46,099 nucleotides of DNA from Octopus bimaculoides. Taxonomy: Eukaryota. Under the pieces are notes generated by a model. It made no database searches and was not told the origin of the DNA. It worked only from the letters and a program-made list of their open reading frames with translations. The translations under genes and the position numbers were made by a program. Below are positions 1 to 46,099 of this stretch, piece by piece (the stretch's first letter is position 1; every line of letters begins with the position of its first letter). The stretch spans positions 181,631,329-181,677,427 of the forward strand of contig NC_068981.1 in NCBI RefSeq assembly GCF_001194135.2. The letters are read 5' to 3'.

Positions 1-232
1 GTGCGGGTGGCACATAAAAGACACCATTTCGAGCGTGGCCGTTTTCGTGCGGGTGACACGTAAAAGCACCCACTACACTCTCTGAGTGGTTGGCGTTAGG
101 AAGGGCATCCAGCTGTAGAAACTCTGCCAAATCAGACTGGAGCCTGGTGTTGCCATCCGGTTTCACCAGTCCTCAGTCAAATCGTCCAACCCATGCTAGC
201 ATGAAAAGCGGACGTTAAACGATGATGATGAT
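1..232 (+). mobile_element. RTE 3'-tail copy
   Basis: aggaagggcatccagctgtag...cagtcaaatcgtccaacccatg...(gat)n, same as 34280-34446. Confidence 0.85.
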
Positions 233-934
233 ATATATATATATATATATGTATAAAGAACTTCCCACCATTTTCCAAAATAAAAAGATACCAATGACAA
301 CAACATATTTAAATACATGGGCTTCTGTACAGTCTCCATCTACAAAATCTCACCCCCAGATTATTGGTCAACACGACTTGATTCAAAACTCGGGCAAAAT
401 ATGTTGTGTAAGTGCATATGGGTTAAGGGTGTTTTGGTGCAGGCAATTTGGTTCTGAGGGATTTAGTGCCACTGATTCTATACAAAAAAGGATGTTTTGA
501 TATTTTGTTTATATTCTACATATAAAATGATTTCATTTGCTGGGCGTGGACCACAGTATAAGCTGTAGAGATGCTCAGAATTACTAAATGTAAAACTAAA
601 GAAGCCCTTTTCGCTATACTAGGCAGAAATAATCTTGTTTTATTCTTAACAATTTTTCTCGGTGTAGTGTTGTGATGGCAAGGGAGATAACTCCATGTTT
701 TAACATTTATTTTTCCAAACACTTTAATATTTGTCTGTCTGTCTCTCACCCTGTGTTTGTGTGTGCTTTCAGCACCACATCGTTCATTGCCATAACAGCT
801 TTACCAAAACCTCTGCATCCAATCGTCCTATTTCGTTGCATTTGCTACAACACTTACACTAATATTTCTCATCAGGTCATGAACTACATGCTGTCTTATT
901 ATCCTTTCATTTTAAACCTAAGGCTTTTTGCCTA

Positions 935-1123
935 CTCTTTTACTTGTTTCAGTTACTTGACTGCGGCCATGCTGGAGCATTGCTTTTAGTCGAGCAAATC
1001 TCTCCCAGGATTTATTCTTTGTAAGCCTAGTACTTATCCTATCGGTCTCTTTTGCCGAACTGCTGAGTTACGAGGACGTAAATACACCAACATCGGTTGT
1101 CAGGTGATGGTAGCAAGGAACAA

Positions 1124-1156
<33 letters not shown>

Positions 1157-1322
1157 CGACAGATTTCTTTCAGTTTCCATTTACCAAATCCAATCACAAG
1201 GCTTTGGTCGGCCTGAGGTTATAGCAGAAGACACTTGCCCAAGGTGCCATGCAGTGGGACTGAACCCGGAACCATGTGGTTGGGAAGGAAGCTACCTACC
1301 ACACAGCCACTCTTGCCCTATG
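935..1322 (-). mobile_element. SINE family A (tRNA head, internal microsatellite)
   Basis: Reverse complement of 45168-45705; B-box-like ggttcagtccc. Confidence 0.85.
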
Positions 1323-1349
1323 TAAGAAATTTTAAATATTGTGTCAATA

Positions 1350-1390
<41 letters not shown>

Positions 1391-1392
<2 letters not shown>

Positions 1393-1597
1393 TTTCTACT
1401 CAAGGTACAAGGGCTGAAATTTTGGGGAGTGGGATAGTTGATTATATCGACCTGGTACTTATTATTTTATTGACTCTGAAAGGATGAAAGGCAAAGTTGA
1501 CCCTGGTGGAATTTGAACCCAAAACGCAATGACTGCCAAGTAAAATATTGCCAGGCATTTTTGCCTGATGTGCTAACAATTCTGCCAGCCTACTGCC

Positions 1598-1629
<32 letters not shown>

Positions 1630-2095
1630 CATCTTTTCTACTAAAGGCACAAGGCCTGAAATTTTGAGTAAGAGGGGACTAGTTGATAACATTGACCCCA
1701 GTACTCAACTGGTACTTATTTTATTGACTCTGAAAAGATGACTGGCAAAGTCGACCTTGGTGGAATTTGAACTCAGAAGGTAGCGACGGGTGAAATACCA
1801 AAGTTTTTCGTCCAGTGTGCTTAACAATTCTGCCAACTCACCACCTTTACAATAATAATAATAATAATAATAATAATGGTTTCAAATTTTGCCACAAGAG
1901 CAGAAATTTTGGGAGACGGGTGAGTCAATTACATTAACACCAGTGTTTCACTGGTACTTATTTCATCGACCCTGAAAGGATGAAAGGTAAAGTCGACCTT
2001 GGCGGAATTTGAACTTAGAACTACCAATGGGTGAAATACCACTAAGCATTTTACCCAGTGCGCTAACGATTCTGCCAGCTTGTCATCTTATATAA
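1391..2095 (-). mobile_element. Three tandem SINE family B copies
   Basis: Each has aaaggatgaaaggcaaagtcgac (rc gtcgactttgcctttcatcc, Meta-domain-like by recall); separated by (AAT)n. Confidence 0.85.
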
Positions 2096-2539
2096 TAATA
2101 ATAGTAATAATAATAAAGAGCTGTATAACATTTAACTGTGATGAGTCAGCACAGTTATAGATGTACATCTGATATGTATTAGAAGCTATATAGGTTGTCT
2201 GCTATCCATGTGTTCCTCACTAAGAAGTTTGCAATAAATTGTCTATTTTTATATATCAAAGCAGGGAGTATCTGTATGGTTACTTGACCTGCTAGAAATA
2301 GCAGGGAAATTGTTAAATCATAATCTTTCTGACGGCGAGTTGGCAGAATCGTTAGCACGTTGGACGAAATGCCCGTCGCTACATTCTGGGTTCAAATTCC
2401 GCCGACGTCAACTTCACCTTTACACGGCGGTGCATCAGCATGGCCGCAGTTCTAAGCTGAAACTATAAAAAAAAAAATTTTTTAAATGGACATATGCCAT
2501 AACAGTCTGAAAGTCAAATGGGATCTAATATAGCAGTGT

Positions 2540-2900
2540 GTGTGTCTGTGTGTTCTCTCTTCTTTGACTCGGGTACTAAGGTAGCCATGTATCTCCTCTA
2601 AAGCAAGACACCTGTTTTCTGTTATATTCTGACCTGTTGATCAACTGTCACTAAGCCACCGCCCTCTATACTATTAGGGGTGTTTTGTGGGTTTCTTGGT
2701 GACCTCACTAGTACTAGTGCTGTGTAGAAGGTACCCAGTACACTCTGTAAAAAGGTTGGTGTTAGGGAAGGCATCCAGTCACAGAAACCATATTGAAGCT
2801 GACATTGGAGCTGAGTGCAGTTGTCTGACTCACCAACTTGTATCAAACCATTCAACTCATGCCAGCATGGAAAAACAGACATTAAATCATGGTGATGATT
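2540..2900 (+). mobile_element. LINE 3' fragment with the shared RTE tail
   Basis: agcaagacacctgtt block (also at 29444) followed by aggaaggcatccag tail. Confidence 0.7.
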
Positions 2901-2969
2901 GTTCTATTTTCAGTTAATATTGATTTTTGATTAACATTGATTAACTTTGATTTTCTTTTTTTTTCTCAG

Positions 2970-3089
2970 AGTTCTTCAGTGCAGGAATCTAGTTTCAGTG
3001 GTTTTAGACCTGCAACATCAACTGCTTCATTAGCCCTGTCTTCTAGGCCACAGAGTGACCGGTTGGCAGCCATAAAGTCAGCATTTGCT
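2970..3089 (+). CDS. DDX42: DDX42 penultimate coding exon
   Basis: Poly-pyrimidine+cag acceptor and gtaagt donor; 120 nt, phase 0/0; SSSVQESSFSGFRPATSTASLALSSRPQSDRLAAIKSAFA resembles recalled human GDRLTAMKAAFQ. An in-frame alternative acceptor would start at 2985. Confidence 0.88.
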
Positions 3090-3373
3090 GTAAGTATTCT
3101 CTCAAATGGAAACCAAACAAATTATCTTTTATTTTACTACAGATTGTTAAACTATATTCTTCTAACACTGTTGCTGTTACATCGCTTTACATGTTGGCAT
3201 AGAGTTGCACCATCTATCACATATATGAGACGTGTGTTAGAAATATGTTTGTAGAATTAGCAATTAGTAATTTTTTCATAACTTACCTGGTAATTTGGGT
3301 ACTACTAAACACTTTGTCTTTAAGACTGGTGATATGTAGTTCTCAAGACCTACTTAATTCTTATTTCTTTATT

Positions 3374-3592
3374 GCCCACAAGGGGCTAAACATAGAGAGG
3401 ACAAACAAGGACGACAAAGGGATTAAGTCGATTACATCGACCCCAGTGCGTAACTGGTACCTAATTTATCGACCCCGAATGGATGAAAGGCAAAGTCAAC
3501 CTCGGCAGAATTTGAACTCAGAACATAATAGCAGACGAAATACCGTTAGGCATTTCACCCAGCGTGCTAACGATTCTGCCAGCTCGCCGCCG
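3374..3592 (-). mobile_element. SINE-B variant with different tail
   Basis: Core shared; tail ...cccttgtgggcaataaagaaa on the element strand. Confidence 0.8.
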
Positions 3593-4342
3593 TTTCTGCC
3601 AACCCATGTGTAACTTCCCCAAACGGCTATTTTCAGTTTTTCAGCCATCCATTGGCAGTTACCCATCCACAGCAATGCTGTCATCTTCCCTGTTAAACAT
3701 TGATCAATGCTTATTCTACCCAGTTATTTTCTAAATTCTAAAATCATTTGCATTAAACTCTTCTTATAAATTAATATTGTACATCCAGCAGATCATACTG
3801 CATTACTTTCTAATTTAGATGCAATTACACTCACAAAGTGACCCAGTTTACTTTTTAGCTCACTTAGGTATTATCATTAATGTTAGACAGTAAATTTACA
3901 AACTGTTATTCAAAAAGGCTCCCAGCTTGAGAAGCTGCACTCATTTATACAAATGCTTCAAATGAATTTGAAGAATCAATCTTGCTTAAGCCCTCCACTC
4001 CTTATAGAATACAGGCCACCAACATCTTCTATCCCTCTTGGTCTCAGCTCTGGGCTGTATATCTCCCTGAAGGGAATGTCTTCCTCTCCCAGATTTTGTT
4101 TGTTCTGAATCATCGTTGATGCTTTTGTAACTTATCTTTTGCTAGGTAGGGGTGTTAGCCCTATGGAAACCCATTTTTACTTTTGGAAAGAGCTGATCTA
4201 TCTTTTGATCTTTCCAGTATGGGAGACTGTACAGGGAGCTTGCACTTCTATTGACATAACTCTTAAGGTCATTGAAGTCCAAAAGTCACCACACTCCAAC
4301 AAGGACTGGATCTTGTGGTGGAATCTTGCCATGATAGTACGA

Positions 4343-5621
4343 AAAAATGGTCATCCCATAAGTTCTGTCCGATTTTACCCTTTTAAAAATTAAATAAAAT
4401 GTAATTGTATTTTAGAATGTCTAATGGAATTAAAAATTATTTTTATGCATTTGTGTACATTTAAACTAATTAAATATTATTTTACAGAATAATAGAATTA
4501 AAATTTCTTTGATTAAAACCGTTTCTAACATGGAAGTATCCAAAGAGCATTTAAGGCACATAAGGCTTTATGAGTACAAAAAGGGAAACTCTGCAGCCGA
4601 AGCGACTTGAAACACACACTCAGTTTATGGGAAAGAATGCTTGAATGAAAGAACTTGCAGAAGATGGTTTGCAAAATTCAGAAGTGGAGATTTCAGCCTT
4701 GTTGATGAAGATCAAACAGGACGTCCAGTTGAGTTTGATGATAAGCTCCTTGAGGTATTACTTGAAGAAAATCCTGCATTATCAGTTGAAGAATTGGCAA
4801 TAAAGCTTATTTCAAACCAAACAAATGTTCATCTTCAACAACTTAGAAGGGTTCCTACTGGAAAATGGGTGCCTCGTGAATTGTCTGAAAGCAACCGCAA
4901 ATCCTGAGTTGACATCTGCTCTTCTCTCCATTCTCACAAACTCATTTCACCCTTTTTGGATAGACTTGTGACTGGTAATGAAAAATGGATCTTCTATCGA
5001 AATGTTAAACGTAAACAATAGCTTGGTAAAAGGGAAAAAGCTCAACCACAACTGAGAAGGGAACTTCATGGGAAATATTTCTTCTCTCTATCTGGTGGCA
5101 TTGCAAAGGAGTAATTCACTTTGAATTGTTACCACCTAATGCAACAATCAATGCTCAAGTCTACTGTCAGCAATTAGAGCGTTTGAACCAAGCTTTGAGG
5201 AAAAAAAAAGACCCGCTTTAGGGAATCGAAAAGGAGTGATGTTTCATCAGGACAATGCGCAACCCGACACAGCAAAGATCACCTCACAGGAGATCGAAGA
5301 GCTTGGTTGGGAAAAAATTCCTCATCCACCTTATTCATTCGACCTTGCTCCTTCAGACTACCATTTATTTTGTAGTCTACAGAATCATTTGGGGGGACAT
5401 AACTTTCGCAAGCCAGGAGGAGGTCGAAACTGACATTTCAGAGTGCTTCGCTTTGAAACCAAAAGAGTTTTAGAGTGATGGGATTAAAAAGCTTGTAAAT
5501 AGATAGAAGGAAGTCATAGATAATCAGGGAAAGTACATTGATGATTAAATTTCAATTAAATATAACATTTGATCACTTGTTTCCTTCAAAATTTGGACAG
5601 AACTTATGGGATGACCTGATA
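4343..5621 (+). mobile_element. Near full-length decayed mariner (DD34D-type) in last DDX42 intron
   Basis: TIRs ggtcatcccataagttctgtcc (4349) / ggacagaacttatgggatgacc (5595-5616); transposase relic from ATG 4530 with WVPREL, TGNEKW, HQDNA, YSFDLAPSDYHLF; stops and frameshifts. Confidence 0.95.
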
Positions 5622-5739
5622 TTTAGCAATCTGTTTCTAGTCCAAAATTAGTGAGTAATGACTTGATTCTTTGGAAAGTTATTGTTTTTTTTATCCTTTC
5701 AAGATTTTTCATTGAAGTACATGTTTCTATTTTATTTAG

Positions 5740-5871
5740 GCTCAATTCAAATCGAATTTTGTGGCTGCATCAGAAGAAAACAACACACAATTAATGCACC
5801 AACCTAAATTAAGTGAAAATACGGAGTTACAGCCAGACAGTAAACGCCGTAAAAAAAGTCGGTGGGATTAA
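5740..5871 (+). CDS. DDX42: DDX42 terminal coding exon
   Basis: ttttatttag acceptor; AQFKSNFVAASEENNTQLMHQPKLSENTELQPDSKRRKKSRWD*; matches recalled human SQYKSHFVAAS and terminal KRKKSRWDS. Confidence 0.92.
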   Translation, partial: AQFKSNFVAASEENNTQLMHQPKLSENTELQPDSKRRKKSRWD

Positions 5872-6024
5872 CTTTATCATTTTTATCAGTTAAGAGCAAA
5901 GTGCTTCTCTCACCATCAACATGACACTTTTTACTCAGTTACAGTTACACGCTATCAACTCCTCCTGAATGGGACAATAGTACTACAACTGCCTTTATTA
6001 CAGTGTCTGTTTTGTTTCTTAGCC

Positions 6025-6030
6025 AATAAA
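6025..6030 (+). terminator. Candidate proximal DDX42 polyA signal
   Basis: AATAAA 154 nt after the stop codon. Confidence 0.45.
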
Positions 6031-8888
6031 TCCATCAATCTTTACTTTTTCTATCACCTTCTCTCTTCTTAATCTGTGTATTTCTTACAGACCTCTCCCT
6101 CTAATTCACACACATAACGATTTTTCCCCCCCTTCTTTTCTTCATTCCTTAAAACTTCCAAATCACCCTCTCTTCTTGATTCACCATAACATTGTAAATA
6201 CATTACAATTAAATTGAATGCATTTATATTTTCTGAAAAAAAAAACAAGTATAAAAATGTAAATAGGCTGCCCATTTAGGACCACCTACTTATTTTAGCA
6301 CTACATTTAGATATTATGAAGGACATAAAAGTATAATTTATATATATATATCCACATCCTTGGTGCTGAGATTTCTTTCTACCCATCACCTGCTTCCATA
6401 TTATGTTAATCACAATCATACATTTGTTATAAGAAGTAGTAATATTTCAAGTATTTAGTTTTGAAATCAAAATATTGGTTCTGGAGTCACATGTCTTTGT
6501 CAGATGTTTTTTTTTTTTATAATAATTTATTCTTTTTCATCCTAATCTGTCCCCAGATTGTTGTGTGAGAGATGAACTTAACCAGTGATTCACTAACTAA
6601 CATCACTTGAATATTGATTTACAAGTTCTCTCAATGTTTGATCTTTAATCTCATGTGATTATCTTCCTCAAAATATTGTCTTTTTCCCTGGTGAACAACA
6701 ACAACAATTAGCAGCTTGCTCTTTTTTCAATATATTAGGAATGGAAACCAAGTCGTATCATTTCTCTCTCTTCTCATTATCATGCCAATTTCATACTATG
6801 TTGCTAACTACAGGTCAGCTTAAACTTCTGTTAATATCTGTATAAGAGCAGTTATACAAAATATGAACAATATGAACATAAGTTTGATCTCTAGTTAGAC
6901 ATAGTGTACAAGGATACAGAAGAAACCTTTTACAGATATAATCTGACTATTTTTAATTATTTTTAGCTGTTTTATGCCATTTGAAAGTATTGCAGGTTGA
7001 ATGAACTGCTAGTAGTGCCACTGTTGCAGAACCTCATTGGAAAGGAAGGATATTCTGAAATAGTGTCTTAAATGTAATTCTAGCTCCATAACAAGACTTG
7101 AACCTTAAACAATACAATACTCCTGTTGTCCAAACAGAATTATATTCTCATGACATTTATTTATTGGTTCTTTTGACTAATCCTGCAAAAGTTAAAGGTC
7201 TCGGACATTGACATGACATGGTGCCAGTGATGTGGAACCCTTCAGTCAGCAATATAACATATCATTTCTCAACCATCCCTGACTTTTGATAAATAGTAAT
7301 AACTTTATGGAAACTTGTTTGTTTGTTTAGTGCCACTGCTAGCTTTAGCATTTTTATCATATCAAGTGATGGTTTCCATGTGTCTTCCAATTGCTTCGAA
7401 TAGGCAAGACAATTATAAATTATGTTAATCTGCCTATTGTGAAAGCATTTCAGGATTATTCAATAATAAAAAAAACTGGCTTAGCATTTGATGAGGGAAA
7501 TATTTCTAATATATTGATAAGATATTGGAAGATTATCAGTAGCCTTTTTCTATTAAGAAAAAACAAATCCTTCAAGTGTGAAATTAAAGATTACCTCTGA
7601 GGTTTACACAACAAGCGTGTGTAGATGAAACACTTACAGGATTTTCAAGGATTAATACTCCAAAACAAAACGGAGTTGAACAGAGTTTCTCTTTAATGAA
7701 AGAGAGCAACACATGTTTATAGCCTGGTTGTTTTTTTATAATTTCCACTACGTTGTTTTAATCTTCAAGAATTAGTCCAGCTGAACTCAAAACTAGAAAT
7801 GGATAGATCATTTAAACCATGACACACACTCAGATTTGCAAATATGTAGGTTTAGATGTTGGTAGTAATATTTAAGTGTTTAAAGCTCTGTTTTCTTGCC
7901 CTTATTAATATATTCTTAAAATGGTTTTAATTTCTCTTTATTTAAAGCATTGACCATGTGACAGGTTCTTGTGAACCAATGACAATGTTTTGAATAATCA
8001 GGCATAGCTGTGATATGAGGTGTTTCAGCTGTGACCATAATGTCTATGATTACATGATGCAATGTAGCTTATTTTTAAAGTAGTAGGGTGTGATTTAAGG
8101 TAGGTTTTATTGTTTCTAGAAGGTATAGAGATCATATAGAAGCTGCCTTATTGGCTTGAACTAAGTAATTTCCATGGTAACAATGTTTCAGGTGACTGAC
8201 CGAAATGCAAGAGAAAATTTCATTCAAAGGTGGTTCTGTTTGTAGCTCATTGCTACAAATGTTAACATGTGTTCATTATTCAAATCCAAGTTTTGTAACA
8301 GCTCTCTGTCTAAGAATTAAAATTTTATTTTTTAAAAACTCTTGGATAAATACATCTAAGAGTGCCCTTAGCTTCTTTGAGGCTAATTTTAGATTGTAAT
8401 TGATAAATCTAAGATCTATTCTTAATGGTTTAATTTTTTTTTAATATTAAATACACTAGTCTTGAAATCTAATTGCTGGCAATCATTATAGTGATGAGCT
8501 CCCAATAAACTGAATCTGGGCAGCCCAGTTTTATTTTACAGTTGTTAACCATGTCACTTCACTTCCATTACTAATATCCTCAAACTGTCATGTCCTCTTC
8601 CCTATAAATTCGAATTACTGAATGTAAAATGGAGACTCTTGTATCTCTTTAAGAACAAAAAATACATCCAGTAACAAGTTTTATTTATTTTTTTTTGTTG
8701 TCCTTTTGAAATATTTTTACTGTACAATGTAAAAACAATAGCTCAATATTAGTCTTTCAGACACAATATGATGCTGATATTTCACTGTTCTTCTTACTTT
8801 ACTGGAGAAAAAAAAAATGAAATAATACCTTTGACATTTCTCAGCTGTCCTCAAATTTGTTAACAAATTGTAGTTTGTATTTGTTTTT

Positions 8889-8894
8889 AATAAA
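8889..8894 (+). terminator. Candidate distal DDX42 polyA signal
   Basis: AATAAA in U-rich context near the end of a SINE-free stretch. Confidence 0.35.
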
Positions 8895-9081
8895 GATGTG
8901 GACTACGTGGCTCTCATCCCCTTCCCAACAATTTGATGTTATTTTCTGAATGAAAATAAGAAAATATATTAAACTGATAAAAGCATGTTCTATATGAAAA
9001 TAAATAATTCAGCCCTGACATTCTTAGAGCTGAGAATTTTAGAGTAATGTATTTGGTTTTGTTTGTAATTTGTTGGATTGT

Positions 9082-9625
9082 GTTTTATCTTTTTTATTTG
9101 CTGGAGTTTAGTTGAACAAATCAATCCGAGTACTTACTTAAGTCTGGTGCTTATTCTATTGGTTACCTTTGCTGAACTGCTAAGTTATGGGGGACTTAAC
9201 CCTTTAGCATTTAAACAAGCCATATTCAGCCAAAATATTCTACTGGTTTTATGTTCAAACTGGCCAGGTCCAACCTCTCATACCTACCCTACACTGTCAT
9301 TCACAAAAATAAACGTCACATCATTGAGATCTGAAAGTTACAGGACAATGCAGGATTAATTCAAAACAATGTGGATAAATAAGGATTACATTTGACAGAA
9401 TAAACTGAATGCTAAAGGGATGAACGGATCACCACTAGTTGTCAAGTGGTGGCAGGGACAGACACACTAACCAACTACCACTTTTACTAACAAAGCTTTG
9501 GTTGACCCAGGTCATAGTGGAAAAAAAACAAACTCACCCACGGTCCATGCAGTGGGACTGAACCTGAAATGATATGGTTGCAAAGTAAATTCCTTAACCA
9601 TGTAGCCATGCTTGCACCTACTTGA
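9082..9625 (-). mobile_element. SINE-A split by a MITE
   Basis: SINE body resumes after 9419. Confidence 0.75.
9196..9419. mobile_element. piggyBac-like MITE (second family) inside a SINE
   Basis: TTAA|ccctttagcatt ... aatgctaaaggg; homologous to 11835-12046. Confidence 0.8.
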
Positions 9626-9669
9626 ATTAAATCTGCAACTGAAAAATTTTATAAATAAATTTGAGATGA

Positions 9670-10045
9670 CAGGTGCAGTGTGGCTGTGAGGTAAGAAGAT
9701 TGCTTCCTAACCACATGGTTCCGGGTTCAGTCCCACTGTGTGGTACCTTGAGCAAGTGTCTTCTGCTATAGCCTCGGGCCAACCAAAGTCTTGTGAGTGG
9801 ATTTGGTAGATGGAAACTGAAAGAAGCCCATCGTATATATATATTTGTGTCTGTGTTTGTCCCCTTGCCATCACTGGACAACTGATGTTGGTATGTTTAC
9901 ATCCCCATAACATTCTGTCAGTCTCTTGCCGAACCACTAAGTACTAATCTTACAAAACATAAGTCCTGGGGTCGATTTGTTCGACTAAAGCAGTGCTCCA
10001 GCATGGCTGCAGTCATATGACTGAAACAAAAGAACAATACAAGAA
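9670..10045 (+). mobile_element. SINE-A
   Basis: Head, body and ggtgctccagcatggc tail. Confidence 0.85.
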
Positions 10046-10707
10046 TGATAGCTTTTCAAAAGATAAAAGGAAAATAACACTCAGAAAGATATTTTTATGA
10101 AGAAAATGCTTTTTTTTTTATATCTTTTGGTATAAGAATGAAGCCTTTTTCCTGCCAAGTCTTCAAAAGGCTAACGTGTTTCAGCTTGCAGTTTTTACAG
10201 ATAATTACTCACAGTATGTTGCACTTTGGCACTGATATAAAAAAAAAAACAAAGGCTCTCTTTGATCTCAAGCATTTAAACAAATTTAAGTTCTTTTGGT
10301 CAAAAATGGTAAGTACCAAATTTGATGGCATATGAGACTTTTTCCCTTCCAAAAATGGTCTTAAAAAAAAAAAAAAACAAAAAAAAAAACGGGTTCTATA
10401 TGTAAAGTTGGGCTTTCCATAAGTTAATTTGGTTTCTGATACTCAATTTTCCAGAATATGCAATGCAGAAGTTGGGGTGTGTCATATGCTCATGTGTCTT
10501 TTATACCATCAAATATGGTAGTATGGTTGATTTACCTTTTAGTAAAGAATTTTGAAAGTATATGTTTTGTTTCAATACAATGTGAAACATTGGCAATCTG
10601 TTGTCATTAGAGAATTTAACCAAGTGCTGTCATTTTAACTCGTAAATGTTTCTGCGGCATTTCATATTTAAATAATCATCATCATCATGTACATTCCATT
10701 CCAAGAT

Positions 10708-10827
10708 TCAGACTTGAGCAATTCGTTGTAAAGACCGTGTAGCATCTCGTAGTTTACTCACTAATGACTGTAATTGTTCAACTGTACAAGAGAAACTTAA
10801 TTCTTTTAGTTTCTTTTCACCGGGAAC
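10708..10827 (-). CDS. COMMD3: COMMD3 exon 7 (terminal)
   Basis: Pyrimidine tract+aag acceptor; VPGEKKLKELSFSCTVEQLQSLVSKLRDATRSLQRIAQV*; the seven exons total 576 nt = 191 aa + stop. Confidence 0.94.
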   Translation of the reverse strand, partial: VPGEKKLKELSFSCTVEQLQSLVSKLRDATRSLQRIAQV

Positions 10828-10999
10828 CTTTCAAGAAAAGAGAAAAACGGTATATTTAATACAGAAATGTTGATAAATGGCAGAATTGGTAAAGCAGTGG
10901 AGAAAATAACTTATTTAGTTACATCCCTTAATGTCCTGAGTTGCGATCTGACTTGTGCCGACTTTACTTTTTATCATTCTGAAATCAGTACAATAAATA

Positions 11000-11200
11000 C
11001 TTTCTACAATAGGCACAAGGCCTGAAATTTGTGAGAGGGAGATAGTTGATTACATCGACCCCAGTACTCAACTGGTACTTGATTTATCAACCCTGAAAGG
11101 ATGAAAGGCAAAGTTGGTCTCAGCAGAATTTGAACTCAGAACGTAGTGACAGGCAAAATACTGTTAAGCATTTCACCCGGCGTGCTAACGACTCTGCCAG
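11000..11200 (-). mobile_element. SINE-B (further - copies at about 12605-12820, 27145-27365, 35685-35815)
   Basis: Family core motifs. Confidence 0.8.
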
Positions 11201-11834
11201 TCCATTTAGTCACCTAGACTTCAACCACCAAATCTCTGGTCTTGCATCTAAGAAATCACTTCACAGAGAAAACTAAAATCAGGCAAGTTACTCAGCCCTA
11301 CTTAAAGTACGCTCTGAGTGCGCTGACCATATATGGTCATGAATTCTCATTTGGCTACAGCCTTTATGTTCCAAGGAAAAACAGATTACTATCATTACAC
11401 CACTTTGCCTGGTGAACTAAACGCTCTACTCTTGGAATTTTTGCATGAACTAAAAACAAGCATCTAGTAATAAAGCTTCATTAATATGCAAATCACAATT
11501 TATGACAAAAAAAAAAACAGACAAGGCAACAAAAATATTGATATAAAATGTAAAAGAATCAAATTCTTCGACTACATTTCCAAAGGATGAAATACTTCTG
11601 AACTGTTTCAGATTGTTATGTGGTTTATCCAATGAAAGTGGTTTCATCAGATTGTCTATGTTGTGTTTATTTGCTTATTTAATGATTTCCATTTGTTTCC
11701 CATAACTGGGGTTTCTGACAGATACTGCTACCCCTGGTTAGAGTAGATCCAGGAGCAGTGGTGACTTAGAGGTGACTCTGTAGTCTCCAAGACTCCTGAA
11801 CTTCCAAGTTGGAGCCTCATCATCACAGGGAAGT

Positions 11835-12046
11835 ATTTAAACTGGCCATATCTGGCCTAAATATGCCTCTTGTTTTAAGTTCAAACTGGCCAGGTCTAGA
11901 CTCTCACACCTATCCTACAATGTTATTCTAAAAATAAACAATCACATCATCGAAATCTCAAAGCGATGAGACAATACATCAATTCAAAACAATATGAATA
12001 AATAAGCTTTAGATTTGGCAGAGTAATTTGAACATTAAAGGGTTAA
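11835..12046. mobile_element. piggyBac-like MITE, left end lost
   Basis: Shares gttcaaactggccaggtc and aattcaaaacaat with 9196-9419; ends aaaggg|TTAA. Confidence 0.75.
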
Positions 12047-12878
12047 ATATCTCAGTTGAAAATGGTGGTAATGCATTCAAGACTTAGAAAGGAGCTGACC
12101 TATAGCTGTATTACATGAGCCCACTAGTGTGTGCACATGTCCTGATAGGTGAACCAATCTCCCTGCCTAAAAGTTTAAATAGGTCCTATGCCTCAAAGAT
12201 AAGCTAGGAAAGAAGGAAACTTGCAGGGTATGTAAATAAACCAGTAAAGGAGCAGCTGAAGGGCCTCGCTTGCCCTGGGTCCATTGGGATGTTTGTCAGT
12301 GATCATTTTCAGGAGGCACTTCCATGACATTCATAGCTGGGTCTCTGACACTACTGCAAGTCAAAGTAGACCTGGGATTAATGGTAGCTAAGAGGTGACT
12401 CCACACTCCTCAAAAACCTGGAACTTTCTAAATCAGGGTCCCACTACTGGATGCAGTTTAGTCATACACAAGACTAAGCAGACTAGAATATTTTATTAAA
12501 ACTTCACAAAAATTGTTTTGAAGAAAAAAAATTCAAGACAAAAAAATGAAGACATTCAAATAGTTTAAATAATAAATGTTTTCTTCTAATTTCTTAATTA
12601 TATTGGTTTCAAATTTTGGCACAAGACCAGCAATTTTGAAGGAGGGGGCAAGTCAATTACACTGATCCCAGCTCTCAACTGGTACTTGTTTCCTTGACCC
12701 CAAAGGGATGAAAGGCAAAGTCAACCTTGGTGTGGAATATGAACTCAGAACAAAGATGGGATGAAATGTTGCTAAGCATTTCACCTGGCGTGCTAATGAT
12801 TCTGACAGCTCACTGCCTTATTTATCAAATATTAACATGTCTCATATAATCAAAGGAAAATAATTCCAAGAATTTTAC

Positions 12879-12935
12879 CTCTGAGAGCAAAGTCAAAAGA
12901 TAAACTGGTTGATGAATTCTTTCAAGTTGATTACT
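12879..12935 (-). CDS. COMMD3: COMMD3 exon 6
   Basis: cattacag / GTAAAA; 57 nt; SNQLERIHQPVYLLTLLSE vs recalled human TNQLHRMYRPAYLVTLSVQ. Confidence 0.93.
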
Positions 12936-13244
12936 CTGTAATGAGAAAAGGAAAAAAAAATTAATTGGCTGTATACCTATATGGCCACAACTCATTTGAC
13001 TATCGAGTAAACAAACAATTGACAATCGACTCTTTAGTAAGAAAGACTAACCTCTCCTTAACACATACTTTCTGTGTAACATCTTACTCATGTATGCTTT
13101 TCCCTTTTCACTCTCAAAATGAGGCATCTACCACCAGTGATTCATTATAAATTTTACACAACTGCCATATGCACTGCAGATGGTAAATTTTCATATTTTG
13201 AGAAAATATTGTATTCTGTATTTTTGACATGGTTTCAAGGATAT

Positions 13245-13470
13245 TTAACCCTTTCGTTACAGTATTTATTTTAAGATGCTCTGTGTTTCTTAAAATTATT
13301 TTAAATATAACAAAGAATTTAGTAAAATAACTTAGTTATCATTAAGCTGGTGCTCCGAACATAAATTGTGACTAAGGCTTGGAAGATTTCAATTCAAAAC
13401 TTATGAAAACAAGACATTTGTACGACAGAGCCAGAGTCAGTTTCAGTCAGGTTGGTATCGAAAGGGTTAA
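13245..13470. mobile_element. piggyBac-like MITE
   Basis: TTAA|ccctttcgttac ... gtatcgaaaggg|TTAA; 218 bp between TTAA duplications. Confidence 0.85.
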
Positions 13471-14087
13471 ATAGTACAAGTGCTGAATATTAAAGTTTAA
13501 TTATGAAATATTGTAAAAATGCCAAAAAAATTACATTTCCTTGTAATCAAACAGTATGCAGTTTGACCATGTGGAACATGTGGCATCCTCGGTAAGTTCC
13601 AGTAATAGGCCAGGGGCAGTTAATGTGTTAAATATATTTCTCCTTGATGACATTCTGATTCATCTTTATTCTGTTCCAGAATTCTAATATCTTAACTTTC
13701 TTCATCATTCTATATTCATTACAAATCTCTCTGGCAACAGTTAACATCCTACTGAACTACCAATTCCATGCTAATTTCACTCGTTCATTTCTTAACACCC
13801 ATCTCCTACAACTATTCTCTCAACTTGCCACTAGCCGCTTTGCAGTGTTCTCTTACCATTCACAGAAATCACATGCTACTGATAGAGAAAATTACCACTT
13901 GAGAATACCTAAGCTGTCTGCATGAATTCTCTAGCTTTATCTATTCATATTAACAGTTGCTAGAAACGCGTGAAAACATGTTATCTTAAAGCATTCATAT
14001 TCAATGAAAATGAAGAAAGAAGTTTAACTTAATGGATTTGAACCTTAAGCCTTTTATTACCATATTTCTGCTGAAATATCCCTGATT

Positions 14088-14413
14088 TTACAGTTCTATA
14101 TTTAAGAGTTGAGGAATTATGTACTTTACATTATCTACATTCGACGGATATTTGTTCTTTATGCCATATGCCCACGGGCATATGGTATAGGGGTTAAGAG
14201 CAAGGGCTACTAACCCCAAGATTCCGAGTTCGATTCCAAGCAGTGACTTGAACAGTAATAATAATAATACCATTGGGGAAAAAAAAAAACCTTAGGAATG
14301 AGAACCCAGGTTTGAAATTTCCCCAAGACACCTGAAGAAGGCTGGAGGGTATATCAGCCAAAACGTTGTATTAACAAGATGAGGGTAAATATCCGTCGAA
14401 TGTAAATAATGTA
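14088..14413 (+). mobile_element. Penelope-like/tRNA-like composite foldback cassette
   Basis: 27-bp inverted repeat (14127-14153 / 14387-14413), tRNA-like segment, ctgaaga...cagccaaaacgtt motif. Confidence 0.6.
14326..14372 (+). ncRNA. Degenerate minimal hammerhead ribozyme-like motif
   Basis: CUGAAGA, stem II GGCUG/CAGCC, AAAAC (G12 changed to A), GUU. Confidence 0.45.
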
Positions 14414-14907
14414 TACCTGATTTTGTTTCAATTAATTTTGAAAATAATGAATTAAATAAAATAATTTTATCATAATCTAATATTTTCACATATATCGACA
14501 TGAATTTTAATGCAAGGTTTTAATTTAGATCACTTTAAAGAGGAAGTTACTATCATAGAATCAGAGGGCATCTCAAGCAGGTTCACATCAAAGGGGTTAA
14601 AACTCACAAGTTTCTTATTTAGTAAGATTGAAGTGCTGGACTACAGCGCTCAGGAATTCACATGTTACTATGTAATGCAAATTAGTGTACTGAGAGAACC
14701 TGAGTAAGTAACATGCCTCTGCTCATTCTAGTTTGCTAGAAAGGTATAGAAAAATGGTTCTACTCCTACTTGAATATAAAATAAAACAGTAGGAAAGGAA
14801 TCCAGTGGTAAAAAATAATTACTGAAAAAAAAATACAAGAAGTATCAAAAACACCCGCGGAGAAATGACAGTTAAAAAAAAAGATGATAGTAGTACGAAT
14901 TACAAAC

Positions 14908-14968
14908 CTTAATATAGTAATCTAGTCGCCATTTGACATCAACAATGTGGGGAAGACTTTCAGTGGTG
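14908..14968 (-). CDS. COMMD3: COMMD3 exon 5 (start of COMM domain)
   Basis: ttattccag / GTTTGT; 61 nt; TTESLPHIVDVKWRLDYYIK carries the COMM-domain DVxWRL motif. Confidence 0.95.
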
Positions 14969-15597
14969 CTGGAATAAAAACAACAGCTCAGAATAAATGT
15001 TATGGAGACAGGATGACCAAGAACATGGGTCAGCAACAGGTGGGCCCCTGAGGTGTTTACTGTGGGCTTCAGATCTTCTCTAAGAATTTTCCAAATTTAA
15101 CTTGGTCATCGAGCAGTTAATGGCTTTTAAGATAGTCTTTTGATCTGCTTAAATTTTTGTTTATGTAAGCATTACTGGTGATGGAAATGGGATAAAGATA
15201 GATAGTCGGGGAGATTTTCATATGTAGGATCATCATTACTTGTTGGTAACCATTGCAGGAGACTCAGACAAATAAATACCAGTGCTTACATACATACACA
15301 TGACAAACTTTCAGTTTCTAGCCAAGTCCACTCATAAGGCTTTGATTGGCCTGAGGCTGTTATAGAAGAATTTTGTCCAAGATGTTTTGCAGTGGGACTG
15401 AATCCAAAACTACACGGGCAGGAAGTGAACTTCTTAACCAAGTAGCCATGCTGCATCTAAGACGTGATATATGTGGGCTACGGGCAAATGTAAAATGTTA
15501 AAAAGTGGGCCATTTCAAAGAAAAGTTGTTGATCCCTGCACTAGAATATTATTGAGCGAAAAAGTTTGAAAGAATAAAACTGCAATATTTTACTTAC

Positions 15598-15632
15598 TTG
15601 GCTAACAAGGCCTGAAGGAATGGCTTATTTTC
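15598..15632 (-). CDS. COMMD3: COMMD3 exon 4
   Basis: attttcag / GTAAGT; 35 nt; ENKPFLQALLA; phases fit both neighbours. Confidence 0.9.
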
Positions 15633-15914
15633 CTGAAAATAATAAAATAATAATGAACTCGTATACAATTCATCAGGAAAAAGTAGCCAAAAGTGCATGA
15701 ACAGTAAATAGAATATGCATAGAAAATGAACAATGAAGGAGTTGTTTTAAAAAAAAAAGTGGTGAGGCATCAGGTGTATTGTTGGAGAATTTCAGAAAGC
15801 ATGGAAATTTTGAAGGATGTAATGAACATCAGGGACACAGTTTATGGCAGGCTCAACTTCTTACAGAGGGCCTAAGATGATTTTCTTTAGGCATTTTTTT
15901 TTCTTTTGTAAAAA

Positions 15915-16245
15915 AGTGTGTCATATCTCTCTTACTTGTTTCAGTCATTTGATTGCGGCCATGCTGGAGCACCACCTTTAGTTGAGCAAACTGAACCCAG
16001 GACTTATTCTTTGTAAGCCTAATACTTATTCTATCGGACTCTTTTGCCAAACCACTAAGTTACGGGGATGCAAACACACCAGCATCGGTAGTCAAGCGAT
16101 GTTGGGGGGACAAACACAGACACACACACATATATATATATACATATACATATATATGACGGGCTTCTTTCAGTTTCCGTCTACCAAATCCACTCACAAG
16201 GCTTTGGTCGGCCCGAGACTATAGTAGAAGACACTTGCCCAAAGT
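15915..16245 (-). mobile_element. SINE-A (head truncated)
   Basis: Family motifs. A lone 5' half also lies at about 15295-15455. Confidence 0.85.
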
Positions 16246-16404
16246 GCGATTAAATATGAATTCATTTTTTAAAGAACAGTTTCGACTTGGTCAGTGTGAC
16301 ATTGGACAATTAGACCTGCATTATATAGGTATGCGACTAAAACAGACTCGATATTGTTTACACATTCAGTGCTCCAGATATACTGGACCATCTGGCTCTC
16401 TATT

Positions 16405-16670
16405 AGTTATGATGTTGAGAGTTCCAGCTGATTTAATTAATGGAACAGCCTGCTCGTTAAGTTAACATTCAAGTGGCTGAGTACTCCACAGACACATGTA
16501 CACTTAATGTAGTTCACAGGGAGATTCAGCATGATACAAAATCTGACAAGGCTGGACCTTTTGAATTACAGGTACAACTCATTTTTGCCAGCTGAATGAA
16601 CTGGAGCAACGTGAAATAAAGTGTCTTGCTCAAGGAGACAATGCACTGCCAGGAATTGAACTCAACATGA
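16405..16670 (-). mobile_element. SINE with CORE-like body and C-type tail
   Basis: ccttgagcaagacactttatttcac body joined to gtacctgtaattcaaa...gtggagtactcagccacttg tail. Confidence 0.65.
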
Positions 16671-16951
16671 GCCCAATACCGCATCTGTGCCATCATCTAG
16701 TTGAAAACCAATGTGTTCACTTTTTAAGGCAGCAGACTGTGATTAGAGGCAGATTTGGCAGCTATTTCTAGCAGGTTGAGTGACCACAAATATTTTGATG
16801 GTGGTTGTATATAGGAAAGTTGGTCTGTTAGCTGAAGGAGTGAATGACTGTACCCTGTCACTGGCAAAGATAATTATGTGTTCCAGCCCAAGTAATAAAC
16901 ACACTACAGGAAGGTAGTTTACTAATATAAACACAGAGTAGTCCCTATAAC

Positions 16952-17347
16952 CTGCTGGTTACCAACTGGGGTCTGTATGAATCCTGGGTGTCCATTTAAG
17001 ACTTTTGGGGGCCCACAAAAGCAAAGTAGTAGACCAGGGGGTCCAAGGTAGGATTTTAAGGGTTCATGAAAAAGTTTCACTTTTAGATGCATTTATAGCC
17101 AGAAACAACGAGGTTTCTTTCTCTATTGCTTAACATAGTTCAATATGTTCCCGGCCATTGAAACATGCTCTCTCCAGTGAGTGCTTATTGCAAACCTATA
17201 GAAGTGAATGTGTAAAAAGACAAAATAGGAATTTTGAAAAACATCTAAAAAAGACTAGTTTTTAGACATGGAATGGCTATGGGGGTCCACCAGCATAAAA
17301 TGGTAATTAAAGGGGTCCAGAGGTTTAAAAATGGTTGAGAACCACTG
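16952..17347. mobile_element. hAT-like MITE
   Basis: Right end ggttgagaaccactg, degenerate left end ctgctggttaccaact; near-TSD ctataac / ctataatc; internal ggggtcc repeats. Confidence 0.65.
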
Positions 17348-17824
17348 CTATAATCCATTGACAGACGGATCCCACTCCTTAGCTTCAGCGTTATTTTAAT
17401 TTAAATTTCAGAGTTACCTCCCCTGTTTTTCTTACCCTCCATATTGATCATTAAACATCGCGATTCTTTCATCACATAATTCTGGTCGACGAAACTTGTC
17501 TTGGAATGACATCATCAGTCTTCAAAGTTTGAACATTGATGATGTAATCCCCTCAACATGTGGATGCTGGTAGCTCCCTTCATATTTCGCATTCGAATTT
17601 CTATAACTTTGAATTTTTATCACTTTTCATTTAGAACTCGACAAAGACAGGCTTGCTGTCAAAACTTTGTTCAACCGAAAAAATAAATATCTATTGAAAT
17701 TGCATCGTGCTATTCGTATTCTCTAATAATAATAATAATAATAATGATAATAATAATTATAATAATAATAATAAAATTGACATTTCAGAAGTTGGAAAAT
17801 AATGAAATTAAATAATACACTCAC

Positions 17825-17888
17825 TTGAAATACTTCAAGAAATGTTTTTATTCTGTCTTTAGAAAAATTACATTCTTCCAACAAGGAC
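17825..17888 (-). CDS. COMMD3: COMMD3 exon 3
   Basis: tttccag / GTGAGT; 64 nt; SLLEECNFSKDRIKTFLEVFQ vs recalled human TYLEDCKFDRERIELFCTEYQ. Confidence 0.93.
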
Positions 17889-18204
17889 CTGGAAACACAC
17901 AAACAATGAAAAAATATTGTAATTAGAAATGAAAGCCATATCTGTATTTCTGGAACTAGTTATCGTAGGAGTAATTAAGGTTTTCAACATTATTAACCTT
18001 ATCTCATCACTTCTTTACATTGTTTCAATATAAGGTAGATCTTAAAAAAAAGAAAAGAAAGAAAAAGGCATTTAAGATGTCATCATTTTATATGATGAAG
18101 GGCAGATAAGACCCCACAGAGGCCCTAAGCACTTAACAGATTTTGATGCCCCCATATATATGAATGGCAAAATATAAACGATAATAAACCATAATATCAT
18201 CATC

Positions 18205-18490
18205 ATCATCGTTTAACGTCCGCTTTCCATGCTAGCATGGGTTGGATGATTTGACTGAGGACTGGCTAACCAGATGGCTGCACCACACTCCAATCTGATC
18301 TGGCAGAGTTTCTACAGCTGGATGCCCTTCCTAACACCAACCACTCCGAGAGTGTAGTGGGTGCTTTTACATGCCACCGGCACAAGGGCCAGTCAGGCGG
18401 TACTGGCAACGGCCACACTCAAATGAGATTTTTTATGTGCCACCTGCACAGGAGCCAGTCCAGTGGCACTGGCAATGACCTCACTTGAAT
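18205..18490 (-). mobile_element. RTE 3'-tail copy
   Basis: (cat)n gtttaacgtccgctttccatgctagc...ctggatgcccttcctaac. Confidence 0.85.
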
Positions 18491-18904
18491 ATAGGTTTAT
18501 ATTTTTTCAAAATGTAACAAAACTAATGGTAAAATGGAAAATAATGTTTTATTTTGACACCATGAACACTTTGAAATTATATTTCCGATCATAAAATTAC
18601 TTCAAATATTACTTTAGCAAGATTAAAGTGATTTCTTTTGTGCAGTAAACCATTTACTACTGCTGAGGTGCCCCCACTTCCTTTGATGCCATAAAGCACG
18701 TGCTTATTTTGTTTAATGGCTAATCTAGTACTGTATATGTTCCACGTTGTTATGGGCTGGATGAGTTGACAGGATTTGATGGGCTTAAAGGACTACATCA
18801 TGTTCTGTTGCAGTGTCAGCTTTGGCATGGTTTCTACAACTGGACTGTTGGCACTCCTAAAACCAACAAATTTACACCATGTTGTTGTTTGTTCCTTTTC
18901 AAGC

Positions 18905-19182
18905 CATGCCTAGCTCATAAGGGCTGGTTACCCGGTTTCATTGGTGTATAGGTTCCCCACCTGAATGGGATGCCGGTCCATCGCAGGTGAGCTGCTAGAG
19001 GCAGAAGGAAAGAGTGAGAGAAAGTTGTGTTGAGTCAGCAAAAGTTTGCCATTACCTTCTGATGGAGCTGCATGGAGCTTAGGTGTTTCACTCATAAACA
19101 CATGCATCACCCGGTCTGAGATTCGAACCCGTGATTCTTTGACTGTGAGTCTGCTGTTCTAACCACTCGGCCATGTGCCTCC
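18905..19182 (-). mobile_element. SINE with C-type head and V-domain-like 3' part
   Basis: Shares the head and acaactttctctcactctt with family C, then cctgcgatggaccggcatccc. Confidence 0.65.
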
Positions 19183-20409
19183 ACTTGCAGCATGTACTTA
19201 GTGGTTTGTTTTTTTGATACCACAATGTAGCCTGTAAGACTATGAACATTGAGGGAGCATGTTTATGCTAGGGAATAAGAGATAAAAGGATGAGTGAAGG
19301 GGCCGGAGCAGAACAGGGTTCTTGCTGTAGAGGAGCTACATGACTTCTCACATGTTAGAATTTTTGAGGGTGGAAATGATTGGCTGGAGCTGGAATATGA
19401 CAGAAATAGTGATGATGAGGTATTGGGGTGGACTGTCAAAGTATGAAACGGGTGGAAATAGGAATACATTATTTAATGTGATCTTTCTTTTTGAAGGTGA
19501 CAGGATGTGATCTTGTTTGGTTGTTTCACTGTGTATTGTGAGCAAGTAGAGTGACCTCATAGACATTCCTTTGTTGCTTTGTTCAATACTTTGAGGTTTA
19601 GACTCCCTCCAAGACGAGTGGAAGGGAGAGAGGAATATATCCTCAAACCAGGGAGCTGGTTTGAATGCTTGCAAAAGAATAGAATCTGCTAATGTCACCC
19701 AAAGTACCAGATGGTACCTCTTAAGTAGAACACAGCAGGATTTGAATTTTGAACACAAAGAACCAGAACAAATATAACAAGGTACCCAGTTTGACATTCT
19801 TATAGTTACAAGTTGTGACAGCTGGTGAGAGAGAGGGGGGGGGCTGTGCCAGCATCCAGTTGGTACTCATTTTCAACTGAGCTGACTAGAGCAATATGGA
19901 ATGAAGTACCTTGCTCAAAGGTGAAATGCACCACCTGGTCAAGGAATTGAACCCATGACCTTCTGATTATGAGCCCAACACCCTAACAAAGAAGTCACAC
20001 ACCATGGATGGACTAATATGTAAATGAACAAAAGCAGTGCTTGTGGTTCAATGCATAGTTCATAAGCAGTTTTGGGCTGACAGTAGATGGCATGAATAAA
20101 CACTTAGTAAGCTGGTATCTTTTATCATCTCCCTGGATTGATGCCAAGTCTCTCAAGCCAAGTTGGATAGGTGAAAACTGTTTATCTTCCACACCTGGTC
20201 CTTGGCTGCTTTTGAAGGAATCCATCCTGTTCCAGCAGCCAGACTAAATCCCTGATCTGAAGATAGCCAACTGCAATAACACCAGTTATGGATTCTTCCC
20301 CTCTCCCCTGAATTCAGAGGTCCTGCAACCATCACAGGCACTGTCCTTCAGCCATAAAAAAAAAAAATGAGCAGCAAATAAAGTTAAAATAATTATAAAT
20401 GTATATTAC

Positions 20410-20518
20410 GTTAATGAATTTACATCAGCATCATTCTTGGTTGCTTCAGCAATTAATAAAGACATACAGCCATAGACCTCTTTGCACACATCTTCATCAA
20501 GTTTTTTCAGCCTACCAC
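20410..20518 (-). CDS. COMMD3: COMMD3 exon 2
   Basis: ttttacag / GTAAT; 109 nt; GRLKKLDEDVCKEVYGCMSLLIAEATKNDADVNSL, aligned to recalled human LKHIDPVVLKHCHAAAATYILEAGKHRADKSTL. Confidence 0.9.
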
Positions 20519-20536
20519 CTGTAAAAGTAAAAAGAC

Positions 20537-20567
<31 letters not shown>

Positions 20568-20587
20568 TAGATAGATAGTAGATAGCT

Positions 20588-20747
20588 AGGCGCAGGCATG
20601 GCTGTGGTAAGAAGCTTGCTTCCCAACCACATGGTTCTGGGTTCAATCCCACAGCATAGCAGCATCGGCCAGTGTATTCTACTATAGCCTCGGGCTGACC
20701 AAAGCCTTGTGAGTGGAATTGGTAGACGGAAACTGAAAGAAGCCCAT

Positions 20748-20788
<41 letters not shown>

Positions 20789-20980
20789 GTGTGTCCCCAC
20801 CATCACTTGACACCTGATGTCAGTGTGTTTATGTCTCTGAAACTTAGCAGTTTGGCAAAGGGGACAGATAGAATAAGTACTAGGCTGACAAAGAATAAGT
20901 CCTGGGGTTGATTTGTTCAACTAAAAGGTGATGCTCCAGCATGCCCACAGTCAAATGACAGAAACAAGTAAATGAATAAA
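20588..20980 (+). mobile_element. SINE-A
   Basis: Complete, with internal (TA)n. Confidence 0.85.
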
Positions 20981-21104
20981 AGAATCTCACTAGGTTTTCC
21001 ATGCACACACACACAACTACATACACACATACATGCAAACACATACACAAAAAAAATTCAAATTCCAAGGTTTGAATGTGTTTGTGCGGCATTTGGGAGA
21101 CACT

Positions 21105-21408
21105 TTCATTCTCGTTTCAGTCATCTGACTGCAGCCATACTGGAGCACCACCTTTAGTCGAGCAAATCGATCCCAGGACTTATTCTTTGTAAGCCCAGTA
21201 CTTATTCTATCGGTCTCTTTTTGTCAAACCACTAAGTGACAGGGATGTAAACACACCAACATCGGTTGTGAAGCAATGGTGGCCGGGGAGGGAGACACAT
21301 ACATACACACACACAAGACACTTTCCCAAGGTGTCTTGTAGTAGGACTGAACCCAGAACCATGTGGTTGGGAAGTAAGCTTCCTACCACACAGCCACTCC
21401 CGCACCTA
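21105..21408 (-). mobile_element. SINE-A, internally deleted
   Basis: Tail and head present, segment next to the microsatellite missing. Confidence 0.8.
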
Positions 21409-21462
21409 TGGGAGTACCTGATATTTTGAGAAAAACTTGTCTTGGTTATGAAAATATAGGTT

Positions 21463-21648
21463 NNNNNNNNNNNNNNNNNNNNNNNNNNNNNNNNNNNNNN
21501 NNNNNNNNNNNNNNNNNNNNNNNNNNNNNNNNNNNNNNNNNNNNNNNNNNNNNNNNNNNNNNNNNNNNNNNNNNNNNNNNNNNNNNNNNNNNNNNNNNNN
21601 NNNNNNNNNNNNNNNNNNNNNNNNNNNNNNNNNNNNNNNNNNNNNNNN
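21463..21648. other. Assembly gap (others: 35386-35395, 36669-36867, 41656-41950, 45366-45522)
   Basis: N runs, all adjacent to microsatellites, A-runs or SINEs. Confidence 0.99.
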
Positions 21649-21770
21649 ATATATATATATATATATATATAAGTTCAAAAAAACACAAAAAACAATAACA
21701 AAAAAAACAAAGTGAGGACATGATACGGATAGTGTTATTGGACGCTCGGGAAAGGAAAGATAGAGAGTAT

Positions 21771-21797
21771 GACGTTTCGGGTGGAGCCCTTCGTCGG
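21771..21797 (-). ncRNA. Hammerhead-like core in a Penelope-like fragment
   Basis: CCGACGA A GGG-CTCCA-CCC GAAAC GTC; U4 is C, stem I not evident. Confidence 0.4.
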
Positions 21798-22169
21798 AAA
21801 GACGGAAAGTTCGGAGAATGGAAAAACGGAGGAAGAGGAAAATGGCACCGATGCCCACGAGGTTACATTGTGAAAGGACCGGAAGAGGAGGTGGTGGGGG
21901 AAAAGTTCTTTCTAAGACAGGAGAGTGAAAAAGGGAGGTGAATATATGTGCGTGCGCGAGAGTCTGTGAGTGTGTGTGTAATAACAGAACGTGTGTGTGC
22001 ATATGTATGTGTGTGTGTGTGTGTGTGCATGGTTTGGTGGTTTATCTGTTAGTGTGTCTGTGTGTTTGTGTGTGTGTGTGTGTGACGTAGTGGAAGGAAT
22101 TAGTAGCAGGAATAGTTAGTGGGTGCTTATGGACAATGGTTAGTGGAAGGTCAATGTGTGTGTGTGTGT

Positions 22170-22378
22170 ATATGTTTGTGAGTCTGTGTTTGTCTCCCCA
22201 ACATTGCTTGACAACCGACGGTGGTGTGTTTACGTCCCCGTAACTTAGCGGTTCGGCAACAGAGACCGATAGAATAAGTACTAGGATTACAAAGAATAGA
22301 TCCTTGGGTAGATTTGCTCGACTAAAGGCGGTGCTCCAGTATGGCCACAGTCAAATGACTGAAAAGAGTAAAAGAGTA
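22170..22378 (+). mobile_element. SINE-A 3' half
   Basis: Follows a (GT)n tract. Confidence 0.8.
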
Positions 22379-22774
22379 GGTCAATTCATTCGACTAAAAA
22401 CTTTTTCAAGGTGGTGCCCCAGTATAGCTACAGTCTAATGACAGAAACAAGTAAAAGATATCTTTTACTGAGGCTTTGGGTCAAGATATTTGACCAAGGA
22501 CCTGTATGGTGGCATCAGACCCAGAACCAGATGGTAGTGAAGTGAAATTAAGCATACAGCTATGCGTGTGCTGTGTGTTAATCAGGGTAGGAGGTCTGTA
22601 ATTAGAGTAACAAAAAGTAGGGGTGAGAGTGAGGGTAGCAACAAGTTACATGGAGATTAAAATGCAAGTGCAGACAGAGTTGTACTCAAAGGTTGCTACG
22701 AATTAAGGACAGTATGATAAGCATATAAACACATGAACTCACTTATAAATATAAACATACACACAAAAAATATA

Positions 22775-23031
22775 TTAATCCTTTTGACACTAAGCTGCTT
22801 GAGACTGCCTCTGGTTCTATGATAAAAGCCAGCTTGATTTAAAGTGATATTTAAATTAAAAACTTTGTTAATAATTTTATTTAAGAACCATTTAGTAAGT
22901 CATGATTCAAACACCAGTGTTGAAATTAAAAAGCATGTTTTTTTTTAAATCCATCCTATTTTATGCTATATTTAAAAGCAGCTGAAATTTATTGACATAT
23001 GTTGTAGGAAATGCAGTCACAAATGGGTTAA
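22775..23031. mobile_element. piggyBac-like MITE (third family, degenerate)
   Basis: TTAA|tccttttgacac ... gtcacaaatggg|TTAA. Confidence 0.6.
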
Positions 23032-23855
23032 GACATGCAGGAAGTAAAGAAAGGGTAGCTGAGGAGGAAGTGCAATATATGAAGGGTGAAAATGTTTGTG
23101 TGTGTGCATATGCACAACTTGGCACATTTACATACACATACACACATGCGTACAGTCTGCCTTGAACTCTATTATGAAGTTTATCATGGTTTCTGGGGCA
23201 TTAAGTGAGCGAGAGCACAAGCGTCAAACCTTGGATAGGATACCAGTTCTTTTGGTATTGAAGTAACAGGAAATACAGTCTGTTGCTCAGGGAGAGAACA
23301 TGTTATCTGGGTTAGGCATTGTAGACCTTACAGTTGTGAGCCCAAAATTTAAACCATAAGGTAACACATGTGTGTGTGTGAGTATTAATGAGTGTGGACA
23401 ATTTAACAGACTCCAACTCATTGTAGGACCACATATTACTCCAATGTCTCAATGTTGATATGATTTCTACAGCTGGATGCTTTTCCTAACATCAACCACA
23501 TTACAGTGTAGACTGGGATGGGAGCATCAGCACATAGCACAAGCACTATAGAAGTTGTCTTGCCCATGGTGGGGCTGAAGAGTCCCCTTAACTGTACATT
23601 GTCTCTGCTTGATTTGCCAACCACTTTATGGAGTGGACTGGGTGTATTTCTTGCGGTATCACCAGTAGCAAGGTAGTCTTGTAACTCATCTGACTAAAGA
23701 GTCCTAATGGTTGAAAGGGAGGAGAGAGAGAGAGAAAGAGAGTAAGAGTTTTACGTGAGGCGTCAAGAGAAGTGAAACTGGCCTTCTGAGCATGTGGCCT
23801 GAGAAAGACCTTTGATCTTTATATATATAAACACATATACATACATACACACATA

Positions 23856-24647
23856 CAGGGTTGGCCAAAATTCACCTGACAGTAAAAGTCAGCAAATTGG
23901 GTCAATGGGTTCCTCACAAACTTTCTGAGTCTAATCGTGCGCAGAGAGTGAATGTGTGTTCTTTGCTGGCACATCTCACGAATGTGGACCAAATAGTGAC
24001 TGGTGACGAGAAATGGGTTCCCTATAAAAATGTCAAGCACCGAAGACAGTGGATAGGGAGAGGAGAAACACTGGCAACCCAGGCTAAAGAAGATCTTCAC
24101 TCTTGTAAGGTGTTGTTATCTGTTAGGTGGGACATGAAAGGTTTAGTCCACTTTGAACTTTTAAACTCAAACCAAATAATAACAAATGAGATCTACTGTG
24201 ATCAGCTGGAGTGGCTTAAGTCACCGTTAGAAGAAAAACAACCATCTGTGGTTTCAAGACAAAAGGTGTTCTTCCAACAGGATAATGCTCAGCCACATAC
24301 AGCGAGGATGACATTCCAAAGGCTGGAGAATTTCAATGGGAAACAATGCTCCACCCACCATGTTCGCCAGACATTGACCCATTTGATTATCATTTATTCC
24401 ACAGTCTTCAAAATCATTTGGATGGAAAAAATATGAATTCTGTAGGCAAGATCAGAACAGTACTTGGAGGAGTATTTTTCATCACAGACAAGTAGATTTG
24501 GGAAGAGGGGCCTTGCAAGTCTACCAGATAGATGGAAGAGCATTGTAGAAAATGAAGGAGAGTATACTTTAGATTGAAAAAGAACTTGTTCATCTTAATT
24601 TTGAAAAATAAAAGTATAAAACAACGGCATTATGGGATAACTCAATA
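23856..24647 (+). mobile_element. 5'-truncated mariner relic in COMMD3 intron 1
   Basis: WVPHKL, TGDEKW, QQDNAQPH motifs; right end cggcattatgggataactcaata resembles the other mariner TIR. Confidence 0.9.
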
Positions 24648-24656
24648 CATGTTTGT

Positions 24657-24664
<8 letters not shown>

Positions 24665-24701
<37 letters not shown>

Positions 24702-24753
24702 GTTAAAAAAAAACAACAAAAAACAACGCGAGGACGTGATACAGATATTGTGT

Positions 24754-24800
<47 letters not shown>
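24665..24800. repeat. Two (TA)n tracts flanking a 60-bp insert
   Basis: Direct observation. Confidence 0.9.
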
Positions 24801-24803
<3 letters not shown>

Positions 24804-25484
24804 ATACATACATACACACAAGCAGGTTATTATCCTTGAATGATGTTTTATGAAACATCTAACCTACACATGACAAGTGTACTTTTTTTGATATTTTTAG
24901 AATGTCTAAATGAGTTGATCTTCTGTCTTACATTTTATGAGGACCGTTTTTGTTTAATTCAACATTCTTGTTGAAATCAATACACACACTATATATATAT
25001 ATATATGTATGTATGTATACACATCAAGTCAACAAGAGCAATGAAAAAATTTTGAAATGAAGGTACAGAGAAGAGTTTATTTCATTTACCTCTGGAATGT
25101 ACTATTTGCATAAAAGAAGACTAATTGTCTCTGTAGTTGTCTGGTCCAAATGTTAAAAAGTGTACGGCACCCACGCACGCATGCATGCATAAAAACACAG
25201 AAGAAATATAGATACACACATACTTATACAAATACAGAAGTACAGATATAAACACACAAATGCCTAAAGTCAAACTAAGACTAAGTAGTATCCTGTGACT
25301 GAGTCCCATGTTAATTTTTCAAAGGTTACATTGTGTCTTTTGTTTTGCAAGTAACAACAAATGCCATTTACCATTAATATTCTTACTTATAAGAACAGCA
25401 GAGCGTCTGAGAGACTTTGGATGCCTGACATCCTGAGACCATGAAATTTTTATCTGTCTATCTATCTATTCATTATCATCATTT

Positions 25485-25700
25485 AACATCTGTTTTCCAT
25501 GCTGGCATGGGTTGGACAGTTTGACAGGAGCTGGCAAACCAGAGAACTGTGTCAGGTTTCAATGTCTGCCATGGTTTCTACAGCTGGATGGCCTTCCTAA
25601 TGCCAACCAATTTACAGAGTATATTGGGTGCTTTTTATGCGTGTCACAGCACCAGTGAGGTCCGAAAGTAAATCACAAGATAAGACCCCACTGCTCAACT
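25485..25700 (-). mobile_element. RTE 3'-tail copy
   Basis: Reverse-orientation tail motifs. Confidence 0.75.
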
Positions 25701-26279
25701 GAAGGATAGTAGTATTGAGAGAGGGGTTTTTATACCAGGTGATGAAAGGCTAAAGTATGATAGGATGACAACAACAACAACAGGTGTTGTGCTATGGGGA
25801 AGAGGGGATAATACATGGCTACCTTGCATTATATAAGGGGGAGTGGGAGTAGATGGAAAGAAAGATAAAGATGGTGCTACTGAGGTTTTGGAGCAGATTC
25901 TCAACATACAAGAAGGTGAAGGGAGGAGGGAATAGAGACAGAAACGGGTTCAGATCATGACAAGACAGAGAAAACTGTAATTTCATACATAGGACTAAAA
26001 CCAAGTTAGTGTTGTACACTGGAGCAGCTAGGCATGAGCATCCATTGATCATCAACTGGCTACGCCAATTCTCTTTCTTTCAGATGCAGGAAATAGAACA
26101 TTATACAAGCTGAAAGCACCACTACTTCAACTGTTGCAAGGCAATAGCTGCAGAAAAAAAAACAAAAAAAAAAATATATTGACCTCTTTGGTCAAACTGC
26201 TAAGTTATGGGGATGTAAACACACCAACACTAGTTGTCAAGCAAGGGTGAGGGACAAACACAAGCAGAAAGACACATGT

Positions 26280-26582
26280 AATATGGTACGTAAAAGCACC
26301 ATCCGAACGTGGTCGATGCCAATGTCCCCTGACTGACTCTCATGCCAGTGGCATGTAAAAAGCACTATCTGAACATGATCGATGCCAGAGCTGCTTGACT
26401 GTCTCCCATACTGGCGGCACGTAAAAAGCACCCACTATACTCTCAGAGTGGTTGGCATTAGGAAGGGCATCCACCCATAGAAACATTGCCAGATCAGATT
26501 GCTGGAGCCTGGTGCAGCTGCTGGTTTTCCAGAACTCAGTCAACCGTCCAACCCATGCCAGCAAGGAAAACGGACGTTAAAT
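26280..26582 (+). mobile_element. RTE 3'-tail copy
   Basis: gtaaaagcacc units followed by the terminal module. Confidence 0.8.
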
Positions 26583-27945
26583 GATAGATAGATAGGATAG
26601 ATAACGGGCTTCTTTCAGTTTCTGTCTATGAAATCTACTTGCCCAAGGTGCCATGCAGTGGGACTGAACTCGGAACCATGTGGTTGGGAAGCAACCTTCT
26701 TACCAAACAGTCACTCCTGCGCAGATATATGTGCTGTAATCGTGTTGTTTCTGAAAAAGACCATATAGTTATGATGTCATCGGAAGACGTTTTTGAGGTC
26801 TTTGTTTATGGAGTCAATGCAATTTGGACAGGGTGTTTGGGCTACCTGTGATTTGGTGTGAGATGTCTAGGTTGCATATAGATACCACTTGGGTATGGAA
26901 GGCAGGGAGAAATGCAATATGATATCATTTGGTTAATGTTAGAAGTGACAAGTAAGTTAGTAATGCAGGAGAGAAAGAGTATTTTTGGCGGAGGTGGATT
27001 AGCGTCATCCATGTATGTTCTACAAAACACACATGGATGAGGCTATTCCAAAACTCTATCGTGACAAAATATTGGTTTCAAATGTCGCTAAGCGTTTTGC
27101 CTGGCACCATAACGATTCTGCCAGCTGGCCGCGTTATCGAGACAAAATGTTGAGTTCAAATTTTGGCACAAGGCCAGCAATTTCGGGAAACGGGGCAAGT
27201 CGATTATATCAACCCAAGTTTTTAACTGGTACTTATTTTACCGACCCCGAAAGGGATGAAAGACAAAGTCGACTTCGGCAGAATTTGAACTCAGAACGCG
27301 AAGACGGACGAAATGCCGCTAAGCATTTTACCCGGTACAGTAACGATTCTACCAGCTCGCTGGCTTATCGAGACAAAATATTAGAAAATATTTAGTCCGG
27401 TACTTCAAATGTGTTGGTTATTCCTTGCTGTTACAAATATACCCACTGCTACAATCATATTAAACTAAGAAAATATATGCCCGCCATCTAGTCCATGTAA
27501 ACAAAATACAAATACAAAACAGTTTAGATAACGAACGAAACATTATAAATAGCTGAAACAATACATATACTAAGTATCACTAAACACTACAAACATATTT
27601 AAAATAGGTGTTCCTGCTGTAAAAATTAACGAAGTTCTATTCACATATTTATTAAAGCAGATTTCCAAAAAGTGGGCGTGCTTGAATGAATTATTAAGCA
27701 ATATAGCAACATCTATTCGTTCTCAGTCACCCCGTTTATAATGTCCATTATTTTAAGAGTGCTCTATGAAAGTATAACATAAAGATTATTTACAATACAT
27801 TAAGACTTATTAAACAAAACGTCATTCACAGTCAGGTTCTTAATGTCTTTTCTTTGGACGTAAGAGGCTTGATACGATAACATGACACTATCAACAAAAC
27901 TAAAAGAGGAAGCATATCAAGAAGAATGAAAGGAGAAATAAATAC

Positions 27946-28075
27946 CAATATTATGTGATTTGGTCAGAATTCCTTGACATGCTGATTCTACTAATGGATG
28001 AAAACAGTCGTTAGGAACAGCATTAGTATTGCCAGCGGCAGATAGTCCTTGGATAAGATTTGCCGACACTTCCAT
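27946..28075 (-). CDS. COMMD3: COMMD3 exon 1 (ATG at 28075)
   Basis: aaaacATGG context; MEVSANLIQGLSAAGNTNAVPNDCFHPLVESACQGILTKSHNI+G; 130 nt, donor GTATTT, phase 1 fits exon 2. Confidence 0.88.
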
Positions 28076-28400
28076 GTTTTGTATTTTGTTGTACCGTAAG
28101 CGGTTTCGAGTTTTAAAGAGTTCCACTAACATCACCGACTACTCAGCTTTTTATTTTAAATTATTATATAATGTAAAATAACACGAAATTTTAATGTAAG
28201 GTATGCATACAATTTTAGCCTTGCCGCAATGTATTAAACATTAAAAAAAAAATTCTTCGTGGGAATGAAATTCTGATTGTATAACTAAAATAAAAATTTT
28301 AGAATATGCATAAGCGGTGCATTGGGTATCATGAATTAGACAGACCCATATGCGCGCACGCATACACACTTGCAGCAGAGTGGAGTATGCATGCCTCTGT
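28076..28400 (-). promoter_or_regulatory. Probable COMMD3 5'UTR/promoter
   Basis: Unique, CpG-retaining sequence directly upstream of the ATG; GC dyad atgcgcgcacgcat near 28329. TSS not determinable. Confidence 0.45.
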
Positions 28401-28546
28401 TTTGATTATTTACTGAATTGTGTTATTTTTCATAGAAATGTTCTGAATTTGTATGTGTACAAATTCAGAGTAACAATTCAATGGAAATTAACATACATGC
28501 TCTCTCTCTCTCTTTCTCCCCCCCTCTCTCTCTCACACACACACTA

Positions 28547-28712
28547 AGGGCTTTTTCAGTTTTCATCTACTAAATCCTATGGTTGGCCTGGGGCTGTGGT
28601 AGAAAACACTTACTCAAGATGCCATTCAGTGGGACTGAACATGAAACCATGTGGTTAGGAAGCAAAATTTTCACCCACACAGCCACACTAACACCTCAGC
28701 CATGCCTGTACT
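28547..28712 (-). mobile_element. SINE-A 5' half (similar halves at about 26600-26720 -, 30622-30785 -, 38038-38192 +)
   Basis: Head and body ending at the microsatellite position. Confidence 0.75.
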
Positions 28713-29249
28713 TCAATGGTTTGCAATTACACACATTTGCAAAATATTCTATTTCTACCTTCTGACTAAACAATTTCAAATGCAAAGACTGTTTCCCTGC
28801 TCCACCAGCATTTATAACAACATATCCATGATCCAACAAAGTTATTCAACCTGACAAAAATGTCAGACAACACTACCTCAAATCATACTTTACTGTTTAA
28901 AAGGAGATGCAACACAATGATGGAGCACAATATGTTAGGACTGCATTAACCATTGCATCAGAAAACAACGTAAGTGAGTCACAGCTAGAATGCCTGGTCA
29001 GAATTGATTTAGAGCTTAAATAATGTTCACATAATGTTCAGGCTATGCTGATAAAATTATAGCCCAAAGCAGTGTTAATTGAGGGCTGGTTATATGGGTG
29101 TTGCATCCCATCTATATATTTTAGGAATAAAACATGCAGGAATGAAAAAGAATATATAGAAATAGGTTGCATATGGAACCAGAAAAACTGTGCCATAACT
29201 ATGTTCCTTTATATTTTACATTCCTCTTCCTTTACTCAACCATCCCATT

Positions 29250-29885
29250 TATATTCTGATACCCGTCCCTTGTGAGTATGCCCGGCACTTTGCTACCATC
29301 TCTATCCTGCTGTCTTCCACTCACTCTTTCTCCTCCTGCACTTCCCTCAGGTTGGGTAACCATGTATTTCCTTTGCAGTGGCGCACCTATTTCTGTCTTC
29401 ATTCTCTCTCTCTCTGGCCGGGTAACCTTGTACCTCCTCTACAGCAAGACACCTGTTTCTGTCTTTCTGCCTCACTATAACCTTTCATCATCTGACACAA
29501 GATCACCTCCTCCAGTGCCCCCTCCTCTCTCAAAAGAATCTTTTTTTTTTGTCTTGCAAGTACTTGGTGATCCTCTCAGTGCAGGTGCCATGTAAAAAGC
29601 ACCCAGTCCACACTGTAAAGTGGTTGGTGTTCAGAAGGGCATCCAGCTGTAAAAACCTTGCCAAAACTGACCTTGCCTGTGCTTATGTCATGTAAAAAGC
29701 ACTAAGCCCACTCTGCTGAGTGGTTGGTGTTAGGAAGGGCATCCAGCTGTAAAAATCCTGCCAAAACAGTTACAGAAGTCTGGCACAGGTTTCTGCCTGG
29801 CCAGCTCTTGTCAAACCGTCCAACTCATGCCAGCAGGGAAGGCAGATGTTAAACGATGATGATGATGATGATGATGACGATGATG
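29250..29885 (+). mobile_element. LINE 3' fragment with duplicated RTE terminal module
   Basis: Two gaagggcatccagctgtaaaa copies (about 29635 and 29734), (GAT)n tail. Confidence 0.75.
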
Positions 29886-30232
29886 AGTTCAGTCTCTTTT
29901 ACCTCAAAGGAGGCAGCTAGTAGAATCATTGGCACATTGGACAGAATGCTTAGTGGCATTACTTCTGTCCAGGTTGACTTTGCCTTTCATCCTTTCAGGA
30001 TTAATAAAATAATGTATCAATCAAGCACTGGGTTTGATGTAATCAGCTTGCCCCATCCCCTAAAATTTCAGGCCTTGTGCCTATTGTTGAAAGAATTATA
30101 ATTACAAGCACCATCCGAAAGTGCTGCCTGATTGATTCCTGTGCTGGTGGCACATAAAAAGCACCCACCCCTGTTAACGGGGACAAAACCTGGATTTTAA
30201 AAACTGGATGATGATGATGATGATGATGATAT

Positions 30233-30620
30233 CATCCTCATCACTGTTTAATGTCCGCTTTCCATGCTGGCATGGATTGGACGGTTTGATGGAGGACTGG
30301 CAAGCCAGGAGGTTACACCAGGCTCCAATCTGATCTGGCAAGGTTTCTACAGCTGGATGACCTTCCTAACGCCAACCACTCCGAGAGTGTAGTGGGTGCC
30401 TTTTATGTGCCACCACAATGGGGGCTAGTCAAGTGGCACTGGCATCGACCACACTTGAATGGTGCTTTATATGTGCCACCTGCATGCGAGCCAGTCAGGT
30501 GACACTGGCATCGACCATGCTCGAATGGTGCATTTTACAAGCCACTGGCACGGGCATAGTTCATGCTTGAATGATGCTTTTTACATGCCACCAGTACAGG
30601 TGCCATTCAGGTAGCACTGT
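30233..30620 (-). mobile_element. RTE 3'-tail copy
   Basis: Tail module plus about 4 gtgccac units. Confidence 0.8.
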
Positions 30621-31065
30621 GATGGGCTTGTTTCAGTCCCCATCTATCAAATTTACTCACAAGGTTTTGGTCAAACTGAGGTTACAGTAGAAGACACTTG
30701 CCCAAGGTCCCATATAGTAAGATTGAACCCGGAACCATGTGGTTGGGAAGCAAGCTCTTTACCACACAGCCATGACTGTTCCTATCATACTCATAATTTA
30801 GTTTGAAGAGTCTTTCCTAAATTGAACAATAAGGAAAACAGGGCAGGATTATAGCAGTTAATGTTCAAAGTGGAATGGGTTAGTACCCATTAGTAAAAAT
30901 GAATGGAAGAAAATAGTTGAAATGAAGCATCTAGAAGGGAATGAAACTAAAGTGTGTAGCTGAACAAAGACATTCCAGATATGACCATCTTGTCTTTTTG
31001 GAATGTGTAGGTCTACATTATCTATTGGGTTGTTTTTTACATTCAAGATGATAGCTTAGCATTTG

Positions 31066-31077
31066 AAAGAGAGAGAG

Positions 31078-31142
<65 letters not shown>

Positions 31143-31165
31143 GAGAGAGAGAGAGAGAGAGAGAA
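31066..31165. repeat. (GA)n microsatellite
   Basis: About 100 bp. Confidence 0.95.
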
Positions 31166-31279
31166 AAAGGGAAAGAGAAAGAGAGAGATTTAGCTACCAT
31201 CTCTAGCAGTAGAACAACCACATAGAGGCTTCTTTGTTGGCACAGTTTGACGTGTACAATATACATACATACACACACA

Positions 31280-31315
31280 CATGTATGTATGTATGTATGT
31301 ATGTATGTATGTATG

Positions 31316-31350
<35 letters not shown>
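31280..31350. repeat. (TATG)n/(TA)n compound microsatellite
   Basis: Direct observation. Confidence 0.95.
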
Positions 31351-31354
<4 letters not shown>

Positions 31355-31917
31355 CACTTGTATACATGTGTGTGTGTGTATTGTGTGCTTAAACTGTGCT
31401 GTCTTTGTTAGTTATAATATCTTAATTATTAAATCATCTTGGGCTGCTCAAGACATGGCATCAAATAACACCTGCAAGATGAGAGGATATCCTTTCAGTA
31501 CTTCCTTAAATATTCCAAATTCCAGCAATCTTCCTTATGTTGTAAAGGATTTCATTTCTTTTATCCTTTTCCTCTTGCGATATTTAAAACTTCTCATGTG
31601 TTGCTAAACTACAACACTCTCAACTCTGTGGCAGCAACTGTTGATTTCTTTCAGGCTTCCAGAGGCAAGTGAATCATACCAGCTGATCCAAGAAGTGTGT
31701 TCCAAGTTCCCTGTAATAACTGTAGAGCCATTTTTGTTTGATAAAACCTGACCATGCAGACCTGTGGTCAGAAACAATCCAACAGTGACTATTCTGTCTT
31801 CGTAGGGGTATCTAGGATTTCACTTCTATTTCTAAAATGATAAGGTATAATCAGAAGGAGTTTTGGCTGCTATTTCTATTTATGTGGTTGAATGATCACA
31901 TATATATATATGTTAGA

Positions 31918-32140
31918 AAGGCGGCAAGTTGGCAGAAATGTAAGCATGTTGAGCGAAATGCTTAGCGGTATTTCATCTGTCTTTAAATTTTGAGTTTCTC
32001 AGTTCAAATTCTGCTGAGGTTGACTTTGCCTTTCATCCTTTCGGGGTCGATAAATTAAATACCAGTTGCATACTGGGGTCGATCTAATCGACTGCCCCCA
32101 CCCTCCCCAAAAATTTCGGGCTTTCTGCCTAGAGTAGAAA
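31918..32140 (+). mobile_element. SINE-B (further + copies at about 29930-30100, 38545-38750, 38870-39630 split, 39645-39848, 40090-40218, 40835-41030, 42888-43108)
   Basis: ggcggcaagttggcagaa head, ctgagttcaaat B-box, central core. Confidence 0.8.
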
Positions 32141-32898
32141 AGAAAGAATGACCACATAAAGGCTCTCTTGTTGGTTTGAGTCTGTTGTAGTTTATCATTG
32201 GACTATAAGGTATTGTACAATATGTCTGACGGCTTTTTTTTTTTGCCAACTTCTAAATTTAATTGCTCTTTTTATGGAATCTTCTCTGCCCGTTAAGCTA
32301 ATGATATTTTTCTGGCTCACTGATGATGTAATTTCTAATTAAATGAAATTTCTCGGTTCACTGCTTTATGTATGTTAGCACTGACTTTACTATTTATTTT
32401 TCATGCAGAACACATCCCTGGTTATTTCCCTTCACACACACACACACATTCTTTCTGTTTCCTCCCTCCCCCCTCTCTCTCATTTAATGATTTAAGTTGT
32501 CACACTCCTTCAAAGTTTATTCACCAAACCTTTATTTAACTCAGTCCTCATATACCCGCAATGCTGGTTTGACTATGCTATGTCGAGGAGGTCTAATAAT
32601 ATCTAAACTCATACAGAGTTATCCCTCACTGCTAATGATCAAACTCACTCCCTATTCAATTCTATTCATAATAAATTTAAATTACAGGACAATGTTCCCC
32701 TCGCTTTTATTTTACTAGAGTTAATCATTAAACTAATTTATTTTCTCAGTACAGACACCATTTTAAGGAATTAAAATGTCTTCATTCACTATATTTAATA
32801 TCTTAACACCGATATTATATTTTGATATAGTATTGAGCCTTGTTGTTTGAGGATTCCTCCATATGCTTAAAATCTTAACCATTGCTCAAAATATTTTC

Positions 32899-34446
32899 TA
32901 CAGAGGAATTGGGCAATAACAGAGGTTGCCCCTGGAAGCTCTTCTATGCTGATGACCTTGCTCTAATTGCTGAGTCACTATCAGAACTAGAGGAAAAGTT
33001 TCAAGTGTGGAAGCAAGGATTAGCATCAAAGGGACTTAGAGTTTTAACAAGTAGGAAGGCAGACAAACCACAAATCCCTTCAGGTAGGTGGCCCTGCTCG
33101 ATCTGTAGAAAAGGTGTAGGTAGAAACTCCATAAGATGTAGCCAGTGTAAGGTATGGACACATAAGAGGTGCAGCAATATCAAAGGAAGGCTAACTGGGA
33201 AGATAGTTTTTGTATGTGGCAAATGCTCAGGTGCTATAAACACTGAAAATGTGCAGAGAACAGCTTCTGTCACATTCCAAGGAGAAAAACTACAAGTACT
33301 TTCATTACCTAGGGGACCAAGTCAGTAGCGGGGGTGGATGCTCTGAAAGTGTAGCTGCTACAATAAGAATAGCCTGGGCAAAGTTAAGAGAGCTCTTACC
33401 TCTGCTGTTGACAAAGGGCCTCTCTCTCAGAGTAAGAGGTAGACTGTATGATGCATGTGTACGAACATGGCAGTGAAACATGGGCTGTGACTGCTGAGGA
33501 CATGTGCAAGCTCGCAAGGAATGAAGCCAGTATGCTCCGATGGATGTGTAATGTCAGTGTGTATACACGACAGTATAGGCATCCTGAGAAAAAAGTTGGA
33601 TTTAAGAAGCATTAGATGTGGTGTGCAAGAGAGATGACTGCACTGGTATAGTCATGTGTTGCGAATGGATGAGGACAGCTGTGAGAAAAAGAGTCACACC
33701 CTAGCAGTTGAGGGAACCTGTGGAAGAGGTAGACCCAAGAAGACCTGGGATGAGGTGGTGAAGCATGACCTTTGAACATTGGGCCTTACTGAGGCAATGA
33801 CTAGTGACTGAAACCTTTGGAGATATGCTGTACTTAAGAAGACCTGACAAGCCAAGTGAGACCATAGGCCATGGCCTATGCCAGAGGGTGTAACCAGCCC
33901 ACTTATGAAAACCCCTCATTCATTGAACAATAAACTTTGCTTGCAAAGACCTATTGAGGCAAGTGAAATCAAAATCAGAATTGCTGATGTATCTGATGAA
34001 AGTACCACCTGATTGGCACTTGTGCCAGTTAAAAGTACATCCGAATGTGATCGTTGCCAGGGCCATGGATTGGCTCCCGTGCCAGTGGCACATAAAAAGC
34101 ACCATTTGAGCATGATCATTGCCAGCGTTGCCTTACCGGCACATGTGCTGGTGGCATGTGGAAAACAACATTGCCAGTGCCGTCCCATGCAGGTAGCATG
34201 TAAAACACACCTTTTGAGCATGGTCATTGTCAGAACCGCCTTACTGGCCCTCGTGCCGGCGGGACTTAAAAGCAACCAATACACTCTTGGAGTGGTTGGC
34301 GTTAGGAAGGGCATCCAGCTGTAGAAACTTTGCCAGATCAGATTGAGCCTGGTGCAGCCTTCTGGCTCACCAGTCCTCAGTCAAACCGTCCAACCCATGC
34401 CAGCATGGAAAGTGGACGTTAAATGATGATGATGATGATGATGATG
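32899..34446 (+). mobile_element. 5'-truncated RTE-clade LINE
   Basis: YADD RT motif, C4HC3 finger, GRGRPKKTW-type C-terminus, stop near 33859, repetitive 3'UTR and (GAT)n tail; frameshifted. Confidence 0.92.
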
Positions 34447-34580
34447 TTCTGGTAGCAGATGCCATCTGTTGTGGTATTCCTTCCTACTCTACTTGTCATT
34501 TGATAAGCAGCTGTTTATTTCTGTATACAGTTCAACTGTTTCACTCATTATGACAAGACTATTATTATACTGCAATTTGT

Positions 34581-34622
<42 letters not shown>

Positions 34623-34721
34623 TTTTGCTGCAAAGGCAGCTTGGGGGAAATGGGAATGAGTCGATTACAGCGACCCCAGTGTTTCACTGGTACTTAATTT
34701 ATTGGCCCCAATAATAATAAT

Positions 34722-35047
34722 AACAAGAGCACTCAGGGAGTGCAAACCTCTGCCAAGAAGAGCTGATTTTTAAAATGAGAATATCTGAAATAAACTCGAC
34801 TACTCTTACAAATGAGAATACTAAAAACCACTCAAAAATTAAGTAAAAAAAACAGGAAAAATAATCTAGAATCCTTGTCAGGTACCAGATCAATCCCAAA
34901 AGCTAATCAGTTTGTGCCAGCCACGAGGCCAAACATCCTTGAAAGTTTCATCCAAATCCATCCAGCAGTTCTTGAGATATCTTGTCCACAGACAAACAAA
35001 CAAACACGACTGAAAACAATATGTCCGCCTTCGCTAAGGTGGAGGTA
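34722..35047 (+). mobile_element. Helentron-associated (HINE/DINE-like) non-autonomous element
   Basis: 5' sub-TIR acctctgcc, 3' hairpin tccgccttcgctaaggtggaggt, inserted in (TAA)n; (caaa)n near 3' end. Confidence 0.6.
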
Positions 35048-35340
35048 ATAATAATGGTTTCAAATTTTGGCACAAGGCTAGCGATTTGGTGGGAGGGGTA
35101 AGTTGATTACATCAACTCCAGCATTACAACTGGTACATTTATTGCCTTCACAGTGTTTACCGTTTTACAAAATCAAACTAGAAAACTGGATGAAACAGAG
35201 AACACAATTGAAAAAAGAATTAAAAAGAAAAAAAGGGAAAAAGAGAAAAAAGAAAAAAAAAACAAGACAATTCACCACCATGGGTTGAAAACTTGGGGGC
35301 ACTGGGAAACCTCTCTAATGGCTATTGGTACTTATTTATT

Positions 35341-35682
35341 TGTGGAGGCGCAATGGCCCAGTGGTTAGGGCAGCGGACTCGCGGTNNNNNNNNNNGCGAA
35401 AACACCTAAAGCTCCACGAGGCTCCGGCAGGGGATGGTGGCGAACCCTGCTGTACTCTTTCACCACAACTTTCTCTCACTCTTACTTCCTGTTTCTGTTG
35501 TGCCTGTAATTCAAAGGGTCAGCCTTGTCACACCGTGTCACGGTGAATATCCCCGAGAACTACGTTAAGGGTACACGTGTCTGTGGAGTGCTCAGCCACT
35601 TGCACGTTAATTTCACGAGCAGGCTGTTCCGTTGATCGGATCAACTGGAACCCTCGTCGTCGTAAGCGACGGAGTGCCAGCA
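35341..35682 (+). mobile_element. SINE family C with 11-bp TSD
   Basis: tRNA-like head ggaggcgcaatggcccagtggttagg; acttatttatt duplicated at 35330-35340 and 35683-35693. Confidence 0.85.
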
Positions 35683-36279
35683 ACTTATTTATTGACCTTG
35701 AAAGGATGAAAGGCAAATTTGATTTTGGGGGAATTTGAACTCAGAAAGTGAAGACAGGCGAAATGCTGCTAAGCATTTCTCCTGAAGTGCTAATGATTCT
35801 GTCAGCTTGCCTAAGAATGATGATAATAATAATAGGAAGAAAAGTCTGATAGTTTGACAAGGATCCAGTGATTCACAGGGCCGCATTATATCCCATCTCA
35901 GCTTTGGCAAGCTTTCCACCTTTGGCTGTCCTCCCTATCGTCGACCCCTTTACACTGTGTACTAGCTGCTTTGAGATGGATAGTTCATGAATTCAAATCT
36001 TGTGTCGTCCATGCAGCTTCCCATCCAGGCAGCGGTTTGCTTCTCATCTGCGTAATGTTATGAAAAGACGAATTAATCAGAGGACCTGTGAATCACTTAG
36101 GATTGTTACACTACTGACCAGACAGTTAATATTCTTTTTATCCCTTTTATATTTATGATATTGTTTACAGACATCGTGGATTATTAGACATAACAATGGT
36201 TTTTTTGTTTAGTCATTTTGTTATTAACGTAAATCCTTTGTCGTCATCGTTATCGTTATCTCATTAGCAGCAGCATCGT

Positions 36280-36520
36280 ATTCACCATCACCGTCTTCCC
36301 TCCACCACCACCGTTACCGCCCCTCCAACCTCTGTCACCTTCCGCCCCACTGTCACCGCCGCCACCATCACCACTACCACTACCACCATTACCAACGCCA
36401 CCTCCACTACCGCCGCCGCCGCCTTCTCTTCAGCCTCCGTCGCCGCCGCATCCTCCTCCGCCTCCTCCGCCGTCGCCTCCGCCGCCGCCACCACCATTAT
36501 CATCGTCACCCCACCCATTT
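36280..36520. repeat. Degenerate (CCN)n GC-rich low-complexity tract
   Basis: cca/ccg/cct triplets. Confidence 0.9.
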
Positions 36521-36867
36521 TACATCCGCTTTTGATGCTAGCATAGGTTGGACAAGTCGGCTCTGTTCGTGTTAAGTTTTTATTCTGAGTAACTCTTTCA
36601 AGGCGTGGCCAGAGAATCACACCCCACTCACGTTTCCTTTTCGTATGGTTTCTTATAGAAAAAAAAAANNNNNNNNNNNNNNNNNNNNNNNNNNNNNNNN
36701 NNNNNNNNNNNNNNNNNNNNNNNNNNNNNNNNNNNNNNNNNNNNNNNNNNNNNNNNNNNNNNNNNNNNNNNNNNNNNNNNNNNNNNNNNNNNNNNNNNNN
36801 NNNNNNNNNNNNNNNNNNNNNNNNNNNNNNNNNNNNNNNNNNNNNNNNNNNNNNNNNNNNNNNNNNN

Positions 36868-37355
36868 ACCATACCATCAGGCCGACCAAAGTTTTGTGAG
36901 TGGATTTGGTAGACGGAAACTGAAAGAAGCCCGTTGTATATATATATATATATATATATACAACGGGCTTCTTTCATTTTCCGTCTTCCAGATCCACTGA
37001 CAAAGCTTTGGTCGGCCTGACGCTATGGTAGAAGACATTTGCTTAAGGTGGGACCGAACCAACCATGTGGTTGGGAAGTAAGCATCTTACCACAGCCACG
37101 CGCACACCTACATCTAAATATATATGTGTGTGCGCGCGGGGGAGTGTCTTTGTCCCCGATCACTGCTTAACAACCAGTGTTGGTGTGTTTACGTCCTCGT
37201 AACATAGCGTTTCGGCAAAAAAGAAAGACCGATAGAATAAATACCAGGCTTTAAAAAGATAAGTGTTGAAGTCTATTCGTTCGACTAAGTTTCCTGAACG
37301 CGATGCCCCAGCATGGTCGCAGTCCATTGATTGAAGGAAATAAAAGACGAAAAGA
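36868..37355. mobile_element. Composite SINE-A with an inverted internal 5' half
   Basis: + body, (TA)n, - body/head, then + 3' half. Confidence 0.8.
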
Positions 37356-39003
37356 ATAGAATAATATAGCAATTGATAATATTACGTACCAGGCAAGGAA
37401 AAAAGTGCTTTATTTTCTACCCTAATATTAACCAAACGTAATGCTCGCCACTTTTCATTTCTGTATTTATTATTCATTTACAAAGAAACCTCTAATCCTG
37501 TTTACTATACTGTCACATATCGATAAAAATCGGGATTAATCATTGTGCAATTGTAATTTGTCCCATAATTCTCTGTCTCTTTATATTTTTCACTTCAACA
37601 GCTTTCGTTCTTTCCTTTCTCTTGTTGGTTCCTCCTCTCCTTCTCTCTTTATTTCTCTCTTTAATTCTGTCTGCATCTCACCCTGTCTGTCTAGCTCTCT
37701 CTTTCTTTCTCTCTCTCTGTCTCGCCATCTATCTATCTTTCTCCTCGTTTCCACACAATGGATTCGTCAAACTGTATGTCACTTTCTTCTCCTGTTGCTT
37801 ATTATTATTCGTGTCATTCATTTCAAAGCTGCAAAACGAAAAGCTAAGTGACTTCTCCCTCCCTGTCTCCTACTCAATAGTTGTCACTCTCTCTGTGTCT
37901 CCTTTCTCTCTCTCCCTCTCATTCTCGCCCTCACTGTCGGTCGGCCTGACTTCCTTTGTTTAGCGATCCCTCTGGTGTTTAACTGAGATATGGAAATACA
38001 CACCCACGCCCATTGCACTAATTTTATTATAAACAAAGTAAGCTGGCATAGCCGTGTAGTTAAGAAGCTCATTTTGTAACCATGTGGTTTTGAGTTCTGT
38101 CCATAGTGCAGAAGTATCTTCTACTATAGCCCTGAGCCGATCAATGTCTTGTGAGTGAATTTGGCAAATGGAAACTGTGTGGAAGCCCATCGTATGTATG
38201 TATGTATGTATGTATGTCATTATTCAGTTTATTTCAAGATTTCTTGCCAATAGAGAAAGAACTGGTTTCTAACCTAGATCCAAGGTTCCTTTATTGGAAT
38301 TTCAACATCAACAACAGGGTATTTTTGTATGTGTGTATGTATGTATGTATGCATGTGCAGATTTGTATGCTTAGGGCCTCTATGGGTCTTAATCCAGCCC
38401 TGATTCTAGGTACTTTTCTCACAGCAGAAAATTATATGGCTTCTCAGTACAGCTGAAGGACGACATCTAGGACTGAAACCAGAGCATGCAATGTTAAAAA
38501 TCAAAGCCATATAATTAAAGTAGGGAGCATATAATATGCAGGGTGATGAGCTGACAGAATCATCAGCAGGTCAGACAAAATACTCAGCTACATTTCATTT
38601 GACCTTTTACATTCTGAGTTCAAATCCCACTGAGGTCAGCTTTGCTTTTTGCTCCTTTGGAGTTTGGGAAAATAAACTACCAGTTAAGTGCAGGAATCAA
38701 TATAACTGACTTGTTCCCCCCACCACCACTTCAAAAATTGCTGGCTTTAAACCCTGCAATGGATCAGCGACCCTTTTCAAGAGAATGTTGCGATCTCAGT
38801 CATTTATACACCATGGAGACTGAGTAAATGGCCATATGAATCCTGAGGCTCAATGTATATATAAAGTAAGGGTGCAAGCTGGTAAAATCATTAACATGCT
38901 GGGCAAAGTGCTTATTGGCATTTCGTCTGTCTTTGTGTTCTGAGTTCAAATTCTGCTGAGGCTGACTTTGCCTTTCATTCTTTCGGGGTCATTAAAATAA
39001 TTA

Positions 39004-39550
39004 CCGTGAAATGGGGTTACTGTGAACACCGGGGTAACTTTGAACAAAATATAATATTTTGTTTCCTCTTTATATTATACAGCTCAAGGTCACACAGTAA
39101 TGCAATTTAAAAATAATTTTCCTTCAGTTGAATGGGCTGATTCATTTTTAAAGCGAAACAAATCCCAATTAGCATCATGCCAGTGCCAAAATATCAAAAA
39201 ATCCAGAGAATGTTTAAGTGCTACAGAAGTATCCTTGTATTTCCAGCACTTAAAAGTAACTCTTACAGTTGATGGAAAACTTATCCCTCCAAATAGCATA
39301 TTCAACTTTTGAACAGAAATAGAAAAAGCATTACTGTTCAAAATAATCCCAAATCAGGGTTTACTTTGAATAGCGACAATTATATTAAAAAAATAATCAA
39401 ATATTGATTGCAGCTTATTTTTTTATTTCAAATATCAGTTTACCTATATAGTGCCCCTAACATAGTCAAATTTAGTTAAGATTGAAAAAAAGATTATGAA
39501 ATTATTGCAATAAGAGGTCTGGAACTGTCCAAAGTAACCCCGTTTCATGG
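39004..39550 (+). mobile_element. Internally deleted pogo-like DNA transposon
   Basis: TIRs ccgtgaaatggggttact / agtaaccccgtttcatgg with TA on both sides; peptide NNFPSVEWADSFLKRN...QNIKKSR...IPPNSIFNF typical of pogo/CENP-B-like transposases. Confidence 0.85.
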
Positions 39551-39854
39551 TACCAGTCGAGCACTGGAATCAATGAAATTGACTTAACCCCGTCCTCAAA
39601 ATTGCTGGCCTTGTACCAAAATTTGAAACCAATATTAGTCATCTCTAAGGTGGCAAACTAGCAGAATTGTTAACATGAGGGACAAAATGCTTAGTGGCAT
39701 TTTGTCCATTTGTACATTCTGAGTTCAAATTCCACTGAGGGTGACTTTGCTTTATATCCTTTAAAATAAGTGCCAGCTGAGCACTAGGGTGGATGTAATA
39801 ACTGACCCCTTCCCCCAAATTATTGGCCTTGTGCCAAAATTTGAAACTAGTATA

Positions 39855-40539
39855 TAGAGGGTGTCCCAAAAGTCACTGATGGGTTTTAATTTTTAGTAAC
39901 TTCCTTAACTTTTCAAATAAATGCATGAAATTTTGATACAATATAAAGGACATAATGGAAATTAATAGGCACAAGTCAAATTTTGCAACACCACTACATC
40001 ACATATGAAAAATGTCATCGTTTAAATGGTAGCCATTTTCAGCTTTGCATGCCCGTGCTCTTTCCAAAACTTGCACCATAACACCCTCAAGAGGTCAATT
40101 TGCCTTTCATCCTTTCAGGGTCGATAAATTAAGTACCAGTTGCATACTGGGGTCAATCTTATCGACTGGCCCCCACCCTCACCAAAAATTTCGAGCCTTG
40201 TGCCTCAAGTAGAAAAGCATTGGGTTGTCCAGAAAATTTGTGGTGATTTTTAAAGGAAAGAAAAAGGTCAATAAATACTTGCCATTACATTTTTTAATCA
40301 ACCAAATATGAACCATTTTGTTGCACAATGCATCTCCATCTTTCCTTTAACTTGAAAATACCCTCTTCCCAGAATTGAGGTGGTTTCATGGCAAATAAGT
40401 CGATAGGTAAGCTATTATAAATCAGCTCAAACTTTCCAGACAACCTAATATATCGTATCAAAATTTCATGCATTTATTTGTAAAGTTAAGCAAGTTATTA
40501 AAAATTGAAACCCCTCAGTGACTTTTGGGACACCTTGTA
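39855..40539 (-). mobile_element. Deleted Tc1/mariner-superfamily element with ~100-bp TIRs and nested insertions
   Basis: gggtgtcccaaaagtcactga / tcagtgacttttgggacacc plus inner IR taaatgcatgaaattttgata; minus-strand C-terminal remnant EGVMVQVLERARACKAENGYHLNDDIFHM*. Confidence 0.85.
40219..40450 (-). mobile_element. Mini-mariner (both TIRs, transposase C-terminus only)
   Basis: ttgggttgtccagaaa / ttccagacaacctaa; minus strand encodes FAMKPPQFWEEGIFKLKERWRCIVQQNGSYLVD*. Confidence 0.85.
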
Positions 40540-41225
40540 TATAAAGTATGTATCCTCTTCAGCTGTTACTCATAAAAATGCAAGACACACATTAAACACT
40601 GATTTATCATTTGCATTCATACATATGTGCTAGACATGTATTGCGTGCTATGAATTCAGGCAGGAAATATCACTGATATGGACAGATGGTATAATAAAGG
40701 AAGCATTTAAGTAGATAACTGATAACTTTTGCATGATTCAGTTGATGAAAACAGGATTGGAAAGCTGAAATATTGAGAAAACTGTTTTTTGGCTCCATCT
40801 TCCTTTCACACACTTACCATCTTGGGCTGGCAGACTTTTGTTAGAATGCTGGATAAAAATGCTTTGCAGTATTTCTTCCTGCTTTACTTTTTCTGAGTTG
40901 AAATGTCATTGCCAAGTTCAACTTTGCCATTCTTCCTTTCGAGAATATGTACCAGTCGAGCCCTGGGATCAATGTATTCAACTGGGCCCACCCAACAATA
41001 TTTCAGGCCTTGTAGTACCTATAAAAGAAATAATGATGATGATGATGAGGATGACAATGATGATGACAACGGCGACGGTGACGATGATGATGATGATGAT
41101 GATATACCTTGTGAGACCTTTGACAACAGGATACTGTCTTCTCTCATAGAATTAACCAGAGCAAGTAAGATCAAGAGACCAAGAGAAGTAAAATATTATA
41201 ATAATGATGATGATGATGATGTGGT

Positions 41226-41270
<45 letters not shown>

Positions 41271-41951
41271 GAGTAACATATATATATAAATATATGCATA
41301 TATCCATCCATATATGTGCATACCTACATCTATATGTATACATACATGCATATATGGGTACAGGACATAAAAAAAAAAACGTTAAACACAATGAGAAACG
41401 AAAACATAAAAACGAACTTTTTTCAAACAACAAAAAAACAAACAAACAGAGAAACAAGACATGCAACATAAAGAGTATACCCCTTCGTCAGTTGTCCCTG
41501 TTTCATCTACTCCGCGTTTTGAAGGCAAGGACAATATGTGACTTCGTTGAAACAGTCCTTCCCGCTAAGCAAATTAAATAAAATTTGGGATTTTTTGTGG
41601 AGAGTGAAAGTGTTAACAAGAACAGGACAGTGAGAACAAGACAGCAAAAACAAATNNNNNNNNNNNNNNNNNNNNNNNNNNNNNNNNNNNNNNNNNNNNN
41701 NNNNNNNNNNNNNNNNNNNNNNNNNNNNNNNNNNNNNNNNNNNNNNNNNNNNNNNNNNNNNNNNNNNNNNNNNNNNNNNNNNNNNNNNNNNNNNNNNNNN
41801 NNNNNNNNNNNNNNNNNNNNNNNNNNNNNNNNNNNNNNNNNNNNNNNNNNNNNNNNNNNNNNNNNNNNNNNNNNNNNNNNNNNNNNNNNNNNNNNNNNNN
41901 NNNNNNNNNNNNNNNNNNNNNNNNNNNNNNNNNNNNNNNNNNNNNNNNNNA

Positions 41952-42335
41952 GAGACGCAATGGCCCAGTGGTTAGGCCAGTGGACTCGCGGTCATAGGAT
42001 CACAGTTTCGATTCCCAGACCAGGCATTGTGAGTGTTTATTGAGCGAAAACACCTAAAGCTCCACAAGGCTCCGGCAGGGGATGGTGGCAAACCCTGCTG
42101 TACTCTTTCACCACAACTTTCTCTCACTCTTACTTCCTGTTTCTGTTGTACCTGTAATTCAAAGGGGCCAGTCTTGTCACACTGTGTCACGCTGAATAAC
42201 CCAGAGAACTACGTTAAGGGTACACGTGTCTGTGGAGTGCTCAGCCACTTGCACGTTAATTTCACGAGCAGGGCTGTTCCGTTGATCGGATCAACTGGAA
42301 CCCTCGACATCATAAGCAATGGAGTGCCAACAACC
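41952..42335 (+). mobile_element. SINE family C
   Basis: Close match to 35341-35682. Confidence 0.85.
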
Positions 42336-42559
42336 ATAGGCCCTGATTGCTTCAAGGGTTTTGAGAAAAAAATTGCATAAACAGAAACCATATGAAAATT
42401 TGATGAATGGACTGTAAGTGTTCTTGGGAGGTAGATCTTATCCCTAACATTTTAAAGCATTTCCACTTGACCTTTAGGGGCCTTGAATAGAGTCAGTTTG
42501 TTGTGAATATCTGGACAAGGGACCTGGTTTTGAGAATAAATCTATTCCTTGATCTGCCA

Positions 42560-42862
42560 TTTCCTACTTCAATGACACATGTCATGAATTGTTTGTCCAT
42601 TCTGCTCAAAGGAGGCTGAGGTCAGCTGGACATGCTCATCCTCATTCAGAGTTGATGCTGCACTCACTACCCCTGTGGGAGCCCCTACATGAACACACTA
42701 GAAGGGAGAAACCTAGGATGACATACATTGATGCCCTGAGGACAGACATGAGTCTCTGGGAGACACAGAACATGGCAGCGATGATGAGGGACAAGGACCG
42801 CTGGAGAAAACTCACCCATTGATCTCAGGAATTTTATCCACCTTAGATAGATAGATAGATAG
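42560..42862 (+). mobile_element. 3' end of a second RTE-like LINE
   Basis: RRLRSAGH...LWEP...RREKPRMTYIDALRTD...MRDKDRWR, then (TAGA)n tail. Confidence 0.75.
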
Positions 42863-43119
42863 AATGTGAATATATAAGCATTGTAAGGTAGCAAGCTGGC
42901 AGAACCATTAGAACACCAGGTAAAATGTTTAGTGGAAGTTCATCTGTTTTTATTGTCTTTATGTTCTGAGTTCAAATTCTGCTGAGGTCGACATTACCTT
43001 TCATCATTTCAGGGTTGATAAAATAAGTACCAGCTGAACACTGGGGCCAATGTAATCGACTTACCCTCCCCCAAGCTTGCTGCCTTTGTACCAAAATTTG
43101 AAACCAATATATAAACAGA

Positions 43120-43585
43120 GTATTCATCATCATCATCATTATTATCATCATCATCATCATTGTTTAACGTCCGTTTTCCATGCTAGCATAGGTTGGACGG
43201 TTTGACTGAGGTCTGGAAAGCCAGGCGGCTGCACCAAGCCCCAATCTGATCTGGCAACGTTTCTACAGCTGGATGCCCTTCCTAACGCCGACCAGTCCGA
43301 GAGTGTAGTAGGTGCCTTTTACGTGCCACCAGCACAGGAGCCAGTCAGACAGGCTTGGCACCGATCATGTTTGGACAGTACTTTTCAGATGCCACCAGCA
43401 TGGGAGCCAGTCAGGGGGCACTGGTATCGATCATGTTTGGACAGTGCTTTTTACATTCCACTGGCACAGGAACCAGTCAGCGGGTATAGGCATCGGCTAT
43501 ATTCAGATGGTGCTTTTTATGTGCCACCGGCACAGGAGCCAGTCAGGAGGCATTAGCATCGGCTACATTCAGGTGGTGCTTTTTA
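43120..43585 (-). mobile_element. RTE 3'-tail copy
   Basis: (cat)n, terminal module and 4-5 tandem units. Confidence 0.85.
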
Positions 43586-44039
43586 ATAGGTTAAATATGG
43601 CTGTAGTATATATTTTGTAATTCCAGAAGAGTTGATTAAACATGGACCCTATTTTACACATAAGCATAACTGAGTAAATAAGACCCTAGTATATATTTTA
43701 TAGATTTCTCCAGAAAGGGGAGAGCACAGTCGATTAATTTGACCTCAGTATATATTTCGTTGGCTCTACAAGTAGGATAAAATACATAATTGACCTTGGC
43801 GAAAATAACAATTAAGAATATTAAATTGACTATGGTTTGCAGAGATAACATTCTCCATGAATTTACTCCTCTCTGTTCTATAAATTATGGAATATTATCA
43901 GCAATTATTACAATTTCTTGACTTTAGTTTATTGATTTGACACATTTCACACAAAAAATGTAGACTTGTTTTGCTTATTGTGTGATAGTCATAGCTGAGA
44001 CTGGGCATCGCATATATGTGTGCTGCACTTATGCGCACA

Positions 44040-44710
44040 TGCATGCATACACACACACACACACATACTCATATACATAAACACACATACATACATACAC
44101 ATACACACACACACACTCTCATACACTCACACACTCACACATGCACACTTATAAATATACATAAACATACATACACACACACATGCACACACACACACAT
44201 GCACACTTACAAATATGCATAAACACATACATAAACACAGACACATGCGCACACACACACTTGCACACTCACAAATATACGTAAACACTCATACATACAC
44301 ACACTCACACATACACACAGACACACACACACACACACACACAAACTTGCACATTCACAAATACACATAAACACACATATATACACACTCACAAATACAC
44401 ATGAATACTTATTCACACTCACATATACGTTCTCACATACACACACATACTCACAAATATACATAAACACATACATATATACACATGCACTCACATATAT
44501 ACATAAACAGACATTCACACACTCACACATAGATGCAAATTTACACACACACACACATTTACGAACACACATGTACATACATACATTCACATATACACAT
44601 AAACATACGCACACAGATACACACATACACATTTTCAAATACATAGAAACACCCATACAAAACACTATCACATAGACACATAAACACACATACACACACT
44701 CACGAATATA
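44040..44710. repeat. Degenerate (CA)n/(TA)n expanse
   Basis: About 670 bp of mostly alternating purine-pyrimidine sequence. Confidence 0.95.
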
Positions 44711-44724
44711 TATAAAATAATATA

Positions 44725-45000
44725 TATGGCACGTAAAAACCACCGGTGGCACATAAAAATCTCCATTCAAGTGTGATCAATGCCAGTGCCTCCTGACTGG
44801 CTTCCATGCTGGTGGCACATAAAAGCACCCACTACACTCTCGGAGTGGTTCGCATTAGGAAGGGCATCAAGCTGTAGAAACCTTGCAGATCAGATTGGAG
44901 CCTGGTGCAGCCTCCAAGCTTTCCTGTCCTCAGTCAAACCGTCCAACCCATGCCAGCATGAAAAATGGATGTTAAAGGACGATGGTGATGATGACGATGA
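44725..45000 (+). mobile_element. RTE 3'-tail copy
   Basis: Same terminal module. Confidence 0.8.
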
Positions 45001-45167
45001 CACAAATTCATAAAAAAGCACACACACACAGACACACATACACACACAAATACACTTGCAAATAAGCACCAACACACAATTACACAAATGCAAACACACA
45101 CAGAAACACACATCCACAGACCCTCGCTAACATGCACACACACAAACACAAACAAACATATACATAG

Positions 45168-45705
45168 GCGTAGGAGTGGCTGTGTGGTAAGTAGCTTGCT
45201 TACCAACCACATGGTCCCGGGTTCAGTCCCACTGCGTGGCATCTTGGGCAAGTGTCTTCTACTATAGCCTCGGGCCGACCAAAGCCTTGTGAGTGGATTT
45301 GGTAGACGGAAACTGAAAGAAGCCTGTCGTATATATGTATATATATATGTGTGTGTATGTGTTTGNNNNNNNNNNNNNNNNNNNNNNNNNNNNNNNNNNN
45401 NNNNNNNNNNNNNNNNNNNNNNNNNNNNNNNNNNNNNNNNNNNNNNNNNNNNNNNNNNNNNNNNNNNNNNNNNNNNNNNNNNNNNNNNNNNNNNNNNNNN
45501 NNNNNNNNNNNNNNNNNNNNNNCCAACATCGCTTGACAACCGATGCTGGTGTGTTTATGTCCCCGTAACTTAGCGGTTCGGCAAAAGAGACCGATAGAAT
45601 AAGTACTAGGCTTCCAAAGAATAAGTCCTGGGGTCGATTTGCTCGACTAAAGGCGGTGCTCCAGCATGGCCACAGTCAAAAGACTGAAACAAGTAAAAGA
45701 GTAAA
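45168..45705 (+). mobile_element. SINE-A (young copy, gap at its microsatellite)
   Basis: CpG-retaining full-length copy. Confidence 0.88.
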
Positions 45706-45977
45706 ACTCACAAAGAAAACACAAACATATAAACACATACACATGCACATATGCACACACACATGTACACACACACACACGTGCACACACAAACACGTAC
45801 ACACACATATACAGACACACACACACACACGCACACATGATATCGATAATGAGTCAAGAGCATGCTGGATGCCAAATGATGATGAAACAATCCTGGTTAA
45901 CAGAAACTAGAGAAAGAAGAAACAAAGACAGTAAACATTAGACTGACTGACCGTTCTATTGCAATCACGGGACTTTT

Positions 45978-45990
45978 CATCATCATCATT

Positions 45991-46022
<32 letters not shown>

Positions 46023-46068
46023 TATGGTCATCATCATCATCATTGCCATTACCACCACCACCACCACC

Positions 46069-46099
<31 letters not shown>
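45978..46099. repeat. (CAT)n/(CAC)n microsatellite
   Basis: Direct observation. (AAT)n tracts also at about 1349, 17725, 34579; (GAT)n at about 41030. Confidence 0.95.

What the first reader, a model, noticed from the sequence alone, without database searches (positions are those of the whole stretch)
4464..4804. Mariner in the last DDX42 intron carries an in-frame splice acceptor and polyA signal (exon-capture architecture)
Seen: the mariner is sense to DDX42. Its 5' leader has a branch-point-like aactaat (4464) and ttattttacag (AG 4486-87). Splicing the phase-0 DDX42 donor (3089) to 4488 reads NNRIKISLIKTVSN directly into the transposase ATG (4530), stops at TGA 4608, and an AATAAA follows at 4799. 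Known: SETMAR and CSB-PGBD3 arose by such intronic transposon capture. Inference: an alternative last exon could give DDX42 lacking its KRRKKSRWD tail, and a helicase-transposase fusion may have existed before the CGA-to-TGA change.
Basis: partly seen in the sequence, partly recalled or inferred. Interest (0 to 1): 0.7.

Follow-up and report, generated by a model that had tools for sequence, protein, structure and literature searches.

The report
Dead mariner transposon in DDX42's last intron
A decayed mariner transposon sits, in the gene's own orientation, in the last intron of the DDX42 helicase gene. Its splice-acceptor-like and polyA-like motifs are ordinary sequence inherited from its transposon subfamily, and nothing shows that DDX42 uses them.

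Summary
The gene is DDX42: human DDX42 aligns across the canonical 3089^5740 junction and at the KRKKSRWD C-terminus.

The element is a 1.27-kb mariner with HTH_48 and Transposase_1 domains and 28-nt inverted repeats. An intact 342-aa relative (L001, 95.5% nucleotide identity) has the same acceptor-like motif and the same AATAAA, and an almost identical leader (one base differs). It has CGA where the window has TGA.

A sister subfamily has a leader one base shorter, an in-frame TAA before the ATG, and no AATAAA.

The window copy carries 5 premature stops, 3 frameshifts, 3 in-frame deletions and a catalytic Asp-to-Asn change. Its lineage-specific pN/pS is 1.08, which is neutral decay. The acceptor ranks 3rd to 38th of 159 intronic AGs depending on the model. 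AATAAA occurs about once per kb.

No transcript data could be reached.

Verdict: an ordinary intronic transposon relic. It looks like the first step of a KRABINER-type capture that was never selected. Cryptic low-level use is not excluded.

The parts
2970..3089 (+). Penultimate coding exon of DDX42 (SSSVQESS…LAAIKSAFA), ending in phase 0. The GTAAGT donor starts at 3090.
   Evidence: Human DDX42 aligns across the 3089^5740 junction.
3090..5739 (+). Last coding intron of DDX42 (2650 nt). It contains 159 AG dinucleotides.
3360..3605 (.). SINE-like repeat inside the same intron. About 18 copies or fragments occur in the window.
   Evidence: Self-BLAST.
4349..5619 (+). Decayed mariner element, sense to DDX42. 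The 5' inverted repeat is at 4349-4376 and the 3' inverted repeat at 5589-5616. The inferred 3' tip TGA is at 5617-5619, followed by TA at 5620-5621. The 5' tip and its TA are not recognisable.
   Evidence: Inverted repeat of 28 nt, 93% complementary. The 22-nt core occurs only twice in the window against 0 expected. Pfam HTH_48 at 1.9e-20 and Transposase_1 at 2.3e-22. 95.5% nucleotide identity to the intact copy L001.
4464..4487 (+). Branch-point-like aactaat plus ttattttacAG, an acceptor-like motif in the mariner 5' UTR, 43 nt before the ATG.
   Evidence: Identical in L001; TTTCAGAG in L002-L004. Ranks 3rd to 38th of 159 AGs depending on the model.
4488..4529 (+). Leader that is open in the transposase frame (NNRIKISLIKTVSN).
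   Evidence: L001 has the same open leader with one base different (NNRIKISLIKTLSN). It is closed by TAA in L002-L004.
4530..4610 (+). First 26 transposase codons followed by the premature stop TGA at 4608-4610. This stop arose by CGA-to-TGA change at a CpG.
4799..4804 (+). AATAAA hexamer inside the transposase coding sequence (codons for A-I-K). It lies at +270 from the ATG.
   Evidence: Same position in L001, absent in L002-L004. Window density is 1.13 per kb.
4905..5506 (+). Further lesions of the transposase ORF:
- Stops: TGA 4905-4907, TAG 5019-5021, TAG 5471-5473, TAG 5504-5506.
- Frameshifts: about 5077 (-1), about 5201 (+2), about 5391 (+1).
- In-frame deletions: after about 4828 (-6), about 4857 (-3), about 5009 (-3).
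- Catalytic Asp153 changed to Asn at 4977.
   Evidence: Alignment to L001 and L002, codon analysis, DD34D positions in P0001.
5740..5871 (+). Last coding exon of DDX42 (AQFKSNFVAAS…KRRKKSRWD*). Its acceptor ttttatttAG ends at 5739.

Best explanation
This is a neutrally decaying, immobile mariner copy that inserted in sense orientation about 120 nt upstream of the 3' splice site of the last DDX42 intron.

The branch-point-like, acceptor-like and AATAAA motifs, and the open in-frame leader, are part of the transposon subfamily's own 5' UTR and coding sequence. They arrived with the insertion. Any sense copy of this subfamily in a phase-0 intron would show the same layout.

DDX42 is made through the canonical 3089^5740 splice, which joins a motif conserved from human. 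The mariner is simply removed with the intron (inferred).

At most the site is a cryptic alternative terminal exon used at noise level. If a helicase-transposase fusion transcript ever existed, it was not maintained by selection.
For: Shown:
- Intact relative L001 (342-aa ORF, 95.5% nucleotide identity) has the same acceptor-like motif and AATAAA, and a leader differing at one base.
- Sister subfamily L002-L004 has a leader 1 bp shorter, an in-frame TAA before the ATG, and no AATAAA. The in-frame property is therefore not conserved.
- The window copy has 5 premature stops, 3 frameshifts and 3 in-frame deletions. Catalytic Asp153 is changed to Asn.
- Substitutions polarised with L002 as outgroup are 7 synonymous against 29 non-synonymous over 207 and 798 sites. 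That gives pN/pS 1.08, with a binomial p of 1.0 against neutrality.
- Human DDX42 aligns without a gap across the canonical junction and at the terminal KRKKSRWD.
- Under each scoring model at least two other intronic AGs score higher, and up to 37 do.
- AATAAA is at background density.

Inferred: a sense-oriented insertion that persisted long enough to accumulate about 3.5% lineage-specific change was tolerated. This argues that it does not strongly divert DDX42 processing.
Against: - The core TTTTACAG|A is a respectable acceptor when only a short T-tract is required (rank 3 of 159).
- It lies exactly where acceptors used in known transposase captures lie.
- A stop followed 190 nt later by AATAAA is a workable terminal exon.
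- No RNA data could be consulted, so use of the site is untested rather than refuted.
- The scoring matrix is a generic consensus written from memory, not trained on this organism.
Confidence: 0.8

Rival explanations
1. The mariner provides a cryptic alternative last exon (4488 to about 4820) that is used. The product is a DDX42 isoform that ends …AFANNRIKISLIKTVSNMEVSKEHLRHIRLYEYKKGNSAAEAT and lacks the conserved C-terminal 43 residues, including KRRKKSRWD.
For: - All the required motifs are present and in frame.
- The acceptor core scores well under a short pyrimidine-tract model.
- There is precedent for transposon-borne acceptors immediately upstream of transposase ORFs being used.
Against: - The extended pyrimidine tract is poor: 9 of 16 positions against 12 of 16 and 15 of 16 at the two real acceptors.
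- Other AGs in the same intron score higher under every model.
- The strong canonical acceptor lies only 1.25 kb downstream.
- The motifs are inherited rather than evolved here.
- The tail that would be lost is conserved from human, so substantial use would probably be harmful (inferred).
Confidence: 0.12
2. A functional DDX42-transposase fusion protein, an HTF gene of the KRABINER or CSB-PGBD3 type, existed and was selected before the TGA at 4608 arose.
For: - Before the CpG change, the reading frame from the DDX42 donor through the leader into a full transposase would have been continuous. L001 shows the ancestral CGA and an intact 342-aa ORF.
Against: - Lineage-specific pN/pS is 1.08, with stops and frameshifts spread along the whole ORF.
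- The catalytic Asp153 is lost.
- All 81 bona fide HTFs tested show purifying selection on the transposase part; this copy shows none.
- No protein in the 5.8-billion-sequence collection joins this family's transposase to host sequence. The only hits at 80% identity or more are free-standing 342-aa ORFs.
Confidence: 0.02
3. The AG motif is a functional acceptor of the transposon family itself. It would let copies be expressed from host read-through transcripts, the 'predisposed for exon shuffling' idea. Host-mariner chimeric transcripts would then occur at many loci in this genome, DDX42 being one of them.
For: - An AG preceded by a T-run is kept at the same alignment columns in both subfamilies (TTTTACAG and TTTCAGAG), 41-43 nt before the ATG.
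- Cosby et al. report this arrangement in 8 of 9 fusions examined.
Against: - The frame relation to the ATG is not conserved between the subfamilies.
- The leader is AT-rich, and such motifs arise readily in AT-rich sequence.
- No chimeric protein from this family was found in the collection, although the collection evidently lacks this organism's transcripts.
Confidence: 0.1

Closest known systems
KRABINER (ZNF112-Mlmar1 fusion of vespertilionid bats; Cosby et al., bioRxiv 10.1101/2020.05.07.082677)
   Same: A mariner inserted in sense orientation in the last intron of a host gene. An acceptor that already existed in the ancestral transposon lies just upstream of the transposase ORF.
   Different: KRABINER has a single intact fusion ORF, is transcribed, and is under purifying selection. 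Here the ORF is broken by 5 stops and 3 frameshifts, pN/pS is 1.08, and there is no transcript evidence.
CSB-PGBD3 (piggyBac PGBD3 in an intron of ERCC6)
   Same: An intronic transposon supplies an acceptor and a polyA site, producing an alternative terminal exon fused to upstream host exons. This rests on my own knowledge; mentions it only as PGBD3-CSB.
   Different: It belongs to a different superfamily. Its transposase ORF is intact and conserved and the fusion protein is abundant. None of that is shown here.
SETMAR (SET-Hsmar1)
   Same: A mariner transposase joined to a host gene by splicing into the transposon's 5' region.
   Different: Hsmar1 integrated downstream of the SET gene, not in an intron (PMC6326780). 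Its DNA-binding domain is conserved, whereas here the HTH would be truncated after 26 residues.
Ordinary intronic mariner relics with a DD34D transposase
   Same: Inverted repeats of about 28 nt, HTH_48 plus Transposase_1 domains, an element of about 1.27 kb, a 342-aa ancestral ORF with D153/D245/D280 spacing, and many inactivating mutations.
   Different: Nothing material. This is the category it fits.

Membership tests
mariner (Tc1/mariner superfamily, DD34D) | Short terminal inverted repeats at both ends | tested here: met
   Arms of 28 nt, 93% complementary, at 4349-4376 and 5589-5616. The 22-nt core is found only at these two places, against 0 expected.
mariner (Tc1/mariner superfamily, DD34D) | TA target-site duplication | tested here: inconclusive
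   TA is present after the 3' tip at 5620-5621. The 5' tip and its flank (AAAAAAT|GG) do not match the TA+TCA/TTA seen in L001 and L002.
mariner (Tc1/mariner superfamily, DD34D) | Transposase with an N-terminal HTH and a DDE/D catalytic domain | tested here: met
   HTH_48 at 1.9e-20 and Transposase_1 at 2.3e-22 on the frame-corrected translation. 89% identity to the intact 342-aa protein P0001.
mariner (Tc1/mariner superfamily, DD34D) | D, D(34)D catalytic triad | tested here: met
   P0001 has D153, D245 and D280, with 34 residues between the last two (counted to the PSD Asp). In the window copy D153 is Asn and the rest is out of frame.
Host-transposase fusion gene (KRABINER / CSB-PGBD3 type) | Transposon in sense orientation within the host gene, with an acceptor upstream of the transposase ORF derived from the ancestral transposon | tested here: met
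   Met as a sequence motif only: the AG at 4486-87 is identical in L001. Whether it is used was not tested.
Host-transposase fusion gene (KRABINER / CSB-PGBD3 type) | One continuous ORF joining host exons to a transposase domain | tested here: not met
   A stop occurs after 26 transposase codons, at 4608. Four more stops and 3 frameshifts follow.
Host-transposase fusion gene (KRABINER / CSB-PGBD3 type) | Purifying selection on the transposase-derived part | tested here: not met
   Window-lineage pN/pS is 1.08, from 7 synonymous and 29 non-synonymous changes.
Host-transposase fusion gene (KRABINER / CSB-PGBD3 type) | Fusion transcript observed | not testable with these tools
   The junction peptide search returned nothing, not even canonical DDX42. 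Exact-product look-ups for this locus returned nothing.
TE-derived alternative terminal exon (intronic polyadenylation) | Acceptor, in-frame stop and polyA hexamer in order on the sense strand | tested here: met
   AG at 4487, TGA at 4608, AATAAA at 4799. All are at background frequency or inherited from the subfamily.
TE-derived alternative terminal exon (intronic polyadenylation) | Junction reads and 3'-end reads | not testable with these tools
DDX42 (host gene identity) | C-terminal motifs colinear with human DDX42 | tested here: met
   8hk1_E and 7evn_E are the best PDB hits (E = 0.038). DRLTAMKAAFQSQYKSHFVAAS and the terminal KRKKSRWD both align. The helicase core lies outside the window.

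The most novel reading that the evidence does not exclude
This mariner subfamily (the L001 type) carries a working acceptor 43 nt upstream of its ATG with an open, in-frame leader. Every sense copy in a phase-0 intron would then act as a natural gene trap. In this invertebrate genome it would generate host-transposase chimeric transcripts at many loci. At DDX42 that would be a truncated isoform lacking the conserved KRRKKSRWD tail. This would extend the vertebrate 'transposase capture' principle to another phylum and catch it at its earliest, pre-selection stage.
Probability: 0.08. Interest if true: 0.45.

Novelty: new member of a known kind. Interest (0 to 1): 0.15.

Why it matters
As it stands, little: it is one more dead mariner in an intron.

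It has modest value as an example of step one of the KRABINER-type pathway. That step is a sense insertion in a last intron with a pre-existing acceptor and an in-frame leader. Here it was followed by neutral decay rather than domestication.

If RNA data showed the acceptor in use, there would be two consequences. It would document a transposon-made truncation of a conserved spliceosomal helicase tail. It would also give a tractable invertebrate case for asking how often transposon-borne acceptors are used before selection acts.

Tried and rejected
- **Junction peptide search.** I searched the 5.8-billion-protein collection with the hypothetical junction peptide (exon plus captured leader and ORF). 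One word-sharing candidate appeared and nothing was significant. Canonical DDX42 of this organism is also absent, so the negative result says nothing about splicing.
- **Exact-product look-ups.** I looked up three ORFs specific to this locus (4641-4907, 4139-4393, 2937-3254) to fetch the same locus from other assemblies or transcripts. None is on record.
- **Metagenome scan.** An exact scan of metagenome contigs for the 22-nt inverted-repeat core gave 0 matches.
- **Literature search for run accessions.** Searching for the SRA runs that hold the intact relatives gave 0 papers. The source organisms of L001-L004 remain unknown.
- **tRNA and Rfam scans.** Neither found anything in the window.
- **DDX42 tail as a UHM-ligand motif.** I looked for published evidence. 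The DDX42 structure paper says nothing about it, so it stays a resemblance from memory.
- **"Weak acceptor" as a firm conclusion.** I considered this and rejected it, because the rank moves from 38th to 3rd of 159 as the required pyrimidine tract shortens.
- **Third homology search.** I ran no further search on the 83-aa DDX42 tail. Close relatives would already have matched, and distant ones would not share so young an insertion.

Full report
**1.

- Exon 2970-3089 translates as SSSVQESSFSGFRPATSTASLALSSRPQSDRLAAIKSAFA and ends on a complete codon. GTAAGT follows at 3090.
- aactaat lies at 4464-4470, and ttattttacag ends with AG at 4486-87.
- Translation from 4488 gives NNRIKISLIKTVSN, then MEVSKEHLRHIRLYEYKKGNSAAEAT, then TGA at 4608.
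- AATAAA is at 4799-4804.
- The last exon, 5740-5871, encodes AQFKSNFVAAS…KRRKKSRWD*.

The window holds only these two DDX42 exons; 1-2969 shows no further coding stretch.

The gene identity rests on a sequence search of solved structures. The best hits are human DDX42 chains 8hk1_E and 7evn_E (E = 0.038). DRLTAMKAAFQSQYKSHFVAAS aligns without a gap across the 3089^5740 junction, and KRKKSRWD aligns at the extreme C-terminus. So the canonical splice is phase 0, joins a motif conserved from human, and this is the last coding intron.

**2. What the insert is**

Inverted repeats of 28 nt (93% complementary) lie at 4349-4376 and 5589-5616. Their 22-nt core occurs nowhere else in the window, against 0 expected.

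The frame-corrected conceptual translation hits Pfam HTH_48 (1.9e-20) and Transposase_1 (2.3e-22).

A search of the large protein collection found two close, intact relatives:
- P0001: 342 aa, 89% identity.
- P0002: 342 aa, 80% identity.
- All other hits are 70% identical or less.

Their contigs were fetched as L001 and L002-L004, all Logan assemblies of sequencing runs. P0001 has the mariner triad D153, D245 and D280, with 34 residues between the last two.

Comparison with L001 and L002 puts the consensus tip at TA + T(C/T)A + GGTCATCCC. The window's 3' end fits this (…CCTGA|TA, 5617-5621). Its 5' tip does not (AAAAAAT|GG).

**3. The key comparison**

L001 is 95.5% identical to the window copy over 1277 aligned bases, with 58 substitutions and 7 indel events.

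Three features match in L001:
- The acceptor-like stretch AAACTAATTAAATATTATTTTACAG and the sequence after it are identical up to one base, C in L001 for G at 4521.
- The leader is therefore open and in frame in L001 too (…LNIILQNNRIKISLIKTLSN-M).
- AATAAA sits at the same place, +270 from the ATG, inside codons for A-I-K.

L001 has CGA where the window has TGA at 4608, and L002-L004 have AGA. It is a CpG transition.

In the sister subfamily (L002-L004) the motif reads TTTCAGAG. The leader is one base shorter, and the ATG frame is closed by TAA four codons upstream. The AATAAA is absent.

Hence the "architecture" is an inherited property of one subfamily. It is not conserved even between sister subfamilies and is not something that arose at DDX42.

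Two things had to coincide at this locus: sense orientation, and a phase-0 intron. By general knowledge roughly 40-50% of introns are phase 0. That makes about one in five intronic copies of this subfamily expected to look the same (inference).

**4. State of the copy**

Relative to L001 the window copy has the following lesions:
- Stops at 4608, 4905, 5019-5021, 5471-5473 and 5504-5506.
- Frameshifts near 5077 (-1), 5201 (+2) and 5391 (+1).
- In-frame deletions near 4828 (-6), 4857 (-3) and 5009 (-3).
- A 4-bp deletion in the 3' UTR.
- A degenerate 5' tip.
- Catalytic Asp153 changed to Asn at 4977.

I polarised the substitutions with L002 as outgroup. The window lineage carries 7 synonymous and 29 non-synonymous changes, four of them stops, over 207 synonymous and 798 non-synonymous sites. 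This gives pN/pS of 1.08, indistinguishable from neutrality (binomial p = 1.0).

There is thus no footprint of selection on the transposase part at this locus. If the site were spliced today, DDX42 would gain 40 residues: 14 from the leader and 26 from the transposase. That is about half of the 50-residue HTH_48 domain. It would lose its conserved 43-residue tail.

**5. Are the signals better than chance?**

I scored all 159 AGs of the intron with a generic (Y)nNCAG|G matrix. The matrix was written from the textbook consensus, not trained on this organism.

| Pyrimidine tract scored from | Rank of 4487 | Score of 4487 (bits) | Rank of true acceptor 5739 | Score of 5739 (bits) |
|---|---|---|---|---|
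| -20 | 38 of 159 | -1.5 | 5 | +5.2 |
| -14 | 19 of 159 | +2.45 | 5 | +4.63 |
| -10 | 7 of 159 | +3.66 | 4 | +3.90 |
| -8 | 3 of 159 | +4.27 | 17 | +2.36 |

The other real acceptor, 2969, scores +11.2 bits with the -20 tract.

So TTTTACAG|A has a good core but an A-rich upstream tract: 9 of 16 pyrimidines, against 12 of 16 and 15 of 16 at the real sites. It is a credible cryptic site and not an outstanding one.

Other background figures:
- CTRAY branch-like motifs precede 25 of 159 AGs at 15-40 nt.
- 37 of 159 AGs would append at least 40 codons.
- AATAAA occurs at 1.13 per kb and ATTAAA at 1.02 per kb on this strand.

**6. Expression could not be tested**

The junction peptide found nothing in the protein collection. 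Neither did its DDX42 half, so the collection lacks this organism's DDX42.

Exact-product look-ups for three locus-specific ORFs were empty. A metagenome scan for the inverted-repeat core was empty. The run accessions of the relatives appear in no paper held.

The negative results are therefore uninformative about splicing.

What one search does show is this: within the collection, proteins at 80% identity or more to this family are free-standing 342-aa transposases. None is a host fusion.

**7. Comparison with known systems**

Cosby et al. (bioRxiv 10.1101/2020.05.07.082677) describe KRABINER. [quoted passage not shown] A single-base deletion then created one ORF.

[quoted passage not shown] All 81 fusions tested show purifying selection on the transposase part.

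The present locus matches steps one and, potentially, two of that pathway. It fails the defining later features: a continuous ORF, selection, and a transcript.

This turns out to be true, but by itself it does not refute capture, because that is the normal situation in real captures. What it removes is any locus-specific signal.

Hsmar1 integrated downstream of the SET gene (PMC6326780).

**8. Verdict**

This is an ordinary, neutrally decaying mariner relic in the last DDX42 intron (confidence 0.8).

| Alternative reading | Probability |
|---|---|
| Cryptic use as an alternative terminal exon remains possible | about 0.12 |
| A once-selected helicase-transposase fusion | about 0.02 |
| The AG is a general functional acceptor of the family (not exclusive of the others) | about 0.1 |

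Interest is low. The finding is a new member of a known kind.

**9. Other things in the window**

- About 18 SINE-like copies, one of them in the same intron.
- A second, unrelated mariner relic at 23885-24574 and a small fragment at 40297-40401.
- Five runs of N, indicating a draft assembly.
- A reverse-transcriptase-like, zinc-finger ORF at 32882-33328.
- Related 66-bp tandem units at three places.

The SINE reminds me of cephalopod SINEs. That is from memory only and was not tested.

Noticed in passing
window 3360-3605 and about 17 other places (e.g. 1681-1848, 1923-2080, 11036-11200, 27197-27360, 31915-32093, 42891-43063): A SINE-like repeat of about 170-240 bp occurs about 18 times in 46 kb at 69-87% identity to the copy in the DDX42 intron. 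ARAGORN and Rfam call nothing in it. It reminds me of cephalopod SINEs (memory only).
   Followed up: partly
window 23885-24574 (+), ORF 23861-24436; also 40297-40401 (-): A second mariner relic from a different family (40% amino-acid identity to P0001) with a 191-aa open stretch that retains QQDNAQPH, plus a small third transposase fragment.
   Followed up: partly
window 5845-5871 (KRRKKSRWD*): The DDX42 C-terminal tail matches the human terminal KRKKSRWD. It resembles a UHM-ligand motif (basic run, then R-W-D) of the kind found in SF3B1 and SF1. This is from my own knowledge; the DDX42 structure paper read here does not mention it.
   Followed up: partly
window 5651-5656 and 5692-5703: A perfect donor-like GTGAGT lies 32 nt downstream of the mariner's end. 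A strong acceptor-like ttttttttatcctttcaAG lies 36 nt before the true acceptor. Both are further decoy splice signals in the same intron.
   Followed up: no
window 21463-21648, 35386-35395, 36669-36867, 41656-41950, 45366-45522: Runs of N (10-295 nt). The window comes from a gapped draft assembly, and the gaps sit next to microsatellite-rich sequence.
   Followed up: no
window 32882-33328 (+): A 148-aa ORF with a reverse-transcriptase-like stretch (YADDLALIAES…) followed by a Cys-rich, zinc-finger-like segment. Probably a LINE relic.
   Followed up: no
window 26288-26432, 30395-30531, 43311-43585: Three short tandem arrays with a 66-bp unit whose consensus sequences look related to each other. 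Possibly internal repeats of another dispersed element.
   Followed up: no
L002 and L003 (runs SRR5319791 and SRR5319793): Two contigs encode the identical intact 342-aa transposase P0002 but have different 3' flanks. At least two genomic copies with identical ORFs therefore exist, which suggests a recently active sister subfamily in some sequenced organism whose identity is unknown.
   Followed up: partly
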